Source: Trichoplax sp. H2 | Lineage: Eukaryota | Assembly (NCBI GenBank): GCA_003344405.1 | Contig: NOWV01000015.1 | Coordinates: 434,001-498,000, forward strand | Length of the DNA: 64,000 nucleotides | Reading direction: 5' to 3' | Part shown: positions 1 to 64,000 of the stretch, one piece after another | Layout of the letters: each line of letters begins with the position of its first letter | Position numbering within the stretch: position 1 is the stretch's first letter | Position numbers and translations under genes: made by a program | Notes under the pieces: generated by a model | The model's database searches: none | What the model was told of the DNA's origin: nothing | What the model saw: the letters and a program-made list of their open reading frames with translations, nothing else

Positions 1-834
1 TAAAGCTTTTCATTTTTCATGGTAATAGCTGTCATAACCATACCCTTACCAAAAAGACGCTAAGATAAATTGTACACTAGCACCGTACCCTTGCAGAAGA
101 TTGACAGGTGAATAACGGTACAGTACGGTACTGTACTTCCTACGATGCTGACGGTACAATACGGCGTACTGTAGATTGCTTACAGTACAGTGTACTGTAG
201 CAAACGCTGCACTGTACACAGACTGTGCGGTTCAGTACTATTGAGTTGATATACCTGAGGCACAGTTGAAAATCTTGTCACACTCCTGTAGTAGTCCGGA
301 GTGATCGCTAATGTACTACTTTCTATGAATTAATTAATTAAAGGTCCGCAGTTGAAGAGCGTAGCAACTACCAACGCCGTCCTAGTTTTTAGCTGGTTTG
401 TTCCTTATTTAGCCACTTTTGATCGACCATCGGAATCGATAACGGCCTCAACGTCTTCGTTAGAGGTAATCAGAGTATAGTGTGATTGATACTATGGTAA
501 GAGAAACATTTCCATGTTGATATCATTTGTTGCAGAATCGATATCATTGTCGAAAATCTCAAGACGTTCAGTCCTGGCTTGGCTACTTCTTTGGATCGAT
601 ATATCATCTATCAATAGCCCCCTGCTGCAACGAGGGCAGTTTTTGTAGAAAGTGGCCATCGTTGACGATTTTTGATCATTGAAATTGCTATCCAATAGAC
701 TGTAGTTGTATCTAACGATACGTTTGAAAAATTTAGCCTTCATTTTCTCTCTCTCTCTCTTCTATTCCTCCTTTGGTGGATGTGCTGTAGTACTACAGTA
801 CTTGAAAGCATTACGATCTACCCCTAAAAAAAAA

Positions 835-3800
835 ATGATTTCTTTTCTTACTTGCCAACTTCAGCGTCAATCTTTGGATGACGTGAAATCGAATCATGTT
901 TTCCAGGTTAGTTGATCGTATCAGTCTGTTATTGCATGCTCTATTTCAAACTTCAATACGGACTAGGTTGATGAAATGCCCTCCATTTCTCTCTCAAAAT
1001 AGTTCATTCGGATTACTTTTTTGCATCACTGTCAATGACTTTCCCCTCTACAGTATACAGTTGTATACGATTCCACTTCACCACGTACTCTACGATGCTG
1101 ACTATGTATATATATATATATATATACAAGCACAACACACACACGTACTAATAGGTTGTACTGTAGACTATATTGCTCTCTCTCTTTCTTTGGACACGGT
1201 AGTATGAGTACATTGTCAACTTGTACGGTAAATCATTTTTTGGGGGGGTATTTATTCTCTTCGACGGTGTTGTAGTTTCATTTTATTCCAATATGTCCTA
1301 AACTTGGACATCATAGCCAGTACAGTGCTACGATCGGCTTTAGATTAACCACTGTCCAACCCTCCTATGCAGTCCATTTTTTTCCCCCTTACTTGATTCT
1401 CTTGTAGCTTCCATCTACGCTAATGTCGTGCTTTTATTTGTTTGTTTCTGTTTGATGCCAAGGCAAATGGGCCACTGTGCTCTGTTTAGCAGTTCGATTC
1501 ATGGGCTACACACTATTGTACTGTACAGTAGACTACGATACAAGTTGTCTGACTGGAGAATAATAATAATAATTGTTATTCATTAATGTTGTAGTCCAAT
1601 CGATCGCTGCGATGTTGTATTGGTAGTGACGTACTATCGACATTCTTCTTCTCCGTTGAAAATGTCCATTTTTCCCATCCAACTTCTTGTACTCTTGAAT
1701 ACTGATTTTAAAACTTGAACAAGGGACAGTGGTGATAGCAAATGTGAGTCATTTCTGACCCAATAGGAGCTGTACAATGTACATGATAACGTAACACCAG
1801 CATCACACATTTGGTGTTGTGTCACCGTTTGGAAAATTCAGGGATTATATCAACTTAATCTCTTGCTTTCGTCCTATAGTAGAAACAAGATTGACACGAT
1901 CAAAGCCAGCTCAATAGTTTTTTCTCTTGATGATTGTCATTGGAGGATCGCTACGCTATCTTAAAACGCTACTGCCGTAAACGCAAAATTGACTTATTAG
2001 TTACCATGATTATGCAGTAGAATTGATAATCGGATGCATCAATATTGTATAATAAACACTGTAGTCCGTAAAGGACATGGAAAAAAATTACTCTAATCAC
2101 GTTTACATTAACTGAACCATTTGTACCACAGTCGTCGACGATCGAATGCAGCCATTACGGTCAAACCTGGATGATTTTTAAATAAATAATATTTTGCTAT
2201 CAGTTATGCATCTGCAACCGCACACGACTGTGCTCGTACCGAAAGAACCATCACTCGTTTTTAGTATAGTCTGTGTATTGATTTTGCACTATTTGCCATT
2301 TATTTTCCTCATGTTGTTTCATAGGACAGTACTGTATATAAGTTGGATACGTCTGCGAAATATCAAAAGCGTACAATATCGATCGAGTCGAGCGCATTAA
2401 AATTGCCGATAATGTCCTACTGTATTGCCGGCCACCTTGAACGAAATGTTCTTATCGACATACATTTGTCATGGTGGTCTAGTTCACCACAGTACAGTAC
2501 ATGAGAAATCGTGTTGGTTGCTAGATGGAATCATAAATACGTAAGAAGTACATTTACACCTTGTAGTGAAGCATGAACAAAGATCACAATATAGTGTTGA
2601 AATACCTCGAGGCTGCACATTGTATAGTCCAGGTCAACTGTACTAATACTGTAGTCCATTTTTTGACAAGCTGTAGATATTACCCTGCCTTAACTATGGG
2701 TGTAAACTAGCAAATAATAGCGCGATAGAACCGAATAACGCTGACAGTAGGAGCAATCCATCAGTCATTTCTCAAGGCATAAACAAGACTACTAAATTGT
2801 TCAATGTTGCCATCTCACCCATATATATGTACGTACAGGAGCAATTGGTTACTTCTGAGGCATGATAATATCGAATAAATAGCAAGCTTAACTTATGAGA
2901 TCATCATTTTGATTGTCACATTACATTTTAGTCAATTAATTGATTACGGCAACATCGATTCTACCAGATCTCGCACACTAACAGTGAAAAGAGATCACAG
3001 CATTTCAATTGAAGCATTTTTTTTTTTCACGCCTATACTACGCTGTAACTACAACACAGTTCAGGGATTTACAGTTGTAGTTATATTATTATTATAATTA
3101 TAATAATTATAATTGAACATTGTAACCTAGAATACGCCAAAACTGTATAATGTAGAGGGACATTGCATTATTGTCTACTACTAAACTAGGCAGAATCTAC
3201 ATATTTGATCGCGTCATCTCCTAGTATAGAGAGGGTATAGAGGACAATGTAATTAAGCTATACAATGTGCCGTCCAGAACGAGAGTGACGTATAACTTCA
3301 CAACGACAGCCGACAGCATATCCAAGATAATGGTAGTAAATAAGGCAAAAATTGAATATTTAATGGCTGAGTATTTTAATGCCACAAGGTGTCTAATTGA
3401 TTATTGATAAGACGTCATCTTACTTACCTTGACCAAGGACTTTGAACCAAATAGTGCTTACAAGTCAATAAATTGATCTCTCCATCATCGTGTGATATGA
3501 TGAAGGATCTGCTTGTCAATGCGGTCTTGGACACATATGTATATTTTGTGGAACGAGGCTGTGAAAGTAAATCAGCAATGAAGCCTTAATCCACTGACTA
3601 TCAGCAACCTTATGATGATACAAGGCTACTTTGTTAGTCGTTACTGAAGTGCGAGAGTGATTTGTGCACAATTGATGCTTGTTGTAGCTCGAAATTTAGA
3701 ACACACAAGCGCGCCGCCGTTAGTGGATGCAAATTGTCGAGCAACATTTTAATGATAGTCGCTAAGAATTTCCAAGCGACTTGATACGCGTAATGCCTGC

Positions 3801-6800
3801 CTTTTTGGAGGGGACTCATCATAGAATGGATGAAAAGAAACTTTTGAGGATTCTTACTTAGACTATCCTTATAAAACGGGTTACGGATCAAATTCGACCT
3901 TTTGTTGCTAGTATTTTTTTGTACCTCTGGTAAATTGACACTGGCCTGTGTCAATGAGTGAAGGTTCATAGCGAACAGTAGACAGTAGTCGATATTAAAT
4001 AAGCAAATTAGGATATGTACATTAGCTAATATAGTACTGTGCTCTGAAATAGTGTCAATAATTCTCACCTTACTAAAACTACGCCGTACTACCAAGGGTT
4101 GTAGTATATTATTCTCGCAGTTATTACAGGCTAGACTAGGGTATAAAATGAAGCGGTGATGCATAATTACAATTTGATATCATGGACAAATCTAATGACC
4201 ATATATTAGTCTACAGCACTGTACCATAAGAACTTGAAGCCCCTTGAGGGTAAATTCACCAATATATATAAATAGGACTATTAGACTAGCGAAACTGAAC
4301 TTTCCGCTGACTTTTGCCCTATTGCTACAACAATCATTCTCCATAACGTAGAATTCTTAATAGTGATTGCTTGTTGCTCTTCACTTCCAACCTATAAACA
4401 CAATGCACTACATTGCCATCGTGTCCTGTTTAAACGTTTATAATGTAGATATGCTGATTTACAGTACAATAGAATAATTTTATTGCCATATTTTTTTATC
4501 TATCAAGTTATCAGCCTATCGTAATGATCGTAATTATAATTAATTTTGGGGGCATCACCCCTTCTTATTGCTTGGCTGTTGTTTTGTTTCATGTGCCTTT
4601 TGTATGGACCGATGATTGCGTTCATTGCGTTGTTTGGCCTTTGTATGCGACAGCATCGCCGATTGGACACCGAAAATGATTGGGACGCAGTAAATAGTCA
4701 ACAACGTATTAAAGGTCAGTAATAATGTTGAATAAAAGTTATAATGCAGCGATGTCTTCATTTTTCATCTTGAAGTAGTTCTTGTCATCCAAATGAATAA
4801 ATAAGCCGTTCCTTATTTAATTTTGTTCTTTAGTACGATCTCTCCATTCATGTTGTATTCGTCACTTTTTATGTTTGCTCTATTTTTATTTTATTTTATT
4901 TAAATACAGTTATACAGTACATACAGTAACATAAGAATTGTGAAGGTACTAAACGTAGACTGTACGGTACTGTCCGCATGTAACGACGCCGTAGTGGTAC
5001 CAATGATATCGAACAGTAATAACAGTCAGTCAGTGCCGATGTGATACGCGGATATCATCGATAGAGACATTACCCTGTTGAATATTTATTCTTAACCCAA
5101 ATGATGTAAAACTGTAGAGTATTTATCCTTCAGTCAATATTGCGAGACTAACAATTTCAAAACGTACCAAAATAAGAACAGAATCAAGAAATGGGCAAAT
5201 AGAAATTGTTTTTGTTCCTCAATGACTATCGACATCAGCACATTCATGGTGTAAAGATTTATGAACTATACGTATAGTAAATCATAATTTGTATAAATCT
5301 TATTATGTGGCATACGGTATATTGTCTGCTAAATGGACTAAAAAGGAATTGACGATAAAAGTAGGATTATCTGATTATACAGTATTGCTAAACGTAGCTA
5401 AGAAAATTGTTTATCTATCGCGTGCACATAAATCATTGACTAACATTCTAAGTACGGCCAAGCTATTGTTCTGCTAGTAGTTGAAACTTATAAACACGCA
5501 GTCAGTTTGCACTAAGTTGAGTAATATATTGGACAGTATTCCGTTAAAATCCGCCAACGAATGACCAATATTGTAGTACGTAATATAAACTGCATCAACA
5601 TACCAGCCGTAGGTTTATGAAAATAAAAATGGTCTACATATTATTATCCATCATACCTACTTTTACAATACAAGAACTATTACTATTTATTGATGATCGC
5701 ACTTGTACTTTATAATTGTAGCTATCAATAATATGTTCTAGTCCAAAATCCGTTCGTAAATCATTGCTGTAGTTGTTACCGCGGCCAATACATTATAAAT
5801 AATTGTACTATGTAGAAATTTTATATACTTATTTACTGTATATGTACCATGTGTATGTACTGTATACATTCGTATGTATGTACTATATATTCAATTAAGG
5901 AAGATAAACTTCTTATTGCTTACCTTCTGTCAGTGTATAAAATGCAAATTTATATTTGATAACGACCCTTAAACATTGTGTTTTTTTATTAAATGAATAC
6001 AATTTTATAACTGCACAAATTCCTACTTCTTTTGTTGAATTTATGAGATTAAGCATGAAATATATTAAAATGATACAAATTATTCAGAATGCATTTTTAC
6101 TTGTTCTAAAATATATTTTTATGCTACCCTATAGTGAATGGTAATGAAGATCAGGTTTCGCCTAATCCTCTCAATGCACTAGGGTCCAATTTTAGCAGTC
6201 CTACCATGCTTGATATAGGAAAAACGATAAGTATCTTACAGTCATTTGATCAGCCAGCTAGTAAACGATTTTGTGGGCCTCAATTATTACAGCAATCAAT
6301 TAATAATAACTACGGTAGCAGTCATGGTAGGCATCGCAATGTTACCGAAAGTATCATATTACGACCTTACGCGTCATCGGTTTGGAAGTCACCGCGCTCA
6401 GCTAATGGATCTTCTTACAAAAGACGCTCAGCTAGAGCCAGTTCTTTGACTTGTAGCGAATACGATTATAACCAGGCAAATCGGTTAAGCCCGCCGCAAT
6501 CACCAATCATAAGGCCAGCTTCAGAATCCCATGCTATGTTTTCCAGTACGGAGTGGAACCATTGCTCTACTAGCTCAAGTAATTCACAAGAAAATGCCAA
6601 TTCCGCAGATGAAGCGAATGACAATCCCTGTAGCCGTAATACCTACTTAAAGAGATTTACCGTTACTCGTTGCAAATCTCAACCGTGTTTTCCAACAGAT
6701 GACAACAACGATAGTAAGAGACACCAATTAAAAAGGCAAAGAAGTGACGAAGGTCTACTAGTACGCCCGGCATTAGACTTTATGAAAATGAAAGAGGTAA

Positions 6801-7477
6801 CCGCGTCAGATTTTCGTTATTTTAGGAAGGTTGATGTCTTGGTCTAGTTGTTACAAGAAATTATCGTTTAATTTAAAATTGAAATACTGAAAATTATATT
6901 TGTATCAATCTATAACTTATACATTACATATGTAGCGATTAACTACAAGTGCAGTTTGTTAGTTTTCGTTTGTGTGATACTTAATTATTACTTTTATCGG
7001 TAATTCCGTAGACGGCATTCTATAACATTGAAGATCGCATAAAAAATTTAAATTTTTCTGGAAATCAGGTAAACGCATCAATTAATTAGTTTGTAGTCGG
7101 ACATACGTTTAAGTTATTGCGGCATGATATTAAGAATGTAACAAAGCCAATAGGGAACAATTCTCAAGTACGATGTATGTTGTGTACGATAGAGCCAGTC
7201 CCGATCAAGGACAGACGAGAATAATTTATTATTTAAGGATGGAAACAAGATGGGCGCAAAGGATGAAGGTAGTTGCCAATACAATACCGCTGAGAAAATT
7301 GGGCGAATGGCAGTGGACCATAAGATAAGCTGCTCAAATGCCCCTCGTGAAAGTGTGTCCTCTTGTCATGAATTCAATGATGGAAATGATGTTACCAATT
7401 TTTATTCTGATGGGATAGATTCGGAAATTGACATAAAGGCTATAGAAAACGACTGCCTTGAGACTAGTGACTATTAA
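835..7477 (+). CDS. FAM53: FAM53 family protein (multi-exon: 835-906, about 6135/6155-6796, 7012-7068, 7238-7477; a small intermediate exon may be unresolved)
   Basis: Exon 1 MISFLTCQLQRQSLDDVK followed by donor GTTAGT resembles the FAM53 N-terminus (MI/VTLITEqLQxQsLDdL). The large exon carries SSVWK, RCKSQPC and KRQR..RPALDFMKM. The last exon has EIDIKAIEN (FAM53 ELDxxxIEN). GT/AG boundaries keep frame. Confidence 0.8.
1107..1126. repeat. (TA)10 microsatellite
   Basis: Read directly, in FAM53 intron 1. Confidence 0.9.
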
Positions 7478-8825
7478 TATTGTCTTAGTAAATGATAATT
7501 ACTGTTTTACTGTCTGTTTATTATAAATCGATTTCAATGTTACCTATGATAAAAGTACCATACGTGAAACTTGGTTATGAAAATACTGTCGTAGGTTTTT
7601 AGTAAATGCATTTCAAGTATACAGTATCTTGGAAAGTATAGTTCTTAACTAAATAATCCAAAAATTGACATCAATATTATTATTATTATTAATATTATTA
7701 TCGATAGTATCTGCACCATTTATATTTGACACTAAATTGAATAACGACCGCTGATGCGGTAACTACAGCATAAAATGATAGCTTTTTAGACAATGTTATA
7801 TATGTCAGTTTTTACTTTAATTTTGCAATTTTATCATATTCGTTACATTATATTAATTAGTTCTTTACATACTGTAAATCGCGTTACTGGCAAATTTTTG
7901 CACTCTACAAATGTAAGATTGATAACTGCAACTACTTGTACATTAACTTTGACATTTGTAGCATTTTTTTTTTCTTAATACATTGTTCATGGAACTTGCA
8001 AATTATACTTACGTAATTTATAGGCCTGAGAATTAAAAGGCATCGGCACTTAGAATTCACTCTGGTGCCCGTAATAACCTTATAGAAAATTTAAGACTAA
8101 AACAAACACTTTTATCCGTAATAATCGTTTTTAATGTTATTAAGCGCGTTATTAATAAGATGAAAAGTTATTAAAGTACTCAAATATGAACAAAAAATTT
8201 GGTCATTTCGTTTGTTAGCTTCTGCTGAAGTCAGACTGGTTTTATCAGATTTAAGCCAAAATTGCGGTATAGTCCCTGAGGCTAATATTGGATGACATAC
8301 AATCTTTCGTTGCTTTGAATGACTGGAATCAATTCATGTAATTCAAATTATATTACTGAAGCATTACGCGTGCGACGTAGGGGAATTTTTAAATTAATTA
8401 GACCATGGACTACTAGGTAATTCTAATAGTCCATAGTTATATACAATCCGTACTTACGATATCGATATTGTTATTGCGTAATGCGGGTAGGTACGTACAG
8501 TAAATAACGCTCAACTATGTAGCTTGTGGGGTTACATATTAAATACAATTATATTTGTTAATTTTTGATCGTTTATACTTTGAATTTAAATAACATCCCT
8601 CAAGCTGAAGATTTATCTTTAACATTTTACCCATCCCCAAAATGCATGATTTAATTTAAAGATAGCTTTAATGTTATGTGATATGGTACAGAAATTATCT
8701 CAACGGTAGGTTATGGGCTTTTACAGTGACATTAGCTATTACTGTTTTTGAAGGGATTTCTGTACTAGTCTACACAAAATTATAAGGGCTATTTATAAAC
8801 GGCACGGCTGGAATAATAATATCGA

Positions 8826-9519
8826 CATTGTAATTAATTAATTCAAGAAGATTATCGATCTATATCAGCATATAATTGATCCAAATTGTATGCTCCTATT
8901 ACTGTTAGACGTTGACTGATCGCTTAGCTGTTGTTCAAAGTTGGAATCATGAGGAACAGTAGAACATTACTAACCCAAGAATCTGTAAACGATTCTTGGA
9001 AAGCATTCTCTATTACATTTGCACTCGCCCTATGATATCTTAATACAGCAAGGCTAATGCTTCACTTCTTAAATTTGATATAAATAACGCACCTGTTTAA
9101 ACAATGATAGCAGTACGGTATTAACTTTTCCGTTAGCACCCGTACAGCGTTTCCCCCCTTAAAAAAAATCCATTGTAATTAATTAATTCAAGAAGATTAT
9201 CGATCTATATCGGCTTATCATTGATCCAAATTGTATGCTCCTATTACTGTTGGACGTTGACTGATCGCTTAACTGTTGTTCAAAGTTGGAATTATAAGGA
9301 ACAGTAGAACATTACCTACCAAAGAATCTGTGAACGATTCTTGGAAAGCATTCTCTATTACATTTGCACTCGCCCTATGATATCTTAATACAGCAAGACT
9401 AATGCTTCATTTCTCAAATTTGGTATAAATAACGCAACTGTTTAAACGATAATAGTAGTATGGTATTAACTTTTCCTTTAGTACCCGTACAGCGTTTCCC
9501 CCCTTTAAAAAAAATCCAT
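8826..9519. repeat. Tandem direct duplication, about 345-bp unit, two copies
   Basis: CATTGTAATTAATTAATTCAAGAAG...CCCCCTTAAAAAAAATC starts at 8826 and again at 9171, with scattered substitutions. Confidence 0.95.
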
Positions 9520-10835
9520 CTATCTATCAACAATAATTCTAATAGGTGATTCCATTTCTTAAAACGAGCAACGCCCCACATACGCGGTACTCGTCAATAC
9601 TGTCAATAAAAGGAGAAATTAAAAGCATACGCGAACAGTGTGCTTACGCGTATAATTATCATTTGCACTACAGTGAGAAGCACAGCGTATTGGAAAGCTA
9701 ATTATTGCTAGAACATCATCATTTTCATCGATGGCGTCTCTTATAATGGAAAAACGTATGTATATAAACTACTGGTAGATTGGCCATACGCATTTGGAGA
9801 GTGTTCATTTTTTCTATTTTTTTCTATGTACATTACACCGTTACGTTGTTGTACATACGACTCAGAACGTACGCGTACACAGCCAGCGCAATGTTTTGTA
9901 ACTTTTTGTGATTCAAGTGCCGTATAAGTAAGTAGTAATCTAGTAGATGTTGTCACTTTTCCTAGATGGGCAAAATTGATAATTTTAAGGCGTTTAGCTC
10001 TTCTGTCAGTCATTTGCTAACTATGTCCAGTTCAACGACTGTACTATAGGTCAATTTTTATAAGTGAAGAAAAATATGCAAAAGATCGGTAGACTTCTAG
10101 TTAAGCAAACTTGAATCGTGCCTGTCCGTTTTTTCATAAAGTTGTAATAATAAGGGATACGAGTATGAGTTTAACTAGTAATGTGTTGTTAAGTTGCGGT
10201 TATTCCAACAAATTTACCAGATGTTTTTACTACTACGTCAGCATCAATTCTACGTGAGCTATCCAAACAGTATCGTCGTGTAGTGTACCGCAGAATTTTT
10301 TTGTGCTAAGTCGCTCATTCCATACCGTCCAAAAATATCAGCGACTACTAAAAGAAATTTAGTATTCCCTCAAGAACATGATGCCAGCTCTTCAGTTTGT
10401 TGTCGCGCTGTACATAAACACATTTTATTCGACTACGGACGTTCGGATAGACTATAGTAGGCATCAAATGATGTTGTACGATATTCTCTTTAACATTTCA
10501 TTTCGACGGACCGCTACCATCGTATCAGATCAGTTGGAAGGAGCGTTTTCTACACCAGTTGTGTAGTACTTGCCCTTGAATTGCTACGCCAGTTTCCATA
10601 CGTCCGATGTCCTGGCACTGAGTTGTGACTTCATTATTGACATGTATAAAGTATTGTTTACTTATTGAATTATTATTGGACATTTAAATTGTCGCGGCAA
10701 ATTTAAATTTAAATGGCCGACCGAAATTTTGGAGAAAAATATTTTCGCGTGGTTGTAGGACTGCTTGCAGCGCTTGACAATAGGCGATCGATGGGTGGGT
10801 GTGGCTGAGCTTTTGTGGGCAGTATTACTGAGCCG

Positions 10836-12662
10836 GTACAGTACTGTACAGTGTACAATGGTACAATCGTACAGTACAATGATAGAGGATACAGTACTTT
10901 GCTGTCTAAGTGTAGACTATACTGTACTGTACGATACAGTACGATTTAGTACCGCAGTTACTACTCGTTGCTACAGTGCACTTGCAGGCCCTTTGTTGCA
11001 CTCATGACAGACTGAGACTGCTCTGATTGCTGACGTCCTTGCGGATTCGGATTTCACGGATATTCGCCATTCGGATAATATGCAGTAGCCGCACTTGTAG
11101 CGTGGTAAAATCAATACAGTAAATGAATCAATCAATCAACGACCAGACTGGCGATGTAAGACAATCCATTGCAGACTGTGCAATGCTATGATCTATCCTA
11201 ATGACAACCATTCTCTTACTACCAGTGATATAGGGGAAGCCAACATTGACTTGAAATCCCAGTACGAGTATCGGTTGAGCATCCATTTTGCATATGGCAT
11301 GGTGTATTGGGCAACAATAGTATACCGTACCTGGAACTAGTGGCTAACGCAGTCAAGCTTGATAGAACTACCACTACAGTTATACGCAACTAGAGTACTC
11401 AACTAGATCAGGTAATCGATGACTGGACAGACGGAAACAGTTCTTCCTCTATAGTCTACTGTACATTTACTGTAGTTCAGTGAGTTGGATGCAATCTGTT
11501 GGGGGCTACAGTACTGTACAACTGTACTGTACACTGTAATAGATAGGAACACTGTACACGGTACAGTACTCAGTGTACTGTAGAGTAGAGTAGTGAATTG
11601 CAGTACTGTACTGTACTGTACTGTACAGTACAGCAACTACATGCTAGAGTACTGTAGCATGTTCCATTCGGGTTTAGTAGTGTGCAGTACAGTATCATTT
11701 CAGTCATCGTGTACAGTGTACAGTGTACAGTACAGTACTGTATACTGTAGTACTCTACTCAACTGTCATGCAACATCGTCCGTATATTGTACAGTGTACA
11801 GTACAGTACTGTTCGATGCAATCTGGTTTGTTACAGTACTTTTCACTGTAATAACCCAGTAATATAGTACTGTACAGTACAGTACAGTAGCGTGCAGTAT
11901 TACAGTATTTCAGTCATAGTGTACTGTACAGTATACAGTACAGTACTGTACTCTACTAAACAGCCATGTAACATGGTGCTGTACAGTGTACAGTGTACAG
12001 TAGTCTCCGGCATCTTGTAATTCTATTTTACTACCTACTGTACTGTACAGTACAGTACTGTACAGTATTAAAGCAGTTTCAGCAATGCTGTAGGTAGTAA
12101 AATAGAATTACAAGATGCCGGAGACTAGTGTACAGTACAGTACAGTACTGCTGGATGCAATCTGTTTGGGCTTACAGTACTGTGCATTGTAATAAAACAG
12201 TCATACTGTACTGTACTGTACTGTACTTCACTCTACCAAACTGTCATGCAACATGGTGCAGGACTGAACTGACCTGCAGTTGCGTACTGTACCATGTTCC
12301 ATTACAGTTTAGTAGAGTACTGTACTACTGTACAGTACTGTACAGTAATGTTATTAATGCAGTAATGCAGTACTGTACACTACTGTACAGTGTACAGTAC
12401 CAACCGTCATACAGTGTACTGCACTGTGGACTGTCATAAAAGAGTCATACTGTACAGTACAGCTTGCTACAGTACTGAACTGAACGAAGACTGTACAGTA
12501 CAGTACTGTAAACGACCACAGTGGAATGTACTGTATGGTTCAGTACTCAACTGCGGCGGTCAGCAATACTGCAGTTTTGCATCATGCTACAGTTGCGCAG
12601 TCGAGCCAACCTCGATGAGAATAGTGTGCTTGGTACTGCAGCGCTGGATTGATACTGTACTC
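10836..12662. repeat. Low-complexity field of mixed-orientation TACAG/TACTG (and TACAGTG) units
   Basis: Dense TACAGTA/TACTGTA/CAGTACTG, strongest at 11450-12510. Backbone motifs recur: GATGCAATCTG near 11488, 11815, 12154 and CTCTAC..AAC.G.CATG.AACAT near 11753, 11951, 12231. Confidence 0.9.
12003..12125. mobile_element. MITE-like element, 36-bp perfect TIRs, flanked by TA
   Basis: TAGTCTCCGGCATCTTGTAATTCTATTTTACTACCTAC (12001-12038) is the exact reverse complement of 12090-12127. The outer TA fits a target-site duplication. Confidence 0.7.
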
Positions 12663-12710
12663 TACTGACATGGAGACGCTGTCCTATACTCAACTTATAC
12701 CTGCTGTTTT

Positions 12711-12721
12711 TGCGCATGCGG
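12711..12721 (+). promoter_or_regulatory. Candidate NRF1 site upstream of ATP5ME
   Basis: TGCGCATGCGG about 50 bp before the ATG. The NRF1 consensus is YGCGCATGCGCR, and NRF1 regulates nuclear OXPHOS genes. Confidence 0.5.
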
Positions 12722-12767
12722 TCGACATCAGATTCATCACTTGCCGATCGTGGTGGCCATATTGGTA

Positions 12768-13275
12768 ATGGAAGTCGCTCCAGTAATTCGAGTAAGTGAA
12801 AATGATTTCCTAGACCGATGTGATCTTTCCACTTTAATATCAAACACATCATTTTCAATCTTTACATTTCTATTTTTACTGTAGTTTTCCCGTTATGCGG
12901 CATTGCTCGTTGGCATAGCTTATGGTGTGAACAGAAACGGTAAATTTTTTTCTATTGTATCCAAGGCTACTACAGTCGCTTTTTTTTGAGTCAATCCAGC
13001 AGTCATCAATGGCTATCAAATCCATCCATTGAGCATCAGTGAAATGGATGGATAGATGTGTAGTGATAAAAGTCCATTATTCAAGTGTGTAGAAATGATA
13101 GAGTCGACAGGAATGAATTGGATATCATGTTAACTAGTGTTATTAATGTCCATCATCAATATGCTACTTAGCCAAATTAACACGATACGAAGAAGAGCAG
13201 AAAAAGGCTGCTGAAATCTTTAAAAAAGCCAAGGAGAAGAAAGCCAATGAAAAGGAGATAACATCCATTTCCTAG
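12768..13275 (+). CDS. ATP5ME: Mitochondrial ATP synthase subunit e (exons 12768-12791, 12885-12939, 13172-13275; 60 aa)
   Basis: The spliced product MEVAPVIR|FSRYAALLVGIAYGVNRN|AKLTRYEEEQKKAAEIFKKAKEKKANEKEITSIS matches subunit e (VSPLIK|LGRYSALFLGVAYG, GxxYG, charged coiled tail). Canonical GT-AG sites are in phase. Confidence 0.9.
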
Positions 13276-14449
13276 TGACTATTGTAAGTGAGTGGATAGC
13301 CATTGCAATGGATGCATACTTTTCACTTGTCACCTTCTTTCAAGATGTTTCAACTATACTCTACTTTGCTTGTCTTCTATTGCAATGGATTGTAGCCAAT
13401 TTACAAGCTGCAAATCATCGACCTGATCATGAAATCCCATTTATCTGACCCTCTCATCATGACTGGATGGATAAAATAGTGGCTTCAAGGATGGTCTTTT
13501 GGAAAAGGCTATTAACTTGTATTCATAAATGTTACCATCAGATATCTTTTGATAATATCTGTTCAAACCTTGCTATCCTTTACAAATGGTTCTTATTGCA
13601 ATGATAACATTTGATGTAGTGACTATCACTGTTATTTCTTAGCGCTATTAAAAATTCAATCTAATCTTGCATTCGTTGTTTTCATTTTCTTTTACCCAAC
13701 ACTCTTTTACTAGCCCAATAGTTTACTAAACATACTTATCCTTTCAAACATGCCTATTACTATTAATACAACTACAATGCAAGTAGGTGATAATCATACG
13801 CGCAAAACGACACAGCAGTCAGCTAATACGCGTAAAGGCATGGATAGCATCAAGCTCGGACGAGAACACTACGATAAAGGATGACCATAACTCCGTTTTA
13901 GTCAATGTGGGATATAACCGTCTTGCTAACCATCTGGCAATACTCTTATCCAACCTGTAGACTATTCATTAGTTCAGGTAAAATACTTTCCAAATCAGTT
14001 GATTCTTTTATTTCCTTACATATGGTGAGTTATTATTAATCGTCTTTGACTATAGAATGACTACAAGTAATAATTCTTACTTTGCCTTAATATCAAAGTA
14101 GAGTCTAGGGCCTAGGGTTCAAAGACTGCTAGGCAGATAAAGACGCCTTTCTGAGCTCAATGTCAATATCAAAGTAGTTCCACATACTCGCATTATAAAT
14201 GAAAATATACAGTACAATTGCATGCTTTCAGGTTTAACAGTTAACAATGACTACGGTCAATCCGATATAGTTTAATAGCGTACAGAATTTCATGCGTGTG
14301 CTGTCAATAAGCTCAAACCTCAAGGAAATCCATTTTCAACAACTGAATCTAATATTAGCAATTTTACAGTAGTTTAACCGAAAAATTTTTAGAATGGAAG
14401 ATTTGCAATTCACAATATTGTACTACTGTATGCCCCGAACTTTTATGGT

Positions 14450-15059
14450 AGGATACGATCATATCAAATATCCATCCTAACTATGCATTAAAACGTAGTC
14501 TATAATTTATCTATCCTAAATTCGATAGCACACCTGTACAGTAGCTAAGATGTAACGGCAACAACCATTTTATTAGTCCAAGCATAATTGATCAATCATA
14601 CAACATATCACTTTCATTTGCTTTCAAAATAGATAATCAATTAATATGCGTAAATAATATATACCTTATATACAACTACAGCATANNNNNNNNNNNNNNN
14701 NNNNNAGGATACGATCATATCAAATATCCATCCTAACTATGCATTAAAACGTAGTCTATAATTTATCTATCCTAAATTCGATAGCACACCTGTACAGTAG
14801 CTAAGATGTAACGGTAAAAACCATTTTATTAGTCCAAGCATAATTGATCAATCATACAACATAAAAACGTAGTCTATAATTTATCTATCCTAAATTCGAT
14901 AGCACACCTGTACAGTAGCTAAGATGTAACGGCAAAAACCATTTTATTAGTCCAAGCATAATTGATCAATCATACAACATATCACTTTCATTTGCTTTCA
15001 AAATAGATAATCAATTAATATGCGTAAATAATATATACCTTATATACAACTACAGCATA
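14450..15059. repeat. Near-identical duplicated sequence around an N gap (probably an assembly overlap)
   Basis: 14450-14685 recurs from 14706, with a further internal repeat from about 14862. The gap is at 14686-14705. Confidence 0.8.
14686..14705. other. Assembly gap (20 N)
   Basis: Run of n. Confidence 1.
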
Positions 15060-16461
15060 GCCGCCACTATGTAGGCGATGTTTTTCAACCTACACTTTTC
15101 ACATTGGTATTGATTAGGTGATAGAAATAAGTTAATCTTACGTAAACTATTAATCGGCTCATAAAACAATCTAGCTTATAAGTTATTCAATCACAGCGTA
15201 GCCGCTGCAAAGTAGGTAATATTTTTACACACGTTTCACATCAGCGTTGATCGGGCGATTTATTGGGTTTCTGAAAAGGTTGATATAGCACGAATGATAA
15301 CATGGTTACAAGCTTTCCATGTCAGAAATAGAGTTACCGAAATCAAAGTTATAGTATTAACCACAGTAAGGTGACTGCTGTCAATAGAATTATTTTACAA
15401 TCCGCTAGATCAAATTTCTCTATTTTAGTAACTCCTTCGCTATCTACGTCGTATATTACAAAAACATTCGTAATCACCCGGCTGACGCAAGAAGTAATAC
15501 CTATAATTACAATTCACTTAATCGAAATGATTGTACTAAACTAAAATGGTACAAGATGCCATCAAATCATCACAGTGTTATTTGCTAACTTAACAAGTTT
15601 TCTCAATTTCTTAACCTCTTGCTTTGCAAAGAGCTACAATGAATATTAGTAATTTATTCAAATATTTTATTAACTTTCATATCAACTCTACCATGACTGT
15701 TCATGAAACTATCGACGAAGTTAATCTCAACTATCAATTAAATAATTAGACATACATAATGAGATTAATTTGACAGGCAATAAAATAATGAACATACACC
15801 AGCTTGATCACTGGGCATAGATAGGGCTAAAGAATAATCGATTATTATATATATGTGCATATCAAGCATAGCGGAAGAGATTATTGAGATATACAGCAAT
15901 ACTGCTATTAGCATATCATAATTAACAAATAGATTCATGGGCAGTGGCTACCTTCTCTCAGTAAGCTTCATGAAACAGCAATAAATTACATTAACGTTAC
16001 AATGTAAACAATATCGACGAAAAAATAATGATATAATATACGTATTGGTAATTTAGTTGGGTATCATCACATTACACTAAAGTTAAATTTATACTTCACA
16101 ATGTTTTTAACTAATGGAATGAGACATCTGTTTTTACTTGTTTATAGTATAGAATTTACGAGTATATCATTTTTAAACAGTAAATAAAATTTGAAAGGAT
16201 AAAAAGTGCTAATGTTTACTGTAAGATATTACTGCCATAGAAATCAATACAATATAGTAGGATTTTGTAGCAGTGATAAGATTGGCGTATTAAATGTCCG
16301 ATCAAATTGGCTATTGCTTAAAATGCTAGAATATCTACGAAAGTTAGCATGACTAATGGTCAATAAAGTATTGTAACACCATCCATTAATATTTTACCTT
16401 TGCTAATTTAATATACATATTAGGATGCAATAACATCATTGTAGATCTCTAGAGGCCATAA

Positions 16462-19400
16462 TCAATCCAATACTACTGCAGTAGATATTAAAATAATGCT
16501 TCTTCCGGAATTGCGTCAATTCGTCGATTCTGCTCTTCTATTCTTGCATTTATATTCTTGAGATATTCTTCAATGCGCTGTTCAAAATCTAGTAATTGCT
16601 TGATGTAAGGATGAAATATTTAGACATGATCAACTATTTCGGTAGAACAAATCTATTTGCTAATAGCTTACTATGTGATGTACTATAAGAGTACTCAATA
16701 ATTCGCGTAAATATAAATAAATCGCGTTTAGAACACAAGTTACTCACATTTACCGATAGTACTTTAAATTTTTATTAACTAAATTCAATCAACAATGAGC
16801 ACTTTCAAAGTAAAAAAATAGATAAGGATACAAGGGTGCTGATTCGTCTTCGTACCGTCCATACTAACATACTGTAATCCATTATAAAAACATCCAGCAG
16901 GCAATGGCTTTGCCTTTAATTCATTACGAATTTTTTGTACCTCTCCAGATGTTAACGACTCTTTCGTCCTTAATACTTTTTTTTTCGGTTTCTAGTAAAA
17001 GCAGACAAAAACTCGATGAATAGAAGCATCGCAGGTTATTTAATTACTATAATGTAATCTGTTTTCTTCGATATGTTTGAAAAATAAAAACTATAGGTAA
17101 AAACGCCCAAAAAATACCAATCGTTATACATATTAAAGCCATGCATTTGTGATCAATTTTGTACAAATTGATGCAAGAAATTGCAACATCGAATGTATGG
17201 GATCACGTCGTACATTAAATTTCAGGTGATGTCATATTTATGTACAATGCTGCAACATTTCTCAGTAGAGCTATATTACTACTAGACCTACCGCCGGCCT
17301 ACAGGCTGTCAGCCATTGTTTTAATCGGCCTTCGTCTAATCCGGTACCGCTAAATATCATAAATGATTTAGATGCATTTTCTTGCATATTTTGTGCAGCC
17401 CCAGATGGCTTAGGTGGTGTAGGTAAATGACCAACAGATTGCATTACTACTTTTTGACTATAAGGGCAACAATCGATCTCATGATAACCAGTTACATCTA
17501 AATCAGGTAGTTCAATAATTTAATTATTTTATTAAATAAGCATTGGCATGTTGTTTGGCAAGAAGATATTTTACATACTATTTGGAAGTAAAATATAATA
17601 CAAGACATTAATTTTCAAAAGCTCCGCTACATACCAATTAGTTCAGTCAAGCCGCGAATATGATAAATTTTGCCTAAAATAAAGACATTTACTTAATAAG
17701 TTTAGTAAAGTTAATAATATTAATGTTATCATTTCTTTCAAGATATTAGAGCATTCATATAGAATGCAAGATGTAAAATATTATTTCATCCTAAGTCATC
17801 TATACCTTGATTGTTGATAGCAGAGGAATTGCGATCCCTAAGGTCTACAGTGTCAATAGTAATTCATTGATATGAATCACAATGATTATAAAAATTTATA
17901 CGCACGGACGAAAATATGGTGGCTTAAAACGGCAACGCCATGCTTTCAATAATTGGCAGGTATGTTTCCGTTAATTTAATTTTGCGACTTACAAAATAAA
18001 TTTAACCGCGTACTGTAATTACAATTTTTCAAACCAACCTTTACATTGTTTCAATATTTTGGCTTTATCCAACGGTAAATTGAATTTCAAAAAGTGCTAA
18101 ATACACCCACAAATAAGAATTAATTAAAATTAAATAATAGAATAAACCTCTTGCAGCATTAATAGAAGCATTCCAAAATCCATCACTTTTCTCAAGAGAT
18201 ATAAATCTTAACCTCAGTTACTGCAGGTAGAGTTTGACCAGAGGCAAAAGCACCGATAGATCTAGTCAGAGTAATTATTTTTAATTAAACAAATTTCAGC
18301 TTTAAATCACAGCACTATTACAGCTATTCAATCCGGAGAATTTACATATCAGGATAAAGTAATAATCGCTTCCGAGCTAGAGAGGCTTGGCTAAACGTAT
18401 TTTCACTAATAATCAAATCGATGTCTGAACTCCTAGATCCGGTTTATAAGCAATTAAAAGCGGTCCAATTAGTAAATAAGTTTGAGCAAAGAACAATGAT
18501 AAACAGTACTTGATTCAAAATCTCGGCACCATAGTAATTTTACCTCGTAATTTTTCCACTTCGAGCAGCAATAAAGGCAACATCAACATTTAAAGTTCTA
18601 ATTAATTTCTGTATTTGCAACATATCTTCATCCTACAAAATTTTAATTTTACGTGTGAAGAATATTAGGGATGCTGTTATTTAAGATGATTGATCTTTCT
18701 AAGTAAAAAATTGTCGCGTAAAAATTTTAGTCAATTCGGAGAAGCAATAATTTCACAAATTCTTCAAAATTTGTAAAATACAAATGCCTTACTTTTTGCT
18801 CGAAGCCATCATGAAAGACAATGTTATTGACTAATCCTAAAGGATAAAATAACGTCCTGACATTATCATATCATAGAACGAGAATTTTAATACAAGAGCA
18901 CTTATTGCTAATCTCAAGTGATACCAATACTGTACCCAATAAATTTTATAACAACACGATTTAGCTACAATAATCGACACAGCAGTCAACATAGCTCTAA
19001 AGATATGCATTATATACAAGCCCTTTTACCCGTTGCACAAAACTCCAACAATTTTGGCATCATAGTTCTGAAAAAGTTAAACGTTCATTGTTTTAAGTTA
19101 GTAAGGATAAGATCATAACAACGTAGTCAATCACATGTAAGTTGACGCTACATACTGTATAAATATATGGCTTAAATAGAAAAGAATGATACAAAAATTA
19201 AAAAATTGAGGAGCAGTTATAAAATCAAGAAACCTTAAAAAAGTGCAATCTAATTCTATAGCAAATTGAGTTTCAAATGTAAAAGTGTAAAGGCTACAAA
19301 TTATTATTACAATTCTGGCTTGATACGCATAGTAACGGTGTAAGAGAAACAAATAAAATTACTGCGAAAATCAGGTATTATTTAAGATTCTACCAGTACT

Positions 19401-22400
19401 GCGATCATTAGGTGAAAGTCTTTCATTATCTCACTTACTTCCCCTCCATAAAGCAATTCTGATGATCAAGACACGTAGTTACGGCGCCTAAATAGAAGAA
19501 ATGACGGCAAGAGTATCACTCAGCGGCATAATACCTTCGAAAAACAGTTGATACGCACAAGCAGTAACTAATTTTCCCTTAGTAACTCCTACTAACTATA
19601 CTATAATCAATTTAGCATACACGCATGAGTAAACTTAGCTAACCGATGCGCAGGTTTTTAGTTAAAGTCTTATCTGGATGAGATAATATTGCTTGAATAA
19701 CATCGACAATGTCAGTGAATCTGCCAGTGAAAATAAGAAAAATCAGTTGTTATTAAATACAGAATGTACGTCCATTTTTTTAAATTATAAATCATTTTAA
19801 TTAGTGCACATTTTAAACTCGGGTATAACAAACTAACCCTGACGTCTCCAAAAGCAGCCTAATCCTTCTACCAGTAGATAGACGCGATGAACGAGAGTTC
19901 TTGTGTTTGCTAATCAGATTACTTAACCTTTCCTGAAGTTCTGTAACCAGTAAACGCATAGCGCATCCGTATTAATTAGTAACATACTCTTTAGCAAATG
20001 TTCCCGTTAGTATGTTATAAAGGCATTATATCAATTATTAAAGAACATTTTTCACTATACGATATTCAATATTTGACATTACTTTCTCCTTTGAAAGTAT
20101 TCAAGTCGTTAATCGATTGACGCAATACCATCCACCTATAACGTATTAATAATAATCAACTTTAAATATTAATTAAGTAACTACACTATTCTATTTTTTG
20201 TATAATATAAAACACAAACTTTAATTTTGTAGAATTATATGAGTGGATAGCGAATACCTATTGTTCTCTTTAGCTAGGGAAGTTAATGAAGTACATAAAC
20301 TTTCCTTTCCACAACCAGGAATGCCAGTGATTACAGTGATGATGATCTAGTTTTAAAGATTCATGAAATCATAATCGAAAGGACATATAGTCAGTAGCTG
20401 ATACGGTCATAAACATAAATATAAGTGAAATCCAGGGATTAACATAGTCAATGATGGATTTAGAGTACATAACCTTACGTTCATATCAATGGTGAATACT
20501 TAAAATAGTGTTACAATTTAAATAATTTCCATTAGATGGATAATGTAATTTTAAGTTCGCTTAGATAAAACATACTTCGGCAGTGTCTTCCATTACTTGC
20601 TGTGGATTGCTAGACTGCAATAATGCTATATCATCTTCTTTGATATTAGTGGCACAGTTACAGAATTCAAAAATAGGCCAAAAGCTAAAAGCACATAATA
20701 GTGTAATAATACGATAAAATCAATTTCCGTTGTCTTAATATAACACTAATTAACTATCAACAAACCTCACGCTATTAAGTTATGTCATATTGCTTCGATT
20801 TACCTGGCAAAGTCGTATAATCTTTGAGCAGCATTCTGATAAACACTGTTACCAGTTACATTCAAACTACTTTGCAAAAAGTCGTACCTATTTAATTTCG
20901 AGCAAAAATTTAATTAGCAACATAACTACTCAACAACTATAAAAAAACAATTCAATTTCTGCATCAAAACTAAATGGTTTACTCCATACTTACACATTTC
21001 TTATCTTTTGCTGTAAATCTACGGAGTAACGATTAAATAAATTAGAATGGCTTAATATAATACATCAAGCATATCCTACGATTACATGAAACGTTTCACT
21101 AATGACACTATTACTTAATTCTTAGACGATAGCTATTTATTGCATATTTGCAATGACTAACCTTTCATTATTTCTACTTGAGGTCGCGAAGACATCGTCG
21201 AATTCCATGAATTCAAAACCTTTATGGTAGGAATTTGAGACAGCAGAAAATTAATTGGTTAACATTTTAAAAATAATTCACAATTCCAGGTACAGCCAGA
21301 CCTTATTATAAAACTCCCGGCGTGCTTTACTTTTCGGTGGTAATGCAAAGATATATTCCAAATTATCATGTATGAATGGTATCGGTAAATGATGAAGTAA
21401 CGAACTTTTACATTTAATCAACAAAATTGCAACTGTACTGGTTGAGTCCTACCGAAAAAAATAAATCCAATTAATAAATAATAAAAGCATGCGCATGCGG
21501 ATATAAAATACCTACAAGTGTCAGAATAATGGTATAGACGTTGATTTAAAGTGTGTGATCCAAGATTGATCGTATTTTTAATTTAAATTCATGTGTAAGA
21601 AAGATAAAATGACAGCAATTCTTTACAGGTACATATAGATTTAATCTAAAATTCACTAATCAATGAGCTGATGACGTAAGCGCTATACAACCTGTATAAG
21701 TATTTATTAGTAGCCTGATTCTTTCATCACGTTTAATATATTTAACATGTCCATTTATGCAATTAAAATTCGAATTCTATTACTAATAAACGCATCTAAG
21801 TGGAAGTACATTTATCATAAATGCATTACATTATTCAAATATTAAAAAATCTAGATATTACATTTCTTAACTTACTCCATCGAATAACTTGATCGCCTCA
21901 ATTTCGTTTAGCGACAATACCAATGTTCCAAAATTTTTACAGATGATAATAATACATCGCTCAAATATGATGACTTGCTCTAAGAGGATGATACAATGAC
22001 GCTTAATAGTTTTATAAATATCAACGGTAAAAGTTGTTACAAATTGAATCATATCACTACTACTTAAAATCTAAAATAGCAGCGTGCAACCAAAACTGCA
22101 AGTAAAATACACAACCTCTTATCAAGATTTGTGTAAGTAGAATAATATTATCATTGTAGTAATAAAACTATAACTTTATTTCCAATCATAAAATTTGTAC
22201 TCCTTTTTAAAATTTTCATTACAATACAGTATGAAAACCTATTCCTGACAGGAAAATTACAGCTTCAATGTTATAAATTTCGTGGCTGTAAGTTTACCCT
22301 AAAATAGATTTTTTATCATTTTACAATCGTACCTTAGATATTATTACTGCAAATCTTACCTTCATTCAAATAAACATTTGCGATATCCCATACAAAAGGA

Positions 22401-25400
22401 ACATTTTCCATTAAGGCCAACTTCTTACCCCAGTTACGGTTTTCAGTCTACTTGCACAAAATAAAATTTTTCATTATTCTTAAATACTTTTAGTCGCTAG
22501 TCTTACATAGAGTTTGCTGTATCGCTGATCTGACAGAACGTCAATGGCCAGAATATAATCTAGTTTCAAAGAAATTTCTATGAAGCAATGCTGAACCTGT
22601 AATAATTCTTTAATCTCATTAAACGATTTCTCTTCTGTCGAATCCTTAAGAAGCAAAACATATTGTATGTAAGACAATTATACGAAAGTAAATATTTGGC
22701 TGTAGAGAGATAAATTTTAAGGTATTCGTGAAAATCACACAGTATTAAATAACCAACTTTTCCACGTACAGGATGAAAAAAATATTTTGGGACATTTCTA
22801 GTTAATATTAGGTGTTTTCCTTTCCATGATATTTTATTATCTAGATGTCAAAGAGATTAATCGTGAGTATAAATCGTTGAAAGATTATTATATAATATGA
22901 ACTACAAAGCAATAAATTAAAAAATCTTTACCGGAATTATACACTCTAACTACGGAATCGACAAAGGTTTCAGCAAAAGCCACAGATCCTAAAGTTGTAC
23001 TTGAATTATTGAGACTCGGTATATCGGTTATTGCAACGTAAGCCTGTCGTGATTATTATTCTATTACTTTTCAAAGTCAATACAGCGGGAATGTTCGATT
23101 TAACGCAACGTAGTAATTCTTTTATTAACTATTTAAACAAACTGACAGTTCTTAACCAACCAGTTTTATGCGATGGTAGTGCTCCTGGTTAGAAATATGA
23201 ATACTCCTAACCAATAAATAATCATTTCATTAGTTATGAATCGAAGCTAAAGTCTATGGTATCCAAATATAGAAATGTATATCATCGCTTAATATCTAAC
23301 CTGCCATAGTTGTCGTAACATTCAATATGGAACTCCACGTGCTTTCTAATAAAAAAATCATACAAAGACGATTAACAGCGCTGATCGATGGTCATTCTTA
23401 TGGCAATAATGGGTACACAGTACTTTTCGACACAAACTTTAAGTAACTCATTTAATGTTCGCAGCTATTAATAATTTTATGTATAGTAACAAAGTGTTGG
23501 TCATGAGTCTCTTACTCTAACGGTAATAGTTTGGTATAGGCAGATTGATCGAGATGCTTTTCTTGCAATAAAAGATGCATGTTCTGTATGACAACTTCGC
23601 GTGCCTAAACACCGTGTGGAAAATACATACACGGTTACTCGATATTTCAAACACGTCTTCATTGCTGTAAGACCATTTTTCGAGTCAATCATTATAAAAT
23701 GACGATAACAGTTGAACAATAAAATAGAATTAGCCTAATTTCGAGAAATACTTAGGCGACCTTGTCCACGTTTAAACATCGGGTATAAGTATTGATTGCT
23801 TCATGAATTACTCCAATGCAAATGTGGTACAAAGAATGAAGGAATCTTCAAAGATAAGAACAGAAATTTATTTACGAAGAATATATATCAATTTCTTGAA
23901 TTATCATATAAAATTTTATAATTATGGAAATGAAGAAGTATTACGTATTGACATTTCTCTACACTAAAACCTAACCTGGCATCTTTATTAATGTCTTTCT
24001 TATCTATTGATTTAAATTGTTATATGAATCAAATTTTATATAGAAATACTTTTTTTAAACTAATATCGGTAATTGTAATTATAATCACAACTGCTTACCT
24101 GCTGTACCGTGCGGCACATAACATCGAGATAAAAAGTACGTTCTGATACAAATTAACTTTGTTCGGGGGTCTATAGCTTTACAGATCTGAAAGAATTATA
24201 ATAATTAAAAAGTAACCCCAACAATATATCATAAATTCTTACTGGCGAAGCATTAAATCATTCTTGTCTACAGTGTATGTCTTAAATCATTTTGTAGTGG
24301 TACCCTCTGCATGAAATGATTAAAATGGAGTCAAGTACACTATTCAACATATTAAAGTATCTTTGAATCACGCTGATGGCTATAATATATTTTATAACCA
24401 TAAGGTGTATTTAATCTTGAAATTTCAAAATTTCAAATATACCCCTCTTAGCTCACATCAAAGAATTGTTGCCATTTATGCGTACGTATTATTTCATCGA
24501 AAAGTCAGTCACTATATCAATCAGTCTTACCATGTATAAGATATTGTTTCTTTCATCACATCGATTAATACTTTCGCCGTGTTTAATGACATCCTTAGAT
24601 TCAAATCCGTTCTTTAACGCTAAATTTGTTAAGCGGTTACCGAACTGAACAAATGGTCGTCCCCAATCTGCTACACTTCTACAACATCATTAGCATATCA
24701 AGTCAACTGGTTATCTACACATTTAGTAGGCTTAAGTAGGATATCAAATATAGATATTATACATAAAAATTCTTTAATACTAAACTGGTCAAGTAAAGAT
24801 GTATTGCCAAGGCATCCGTAATCGTAGTAGGTCCTAAAAGGCTATCGAATATTAATTATACATTACATTTTTCTTAGCCCAATTGCACGGTAGAGAATAA
24901 CAAGTTGGCATTGTTTAATCCTCAGTAGATACAATTGTAATATATTCAAGAATGGACTTAAATTCTAGGCTAAAGAATTAATTTAAATACTTTCGTGCCG
25001 TCAGAGAAAGGAGTATTCCTTTTTACATGTTATTCCAATATCTTATGAAATTAGTTTAAAATTAGCCCATATGTTCTAATATACCTCACACATAAATACA
25101 AAGTCAAATTAGAACGCCTTAAGATAACGTTTTATTTATGACTTTCACTGAGAGGCGTCAACTTGCCAATACACCATAGCACAATATTCATAAACCTACC
25201 TCACATAAAGAGCTTTCAGTTAAAGTATCAGTCGAGCTCCTAAATTAATTTCACAATTCAAAAATTAAATTTGCCTAATGATATCATTTAACAATTGGTT
25301 AATAATAATGTAATAAACACCACATCTTTACCCACCCTTGTAGTTTAATCTTAGACAACAAAGTGGACCATAGCTGCTCAAATCGAGGCAATTGCTGAGA

Positions 25401-28400
25401 GTGCACAAAAGTATCATTTGTAAAATTTTCGGCATCTTAAGCTATTGTATCCAACATTAATTACGGTAAGAAAATTGACAAAAGTATAAAACCTTTGAGA
25501 TTAATATCTCCAGATGAACTGAGTCAATCACATTGTACACTTCCTTTTCGAGACTAAGTGTCACGTCAACTAACTAATTCATAAAGAAACAAGACAAAGA
25601 AGCATAAATTGGCGGATAACATAATTATTAGTGCTACTCTATCTTCATATATACAAGAGACCCAAGTAATGCAACCATTTCGATTAATCACAAACCTTGC
25701 GGTCCATAGTAAAAAATCCCCGCCTTCATCATAATTTAGGCAATAATTAGTTATTTTGTTAGTAAGAAAATGCCCAGGCAATTCAAATCTTATAATACAC
25801 GGCTACCACAATTACTGTCAGTATGCTTTCGGTTTTATAATAATTCCATGATCAAATCGCAATAGCATATCATTCAAAACTATAAGGGCGTCAATTTACC
25901 CTCCTTCACGGATTCCTTCATATGCATATGCTTGAATTAGTGGCCATGATTCAAAAACAAATGGATCTAAAGGTTTTTTCCCTAATAAGATATATATCAG
26001 CAATATCAAATAAGCGGTCTTAATAGTACATTAGAACTTATAAAGCTCTTTAGAAATCTAAATCGAAGTTTGCATACCTTCATACGGTATACCGATTCGA
26101 CGAGAATCCCCTACCATGTCAATAAAACTACATATTTTATATTCTTCAGCTACCTCATCATCTTCATACTGTAAAATCATGCGTAAGCAGTATAAATACA
26201 ATGTACCTGATTGCATTTTTGCTCATAATGGTCATCATTAGTGTTATATAAAACAATTATAAAATGTATATTATTGACTACTTACTTGCAACTCAGATAA
26301 ACAATATAACTGAAGATTTCTCCAATGGATAATATAGGGCATGAGATATTCATAATTTCTTGCATTGCAATAGACATGGACACAATCTTCTTTGACAAAA
26401 ATGACAACATCTGGTGCAGCAGAAAAAGTAATAAAATAGATTAGTGGATTTTGGACAATATGCATGAAAATTACGTAATGATTACTCTTTCGACTAGAAA
26501 TTTCAGAAAATTCATAAAAATTGTAAGACATACCCTCTAATATTTCTTCAGGAATTCTAATGCTAAACGGCGATGTATATTTTAGCAAACCAAATTACGA
26601 AATGTTAAATTGCAATAATTATTTATAATAGAGAATATGATACTAAGAAATCAGTAATTTTACTTTGCTAAATCCTTGATGGTATAGCAGTAATCAAACA
26701 ATATGTAATTGACTAGTTGTCTGGTGCCTTCATTGTAACTGCAATGATATAAATGTAAAAACATTAGTAAAATGAATAATGTTGAAGGTATATTTCTTGA
26801 CTGCAAAATATCAGTAAACATTATTACATTCAGAAAAGATTGTCGAAAAGTAGAATACAGAAACGTATCCACTCTTTGCACTTGCTTCAAACTATAGAAT
26901 TACACTAATGCCACTTATAACGTATCAATAAAGAAATGCTGCTATGCTGGCTTTCTTATTAGTTGACTATTCTACGCAATTGTGAATTCAACTGATATGA
27001 ATCTATCGACTTACTTGCCATCAACACCTGTTAATTTTGGTTTGTCCACAGCCCAGACATAGTTATCGCCAAATATTTATTATTGAAGAATTATAACATT
27101 ATTAGCACAATAATATAATTCAGAAATTAGCTATATACCATGTGAAAATAGTATCAATCAATACAACTCTCAGACTAAAATTTTAATCATTAAGTAACTA
27201 AACTACGACAGAATATCTAGTATGTGTTATTGACATAAGGCTTGCAAATGCGCACCTGGTGTAAATAAACTTATCAGTAGTTAATACATTACATACTGTA
27301 CATGACCTGTTGTTATCATTTCCATAGCGCTCTAAATTTATTGTGAATCTAAGACTGTACCTAATATGCAGAGTATTCCATCAATCGGATTTGAGTTATT
27401 GTCGCTAAAATTGTTGATAGCAATAATGGATTGTATTTTTCGTAGTCGAGCGTTACTATATTCGTTAAAAATCAACAAGAAACGAAATTATTCATCATAT
27501 ACAGTAGATGATCATGCTCTGATGTAATGAATTCAAAAATTAATAATTTAACTGCATAGTATAGCATATAACCGAAGATTAACAGCAGATATTGAATGCT
27601 TTCATGCAAAGTATTTACCATTACTGTACCATGATCATCGATACAATATCTAGCTTGGTTGTAAAGAACTGCTAGTATAATTAATCTACGATGGGCGAAT
27701 ACAGCACTCTAGTACACTCAGGCTATAAATGATGCTTATAAATGATCGATGGAACGGCGCCACTCAGAGCAGTCATTATCCGTGCCGTTCAGGTTAACTG
27801 CTTACATTGCTTACAGATACCAATAAGATCATTAATCTCTACTGTGGTTGTAGTAAATAGCCTGATAGTAAATCTAAAGTATAACTGATTCTAATGAAAA
27901 TAAGCGTTATAAACGAGCAGCATTAATAAGTAATTGTTTATAAATATTTTAGCTAGTAAATATTATGCACAACTCTAGATTAGTCAGACAGTCCCAGTTA
28001 ACTTCTTATATTACAAATAGATTACAAGTGCAAACATCGATATCTACCTTGACTCTATTAAGCTACTTAATCATTAACCTATAGTATAATTGGTTTACCG
28101 AAATACGCTAACAGGAATCATACATTCCTAAGTAAGATTGATAACATTTATTTGCACATACTGTAGTATCAGGTACATTTACTATGCATTACTGCATTTA
28201 TCATGTTAATTTCTGCTAAATCTCATCAACATTTACTAGCTCTAAAAAAATATGCAAATTAATGGCTAGTATCGTAGGCGGATAAATATTAAGGACGTGA
28301 AAGTTAAGCTAATAAAAGACATATAGCCGATTCCTGGAATTGCAATCACGCAACAATAATCAATTACACTTATTTATTTATCAACCGACGACTAATGTTG

Positions 28401-30683
28401 ATCGTGATCAATGTCACATCTGGATGTACCAGATACCATCATCATTTATCGATGTAATGTCTAGCTCATTTCCAGTACACTGTCCGGCCTTGAATTCTTA
28501 ATGAGTAAGTTTATCAGCTAAGAAATTTTCGTTATCCAAAGTATCTTTCAATTAGATCAACCTTGTCAATTGGCTAGATTGCACCTTAAAATGTTAACTA
28601 CATACTTGCAATTTCTACCCATACTAAATTGCCATCCTTGAGATCTATTTCGATTCTGTTGAAATTTTGGTATGGACGAGACATTTGTATTAGACTACAC
28701 ATAACTGTAAAGTACTTCTTCGTTCAGCTTATAGTCAATATTTACGTAATGTGCATGGTTACATACGCTAGATTCAATCATTACTTACTATCAATGTCAT
28801 ATACTGTAAAGCTCGATCGATAAACTGTTCCATGCCCGTATCTTAGTTAATTGTGAATGGTCATGCAGTCTTGCAGCATAGCGTACTCTATCATCATCTA
28901 TCGACTCAGTTTTAATAAGCCGCCTCATTCTAACATTCATGGTTTTAATTACTTGCATTTTTGTTATTAATATCTAGTAGTACCATTATCGATATCTACC
29001 AGTTTTTTTATTCCAGCAAAATCTCAATACGAACCCACCGTTAGCAGACAAAATAAAGATACTCGTACTTGTAAAGTATGATTAATACAGTACTATATAG
29101 ACGATTAGTCTACGCATCATCGTGCATGTCTGCAAATTGATTTCTTACCTAGTTTAGAATTAGTGTTCATGAAATGCATACTGGTATGCTACGCACAACC
29201 ATGACTTATCAATGTCATGCACACTATAGGTCAATTGTGATAAACCGTTCGATCTTCATGTAGTCTAAACGAATGTTCAAGTAGTGGATAATGATATATT
29301 GTAGCAGGTGCTAGCCTACTGTCCATGACTTATCAATGTGTTATCTAGTTTAAATTCGATAATCGTTTCATTTAACTATTTCATCATATTAACTTTTTGC
29401 AATTGTAATAATAAACTATCATCAATATCGATCATAATTATTTATTGTAGTACAATTTCAACGTAAATTCACAATATCATCATTTCTGATCAACTCTCCT
29501 ATTTTGATGTGCATGCAACTAACGTCATACAATCTTTACAGTACAGGGAGTGTACACTATAGCAGGTGCCATCATCCATCATCATTTACATCCATATCAA
29601 GTATTGCTCAATTCTGACTGGCTGTCCTATCTAGATATTTTTGAAGCTATGTTGACATAATCTATAGCATACCAGGTGCTATCATTATATTTAATTGTCA
29701 ACATGATTCTTTGCTCAATTTGGATAAACTATCTCATCAGAACTTTCATCATGTTCATTACTGTTAGTTGCCATCAGTAGACTATCATCGAAACGCATTT
29801 TACTATACTACATTAGTGGCCTTTGATTGGAACCGAATTGGAACATTTAGCTACCTGTTAATGACTACAGTCCTGTATACTATTGCTGACTAGACGATTA
29901 GTCTGCTTAGAGACCTGAGGTACCTGCAATCCACCCTTCTCCATCTAATTTGTAACATTATTTTTAATATAGGGTATAGACAATCCTCGATACATTCATT
30001 TATCAATGTTACATCCAGCTCGATTCTGATGAACTATCTGAAGTTCTAATTTACTATTAATCAAGTCGCTAATTAACTGTAAGTTAGCGTTGCTAAGGCA
30101 ATCTTTCTCCCCTTACGCTAATTATTGGCTACTCTACAATTCCTGAAACTAATCGATTACCTAACAACAACACCTACACCACAGCAAGATAGGACATACG
30201 TATGCATCAATCAACTACAGAGGCCATCACTGAGCAAGAACGTTAGACCACAGCATTAGTCAATTCTTGATCGATCGAAGTGTACTGTTGCTGTTGAAGC
30301 AATACTGCCATCTTTTAAACTCTTATGGAAATGGATGAAAGCATCTACTACAGCAGTCGATTGCCTTACTTTTCTACACACGTGGATAAAAAAAATGAAT
30401 CCTCTTAGAAAGAATTTAAACTAGAAAATGACGAGGCTGATTGAACTAGGCAAAGGAGTCACTGAATGACTGGAATATCTCAATGATTAATTGGCTTTTC
30501 CTCTTGAATCCCATACTCGATCATGACATTGGTGTCGAATTTACCGCATAAAATGATTCCAGTTAGCAATTACTTTTACCTTATTGCAGCAGAATAACCT
30601 TGATAGGGTATAGTCTTTGGAAAAGAGGTTAAATGACTTTTGCTACTGCTTGGACGTTGCCTAAAACCAGTGGCGGTCGCCAT
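16462..30683 (-). CDS. DNAAF9: Dynein axonemal assembly factor 9 (C20orf194/Shulin family), more than 30 short exons
   Basis: Exon 1 30683-30580 (MATATGFRQ..YSAAI) joins in phase 2 to 27455 (S-NARLRKIQSII..DGILCILG). Later exons read [89 protein letters not shown] and the C-terminal PLPAGCFYNGLQYV..QHPYFEQRIEEY. Stop at 16462-16464. Not every internal exon was mapped. Confidence 0.9.
16589..16831 (-). other. U12-type (minor spliceosome) GT-AG intron, last intron of DNAAF9
   Basis: 5' site GTATCCTTA, imperfect branch TCCTTAC at 16611-16605, TAG acceptor. Splicing gives in-frame H-P-Y-F-E. Confidence 0.75.
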
Positions 30684-31124
30684 TTTCACTGCCAACGTTG
30701 CCAATGAACGAGTCAAGTCAACCTACTAGGGATGACGTGCCTTGTTGATATTGACTTAATAGGCGATTGACACCACTATCGTACCCAGTTGGGGGTAGGT
30801 TCGGTCCGTTTAACGACTCTTTGAGCTGCGTGTCTTGCTGACAGGTGTCACTACAACAGTAGCTGCACTGGCAGGGTAGAGCATAATGCCGCAGTCAATA
30901 TCTATGAGAACAGTATGGCGAGAGAGAGGCGCAATTTGAATACAATCCAGTTGTGTTAGTACCATAAGCGTGTTATGTGTTCTATTCAGTATCAAGCACT
31001 ATACAAAGTCCACTCTCGACGTTGATTCCCATACTGTGCCTATCATCAGCGGTCACGATCCAACAAAATGACGCATGTTGAATGCTCAGTTGACGTCAAC
31101 TGGAGAGAGAATCCGAAAGGAGGA

Positions 31125-33505
31125 TTGCGCCAATTTGCAATGGCCGTAGAAATCCAATATTCCTCCATCTACGGTCCTGCTTTGAAGGAAAATCGACTAG
31201 AAATTCGCTATATTATTGAGCAGTGCACAATACGACAGCTTAAACATGCCCATGATATACTGTACTTGTACAATTTTCTCAGATGACGGTGATTGACGAT
31301 TTCATTCTGACCATTAATAAGGTAATCGTAGCTATGTTACTGCGATCCTATTTGCTGATCTTCTTGGTGTGTGCTAAGAATCATCACAGCGCCAATTTGC
31401 AATGGCCATAGAATCCAACATTCCTCAATCTACCGTCCTACTTTGAAGGAAAATCGACTAGAAATTCCCTATATTTTTGAGCAATGCACAATACGACAGC
31501 TTAAACATGCCCATGATATACTTGTACAATTTTCTCAGATGACGGTGATTGACGATTTCATGCTGACCATTAATAAGGCAATCGCAGCTATGTTACTCCG
31601 ATCCTATTTGCTGATCTTCTTGGTGTGTGCTAAGAATCATCACAGCGCCAATTTGCAATGGCCATAGAATCCAACATTCCTCAATCTACCGTCCTACTTT
31701 GAAGGAAAATCGACTAGAAATTCGCTATATTTTTGAGCAGTGCACAATACGACAGCTTAAACATGCCCATGATATACTTGTACAATGTCAATGCATGTCT
31801 AATGTATCAGTAGGACAGCTTAAACGAAGTGTATAAAAAAATTTATGCAAAATGATCAGGCCTATTGTACAATTTTCTCAGATGACGGTGATTGACGATT
31901 TCATGCTGACTATTAATAAGGCAATCGCAGCTATGTTACTGCGATCCTATTTGCTGATCTTCTTGGTGTGTGCTAAGAATCATCACAGCGCCAATTTGCA
32001 ATGGCCATAGAATCCAACATTCCTCAATCTACCGTCCTACTTTGAAGGAAAATCGACTAGAAATTCCCTATATTATTGAGCAATGCACAATACAACAGCT
32101 TAAACATGCCCATGATATACTCGTACAATTTTCTCAGATGACAGTGATTGACTATTTTATGCTGACTATTCAATGAAAAGTAGACGTTAACTAAAGCAAC
32201 ATTGCGCCAATTTGCAATGGCCGTAGAATCTCAATCTACCGTCCTACTTTGAAGGAAAACTGACTAGAAAATTAGCTATACTGTACTGTTGAGCAGTGCA
32301 CAAGACGACAGCTTAATAAACATGCCCATGATATACTTGATATGGATTATAGAAACTTGTTTGCGCCGTATATCCGATATGATATACTTGACACTTGCAC
32401 AATTTTCTCAGATGACGGTGATTGACGATTTCNNNNNNNNNNNNNNNNNNNNTGACTATTAATAAGGCAATCGCAGCTATGTTACTGCGATCCTATTTGC
32501 TGATCTTCTTGGTGTGTGCTAAGAATCATCACAGCGCCAATTTGCAATGGCCATAGAATCCAACATTCCTCAATCTACCGTCCTACTTTGAAGGAAAATC
32601 GACTAGAAATTCCCTATATTATTGAGCAGTGCACAATACGATAGCTTAAACATGCCCATGATATACTTGTACAATTTTCTCAGATGACGGTGATTGACGA
32701 TTTCATGCTGACCATTAATAAGGCAATCGCAGCTATGTTACTGCGATCCTATTTGCTGATCTTCTTGGTGTGTGCTAAGAATCATCACAGCGCCAATTTG
32801 CAATGGCCGTAGAAATCCAATATTCCTCCATCTACGGTCCTGCTTTGAAGGAAAATCGACTAGAAATTCGCTATATTATTGAGCAGTATACAATACGACA
32901 GCTTAAACATGCCCATGATATACTTGTACAATTTTCTCAGATGACGGTGATTGACTATTCAATGAAAAGTAGACGTTAACTAAAGCAGCATTGCGCCAAT
33001 TCGCAATGGCCGTAGAATCTCAACATTCCTCAATCTACCGTCCTACTTTGAAGGAAAACTGACTAGAAAATTAGATATACTGTACTGTTGAGCAGTGCAC
33101 AAGACGACAGCTTAATAAACATGCCCATGATATACTTGATATGGATTATAGAAACTTGTTTGCGCCGTATATCCGATATGATATACTTGACACTTGCACA
33201 ATTTTCTCAGATGACGGTGATTGACGATTTCATGCTGACCGTTAATAAGGCAATCGTAGCTATGTTACTGCGATCCTATCCGCTGATCTTCTTGGTGTGT
33301 GCTAAGAATCATCACAGCGCCAATTTGCAATGGCCGTAGAATCCAATATTCTTCAATCTACCGTCTTATTTGGAGGAAAATCGACTAGAAATTCCCTATA
33401 TTATTGAGCAGTACACAATACGTCAGCCTAAATATACCCATGATGTACTTGACACTTGTATAATTTTCTCAGATGACGGTGATTGATGATTTCATGTTGA
33501 CCATT
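31125..33505. repeat. Tandem satellite-like array, 256-bp monomer with variant units
   Basis: GCGCCAATTTGCAATGGCC..GAAGGAAAATCGACTAGAAATT.. recurs about nine times, with a period of 256 between 31371 and 31627. N gap at 32433-32452. Confidence 0.95.
32433..32452. other. Assembly gap (20 N)
   Basis: Run of n inside the satellite. Confidence 1.
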
Positions 33506-35223
33506 GGAGAGTCGACATAACCTGGCCATACTTTAAGTGATAGTATACTCGGCACGGACTCGATAGGATTGTAATAGGGAAATGATCAGCATCTATTTGA
33601 AATATTTTAGTGTCTTTCTATTGATTTATAAAACTACGACATTCTTAAAGACAGACCTGCTGTGTATACCATTTCGTGTGTAGTTCTTACCTTTGCGGAT
33701 GATTTGGTAGCTGCCAACAATCTGCAACATTACGGATGCTGCGGTTACTTAGTGTATAAATGTACATACTCTCGTACAATAGTCTTGCTCATGTATCATC
33801 GACTAGAACAAGAATTGGACGGGGCATGTTTTTCTTTATAAACAAAACACTGTACAGTACTTGGTCATGGCCTACTAGATTTTTGTGCTGGCGGATAGGT
33901 GGTGGACAAAATAATTGGGTAAAAATTTCGAAAGGGCAAAATATTTAGTCAAATGCAGGACACTGCTAGGTATACAATCTCGTAGTCCATGATTTAGTAC
34001 AAGAATTTAAAACCTTCCCACTTACCGCGTTATGACAGATATGCACGAACGTCGTTGTGCAGGAATAATGATAGTATAATTATAAGCGTATACGAGTATA
34101 TAATGTTGAATAATTGCAATCATTAATTGAGATAATACAGTATACAGGACTATATTATAATCAGATTCAATTTGTTGTTAGTAGTAACTATAACTGCGCT
34201 ACTTAAAGATGGAATTCATCGTTTACTTTTTATCTGTGCAAGTTTAAAGTTCGTAGTCTTCAAGCTATATCTGCTGCGGACTTGTAATGACATGTATAAA
34301 TTCCACATGTGTCAATAAGCCGAAAATATCGTCGACATATCATGTTTAAAAGCTATTTCAATTAACTTCGTTCCACAATGACGGATATAAGTCATATGAC
34401 ATTGTAGCATTTGGACTGTTCCAAGGGATTTCTGATATGCCTACTAATATCGACTATTGCATGCTTATTTTCTACAAGTCGGCGAGCTATTACAGTAAAT
34501 TACACATTATTAATCAAAATAACAGTAGAAAATGATATTGTTCTAGTCGAGTAAGTCAATGCAACAATCTATTAGAATCCAGCTCGAAAATCGTGTACAA
34601 ACACCCATTGAAAAAAGGAACAACCGATTCGAGATTATAGATTAATAATAATAAACACGTATAAACAACAAGGGTTTTAGGTATTCCCGAAGTTGCTTCC
34701 TGATACGTTGATTTTATTGTTTTCATAGCTATAATTACGAATATAAAAACTCTGATACCGCTAAAAGGAAACCTTTCATTAGCATACCAAGTAGATTAAA
34801 AGTGATGACTCATCTTTGAATAAAAATTCGAAAGTATTTTATACAGTTTGAGATTAACCGCTAAACGGATAGTATTATACAATGGAGTTACAACAAATTC
34901 ATCATTGTCAATTCAATATATAATATACAAACAAATAGAAGATGACCGAGAATAGATTCAATCTATCAAATCGCCATATGAGCAACTCTGTTTATCAAAT
35001 AGTGCTAATATCAGACATTAAACAACGTCTATATTGCTACTACACAAGTTTGATCATTGATAATTAAAAAGAGGTAAGACAGAAACATCTATCGAAACTT
35101 CTCTCCTCTCCTTTGATTTCAAGTACTCAACTCGTAACGATACGAAATTTTCCAAGCGAATCATAGCATATAATGATAGTTAGTATTTTATACATAAAAT
35201 GAAATTACTGCTGCCTTAGTTGA

Positions 35224-38200
35224 TTAGTTTCTTAAATAATTTTGGATACGATTGATTTTATTAAGCATAACAGCTTCACGGTCTCGTAATTTCTGGTTAA
35301 CATCAACCTAATGAGAAAGATTTTAAAATGCATCAAGGATAACTTTTAAAAGTATCACTTGTCCCTACACAAGTATTATAATTAGCAGCTAGCACAATAC
35401 CGAAATGCATCTAACGGTTAACATTTACATACTATACTATCTAATAACATAAGGGAAAGATCAGAAAGGCAATAATTCTTACTTGTAATCCATCTAAAAC
35501 GTCATTGGTTACTGTCTTAATTAAATCCTTCACGTCCTTTAGAGGCAAAGTAGATTCTTCTGGGACTAATTCAACTTCGTCTTGCTTATTCTCTTCTACA
35601 GTCCCTATCATTCATTTAAATGTATTATTGCCATGATTCAACAAAATAATTTTTTATTTCATAAACAGAACAGATGGAATCCTTCCATGTAGCAATACCT
35701 TCATCTTTGGCTTCTTCTATTTGAGCGGCTAGTAATTCAGCCTCTTCCCTTGCCTATTAATTAACGAAGCTGCATAAGACTTTACTGGAATAATCTGAAT
35801 AGCACATTCGCCGAGTAACACAATATATGATCCTATACCTTTTGTGCTTCAGCTTCTTCAGCTTTTGCTTGCTCATCAAGCTGTAGCACTTGTTCTGAGA
35901 TACCTTCATCCATTGGAAGTGGATAGTCGATATTCAAAATAGGCGGATGTTCAATATCATACTGCCAGAAATAGGATGAGTTCAATAAAACGTAAATAAC
36001 GATGATTTGAATTGTGAATGAAATTCATCTGCAGTCGATAAAGTAATTGGATGGTAGCTATGTGATCAAATTCTGATTTTTAACCAGATAAAGTGCAGTA
36101 TACTTACCGCTAAATGTAAGTTCTCTTGCTCTTGATCTGTAGTAAAGAAATTCTTGTACAGCTTATAGTGCTGATAAAGGCTAAATTACAATTGTAAGAT
36201 ATCGCAAGTTAGATTACATAAATTAAATCTCACTTCATTGAATATCATAAGTAGCATTTCTTTGTGACTACTTACGATGTCATAAAGTAGTCGATAATTA
36301 CTTTACTGTTTTGATTATCAAAGCAGCTTAATGGACTGTATATTTCTCCTATTGTTGACATTAACTGTCTAAAATATTTCATATTTTCTTCAAAATTCAT
36401 TTTTTTATCTAAACAGAATGTCAAGAGAAGATTGAACATTAATTCAAGATAGCATGAGGAGTAAATTACCAATATTCCTAAAATCTATTTGAAAGCTAAG
36501 CTTGATATAGTACCCGACATATCAAGCACTAATTTATAGTAGTAGTAAATGATAAATAATTCATTTCTTATCGATCAGAATGAAAAATCAACTCCTAGAA
36601 TACACGAAGATAGATTACAGCAAAAGCTTTGAAAATAGTTACCTTGAATATTTTCCAGTAATACTTTCAGCAAGGTAAAGAACCCTGATCCTTGCTGTGG
36701 AGAAAAGCCTTGCTCTTTAGCGAACGTAGCATTAGTTAAGGTAAACACTATTCAATATTTATTGATCATTAAATGCATCCTTAGCCTAATAGTAATCACT
36801 CTTGTCATCATGAACTTCACCCTTTGCCCTAAATAATCGTTCTAGCGTATCTTAGAACTGACGCTAAATATTCTCATAAAAGTGTTTTGGCTACAACCGG
36901 TCGCGCTGTTATAACTGCATGTATTGTAAACTGAAATATTTTATCACCGTTTTAAACATCATTATCGCATAACATAGCCGATCCATAATGACATAAATGA
37001 TAGTCTTTAATTCTTACGCTATTAATTTTGTGTCATATTTCAAATTATCAGTGCCTGAAATACAGCCTACATTTTTACACCAGAAGGAAGGAAGAATCAA
37101 AAGCTAGAGTCGAACATAGTACTATCCTAACATCCATCATAAGGCTTTGGCATCTAATTGTAAGCTATCTTAAAAATGGAACAATTTTCTTACTTTAAAA
37201 ATTGACTATTGGCTTCGGCTTTCGGCATTTCTTATAATTTTCATCACTTTTTACGGTATACACATTCCAAGCCATTACTGAAATTCTATTGCATTCGTGT
37301 CCCTGTTAAACTATCTTGATTAATTATTAATTATTATAATAACGGCCATCATTTTGGTACTGTAAAATCAATATTACATTCTAGCTTAATTAATAGAATT
37401 AACTAGGTCTATGCGTATCTAATTGTCAAAATGTTGATAATAACCAATCAGTAATACTAAATTATAATGATTGTGCGGCAATAGATATAGCTTTAAAAGA
37501 ATTTATCTTTTTAGCTACTGGTCATGAAGAGGATATCATAATCCGGCTACATAATAATCCAATACGATTACTTGTGATAGGGAAGTCTCGTAGCCATCGA
37601 GAAGTAAATATTCAGACATTTTCCTAGGCAAAATTTGGTAACACTCTCGTTAGTATCGCAAGAGATTGCTCATTATTAGCATTATATAGGAATATTGGAT
37701 CTTACTTATGACGATATAGATAGCAATCAATCATTTACTTACTCCTGTAACACATCAATATTTAGTTCAAGTAGTGCTTGAGTTTGCTCAAGCGTTAAAT
37801 ACTTAAACACAAATGATTCTGGCTTTTCGATGCCGGCACTTTCATCATCACGCTATAATAAGAACAAGTATATATCGTTATATTCAACGCCAGTCCTTAT
37901 TCCAAGATATGTATTCATTAATCCATTTTACATCATCAGAGTATCTTGTTACTAATGTCAGTGTATAATCGACAGGAATTTAATGGATGTCCCAATTTAA
38001 ACATCTTCAATATTGTAACTAACATCACCTAAGTAACTTTTTCGAACGAGAATATCTCCCTTATCTGGTCTAATAACTATCATTATCGTCATAATGGTCA
38101 AATTGCTTTAGCGATCAATAGTTAGAGCGTAATTTTGGCAAAAGTCCTCAACTAAATATGAAATTCTCGATATCCAGTTCATCTACTGATAGTAAATCTA

Positions 38201-38524
38201 CCGTGCTTAAGTTATAGTCTGCATTAAATGTCGACAAACTTAGGACTATCGAGACTTTATTTAAATGGCAAACCGATCGCTGACAGACAAGTACTATAGC
38301 GTGATCGATTAACATTTTGATAATCTTGAAGGACGAATCCAACATTGATTTTTAAATCTTCTATCAATCGAAATATTTTCAAATTTACTTACTGATGAAC
38401 GCCTAATTCTTGTCTCTTTTGTCGATGATGATCTTATTTTCGGCATTGGTACTTGGCCTAATAGAATTTTATGACTTAGACCTTTAAGACTACCTCTCCT
38501 TTTCAAGTTAACGTTATTAGCCAT
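35224..38524 (-). CDS. CABCOCO1: Ciliary-associated calcium-binding coiled-coil protein 1 (C10orf107; C1a-32/CFAP119-related family)
   Basis: Exons 38524-38393, 37852-37743, 37623-37537, 36725-36643, 36408-36276, about 36180-36108 and further exons to the stop at 35224. They give KYLTLEQTQALL..VLDYYVAGLWFAKEQGFS..IIDYFMTSLYQHYKLY..VNQKLRDREAVMLNKINRI, matching recalled CABCOCO1 (LLDYYVSGFLWA, IIDYLKISLFQHYKLY). Exon 1 is less certain. Confidence 0.85.
36726..37536 (-). other. U12-type AT-AC intron in CABCOCO1
   Basis: 5' site ATATCCTCT at 37536, branch CCTTAAC at 36741-36735, AC terminus at 36727-36726. Splicing removes an in-frame TGA and restores TG|G = Trp. Confidence 0.9.
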
Positions 38525-38586
38525 AAACCGAAATTAGTCACCTAATCGTTTTGTGATCAAGATATTATACGCAAGCGCATCGCGTT

Positions 38587-38600
38587 GTTGCCATGGATAC
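38587..38600. promoter_or_regulatory. RFX X-box upstream of CABCOCO1
   Basis: GTTGCCATGGATAC (reverse strand GTATCCATGGCAAC), about 60 bp upstream of the ATG of a ciliary gene. Confidence 0.75.
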
Positions 38601-40517
38601 TTCTGTAACAGAAAAGTTTTCATTTGAAATGTATAAGCATTTAGCCCTAAGGTTATAAACAATATAATACTATTATGATATAGTTGAATGTATTTTATGT
38701 TAGAATAATGCCCACTTTACATAACCGTATCTAATTTAAACAATGCAATAGATGAATGTAAGATATCCATCTGGAGCAAAATACGAAATAGTTAGCAAGA
38801 TTGAGCTGTGTCAAGCTTCTTCAATTTTGCAGATAGAAGCATTTAGACGGGTTGACAGCGCAATCGATTTCATGATAACACACCAGGAAAAATCTATTGC
38901 TTGATCTTGAGCATTTACCAATTTTAAGTTTCAAGGATCAGACAACAGTGAATAAATTTATGAAGCTTGTAGCAGAGCTACAATGCTGTCGTACGTTATA
39001 ATACTTAGCAGGTTAACATAGCAGCTGATTCTTCGTAATGTATAAGCGAATTATAGCAAACACGATCCTGTTTTGATCAGACGTTCGGTAAAGATGATTG
39101 AAATTTGAAATTCGCTAAACTTTGTACAACTGTTATTTATAATTATACTCCAGCCCTATTATAAGGCATGAATATCGCCCAGATTTAAAGGAGGCAGTTG
39201 ACATTTATTTGTGATATATCTGTGGTTTTACTATTCAAATAAGCTATTTTGAAAAGCGAAAATCATGGGCACATCGGAACTAACGCAGTTTTATAGTACT
39301 TAAATCCCGAAATATATTCAAGTAATCAACACTGCTTCACATCAAAAGGAACATTAATTCGTGGATAAATTACAGACTTTGCATTATTTTCATTTAGACA
39401 GTTAATTAATAATATTAATAAATAATTACATAATTACCGACGTGAAGGTAATTATTAACAGTACCATTATAATTACACACTCGTATACGAAGTATAATTG
39501 TTATTTTCATGAAGGAAATGCCTGGATTAGTACAACGGTAGGAGGTCAAACTCTTAAAACCTCATAATAAAACAATATAGAAGCAGCTGTAGGTATAATA
39601 GTTGTACTGTAGATATGATTTCTATATAGTCGAAAAATCTTTAAAATTTATCCTAGCAATCAATTATTTTATTACAAGTGAAAGTATGACCAATGCGTGA
39701 ATAATCTCAAGCTTTTTACTTCTTCGGGTAGCCGCAGTTGCTAGCTTAAGCAATTATTTTAGAAAAAACAGACTCTAAGTATAACTGCAAACAACAAGGT
39801 CTGCATATGCGCCAAAGCTAGGATCTGTGTTTTCAGTAGCCATGTTACCTGATTACAGGCAGTCATTATAGTTTCGTTCCAACAAAAGTAACTAACTGCG
39901 GAATTATCGGAAGTGAAGAATTTAATACTTATATCGGTGCACAGTTTACGATTTGGTTTCCATCATAAAGCTATACATCTCTTTGCTTGATTATACTGTA
40001 ATCTACAAGTTTAATGTTATTATTGTTGCAAATTTGACTAAGGTACTGCATAAGCCCTTACAGTACAAGCATTTAAAATTGTAAAACGTAAAAATTGCAC
40101 CCACTGACTGCACGAATCAGCCAGCAAACTGAAATTTTAAACTAAAGCACGATGGAACGATTCACAGCAGTCCTCGGTATAAGTATGATCATTTATTCCT
40201 TTAAGATTAAAAGTATAATACACTAGAATAACAATAATATACCTGAATATTAATGGTTATAATTATTTATAAAAGTAAGGTAGCAAGAAACGCTAATTCA
40301 TGCGTGTATAAACGAGATTGTACTCTTAACACTTACTTAAATGCATTAGAAAACAACCGTTACATCAACATCGTATTCTAATTATAGAGCGATTTTTCAG
40401 TTATGCTAATCTACAGACAACCAGACGATTAATTTAGGTAGTAGATCATCTCGAAGATAAATGATATCAATGATTTCTAATGTTACGATGACGTTGCATA
40501 TCAATAAAACGCAAAAA

Positions 40518-43500
40518 TTAATCTGCCCCTTCTTCCGTGTTCTCCTGGTTTTCGTCGGTATTATTGGACAGTAGACATTGTTTAAATTTTTGTAAGGCTT
40601 TAAGGCATATTTTATCGTTTACAACTTCAAGCGCTTCCAATACCAAGTCAGTTAATATTTTAACATTTGGCGAATTTAATTTATCAATTGAAAGCGAATT
40701 AAGCATTTTACACCACACGCGAAGTAAGGGTCCTTCGTGGTCAGATAAAATCTCGTTACAAATCTTAACAGCCAGATCGTCATGGACATTCACCAGATTT
40801 TCTATTGTCCGCTTTTCCTTTTGATGTTCCTGATTAGCTTGGAAAATGTGTAATGACGTCAAATGTGTCACTAACTCTGCAACATTATTCGCATCAATAT
40901 CTCGTAAAGCAGAATCATCAGGGGCATCAGCAATTGTGTGCAATGTAGGAAAGAATGCATCCAGTAGACATTGCTGATTTTCATTGCTATTTAGAGCGAA
41001 GGCTTGAAAGAAAACACCTAAGCAATGTCTTAGGTGTAAGTCGTCCTCGGACGTTGGACTATACCATAGTAACAGTAACCTTGAGATCAGCTTCGGACTA
41101 GATAATCGACCCGATAGAAGTAATTTGGCAAATCCCTCGGCTGCTACTTGTCTTATTTCGCCCAGTTCATTATCTAAGAAACTTGTTAGAATCGCTAACA
41201 ATTTACTGGAGGTATTGAGGCTATTCTCGTCTCCATTTTGTTGGTTACCGTCCGAAGTTTGTTCTGTGTCACTTTCACTGCATATCTTAAATCCAAAAAC
41301 ATGTAGCAAGTCAAAGACAGCCTTCAGTGCCACTAGCCTCACTTCTAATTGATCTACTTGCATGATCTGTAGGAATAATATTAATTGAATGCGAGCCCGT
41401 TCCTTGTTAATGATGCTACACACACTAAGGCACTCAACAGCAACCTTGCGAATAACTGGATCTTCATTTTGTACACTGGGCAATATCAAAGAATCCATTA
41501 GATCGTTAATAATTGGATGTACAGATGTCGATATTTCTGTTACATTTGCAAGCATTTCTTTAAATATCGACAGACAACGATAGACAACTTCATTTTCATC
41601 TTGAGCTATAACTGTTTCAAACTCCGTAGCTTCGCAATCATCTTTCAATTGTGATTTCTGTTCCTCCAGTTCTTGTATCGATGATTTTATTTCACCTGCT
41701 GAGCTGAAATCTTCTTCAGCTACACATTCTTCTAATTTCTCTTTTAGTTCATTTATTTTAACTCGTAAACGTGCAATCTTGAGTTCCATTTGTCGGATTT
41801 CCTCTTTAGAATATTTCAATCTTGTAGAAACCAGAGGTTGACGAATATCAGATATGACTTCAGTAATTTCGGAAACATAATTTTTACAATCTGGTGATAG
41901 CTTCTGATATTGTTCCATCACAACAGGTAGTAGAGTTGGTAGTAAATCAAGTGCCATCATTTGCTCTTTTAAAAGTTTGCGAAAGTTCTTCCTGCCAACT
42001 TCATCAGTTAAATCCATTACTCCAGCAAGCATTAGTAACTGTTCCAATATGAATGCACGAGTTATAGTGGATTCTTCATCTTGCTTATCATACGGTAAAG
42101 CAATAAACCTTTTAATATATTCGCAAAATACCGATAATTCTGGTAGTATTTTATCTAAGTATTCCTCGCCATGATTCTCGATACTATTTAAATGCTGTGT
42201 TAAACAGCGCCAATAAAGAACTATTTCACTAGTTATAGAGTCTTCTTTGGGGACCTTAGCTCTACCATAAACAACGACATTAGCATCATTGCTGACAAGT
42301 GGAGCGATTAAATCTTCCAATGGAATATCCATAAAGAGCATATTTAACACAGATTGAATTGTTTTTGTGGCATTTTCAACGTCTAAATGTTGTAATAGTA
42401 CTAGGACATTACTGCCTAAACTCACTAACCAATTTGTCAATAGTTTACCCTTGCAGATGAGTTGGATACCTTTCGATCTATCTTTTAGGCCATTTTCTAA
42501 TAAATCTAGTCGTTGATTAATTGTCAACGATTTAATACCCACTCTTTCAGCTAAGACTTGATAGGCGACACGTCGTACACTTTCCTTGATATCTTTAGTA
42601 CGTTCAATAATTTCGGGTAAAGTAAGAGCATTGATTGCAATATTGGCAAGCACAGCACGGCGAACTTCGGCACTGGAATCCTTGCTAATTAATTCAATAT
42701 ATTTTTTGATCACTATACAGTCTTCATCGGTTGGATCTTGTAGACGAGCAACTGCACGAACTGCTTGAATGCGTACAGCGGGTACTTTATCGTAAAGTCT
42801 TTCAAGCATGGCTTCGTATATTAAGTTATACAAATCATCATCAATTTGCGCATCTTCACTTAAATTATTGAGTAATTTGCAGACTAGTTGACAAGATCGA
42901 TAGCGTATTCCACGATCCTGAGCTTGATTAATTGATAATAAAAACTGTAGTAAAAATATCATAAACTGATTGCTTCGCTCTTGTATTGCAGTTTGATCAT
43001 CGTCATTTTCGTAGTCGCCGACTGTTTCAGTAGCAAATCTGGCAATAAAATCGATTAGTCTTTCAACAGCGGCTTCTTGCTTGAAAACGATTAAAATATG
43101 GCGTAAAGCAGCAACAAAATCTTGACAAAATTCTTCATATCCGTCGTCTCTTAGCTATAAAAGTATAGTAGTTTACAAAGTAAGTTAAAATTGTTAGTAT
43201 AACAAGTTTTAATTTTAATTTATTTGTAAAGATGCCATCGTAAATCATTATCAAGGATAGAAGATCAAGTACGCTCTGGAATTTTTACGATTTATTCTTG
43301 CCGACTGGTTTACTAAGGTAATCAATGTTCTTTACTAATATTTAAATGTTATTCTTTCAATGATCAATGATGAGACAGTAATAGCAGGTAGAGTACTTTT
43401 AGTTGTATCTACTAGTAGATCTAAAACCAGTCACAATTCTTTCCAACCTGACTATTGCAAGAATTCTATATCTACAACTTACTTCTCTCATTTGTTCCAG

Positions 43501-43569
43501 TAATCGAGGATGGCTATGAATACCACGTTGGGCTTCATTAAAACATTCCACTACGGTAGAACTTGCCAT
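40518..43569 (-). CDS. NCAPG: Condensin I subunit CAP-G (condensin complex subunit 3); exons 43569-43483 and 43154-40518, about 907 aa
   Basis: HEAT-repeat protein with VFKQEAAVERLIDF, RYRSCQL, RLYDKVPAVRIQAV..RLQDP, EVRRAVL, ERTKD, AAEGFAKLLL..LLLLWYSP. Exon 1 MASSTVVECFNEAQRG.. ends at a GTAAGT donor and joins in phase 0. Confidence 0.95.
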
Positions 43570-43681
43570 TTTTCTTTTCTTACTTTATTAATAATGTTTG
43601 TCCAATGAGGATGGATACACGTTTCCCTGCTCGTGGATGGAATATTCAATGAATGAGTAAAAGAATCAAGAATAAAAGTTG

Positions 43682-44097
43682 CTTCAATGTATTTCAATAT
43701 AGCAGTACAGTAAGACTGTGAGTACAGCCAAATGTTGACCAACTTTTCTTCTATCTAAATAGTAACAACTAGGTACAATGTTCAATAGCAAACTACCTAT
43801 ACATGTTGTCTCCAACTGGCAAAGACAAATTTCTCTACTACCGTGTTAGACAGTGGTACAAACTTCAATGTATTTCAATATAGCAGTACAGTAAGGCTGT
43901 GAGTACAGCCAAAATGTTGACCAACTTTTCTTCTATCTTAATGGTAACAACTAGGTACAAAGTTCAATAGCACAATAGCAATACATGTTGTCTCCATCTG
44001 GCAAAGATTGATTGCAAACTCTGATCTACTATAAACTGCTTTAGATTGATTTACAGACAAATTTCTCTACTACCATGTTAGACAGTGGTGCAAACTT
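43682..44097. repeat. Tandem duplication, about 181-bp unit; the second copy has an insertion of about 50 bp
   Basis: CTTCAATGTATTTCAATATAGCAGTACAGTAAG.. at 43682 and 43863. Confidence 0.9.
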
Positions 44098-44550
44098 GAG
44101 CGCTTTAGGATTATTCTACTCTTTAATCTTTAACATACTCGCATGGTAGGGCATGTAGTATAGAAGTAGCAAGAAACGACAAGATATGCAGGAACTACTC
44201 CGAGAAAAGACACAGGCGACACTGATACAGTTTGCATTTTCATTTTACAACGTGAATTTTACTGGCAGTGGATTGACGCATGATGAAAGACGTTACCACT
44301 GCAACATCTACTCAATTAGGATAGCAATGTCATGTTCTCATTTATTGTATCTTTCAACCTTACCTAGAACAATTCTAATAGATGCTCGTCTATCTAAGAA
44401 GAAGAAGGAAATGATTTGGCGTTGCAAGGCAAAGGCTAATGGCGACTATGAACAGGCATAAACTGTAATTGACGTTTTGGGTCAAGTGAAGTCAAGCGTA
44501 AACGTACGACTGTACACATCAACCGTTTTTCTATTGAAAAGAATTTCAGA

Positions 44551-44568
44551 TTTAAACTGACCGCCAAT
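44551..44568 (-). promoter_or_regulatory. Candidate CDE/CHR cell-cycle element for NCAPG
   Basis: The minus strand reads TGGCGG-TCAG-TTTAAA (CDE, 4-nt spacer, CHR variant), overlapping a CCAAT, about 1 kb upstream of the NCAPG ATG. Confidence 0.45.
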
Positions 44569-44685
44569 AAACAATAGGTAGACGAGACGCGTTTGCGCAG
44601 AACGTCCACTGGAGTAGGTTCAGTTGACTTGTCGTAGCGTCCAGCACAATATATAGTGCTGTAACCTACAGTACTGTACTGTACA

Positions 44686-44988
44686 GTAGACCCTTCAAAT
44701 TTTGACTAAATGCTTTGAAATCCCTATGCTGAAATATCTCAAGGTTACAGTTAGGGGTTAGTAAGGGGGTCTTAAAACGATGGTATTCCCTTAATGTCAG
44801 GTCGAACTAGAACTCATCTACAAAATTGCAGCTAATTCTATCAAGATAAACACCCTAACTAACCACCCTAAATCTTGATACAATTAGCTGCAATGTTGCA
44901 GATGAGTTCTAGTAAGGGAAAACCATCGTTTGAGATGTTTCACCATAGGGATGAATCCTAAACATTTAGTCCAAATCTGAAGGTCTAC
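44686..44988. mobile_element. Foldback/MITE-like element with imperfect arms of about 115 bp
   Basis: GTAGACCCTTCAAATTTTGACTAAATG..ATCCCTATGCTGAAATATCTCAA..AACGATGGTATTCCCTTA..CTAGAACTCATCT..GCAGCTAATTCTATCAAGAT is mirrored by 44873-44988. Confidence 0.7.
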
Positions 44989-45551
44989 AGTGCATGTCTA
45001 ATGAACCGGAATTTACTCAAGAAATAAAAATTAAAACCATTCAAATCATGGAGTATTATACAAATAATTTTCTAAATATTATTTCTACTAGTAAATTTGT
45101 AAGTTGAACTGCACCTAAGCTGCACTGCTTGCCGGTTTGTATTTTCAATTTTATCGACTGTAGTAGTGTCATATCAGGTAGGATAAATTCCATATTAATG
45201 TTATAAAAGGAAAGGATGGAAAATACTCGTCGTATGCAAGGCTGCTGATCTCTGTCTCCTAGCAGCACTTCATCTAGGCTGTTTTCAATTTTGCCTACTG
45301 CAGTTTAATAATGTCATGTTCATACTCTAAAAATAAAAAGGATGAAAATAGTATGCAAAAGTGCTGATATCAGCCACATTATTATACTACGTACAGTACA
45401 TTGTGATCTAAATTGAATGATATACGGTCATATTGATATATGAGCACACTGAATTTTACTTCAGTATGGTGCTGTTTACATTAGGCTAGCATCAGTATCA
45501 GGAAGCTGTCAAGGGAAACAGTTTCAAACGGTTCTATTGACCCATTATTAG

Positions 45552-45631
45552 CTAACTCTACGCTACTCATTCTCTAAATTATACTTGTTTCAAGAGCACT
45601 TCTGAGTAGGCATGGCGTAGCGTAGAGTTAG
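45552..45631. mobile_element. Small (80 bp) element with perfect 15-bp terminal inverted repeats
   Basis: CTAACTCTACGCTAC (45552-45566) and GTAGCGTAGAGTTAG (45617-45631). Confidence 0.45.
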
Positions 45632-46015
45632 TTACTTAATTGCGCTGCAGTGGATTCTACTGCGCTGTAGTCGAGGCCCTCAATTCGAGCCTATAAGGAT
45701 CATTTTAAGGTCTCTACTGCACTGTACTGTGTTGTATCATAGACAGTAAAGTCATTGATCTTATTTTAAAGTATCTGGGATCGCAACGTCGTCAAGTTTT
45801 GCACACGATGTTCAATCACTGTTCCTAGTTCATTGAGGCGAGAACTACAGCCAAATTTCGTTTGGTATTCTCTACTACAAGCATGCACTACTCTGTCGTG
45901 CCCTTCCATAGCTAGTTTGGCTTGATAACGGCTCCAATAGCTTACATCCCTGTCATAACGTTTCAAATGATCAACATAACAATTAACAGGTAGTAAACAA
46001 ACGGATAACTTATTC

Positions 46016-46029
46016 TTCACCATGACAAC
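46016..46029. promoter_or_regulatory. Weak X-box-like site upstream of CCDC33
   Basis: TTCACCATGACAAC (reverse strand GTTGTCATGGTGAA), one terminal mismatch to the X-box consensus, about 760 bp from the ATG. Confidence 0.3.
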
Positions 46030-46788
46030 CGCGACAGCAATGGGTAGGGCATCTACTATACTACCTATGGCTAGTAACTACTGCTGCGGATCTCTATTAA
46101 GTTAAAATATAGTTCCACGGCAGAGATTGAATCATAAAAATAGAGTGGATGATGATAGAATTCATTGTCTGTCAATAATGGAATACTATCAATGCACAAT
46201 ATCAACTTGGGTAATCAAAATCAGGCTGAAGAATCTTGCTTGATACACTTATACTGTATTACTACTCCAAGTAGTCAAATTGTTATACAGTTAATAATCA
46301 TGCTATCATTTATTCAACATGTTAAAAAATCACTTGTGTACTGTATAGAATATAGAGGTAACAAAGTAGAGATTACATTACCATTACAATACACTGATTT
46401 GGATCGAATATTATCGTCATCTCATCCAATCTCGAAGCAATCTCATCGGCTTTAGTAACGAGGACATTTAGTTCAAGTTTGCAGATTATATCATTTATCT
46501 AGTGATTTTCCGCCATTATGATCATATTGATCCATATCTGATATCGACAGCCCTGATACACTAGATTAATTAAACTCTATGTAAAATAAATACGTACGAC
46601 GCACTACTTTATTAACTCACCGGATGACGAGTTCAAACGTCCACTATTATTACCAACAGACTAGGGACGATTCTAACATAATGTGGCCATAGATTATCGT
46701 TGTATCGATTGATTTAGATAAAGATTTAAATCTAGAATTTTAAAAATATTGACCGATAAAGCTATAATAATACAAGCAGAGTAGAAAG

Positions 46789-49700
46789 ATGGAATTTGGT
46801 GCCGTTCAAGCCTTTGCTAATTCAATTGATTTCAACATTCAAATACAACAAGTTCAACTTAGCGATTCTGGTAATTACAATGTAACATTTACTCTAGATG
46901 GACAAGGTTCAGATACTGTTATCATCACCAGCGATTCCGGTGGACCTAAAGCATTTGGAAAAGTTACTACCGATACTCAGCAACTTGATACTCAAGGAAT
47001 CGCCAAGTTTACCAAGTGTAGTTTTAATTTTGCTATCCCTCAAGGTAAATCAACTTTTATACAAATTTTGATCTAACTGAGAATTAGCTTTTGTGTATCA
47101 AGAAGCCTATCATCTTACTTATGACTACTAATACCTCAATATCTGTTAGCTAATAGTATAAATTTTTCTTCTATCTCCTTCAATCTACTAATCACTATGT
47201 CCTAATTCTTATACTATAGATTTTACAAAACGGCAAGAAATAAAACTTGTTATTACCGTTAATCGAGAACTTAACCAAGACGAACACGATACATCGGAAA
47301 CACTATACGCCCAAGGCGATTTTAAAATTTATCCACGCCAGAGAAATGATGCTGATGCTGATAAATATTATCAAATGCAAGAGTAAGATAATTAACTCAA
47401 ATGACTTAAATGAACACTTAAAATAATTACTTGACAGCTATATAATGTCATTTATACTTACTATACAAGTATTGTTCTGCTTGGTCTATGTTAATATGTA
47501 CAGTATTTCACTGATTTATTACCTACAGCTAATCTTTATTCTTAAAATAGTAACAATATTACAGTACTTTATTCAACCGAGAGAAACCGCAAATAAAACA
47601 TTTATCGGTAGACTCATCTTCTAGCAATCAAATACTGTAAATTAAAGTCTAATGACTCTATCAAAGGATATACTTTAATTAATCACTGCATCGTGCCAAT
47701 TTAAATCAATGAAGTAGGTTAAAGTAATTTCTAGTTTTACTCAATAATTTCATAGAAATTTTTAATTATTTTAAAGCATCCGTAATATCTACAACTGCTT
47801 AAATCCTCTTATCTTGCTTTAACTAATTTTTATCCATTTAATACACGTTAAATGCAAGTAAACCTTCAGCTTTCAACTTAAAATGTATAAAGTACTTTAT
47901 TTTCATCGTCTGCATCAGTGACCACAAAATATTTATAATAATTCATAGGGAAATTCAACTATACAGTACCGCTGCTGCAAGTAGTAATAGTACACCACAA
48001 AATGTAGGTAAACTCAGTATGATGGCCTCGCTAAAAGGTGAACTTCCAAAAGTTGAAGACCAATCGAAACAATCATCACCTACACCCGACACTGTACCCG
48101 ATACTGTCCAGGATGAAAATAAAGCAGAACCTTCACAAAATGCAACGACTCCGGTACCTCATCAAGCGAGAAAGGTTGTATCTTAAACATTACACAAGGA
48201 AAAATCAACTATATCATTCTATAGTCTTAATCTGTGTTAAATATCTTCATATTTAGTAATATATTTAAAGTCCATATTTACATCTTCATCCATCCATGCT
48301 AGCTCTTTCTTAACTTTTGATAACTCAATTGTAGGTTTCAGAAAGTCCTCTACCTCTAAATCAAAGTAGTATTCTACACCTAGCTAGCCAAAAGGTAGTA
48401 GACAGCAAGAAAGAGTATATACTGGCTCGCATTTATTGTGCCACAAATGTTTCAAATGCATCAACTGGTCAGCCCCAGCCTTATGTATTAGGGTATGTAC
48501 TATATATCATTCATGTTTTCTTTACACGTATTGATTGATTTTTTTAATTTTGTGTGTTTCTGTACTAATAATATAGAAAATACGGACATCAAAGTGCAGT
48601 TACCAAAGCTACTATGACAACAACAAATACCCCATTTTGGAATGAAGTTTTGGTGATTGAAGAGAACTTACAATCACAAGAAGATGAAGGTTAGTATATA
48701 CCACTACTCGTTAACTATACTATAATGAATTATCCAATATTTTAATCTTCAGTTCATTCTCTTTTATCTAAAGATAAAAGTTAGCATATACTCGTCTACT
48801 ATACTATAAATAACTATCTATTACTTTAATCTACACTACTTTGCTCATCTGATATAGCCCACTATGCTATTATATAGTAATAGCATTAAAAAATTGAAGA
48901 ATGAGCTGAACAATATCACTTATGTGTATGAATTCAAGATCAAAATGATCGTTAATTCTGACCAAATTTCATTCATTTCCTCTATCTGTATAGTTTTAAA
49001 TTTGAGTATCATCGACGGTAATTCCAAAGAATTATTGGATGAATATCTCATACCCATGGTGCATTTCTCTCCCATGCGATCCTATCATTTAGAACTTGTA
49101 CAAGTAAATCTAATATATTACTAATATATGGTTTTAATAGCTAATACGAAATAGAGTAGGATTTGTACTGTTGTTATTTACTAATGTACGTACATTTGTC
49201 CTCGCTCTTGATGCAATATTTATAGCCGTCTGAGGTATCCTCTTCTGAAACACGTTTTTATGTCACTTTAATCAAGAAACCTGCTGATTTACCTCAGCAA
49301 TTATTTCAACACAATAATTACGGACTAGAGGTAAAACAATAGTAATCTACTAATACTATCACAATCGATAATGCTAGATATTATTTTAAGTGAAATTTCC
49401 GGCGTGATCATTCTAAATTGCTATAAACTTCCTTTTTTAGATCCAGTTAAACGGTTTTGACAGCGATCCAAGTCATCCAGTATTCTCTGTCGTTAGGCTT
49501 TTACCAGACTGCCAAAACTACCTGTATGGACTTGCCTGCTAATTATAATTGTAATCATTGGTGTAAAGTATTAGAAAATTATAGTATTGATATATTTTAT
49601 TTATTCGTATGTTAGGGATTCTACGTTAAAGAGCAAACCACGACAAGCGTATTTTTCGTTTACAACCCTTCAATTTCCATCACCTCATCCTTCATCTTTA

Positions 49701-52700
49701 GCTTCTATAATCCCCCAACACAATATACCACCACAAGTAAACTGCGTAAAAACTGTCAATTACTTCATCTTAAAGATATAGCTCTGTTCCAATAATACTT
49801 TAACAAAATCGATATATAGATTTATATGGTAGTACTTTTGGCTAGATCACATCTTCTATTAAAAAAAGATAGGATTATTTCATATCTAAGATCTAGCTAT
49901 GATTGTAGTATCCTCTGAATTTTGAATGAATTTGATATCTAATTTTATTTACACCTATTTTATGACTTAGATTTCCTCATCTATTAAGGAAGAAGGGAAA
50001 ATGTCGGAAAATGAAATACCCCAAGTTACATTCTACTCCGAAACTGAAGAAATATCATCAGACTCTACAGGAGTTATAATAGAGTTTTATTCTGTTGCTG
50101 AAAGTAAGTTTTTACCACGATGAAACGTAAAAGAAATGCACTTTAATCAATCTAATGACGTACGTATACAATAACCTAACAAACAAATTTTATCCAACTA
50201 TGCTTCACTTCTATAGCATTAAAAGAAACTTGTTTCGATGTTAGCCAACCTTTCGCTTACTGCTATCTTGACGTAAATCAAGATTTACTGAAGTTATCAC
50301 AGTCCGATACTGTAACTAAAACTTTACCTATTCAAGTAAGTTATTGTAACAATCAATTTCTTAACAATTCAACTCGTATATCATCCGTTTATGAGATGAT
50401 TGAATATTTTCTGGCAAAGGGAGCTGAAAGTGAACTAAGTTTCGGACCATATCCCCCGCAACAAATTAAAATTACAGCGAAGTTATTTTCGAAACAGGTA
50501 CGATTTTTATATTTAATTTACTCGAAAAAGGCTTACACTTATGCTTTACATAATATTCAAAGGTAGGAACTCTACCATAATGTATAAATAATTAGTTTAC
50601 AATATCATGTTACAGCTACTCTAAACGGTATAAAATTTTAGTGTAATGCACAAAGAAGTAATTGGCATAAATCATGCAGTAGGACTGAAAGAGAATTTAG
50701 TGGACTATGATCATATTATAATAATGTTTATCTATAATAATTTTATTCATAATCGCAAACGGAAAATGCTGCTAAAACTCCTGCTCAGGATACTCAACCA
50801 TCGCCAATAGTATCGTCTTCACCTTCTCAACAACCACAAAGAGATGACGGAAATGACCAAGAAGCTAGACCGTTAAGTTCAGCTAATAGAAGCCACAGTC
50901 GTGAAAGATCGCCTGCGGGAAATAGGAATTTCTTTCCTTCATCCGCTAAACAAGAAAGACCAGTACAATCTCCAGCAAGAAGTGATAGGCTTTCACCTTT
51001 ACCAATAACGCCATATGTTAGATCAAGCATCCAGGTATAGCCAGCGTAGTAGTATCGTTCAGGAATAGTATTTTCCCCTGTGAATTACGGATGTTTGCTA
51101 AATGAATATAATTATAAATGGAAAAATAGATAATGTAGCTAGTTGTAATAATGTAGTGTGTGAGCAAATATTACAAGAATTACGCATATATGTAAATGAT
51201 TCAATTATTGACGATAAGGACCCTACCAAAAAGGAAGTTGACGAATTAAAAGAGCAGCTTAATGCCTTGAAAGATGAATTAAATGATGTAAAGGTTAGCC
51301 TTTGAACAGATTTAGAGATGGATTATTACTCTTTAATTTTAGAAACCAGTTCTTTCTACATTATTTACAAACATTAGAACATTCACTTGGCAGAATCTAT
51401 CTTGATCCAATTAAATCTTACTAATATATGGTTTTATATAAATGATCTTAAATCATTCCTATTCTAGATTTTAAATCTGTATTTACGGTATTAGCGTAAA
51501 GTAACAATATGTCTTGCAATATTTCAGGATGAGAATAAAAAATTACGTCGGAAATTAGCTAATAATCATGATGGCTCCGGCCTTATCGACGAGGACTATG
51601 TAGGTGATGTGCCACATAACGAACTTGTACAAGAATATGGTAAATTGTTAGCGTTAAGTTCAATATTTAACGTCCTGAATATAGCAAAATACAGTAGCTT
51701 GACACTATGTTTACTTAAACAGTTGCATTAAAACAAAAGTATATGGTGGAAGGGATTCAATGTCGTGAATTTCAAGCAAAAGTGCAAGATTTACAAAATA
51801 CATTAATCAAGGTAATATTCGTACATGCTGGTGTTTTAACCTACAAAAATTGGTTAATACCGTCTACAGAATCATAAATCCAACTCAAGGATATTAATTC
51901 ATTCTCTTTTTTCTTGCCTGTTGATAGAAAAATGATAAGGAAAAACATTATATTCTTATGGAAAAATCCTATCAACTTCAGCAGAAAGAATTACAGAAAT
52001 TACAAGTACTTACTACTTAAAATTAAATCTTCTGTACTCTCATTAGTTGATCACTCTATTATTAAACTATACGTACTAGGACAAAGTCAGAATTGTTCAA
52101 AAATGGAAGGATACATGCCGAAATCAGGAAAAGGTAATTGTAGCTACAGTTCCTATCGACAGACATGGATATTTCAGTATTCAGCATGACTCTTCAAGCG
52201 TAATATGAGATAAATCTAGTACTTTTATTAGTGTGATAGATATGTTTGATAGGAAATATTATGTAATAGTAAATTTATTATATACTGCATACGTTGTTCT
52301 ACTTCGTTCTTGTAGTCCCTAAATTTTCATTAAGGCAATTATATGATCATCGACATACTTTATATGCTCTAGTAAAGTAATATAAACATGGATAAATACT
52401 ACAATAGTAATTGAACTTCTATAGGAAATAGAGTAATTAAACTTTGGAACCTTAAACTCTATATACAAGTGCTAACTGAATGAATGTAAATTATAGGACA
52501 CTGTCTCAAACGAATCCGCTAAAAATCTTGCCACACTTTTATTTTACATTTGAGCTCTTTTTTCTGCATAACTATGCGTATTATATATAATAATTTAATT
52601 ATTAGACACTGAATCCTTTTAAATGCCCGAAAAACCTTCACTAACTCGGAATTTGTGCTGAAATCCCTTAATTTATTCGTTCCTAAATTATGTGTTGCAT

Positions 52701-53790
52701 GAAAAGTTCCTGTAAACATCAATCGAATTTGTTACATAAGAATTTAAACTACTATAGCTAGCATATAAAGACATAGATAGTCAGAAAATGTTCTGATACT
52801 ATTTTTACTTTATTCTTGGATAATAGGTTATACGAAAGATGGAACTGATGATTAATGCCGATGAACCTAGTCAAAGTGGTTTGTAATAGGCTTTATTCAT
52901 TTTAGTCTACTTTATTCCACTACAATCTTTTTGAACATTTATTTTAAAGCGAATGTTTTCCATTGACTAGGTTCTAACGAAATTCAAGTACTTCGAATCG
53001 AAAATAGGAAATTATTAATTGCCCTTGAAAAAGAGGTATGCCAGGCTTGAAAATGAAAGAGACCATTAAACTGCATTTTCCCTAATCTTTACTCCCCATA
53101 CGTAAATATGGATTTAAAGGAAAATAACATCTTGCTAAGTGAATTAACATAAATTCTGCTATTCCATACCAACAGAAGGAAAAAAATAACAGCGATTCTA
53201 AATTTAATCAAGAAAGACTAGAACTATATCAAAAGCTCGATCGAGCAGAGGCAAGAAATAAAACACTAGAAGCTCAGGTAATGACGTCATATTTAAAGTT
53301 CTGTCGTTATCGTCAATAGTGCGTTTGTTAAAAGACCTTCTAAATTTGTTATACAGATGATAGAAGATGCACGTCGATGGGCAAAAGAAAAAAGTGACTT
53401 TCAGGTATCTTATATCTAATGCTTAGTCCTTCTATCTTGTCATGACTTGAGCTTAAATTCTCAGCTAAAATTTCATTTTTTTCTCTAATTTTCCCATAGA
53501 TTCGACTAAGCGAAAAAAATGCGGCTGCCTACGCCAAAAATACAGGCCCAACGGAACGAAATCGTAAAGTAATATTTTTCTCTTTCTGATTAATTTACAA
53601 TATGTACCTAAAAATGATGATAAATCTTAATCAGCTCATGATCTATAATATAGAAATGTATTAGATATGAGGACTTTAAAGATTAATAATGTTATATGAA
53701 CTCCAACATTTTCTGTAGAATGGAAAAAAAGCAGTGTCGCCAGCTCCTCGTTCCAGGATTAATCCTAAATTGGATCCTTACGAATTGTAA
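46789..53790 (+). CDS. CCDC33: Coiled-coil domain-containing protein 33 (C2 domain plus C-terminal coiled coils), multi-exon
   Basis: Exons give CATNVSNASTGQPQPYVLG..AVTKAT..PFWNEVLVIE..IIDGNSKELLDEYLIPMVHFSPMRSYHLELVQ (C2 region), QNTLIKKNDKEKHYILM..CRNQEKVIRKME, and LYQKLDRAEARNKTLEAQMIEDARRWAKEK. Stop TAA at 53788-53790. Confidence 0.85.
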
Positions 53791-55174
53791 CTTTGCCAAA
53801 ATATCGAGTTAACTGGCATCGCTACGGGCTCTCTGTCCTTGATCCTGACTTAGAGTTTTTCGAATAGTAATCTTATTGAAGTTCATAGTTTGCGACATCA
53901 ATTATTCGATCTAGGATATTTAACTTGGATCTTTTTAAATGCCGATTTGTACAAAATAGTAATAGATTATCCTAAATCTTCGTTCTAGTTGTAGATCCCT
54001 TCAGATGCAATAGATAATCTATTACACAGTTTTAATGGTAGCGGCCGAGAGTATTTATGAAGAGGAATAGAGTAACGATTTGGACGTGATAAATGTACAT
54101 AATGTAATAGAATGAAATACTGTATATCGCGACCTCTGACAACAAGCTCCATGTCTATATTATCCGTGTTATGTCATCAAATCTAGTAAAGGCAAACTGA
54201 AATTGAGATATTTTTACGTTGCTAGCATATATAGTAAGGCAGTAAAATTATGGTCAAAATAATTTCATAGTTATATAATTATTAATATGGTACGTATCGT
54301 GTAAGCAAACAAAATCCTTCTGCAAATAAATCTGCAAAAATTAATTAATTTCTTGTGCTCAATATAAGGTATGTTTCGATCAAATAGAATAGGATATTGA
54401 TAACAGTATTCTATACTATAGAATTTATTGCTATCGATTACAACAACTCAGAGTATGTAAGCAAGGTCTCAAATGGAGAAATTGGGCTTGTTAAATCTCA
54501 ATAACAAAGACGCTTCTATTACGTAGGATCAAATAATGTTTATTATTGTAAATGCATCTAAATCACCTATGCAAGTAATCGATAAGGTGACTGACACAGT
54601 GCGCTTACATTAAATGTATTGATTCCTTATTTGTATTTCATCATTCTGTAGCAATGTCGATATACTAAGAGAACCATATATCACAGGGTTTGACACAAAG
54701 TTGTTCTTAAAAGCAATGGATAGTTTTGTTGTCATGTTAACACATCAACCATAACATTTATAAAAGTAAACAATATCCACTAGGCATCTCAGAATCCACA
54801 TAATGATATCTATAAACTGGCAAATTATGAAGTGATATATCTTAAAATATACCATAAGGTTAAATTGAAATTAAAACTTTAGAAAAACTTTCCTAAAATT
54901 TAAGAAAGGCTACTTATTACTTTGGCTATTAATTAATGTATGAAGTATCATTTATTTTACCGTAAAATACGTATACATGAATGCATAATATAACGTTAGT
55001 TCAATAAGATGGAGCCAATTAGATAAAAAAAGGAGATATAAACTAATAATATGATACATTAGAGCATGGTCATATACAACCATAAAATAAGATCTGTTAT
55101 ATCTACCATCCAGTATACAATACTGTGATATAATTGGCCATATTATTTATTTACAATCAGTATCTAATGTCCCA

Positions 55175-58100
55175 TCAATTTAAAGGAACAGACTTATTCG
55201 CCAATCGCCGAGATCGTCGAGATCGTCCTGGTTGGCTGTCTGCACTATCTATATTACTAGATTTACTGTCATTATCCATGGATGATGACTCTTTTGTCGC
55301 AGTCAATAATTTTTTAACTTTCCGGGTTGCCTTAAGAACAGGTTTCCCTTCTTCACTACTGTTGTGGGTAGTATCAGATGTTCTTAAATTATCTTTTTTT
55401 TGCGTACGTCTTGATTTTCGTCCAGTAGTAGAAGCAGGAATTACATCCACAGTTACATTGTCACTACTAGAATCATTAGGAGCTGCAGAACGAGTAGATG
55501 ATCTAGTTTCACGTTTGATTACAGTTGACGATCTTGTTGATGTGCGGTTCTGACGTTCATCTTGACTATCATCACAGCTCTTACTATCCTTTCGACTCTT
55601 GCGTTTTGGCAGCACAAAGGCAGTAACCTTATCTTCTTCTTTTGCGATAGTACTGATGGCATGTGAGGTAACTGTATTTACAGGAGCCTCTTCATTTACT
55701 TCAACTTGTTTATCAACGTCCTTACATAAATTTATTTTTTCATCATTACCAGCATTTGCTTCGTCAGCATTAGTTTCGCTTGCCAATTCACTTATATTTT
55801 CATTTATCTTACGGGCAGAACGACTTCTTTTTGACACTACTTTTTCAGATTGAATGCTTTCCTTACTTGTAGTTTCAGTGGTAGTTTTACATCCTTCTTC
55901 AGTTGCATTTTCATCTTTCCTACGTGCTAAACGAGTCTTTTTTGGCAAAATCTGATCAGATTGGATACTTTTGTTAATTGTTTGTTGCTCAAGAATTTTA
56001 CTTTTTGTACGAGTTGCTCTTGCATTACTCCTTTTAACGGGCTCTGGCTCCTTTTCGACTAACTTTTTCTGTCGTAAATTTCTTGTACTTGTTGGATGAT
56101 CGCTCACGCCTTCTTTAACAGCTTCTCGCTTTGGAGTAAGTTTGGTAGTTTTATTTTCTAACCTTACCTCTAAATCAATTACATTCTTTCCATCAGGTGT
56201 AACTGAGCACTCAGAATCCGCTTTCTTTGTTGATACAATTTTTCGTTTCCTACTAATTCTAGTAGGCTTGCCGTTTTCTACAACTGCTGCTGCCGTATTA
56301 TCAGAATCTAGGGTCATATTTTTATGATTTGCGTCTATAATATTGGTTGAAGATGTATGGTCTACTTCTCCCAAATCATAAATCAAATTAGTTTTATTCT
56401 CTTTGTTAGTATCGCGAATAACCTTTTTACTTTTCCTTCCTTTTGCAACGATATCCGGTGATGACAAATCATTTTTCTTACAACTTGACGTTTCACTTTC
56501 AGATAATTCAGTTATAGGTGTCATCAAAACTACGTTATTCCATAGTTTTTGTTCAACTTGTTCGCTTTTGTAAAGACGTTTCTTAGCCTTATGATTGTTC
56601 TTCTTTAATTTTTTCATTCTTGGTTCTTCAGTAACTGCATCGTTTATTTTACGCTTACCACCAGTGCGTATTAACGTTGAGGTTGAATCTTCACTACTAA
56701 TGACATTATTTGTAATATCAGGGTTAGTTGACTTGACCTTACGTGAACTTGTTCGCCTTGAGTTAGTCGCTTTACTTCTGGTGCTTTTGGGTGCACGCTT
56801 GCATCGCATTGTGGAATTCTTAAGAGTAGTGGCTGTCTCAACGTTCTTTGGTGATGTATTGATTTGCTTACTTTCAGAAAGTACTATTTCATCTCTTTTA
56901 GTGTCAAGGCTAACATGCCCTTTGTGAGTCTCGGTATCTATAAAATCTGCAGTTGTTGATGTTTTAGAAGTCGGACTTGTATTTTCAACCGTATTTTGTT
57001 GATCATGCTCACTAATATAAGTAGAGCTGTTAAATAAATCCGCCAATTCAGTCATAAATTCATTAGTAGTCTCATTGGAGTCTTTAGGTAATTGAAATAG
57101 TTCTTTTAATCCTTTGTAGATAGTTTCTTGTTGACTTGCTGATGTATGTACTCCAGATGGTAATGTAAATAATCGCGGTAATAAACCAACTTCAACACTG
57201 TAACGAGCACTTTTCTTATTACTACGTGGCGTTTTTAAGAGTCTTTTCAACCCTTTCAAGCATTGATCTTTACTCACATCTCCTTTACCTTGCTTAGAAC
57301 GTGGCGTATTTGCTATTTCCTTCAATGCAAACAAAATATTATCCCGTTCAGCTATACTTTGTGCACTCAATTTGGCGCGAGGAGTTTTCAGCAAATATCC
57401 CAAAGATTTCAAGGCTTCATCTTGATTATTCATTTCTTGTTCATTTACCTTAGGGCCGTGTTCGCAAGTCATTTCTGCCATTAATGGCTCGCTAATCGCA
57501 GCAGCATGTTCGCAAATTTCAGAACTTTTATCTGAAATTGGTTCAAGGTGATCTTGTAAGTTGTAGATTGTAATCTCGCCATCGTTTAATGCATCTGCAT
57601 TCACACTATTTATTGACTCATTCTTATCCTGTTGCATAATAGGTACAGTTTCTGTCTCGGGAGAATTAGCTATTTTATGTGAGCTGGGCATCTCAAACAT
57701 TTGTTGAAGACCATCAAAAACTGGTTCAAGTGATGTATTCTTGGCACGTTTGGGTGTTTTAAACCATTGTTCAAGAACAGATAAATATTCATCTGAAAAT
57801 TGACTTTTCAATTTAGGTGTTTTAAGCAGTCTCTGTAATCCATCATATGCGGGTTCTAACGACGGATCCCTCTTACTTTTAGGTGTTTTCAACCATTGCT
57901 TCAAAGCTAGCAAGTTCTCACTACACGAATTATTTTTAAGCCTTGGTGTTGTAAAGATATCTTGTAGACCCTCAATGTTACTTTCTTCGAGAGATACTTT
58001 AGCTGGTGTTTGCATGATATTATTTTCTTCTGAATTGGATACATCCATTGCAGTTATCTCACTAGTAGATATAGTTTTGATATTTCTCTTAGGAGAATTC

Positions 58101-61100
58101 ATGACTTGTAGACCTTCAATGTTACTTTCTTCGAGAGATACTTTAGCTGGTGTTTGCATGATGTTATTTTCTTCTGAATTGGATACATCCATTACAGTTA
58201 TCTCACTAGTAGGTGTAGTTATGATATTTCTCTCAGAAGAATTAATGACCTTTAGTGAGCTAGGTGTCTCAAATAATTGTTGAAGATCATCGAAAACTGG
58301 TTCCAGTGATGTATTTTTGGTACGTTTTGGTGTTTTAAACCATTGTTTAAGAACAGACAAATATTCATCTGAAAATTGATTTTTCAATTTAGGTGTTTTA
58401 AGCAATCTTTGTAATTCATTATATACTGGTTCTAGTGATGGATCCCTCTTACTTTTGGGTGTTTTCAACCACTGTTTTAAAACTAGCAAGTTCTCATCGG
58501 ACGAATTATTTTTAAATCTTGGTGTTTTAAAAAGATCTTGTAGACCGTCGATGTCACCCTGTTCAAACGATACTTTAGCTGGTGTTTGCATTACATAAGA
58601 ATTTTCTTCAAAATTGGATAAATTCATGGAAGTCTCGTTATTAGTGAGTATAGTATTATTATCCATCTCAAGAGAATCAGCAAATTTTACCGGGCTAGGT
58701 GTTCTAAATAATTGCTGAAGGCCGTCAAAAATAGGTTCAAGTGACGTATTTTCAGCACGCTTTGGTGATTTAAACCATTGCTTAACAGTAGATAGATATT
58801 CATCTGAAAACTGGTTTTTGAACTTAGGTGTTTTAAGCAGTCTTTTCAGTCCATCATACATCGGCTCTACTGCAGGATCTCGTTTACTCTTTGGAGTTTT
58901 CAACCATTGCTTTAGTACCTGCAAATTCTCCTTACACAAATTATTGTTTAATTTTGGTGTTTCATTGGGATCTTGCAGACCTTTAATGTAACTTTCGTTG
59001 AGAGACACCTTAGCTGGTGTTTGCATGATATCATTACTTTCTTCTGAATAAGTTGTATCTATTGGAGTTATCACTTTGGTCAGTACAACTTTGCCTTCCA
59101 TTTCGGGAGAATCGGCAATTTTAAGTAAGCTGGGTGTCTCGAATAACTTCTGAAGACCATCAAAAACTGGTTCAAGTGGTGTACATTTTGAGCCTTTTGG
59201 TGTTTTAAACCATTGTTTCAGAACAGATAAACATTCATCTGAAAATTGACTTTTCAATTTAGGTGTTTTAAGCAGTCTTTGTAATTCATCAAATACTGGC
59301 TTTAGCGATGGATCTCTCTTACTTTTAGGTGTTTTCAACCATTGTTTTAGAGTTGATAAGTTCTCATTACGCGAACTATTATTAAATGCTGGTGTTTTAA
59401 AAAGATCTTGTAAACCTTCAATATTGCTTTCTTCGAGAGATACTTTAGCTGGTGTTTGCCTAAGATGAATACTTTCTTCCAAATTAGATGTATCCATTGC
59501 CGTCATCTCACTATCGAGTGTAGTTTTAATTTCTGTCTCTGCAGAGTCAGCGACTTTTAGTGAGCTAGGTGTCTCAAATAATTGTTGGAGACCATCAAAA
59601 ACTGGCTCAAGCGATTTATTTCTGACACTTCTTGGTGTTTTAAACCATTGCTTAAGAGTAGATAAATATTCATCTGAAAATCGGCTTTTCAATTTAGGCG
59701 TTTTCAGCAGTCTTTGTAATCCATCATACACTGGCTCCATTGCGGGATCTCTTTTACTCTTTGGTGTTTTTAACCACTGCTTTAAAACTAATAAATTCTC
59801 ATTACCGGAATTATGCTTCAAGCTTGGCGTCTTAAAGAGATTTTGTAAACCTTCAACATCATTCTCGTTAAAACTTGTTTTCGCTGGCGTTTGCATTTGA
59901 TATGAAGTTTCTTCAGAATTGGATATTTCTAATGAGGTTACCTCATTCATTGGAGAGGCAATATTCTTAGAAAAAATAGGTGTCTGGAATAATTCTCGAA
60001 TTCCATCTACTACGGGTTCCAGCGGAGGATTTTTAGCACCTTTGGGAGTTTTATACCAATGCTTTAATACATGCAAATATTCATCTGAAATTTTTCGGTC
60101 TATCTTAGAGGATTTTAGTAACTTTTGTAAACCATCGTAAGCAGGTTCCATAGTAATATCTCTTTGATTTTTGGGTGTCTTAAGCCATTCTTTTAAAACA
60201 AGCAAATTCTCATCAGAAGATTTACCTCTAAACTTTGGCGTTTTAAAGAGATTTTGCAATCCTTCCAAATCATAATCTGAAGGCAAAGTTTTAACAGGAG
60301 TTTGATTATAAATCGAATTCCTTAGTAGATTATTAGACTTTATTGCTTCACTTGTTGTTTGCACTTTGCTTTCATTAACAGCAATTGTTGTCTTGTCAGC
60401 ATTATCTAATTGCTCAGTAATGGCTTGATCATTATTATTAATAGGAACTGATTCCTGTAACGAATCAACGCTAGCTGATTCATATTCTGATCCATTTTGA
60501 TACTTGTCTTGATTAATGGAATTTACCGATGATGACCTAAAACTGCTTCTTTTAGCTGTATTAGCTCTAAATGTTCCTGCTATTAAGTTATCATCACCAC
60601 GTCTACCACCTATGGTGGGTATCCAATGATTACTATCACGCCTTGGTTTAATAAGTGGCTGATCACTATCAACAGTAGTAAACTGGCATTCTTTCTTATT
60701 GAGATTGCTAATACTGCCTAATTGCAAATCGTCTTGAACAGAGACTATGTCCCCTTGAACTTTCGTAGGTATATCAACTATTAAAAAAGATACATTTCCA
60801 GCATTAGACTTTATTTTATTTGTCCATCGAATTATATATTATACATCTAAAGTAGCTCTGTACTATTTCTATCGTTTATGTGAATAGCCTTACCTCTTTC
60901 TTGATTTTGGGACTGAGATGTATTGCCTTCATATTCATCTTCATTCGTATCATGAACGCTGCTCAGATTTGATTGATTAATGGACCTTGCTTCAATAATA
61001 AGGCCATTTGGTGTTACGAAAGTTGGAGTTGACATTAATAAATTGATTGGATTTTGTTGCGCTTTACCAATCTCATATGCTGGAGTCATGCATTGTTGCT

Positions 61101-63913
61101 GATTGACTTCAATAGGAGTATTTTTTTCATCTGTTGAGCTGCTGCTACTACTACTATTTAGCAATGTTGATAAGGAAGATTCATATAATGTCTTACTGTT
61201 TTTTTTCATTGAGCTTTTCGATCGACGTTTATTTGTTGGAGTGTTTATTGGTGTTTTACAAACATTGTTGGTTTCAGTGGTAGAATTAGGTTGAATCATT
61301 TTTTCAGTTGAAGTAGCAACATTATTATTAATAATAAGCTGGTGATTCAGTTTATCGGTGTTTGGCGTGGCGAAGAGATCTTTAATCAAGTGATGAGCTT
61401 CTGCAAAGCACCTATCTGGTGTTGAGTTTTCCATCTCCTGGAATGCGAATTAAATATCAATATGATATTCCCATATCATGACTGTTTCGTTTATAATAAT
61501 ATAATTAATTAATATAAGGTTAAACTGCTATAATAGAAAGACTTACCGATGGTACAGATTGAGGAACGTCATTATCTTGATTATTATCATTACAGATATC
61601 TTGACTAGCTTTGTTTTGCTGAGATGAACGCCTCTTTCGAGTATCTTTCTTCCACAATCCAGTAATCATTATATCATCGCTTCTTTTATCACACAAAGTA
61701 GGTACCCAGGCGTTGCTACGTCGTTTAACACTACTTTTATCGCAAATTTTCTGCCGTCTTGAAGTTTCAGCTGAATGTCGTCTCGTTATTATATTGGTTC
61801 GAAATGACCTGCGTTTAGTAATACACGGGTCATCATTTTGAGATACCGCTGTAAATTTCAATTCCGGATCCAAAGAATTAGCCATAGAGATTTGACTTGA
61901 GTTATTATCGTTTGGATGATTTGTTGTTGCTGAAGATCTAGTTTCTATATTATCTTCCGCTTTATCTTGATGATTTGATTCTTGCAAGGAAACTAGGTCA
62001 TTACTATCGAAAGTTAGCGTAGAAACGATATCAACTAAACTATTGCTTTCCTTTTCATCTTCATCGAGAGCAATTACAGAGGGAGTTTTAAGTATCGATC
62101 TACGTTTGCTATGACTCTTTACTTTACCAGCAGAAGGCATTGGAGTATAAACTGGTTTTCTACCTCGCTTTACAGGAGTATCAGTCGGATTTTTCTTACT
62201 ATATAATTCAGGACTTAAATGCGGTCCAAATGTTACACTTTTTCGATTCCTTTTCGGTGCAAAGAATTCATCAACCGTCTTCATTAGACTATCAACAGAA
62301 GTAATATCATTCAGAATCCTCTTTTCTGGAGTTTTCGAACGAACATTTGCAGATCCATCATTATTTTGGCTATTGCTCTGTTCAGTCTTTTTTTCAGCAG
62401 TAGTATTATTAGCTGGAAAGGATGTTGATGAGCGTCTTCCTCTAGATCGGCGATTTTTAATTTTACCATCTAATCGAAAGCTATCATCCATGCTTTGATC
62501 TGAAGTGGACACCTTACTATCACCGTGATCTTTCATTAATTGGTCATTGCTAAGAAGTGTGTTAATCTCAGAATCAATATTTGCTTGCTGCTTACACTCC
62601 GATGTTAACGAATCATTTCGTAGGGTAAGGACAATATCAATTTGATCTTGCTTCTTACTGTCCGTATCGTCTACGAAGCTTTCTTCTAACTTAAAACTTC
62701 TTCTCCTAATTTGTTTGAGTTTCTTAGCTGAAAGCTGTTGTTGACATTCCAAGCCAGGTATTAAGATGCCAGTATTACTGTCTCCTTGACCTGAGATATT
62801 CTCCTTGTCATCGACGGCATCCTAGACGTATAGCACAATCAGTCATAATGCATTACATTAGTTGGCTCAATTTTTAGCAAAACTTGATATAAATATCTAT
62901 ATGCTATGAGTACATTAATTTGTTTATTTCTATCAGATAGTCAAAAAAGAACATACGCAATACAGTACAATCACGTTCAATCTGAATGGTCCAGAATAAG
63001 AGCGTACGTATATTACATGATTTGACGAAAGATGATCACTATTTTGTTATTTGTTTATAAAATGATGGCTACGAATCAATATATATTTATCCAATCATCT
63101 TATATATTTACCTGCTTGTTAGGTGTATCTATTATGATGTCACTTTTTTTGTATAGAAAGGTTTTATTGCCAATTTTAATCTTAGTACCATCTTTTATTC
63201 GACATTGCCTCTGTAAGAGGGCTTCACCGGCTACATGGATCTGTGCTGAAGGTTGTAAACGCTCTATCCAAGCCTGCATGTGTTTGATATTGATAAAAAT
63301 AAATTAATGGTAAAGAATTAGAAAATATTTTGTGATACGCGTATATATCGATTCTACAGTTACTTTATCTTAACTACAGTAATAATGATTGTCTATTTAT
63401 GATAAGCCACTTTTATAACATGTTGAATTCAAAATTGATTTTACTGTGCATACGTCTATGATGATATCAAGGCGACGAACATTTATATTTTTATCATTCT
63501 GTCGTAGCACTGTACAATACTGTACATTAGTAGCCTTACAATTGACTATTTAGCATCATGGTGTATTTGACATGGTACATCACCTTGTTGTTGGTGTCGA
63601 TGAATACTCTCGCATGTTGATTCTGAACACTGGCATTACGAATACGAATATCGCAGTTGTCGTCGCTACAATGTGGATATATTTAATAAATGATTATATA
63701 ATTATTAATTGTACGCGTATATATTTAAGCTTGATTTTATTCGAGGTTATTAAGATGCAAATAAAGCTGTTTCCAAGAAATAATTGACTGAACATACCTG
63801 CCAAAAATGCTTTGCTTATCAATTAATGGCACTTTAGATCCCTCAGTTCCGTTTCTTCGAATCAAGACAACGTTACCATATTTACCTGCACTATTGAATG
63901 AGGACTGTTCCAT
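55175..63913 (-). CDS. MKI67: Ki-67-like chromosome-periphery protein (exons 63913-63798, 63665-63584, 63273-63112, 62821-61547, 61437-60894, 60777-55175; 2593 aa)
   Basis: N-terminal FHA (VVLIRRNGTEGSKVPL..FG..CDIRI..QH..IKDGTKIKIG), PP1 motif RKSVTFGPHLSPELY..PTDTPVKRG, tandem repeats with GLQxLFKTP/LFETP motifs in one giant exon, and a basic R-x-T-R-rich tail. All six exons join in frame (7782 nt). An alternative ATG lies at 63943. Confidence 0.85.
57660..60305 (-). repeat. Coding tandem repeat array, six units of about 435 bp (145 aa) plus one 144-bp partial duplication
   Basis: QTP anchor positions at 60297, 59886, 59451, 59016, 58581, 58149 and 58005 give spacings of 411, 435, 435, 435, 432 and 144. 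Confidence 0.95.
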
Positions 63914-64000
63914 AGTTTCTGCGTCCAGTGAAGAAAAGAACATTACTGTACTTTAACCAAATGATTAGGATTGTTTGTAAAATGGTGATTCAATAGAACC

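Follow-up and report, generated by a model that had tools for sequence, protein, structure and literature searches.

The placozoan gene described here is very probably orthologous to vertebrate Ki-67 (MKI67). We regard orthology as the best explanation of its features, with a mechanism proposed by analogy with the vertebrate protein. It lies on the minus strand of the window analysed, a 64,000-nucleotide stretch of contig NOWV01000015.1 of Trichoplax sp. H2. The initial annotation of this DNA, made from the sequence alone, had called it a full-architecture Ki-67-like gene in an apparently early-branching invertebrate, and the comparison with vertebrates bears this out: BLASTP against fish and bird Ki-67 returns three collinear matches, with E-values of about 1e-12 for the FHA domain, about 3e-6 for the protein phosphatase 1 (PP1) dock and 1.8e-40 for the repeats, and among solved FHA domains the nearest is that of human Ki-67. 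A placozoan Ki-67 gene, and the proposed ancestry of Ki-67 relative to RepoMan, have been in print since 2014. What may be new, as judged from sequence, is a repeat motif shared with vertebrate Ki-67 and a degenerate phosphothreonine signature in the FHA domain.

A six-exon gene with a giant last exon

The coding sequence (63913..55175, minus strand, as are all features given below) runs from an ATG at 63913-63911 to a stop codon at 55175-55177 in six coding exons that total 7782 nt and encode 2593 aa with no internal stop, and all five introns are of the GT..AG type. The ATG lies in exon 1 (63798..63913), where the FHA domain also begins, and the joint of this exon to exon 2 (63798/63665) is present in RNA contigs from sequencing runs X4, X5 and X8. 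Exon 2 (63584..63665) holds the FHA core (GS-DDNCDIRIRNASVQNQH) and exon 3 (63112..63273) the C-terminal half of the domain, both placed by RNA joints and by the FHA match. They are followed by exon 4 (61547..62821), whose 425 disordered residues include the PP1 dock as well as [KR]RRS sites that are conserved, and by exon 5 (60894..61437), whose 181 residues are rich in S, T and N and slightly acidic. The giant last exon 6 (55175..60777; 5603 nt including the stop) contains the repeats and the tail. The 3' UTR is traced to the limit of the RNA contigs (54583..55174), which end at 54583, 54604 and 54699.

The transcript structure is firm. Contigs from X4, X5 and X8, three of the four runs and drawn from three studies, join exactly at every one of the five introns; run X1, the fourth, is DNA-like, with no splicing across the introns, and was excluded from the RNA support. 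The six-exon model, for which the initial annotation had proposed an RNA-seq check, thus stands with all introns bridged, and the FHA domain, PP1 motif, giant repeat exon and basic tail that it listed all fall within the one coding sequence. An acceptor AG just 5' of exon 1 (63920-63919) joins an upstream exon outside the window: the spliced contigs of the same three runs extend 5' of 63919 with letters absent from the window, so at least one further 5' exon lies beyond its end. Over the 36 nt visible ahead of the ATG the reading frame stays open. An open reading frame at 63397-63549 that looks exon-like at first glance is intronic by both the gene model and the RNA contigs.

Over residues 59-2651, RDD45548.1, which is annotated as a "hypothetical protein" in Trichoplax sp. 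H2, matches the encoded protein with 100% identity, and its 58-residue N-terminal extension disagrees with the RNA contigs. The encoded protein shares a 90% cluster with B3SB24 (TRIADDRAFT_61466), its counterpart from the same gene in the sister strain T. adhaerens, to which it is identical in nearly every 100-column alignment window outside gene-model differences; the two database models, RDD45548.1 and B3SB24, are unlike at the N-terminus and differ by a 22-residue gap. B3SB24 was aligned as a Ki-67 homologue, "Ki_Triad", by Booth et al. (2014, eLife; PMC4032110), who also placed Ki-67 as ancestral to Repo-Man and presented a parsimony scheme on which vertebrate branches are marked. Both the finding of a placozoan Ki-67 and the main inference drawn from it are therefore already published. 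That work used the PP1-binding region only, and the sections of it available to us contain no description of the repeats or of the FHA residues. A study in fungi (2021) and a preprint (2026), in their accessible parts, have since traced the family to a deeper origin.

Ki-67 motifs in the repeat exon

Vertebrate Ki-67 (for example the fish and bird proteins P0007-P0011) has the same order of parts as the Trichoplax protein, namely FHA domain, PP1 dock, repeats and basic end, and in both the repeats occupy one giant exon, which a 2021 review gives as invariable among vertebrates. In Trichoplax this 5.6-kb exon contains six tandem super-repeats and one 48-aa partial copy (57578..60304; aa 885-1793), which Tandem Repeats Finder describes as 4.0 copies with a period of 435 nt. 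Each super-repeat is 137-145 aa long and consists of five units of about 21 residues followed by an acidic spacer, an arrangement of units and spacer that differs from vertebrate Ki-67, and the exon as a whole holds about 30 copies of the unit, which matches the vertebrate "Ki-67 motif". The consensus shared with vertebrates is an acidic pair, L, x, G, a hydrophobic residue, K/Q, x, two hydrophobics and KTPKxK. Within each super-repeat a block that is mildly basic and holds 5-7 Thr-Pro sites alternates with the acidic spacer. At least two degenerate units persist in the stretch after the repeats (56987..57577; LLKTPR at aa 1855 and 1906). Similarity among the super-repeats is higher at the DNA level (70%) than at the protein level (61%), as it is among the repeats of human Ki-67, for which the 2021 review gives 73% and 57%. 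KEN boxes number three against 1.4 expected from composition, which is not meaningful.

The homology of the repeats to vertebrate Ki-67 is specific. When exon 6 alone was searched against 5.8 billion sequences, the only other proteins matched were vertebrate Ki-67 proteins, with E-values down to 5e-29; the seven matches among 7998 scored candidates were the protein itself, five named Ki-67 proteins and one fish protein with Pfam KI67R. The real repeat score of 142 bits compares with a maximum of 29.3 over 200 shuffles and 22.3 for the reversed sequence, and a 23-residue hidden Markov model built from 30 Trichoplax units detects 6-16 units in every one of six vertebrate proteins and no unit in any of 30 shuffled copies. 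The Pfam KI67R profile itself stays below its cut-off, with 17.2 bits against 32.4 for two super-repeats and no match on the whole exon. According to the 2026 preprint, in the parts accessible to us, sequence conservation is lacking in the disordered region of homologues outside the vertebrates; here the repeat motif itself, beyond the FHA domain and the PP1 dock, is recognisable between Trichoplax and vertebrates by plain sequence search.

A Ki-67-subtype FHA domain with a degenerate signature

Solved structures and BLASTP assign the N-terminal FHA domain, recognised as such by Pfam, to the Ki-67 subtype. The joined exons 1-3 score 40.5 bits against the Pfam FHA cut-off of 20.7 (exon 2 alone, 19.3), the best solved relatives are the human Ki-67 structures 2AFF and 1R21 (E 2.8e-7; the next, 3gqs, 3.1e-3), and BLASTP matches to the N-termini of fish and bird Ki-67 run from about 1e-11 to 3e-12. 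An AlphaFold2 model from a five-row alignment was poor (mean pLDDT 57); Foldseek with this low-confidence model again placed 1R21 and 2AFF as its top two hits, with an E-value of 8e-4 and an rmsd above 10 Å. A word-index search with the FHA region, a method too insensitive here, recovered only the query among 86 candidates.

At the same time, the residues expected of a canonical phosphothreonine-binding domain have largely changed. In ungapped alignments with human, fish and bird Ki-67 and two bacterial FHA domains, the FHA signature GRSHNN, made up of G-R, S-x-x-H, N and N and given in the accessible parts of the 2026 preprint, reads GSQHAA in Trichoplax: R is replaced by S, S by Q and both N by A, so that four of the six residues are missing and only G and H are kept. 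Canonical phosphothreonine binding has therefore probably been lost. The Ser codon (AGC) at the Arg position is created by the exon 1/2 junction, which the RNA confirms, and T. adhaerens B3SB24 carries identical changes at the signature residues, reading FGS and VQNQH as in H2. For specialists, Trichoplax Ki-67 may be useful as a natural variant with a predicted degenerate phosphothreonine pocket.

The PP1 dock and the relation to RepoMan

Downstream of the FHA domain, the PP1-binding motif RKSVTFGPHLSPELYSKKNPTDTPVKRG (62120..62245) comprises an RVxF-type KSVTF and then the Ki-67/RepoMan extension, and Pfam PP1_bind recognises it at RKSVTFGPHLSPEL (62245-62120), where the score of 34.5 bits exceeds the cut-off of 27. 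KSVTF replaces the RVSF of vertebrate Ki-67 and fits the PP1-docking pattern [RK]-x(0,1)-[VI]-{P}-[FW], as quoted in the accessible parts of the 2026 preprint. Conservation of the dock is strict: 14 consecutive residues (R193-L206 of exon 4) are invariant when compared with a 49%-identical relative.

The initial annotation had also seen mixed Ki-67 and RepoMan features in this protein, a claim that has weakened because fish and bird Ki-67 also carry LSPE: its serine is present in all five sequences fetched, human Ki-67 reads LRPE, and the likeness to RepoMan comes down to the Thr of V-T-F. LSPE thus sets the Trichoplax protein apart from human Ki-67, not from Ki-67 generally. Human RepoMan is not known to have an FHA domain or Ki-67 repeats. 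The Trichoplax protein has an FHA domain together with Ki-67-motif repeats, and its architecture is not that of RepoMan/CDCA2, in which PP1_bind occurs without either; common to both is the PP1 stretch VTFG..LSPE....P..TP..G (5INB, 5IOH).

These observations bear on a reading in which a single pre-duplication placozoan gene would serve both as Ki-67 and as RepoMan (CDCA2). It is the reading of the initial annotation and in essence the published one, and we lean towards it, if only slightly. The ancestral placement of Ki-67 in the sections of Booth et al. (PMC4032110) available to us favours it, as does the view of the 2021 review that Repo-Man probably arose by duplication of the Ki-67 gene. 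In searches of the PDB, exon 4 aligns with the PP1-bound peptides RepoMan 5inb_B (E 5.7e-5), Ki-67 5j28_C (E 1.2e-3) and 5ioh, and by itself it reaches a slightly higher score for the RepoMan peptide (26.2 bits) than for the human Ki-67 peptide (21.8); the nearest ESM Atlas clusters are CDCA2, at scores of 0.87-0.88 that fall below the 0.9 level and serve as a lead only. Against these points, the LSPE that had appeared RepoMan-like is found in fish and bird Ki-67 as well. A library-wide phmmer search with exon 4 gave four matches (the query itself, a 47%-identical 427-aa fragment and two PP1_bind fragments) and no second Trichoplax protein among them; a 26-bit match cannot pass E 0.001 in 1.8 billion proteins, and, the 40-residue motif being below its reach, the search says little about a second gene. 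A word-index search of longer proteins with exon 4, again too insensitive, matched none of 4668 candidates.

The basic tail and the comparison with bridgin

The K/R/S/T-rich tail (55178..56986; aa 1991-2593) is defined by its charge and basic clusters, with a pI of 9.84 and a net charge of +39. As a further difference from vertebrate Ki-67, it lies inside the giant exon. With respect to the C-terminal LR-type chromatin-binding domain of Ki-67, a profile of five vertebrate C-termini (last 350 residues) detected no significant similarity in the tail, so that the tail is presumed from its charge to be the chromatin-binding part.

An FHA domain, a disordered middle and a basic DNA-binding tail likewise make up bridgin (Bgi1) of Cryptococcus neoformans and its fungal relatives, a likeness we draw from the description in the accessible sections of PMC7794384, where bridgin is said to act at the kinetochore. 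The Trichoplax protein might by extension be a linker from kinetochore to chromatin instead of a coat on the chromosome surface. We consider this improbable, even though the same sections name Ki67 as the metazoan homologue of bridgin and state that the basic region of human Ki67 can substitute for that of bridgin, since the Ki-67-motif repeats of Trichoplax match those of vertebrate Ki-67. We give almost no credence to convergence, in which an unrelated FHA protein would have gained its PP1 motif and TPK-rich repeats independently. In favour of that view, each of the three modules is short or low in complexity and KI67R stays below its cut-off, but the three collinear matches fall on the same vertebrate proteins, the best solved FHA relative is Ki-67, with four orders of magnitude separating its E-value from the next, the repeat exon search found only Ki-67 proteins, and the shuffled controls lie far under the real score.

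Proposed mechanism and wider meaning

With orthology to Ki-67 as the preferred reading, a general mode of action can be proposed by analogy with the vertebrate protein. Consider a Trichoplax cell entering mitosis. The basic C-terminal tail would hold Ki-67 on chromatin, and the long disordered repeat region would project outward from the chromosome surface. Phosphorylation by mitotic CDK would then invert the charge that the basic blocks carry in the super-repeats, and PP1 docked at KSVTF...SPEL would allow this phosphorylation to be reversed at mitotic exit. The Ki-67-subtype FHA domain, for its part, would probably bind a partner without phosphate, perhaps via the conserved CDIRI edge strand.

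More broadly, it is possible, though we stop short of calling it probable, that the Ki-67 motif is a sequence-specific element that predates the split between placozoans and bilaterians, and that the placozoan FHA domain has lost phosphothreonine binding and kept the Ki-67-specific CDIRI strand. Were the motif indeed that old, the repeat region would have a conserved partner or a kinase/phosphatase code, and would be more than the "generic biophysics" for which the 2026 preprint argues in the parts accessible to us. Were the loss of phosphothreonine binding also borne out, the phospho-dependent link to NIFK would lie outside the ancient core function of Ki-67.

Results

The Ki-67-like gene resolves, from stop-to-stop frames and the sequence of the window, into six coding exons on the minus strand (63913-63798, 63665-63584, 63273-63112, 62821-61547, 61437-60894 and 60777-55175). 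All five introns begin with GT and end with AG, and the joined frame of 7782 nt encodes 2593 residues without an internal stop, its stop codon and ATG falling exactly on the limits proposed in the initial annotation, 55175..63913. RNA support was examined in four of 22 sequencing runs (X1, X4, X5 and X8). In X4, X5 and X8, which represent three studies, each of the five predicted introns is bridged by single contigs, with skips of 116, 109, 290, 310 and 132 nt (allowing for +1 offsets) whose ends read CT..AC on the plus strand, that is, GT..AG on the strand of the gene. Contigs from X1 read through the introns, behaving like DNA. The gene is real and was correctly observed. The repeat-encoding part (approximately 57816-59558) is covered by short, broken contigs, as repeats would give, and contig 3' ends at 54583-54699 put the length of the 3' UTR near 0.5 kb. 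Within the poly-Ser run of exon 5, contigs of X1 and X4, but not X5, are 3 nt shorter than the window at 61138 (minus strand), an in-frame deletion that is probably a length polymorphism.

The 5' end extends further. Spliced contigs of X4, X5 and X8 continue past 63919 in letters absent from the window, and an AG acceptor lies at 63920-63919, upstream of the ATG exon; together these imply at least one more 5' exon upstream, so that the real 5' exon is outside the window, past its end. The 36 nt seen ahead of the ATG contain no in-frame stop, and the start codon is therefore not settled. The database protein RDD45548.1 ("hypothetical protein TrispH2_003568 [Trichoplax sp. H2]") is 100% identical to the six-exon model over its residues 59-2651, preceded by a 58-residue extension that ends ...YVSD ahead of ETM. 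The RNA contigs splice other letters onto 63919, and this extension is thus unsupported. RDD45548.1 shares a 90% cluster with its T. adhaerens counterpart (XP_002117471, UniProt B3SB24), the "Ki_Triad" of Booth et al. 2014 (PMC4032110), whose model has yet another N-terminus, likewise at odds with the contigs, and lacks 22 residues.

The FHA domain encoded by joined exons 1-3 scores 40.5 bits against the Pfam cut-off of 20.7, and its best solved structures are those of human Ki-67's FHA domain (2aff/1r21, E 2.8e-7; next FHA domain, E 3.1e-3). FHA domains share few conserved residues, GRSHNN, and these take part in phosphothreonine binding (10.64898/2026.06.18.733134). We compared these sites in ungapped alignment stretches with human Ki-67, four Ki-67 proteins of fish and birds, and the bacterial FHA domains 3gqs and 6hc0. 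Where vertebrate Ki-67 has FGR, VSK(E/Q)H, SVNPT and NGE, Trichoplax has FGS, VQNQH, PSAQI and AGE; G and H are retained, while R, S, N and N become S, Q, A and A. RNA contigs confirm the junction of exons 1 and 2 that creates the Ser codon (AGC) of FGS, and the T. adhaerens protein has identical residues at the signature sites. Judged from these residues, the phosphothreonine pocket looks degenerate. The longest stretch identical to vertebrates, CDIRI, lies within a predicted strand (residues 42-47), which we infer to correspond to beta-4, described as pairing with a NIFK strand (10.64898/2026.06.18.733134).

Pfam PP1_bind matches at 34.5 bits (cut-off 27), and this stretch aligns with the RepoMan (CDCA2; 5inb, 5ioh) and Ki-67 (5j28) peptides of the PP1 co-crystal structures. 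A relative fragment, 49% identical, stops at the same exon boundary; RKSVTFGPHLSPEL and KKNPTDTP are invariant between it and Trichoplax, which we read as a sign of strong purifying selection. The initial annotation had seen mixed Ki-67/RepoMan features here. RKRVSFGG.LSPELFDK, however, occurs in each of the five Ki-67 proteins compared from fish and birds, so the serine in LSPE is usual among Ki-67 proteins, human LRPE being exceptional; the Thr of V-T-F does match RepoMan and is the sole such residue. Taken by itself, exon 4 matches the RepoMan peptide a little better (26.2 bits) than the Ki-67 peptide (21.8 bits), and its nearest Atlas clusters are CDCA2, with sub-threshold scores; both are weak results. 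When exon 4 was run by phmmer against the whole library, four proteins came back, RDD45548.1 first; given how short the PP1 motif is, this says nothing on a separate CDCA2. Two PP1_bind motifs stand in tandem in a metagenomic fragment of 279-283 aa (P0003/P0006; Pfam 65.8 bits, two stretches). Between residues 159 and 620 (62821-60894, minus strand) stand six [KR]RRS-type motifs (IRRRSF, KRRSI, KRRSF, KRRSN, RKRRSS and KRRSK), mostly retained in the 49%-identical fragment, which presumably resemble basophilic-kinase sites, such as those of Aurora or PKA.

Both the FHA domain and the PP1 dock are encoded outside exon 6. Used as the sole query against 5.8 billion proteins, this exon had seven matches: its own protein, five annotated "proliferation marker protein Ki-67" (E 5e-29 to 7e-17; four from fish, one from a bird), and one fish hypothetical protein with Pfam KI67R, the Ki-67 repeat model (E 2e-4). 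Composition-corrected BLASTP against vertebrate Ki-67 reached 1.8e-40, with FHA, PP1 dock and repeats forming three collinear matches per full-length vertebrate protein. The true repeat region scores 142 bits, against maxima of 28.5 bits in 100 residue shuffles and 29.3 bits in 100 shuffles inside 21-residue windows, and 22.3 bits for the reversed sequence. Six super-repeats of 137-145 aa each (residues 885-1793; 60304-57578, minus strand), with an additional 48-aa partial copy, each comprise five units of ~21 aa followed by a 28-36 aa spacer. The unit consensus is.s.ee.ldgLqqlfKTPk.kk in Trichoplax, PEPAEALSGVKQLLRTPKQKPEP in the bird Rhea and QpveEDLTGikqmMKTPKQKkQl in catfish; the human motif, TPKEKAQALEDLAGFKELFQTP (PMC8354752), has the same pattern. 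An HMM built from 30 Trichoplax units found 6-16 units in each of six vertebrate proteins; 30 shuffled copies yielded none. Pfam KI67R itself scored 17.2 bits on two super-repeats, under its cut-off of 32.4, and did not match exon 6 as a whole. As described for vertebrate Ki-67 (PMC8354752), the repeats lie within one giant exon, and resemble one another more closely at the DNA level (mean 70%) than at the protein level (mean 61%). Each 109-aa unit block has a net charge of +2 to +7 and 5-7 S/T-P sites (43 in 916 aa of the repeat region), and each spacer a net charge of -3 to -5. When the basic tail (residues 1991-2593; pI 9.84, net charge +39) was compared with the C-terminal 350 residues of five vertebrate Ki-67 proteins, no sequence similarity emerged.

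Elsewhere in the window, ~12 kb downstream of the Ki-67 gene and on the same strand, an 878-aa open exon (40521-43154, minus) encodes the condensin subunit Cnd3/CAP-G (Pfam Cnd3 270 bits, with HEAT repeats), placing two mitotic-chromosome genes side by side, possibly by chance. Frames 31359-31667 and 33067-33339 (both plus) share near-identical ends of ~45 residues, ...FSQMTVIDDFMLT.NKAI.AMLLRSY.LIFLVCAKNHHSANLQWP, a local duplicated element, and open frame 6110-6847 (plus) matches the FAM53 family (34.1 bits, cut-off 27).

Discussion

The initial reading of this gene, as a Ki-67 homologue and putative pre-duplication ancestor of Ki-67 and RepoMan, is largely right; it is not new, having been in print since 2014. 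Booth et al. "identified Ki-67 as ancestral to ... Repo-Man", with a parsimony scheme (PMC4032110), and a 2021 review states that Repo-Man probably arose from Ki-67 gene duplication (PMC8354752). A 2026 preprint places T. adhaerens among candidate homologues, in a single main-text mention (10.64898/2026.06.18.733134), and the work on bridgin, a fungal protein with FHA domain and basic tail, names Ki67 as its metazoan homologue, of ancient origin (PMC7794384). Taken together, these sources mean that both the Ki-67 identification and the main inference were already published. To this picture of an ancient Ki-67, the Trichoplax gene may add two modest details: repeats with a recognisable Ki-67 motif, and an FHA pocket that looks degenerate.
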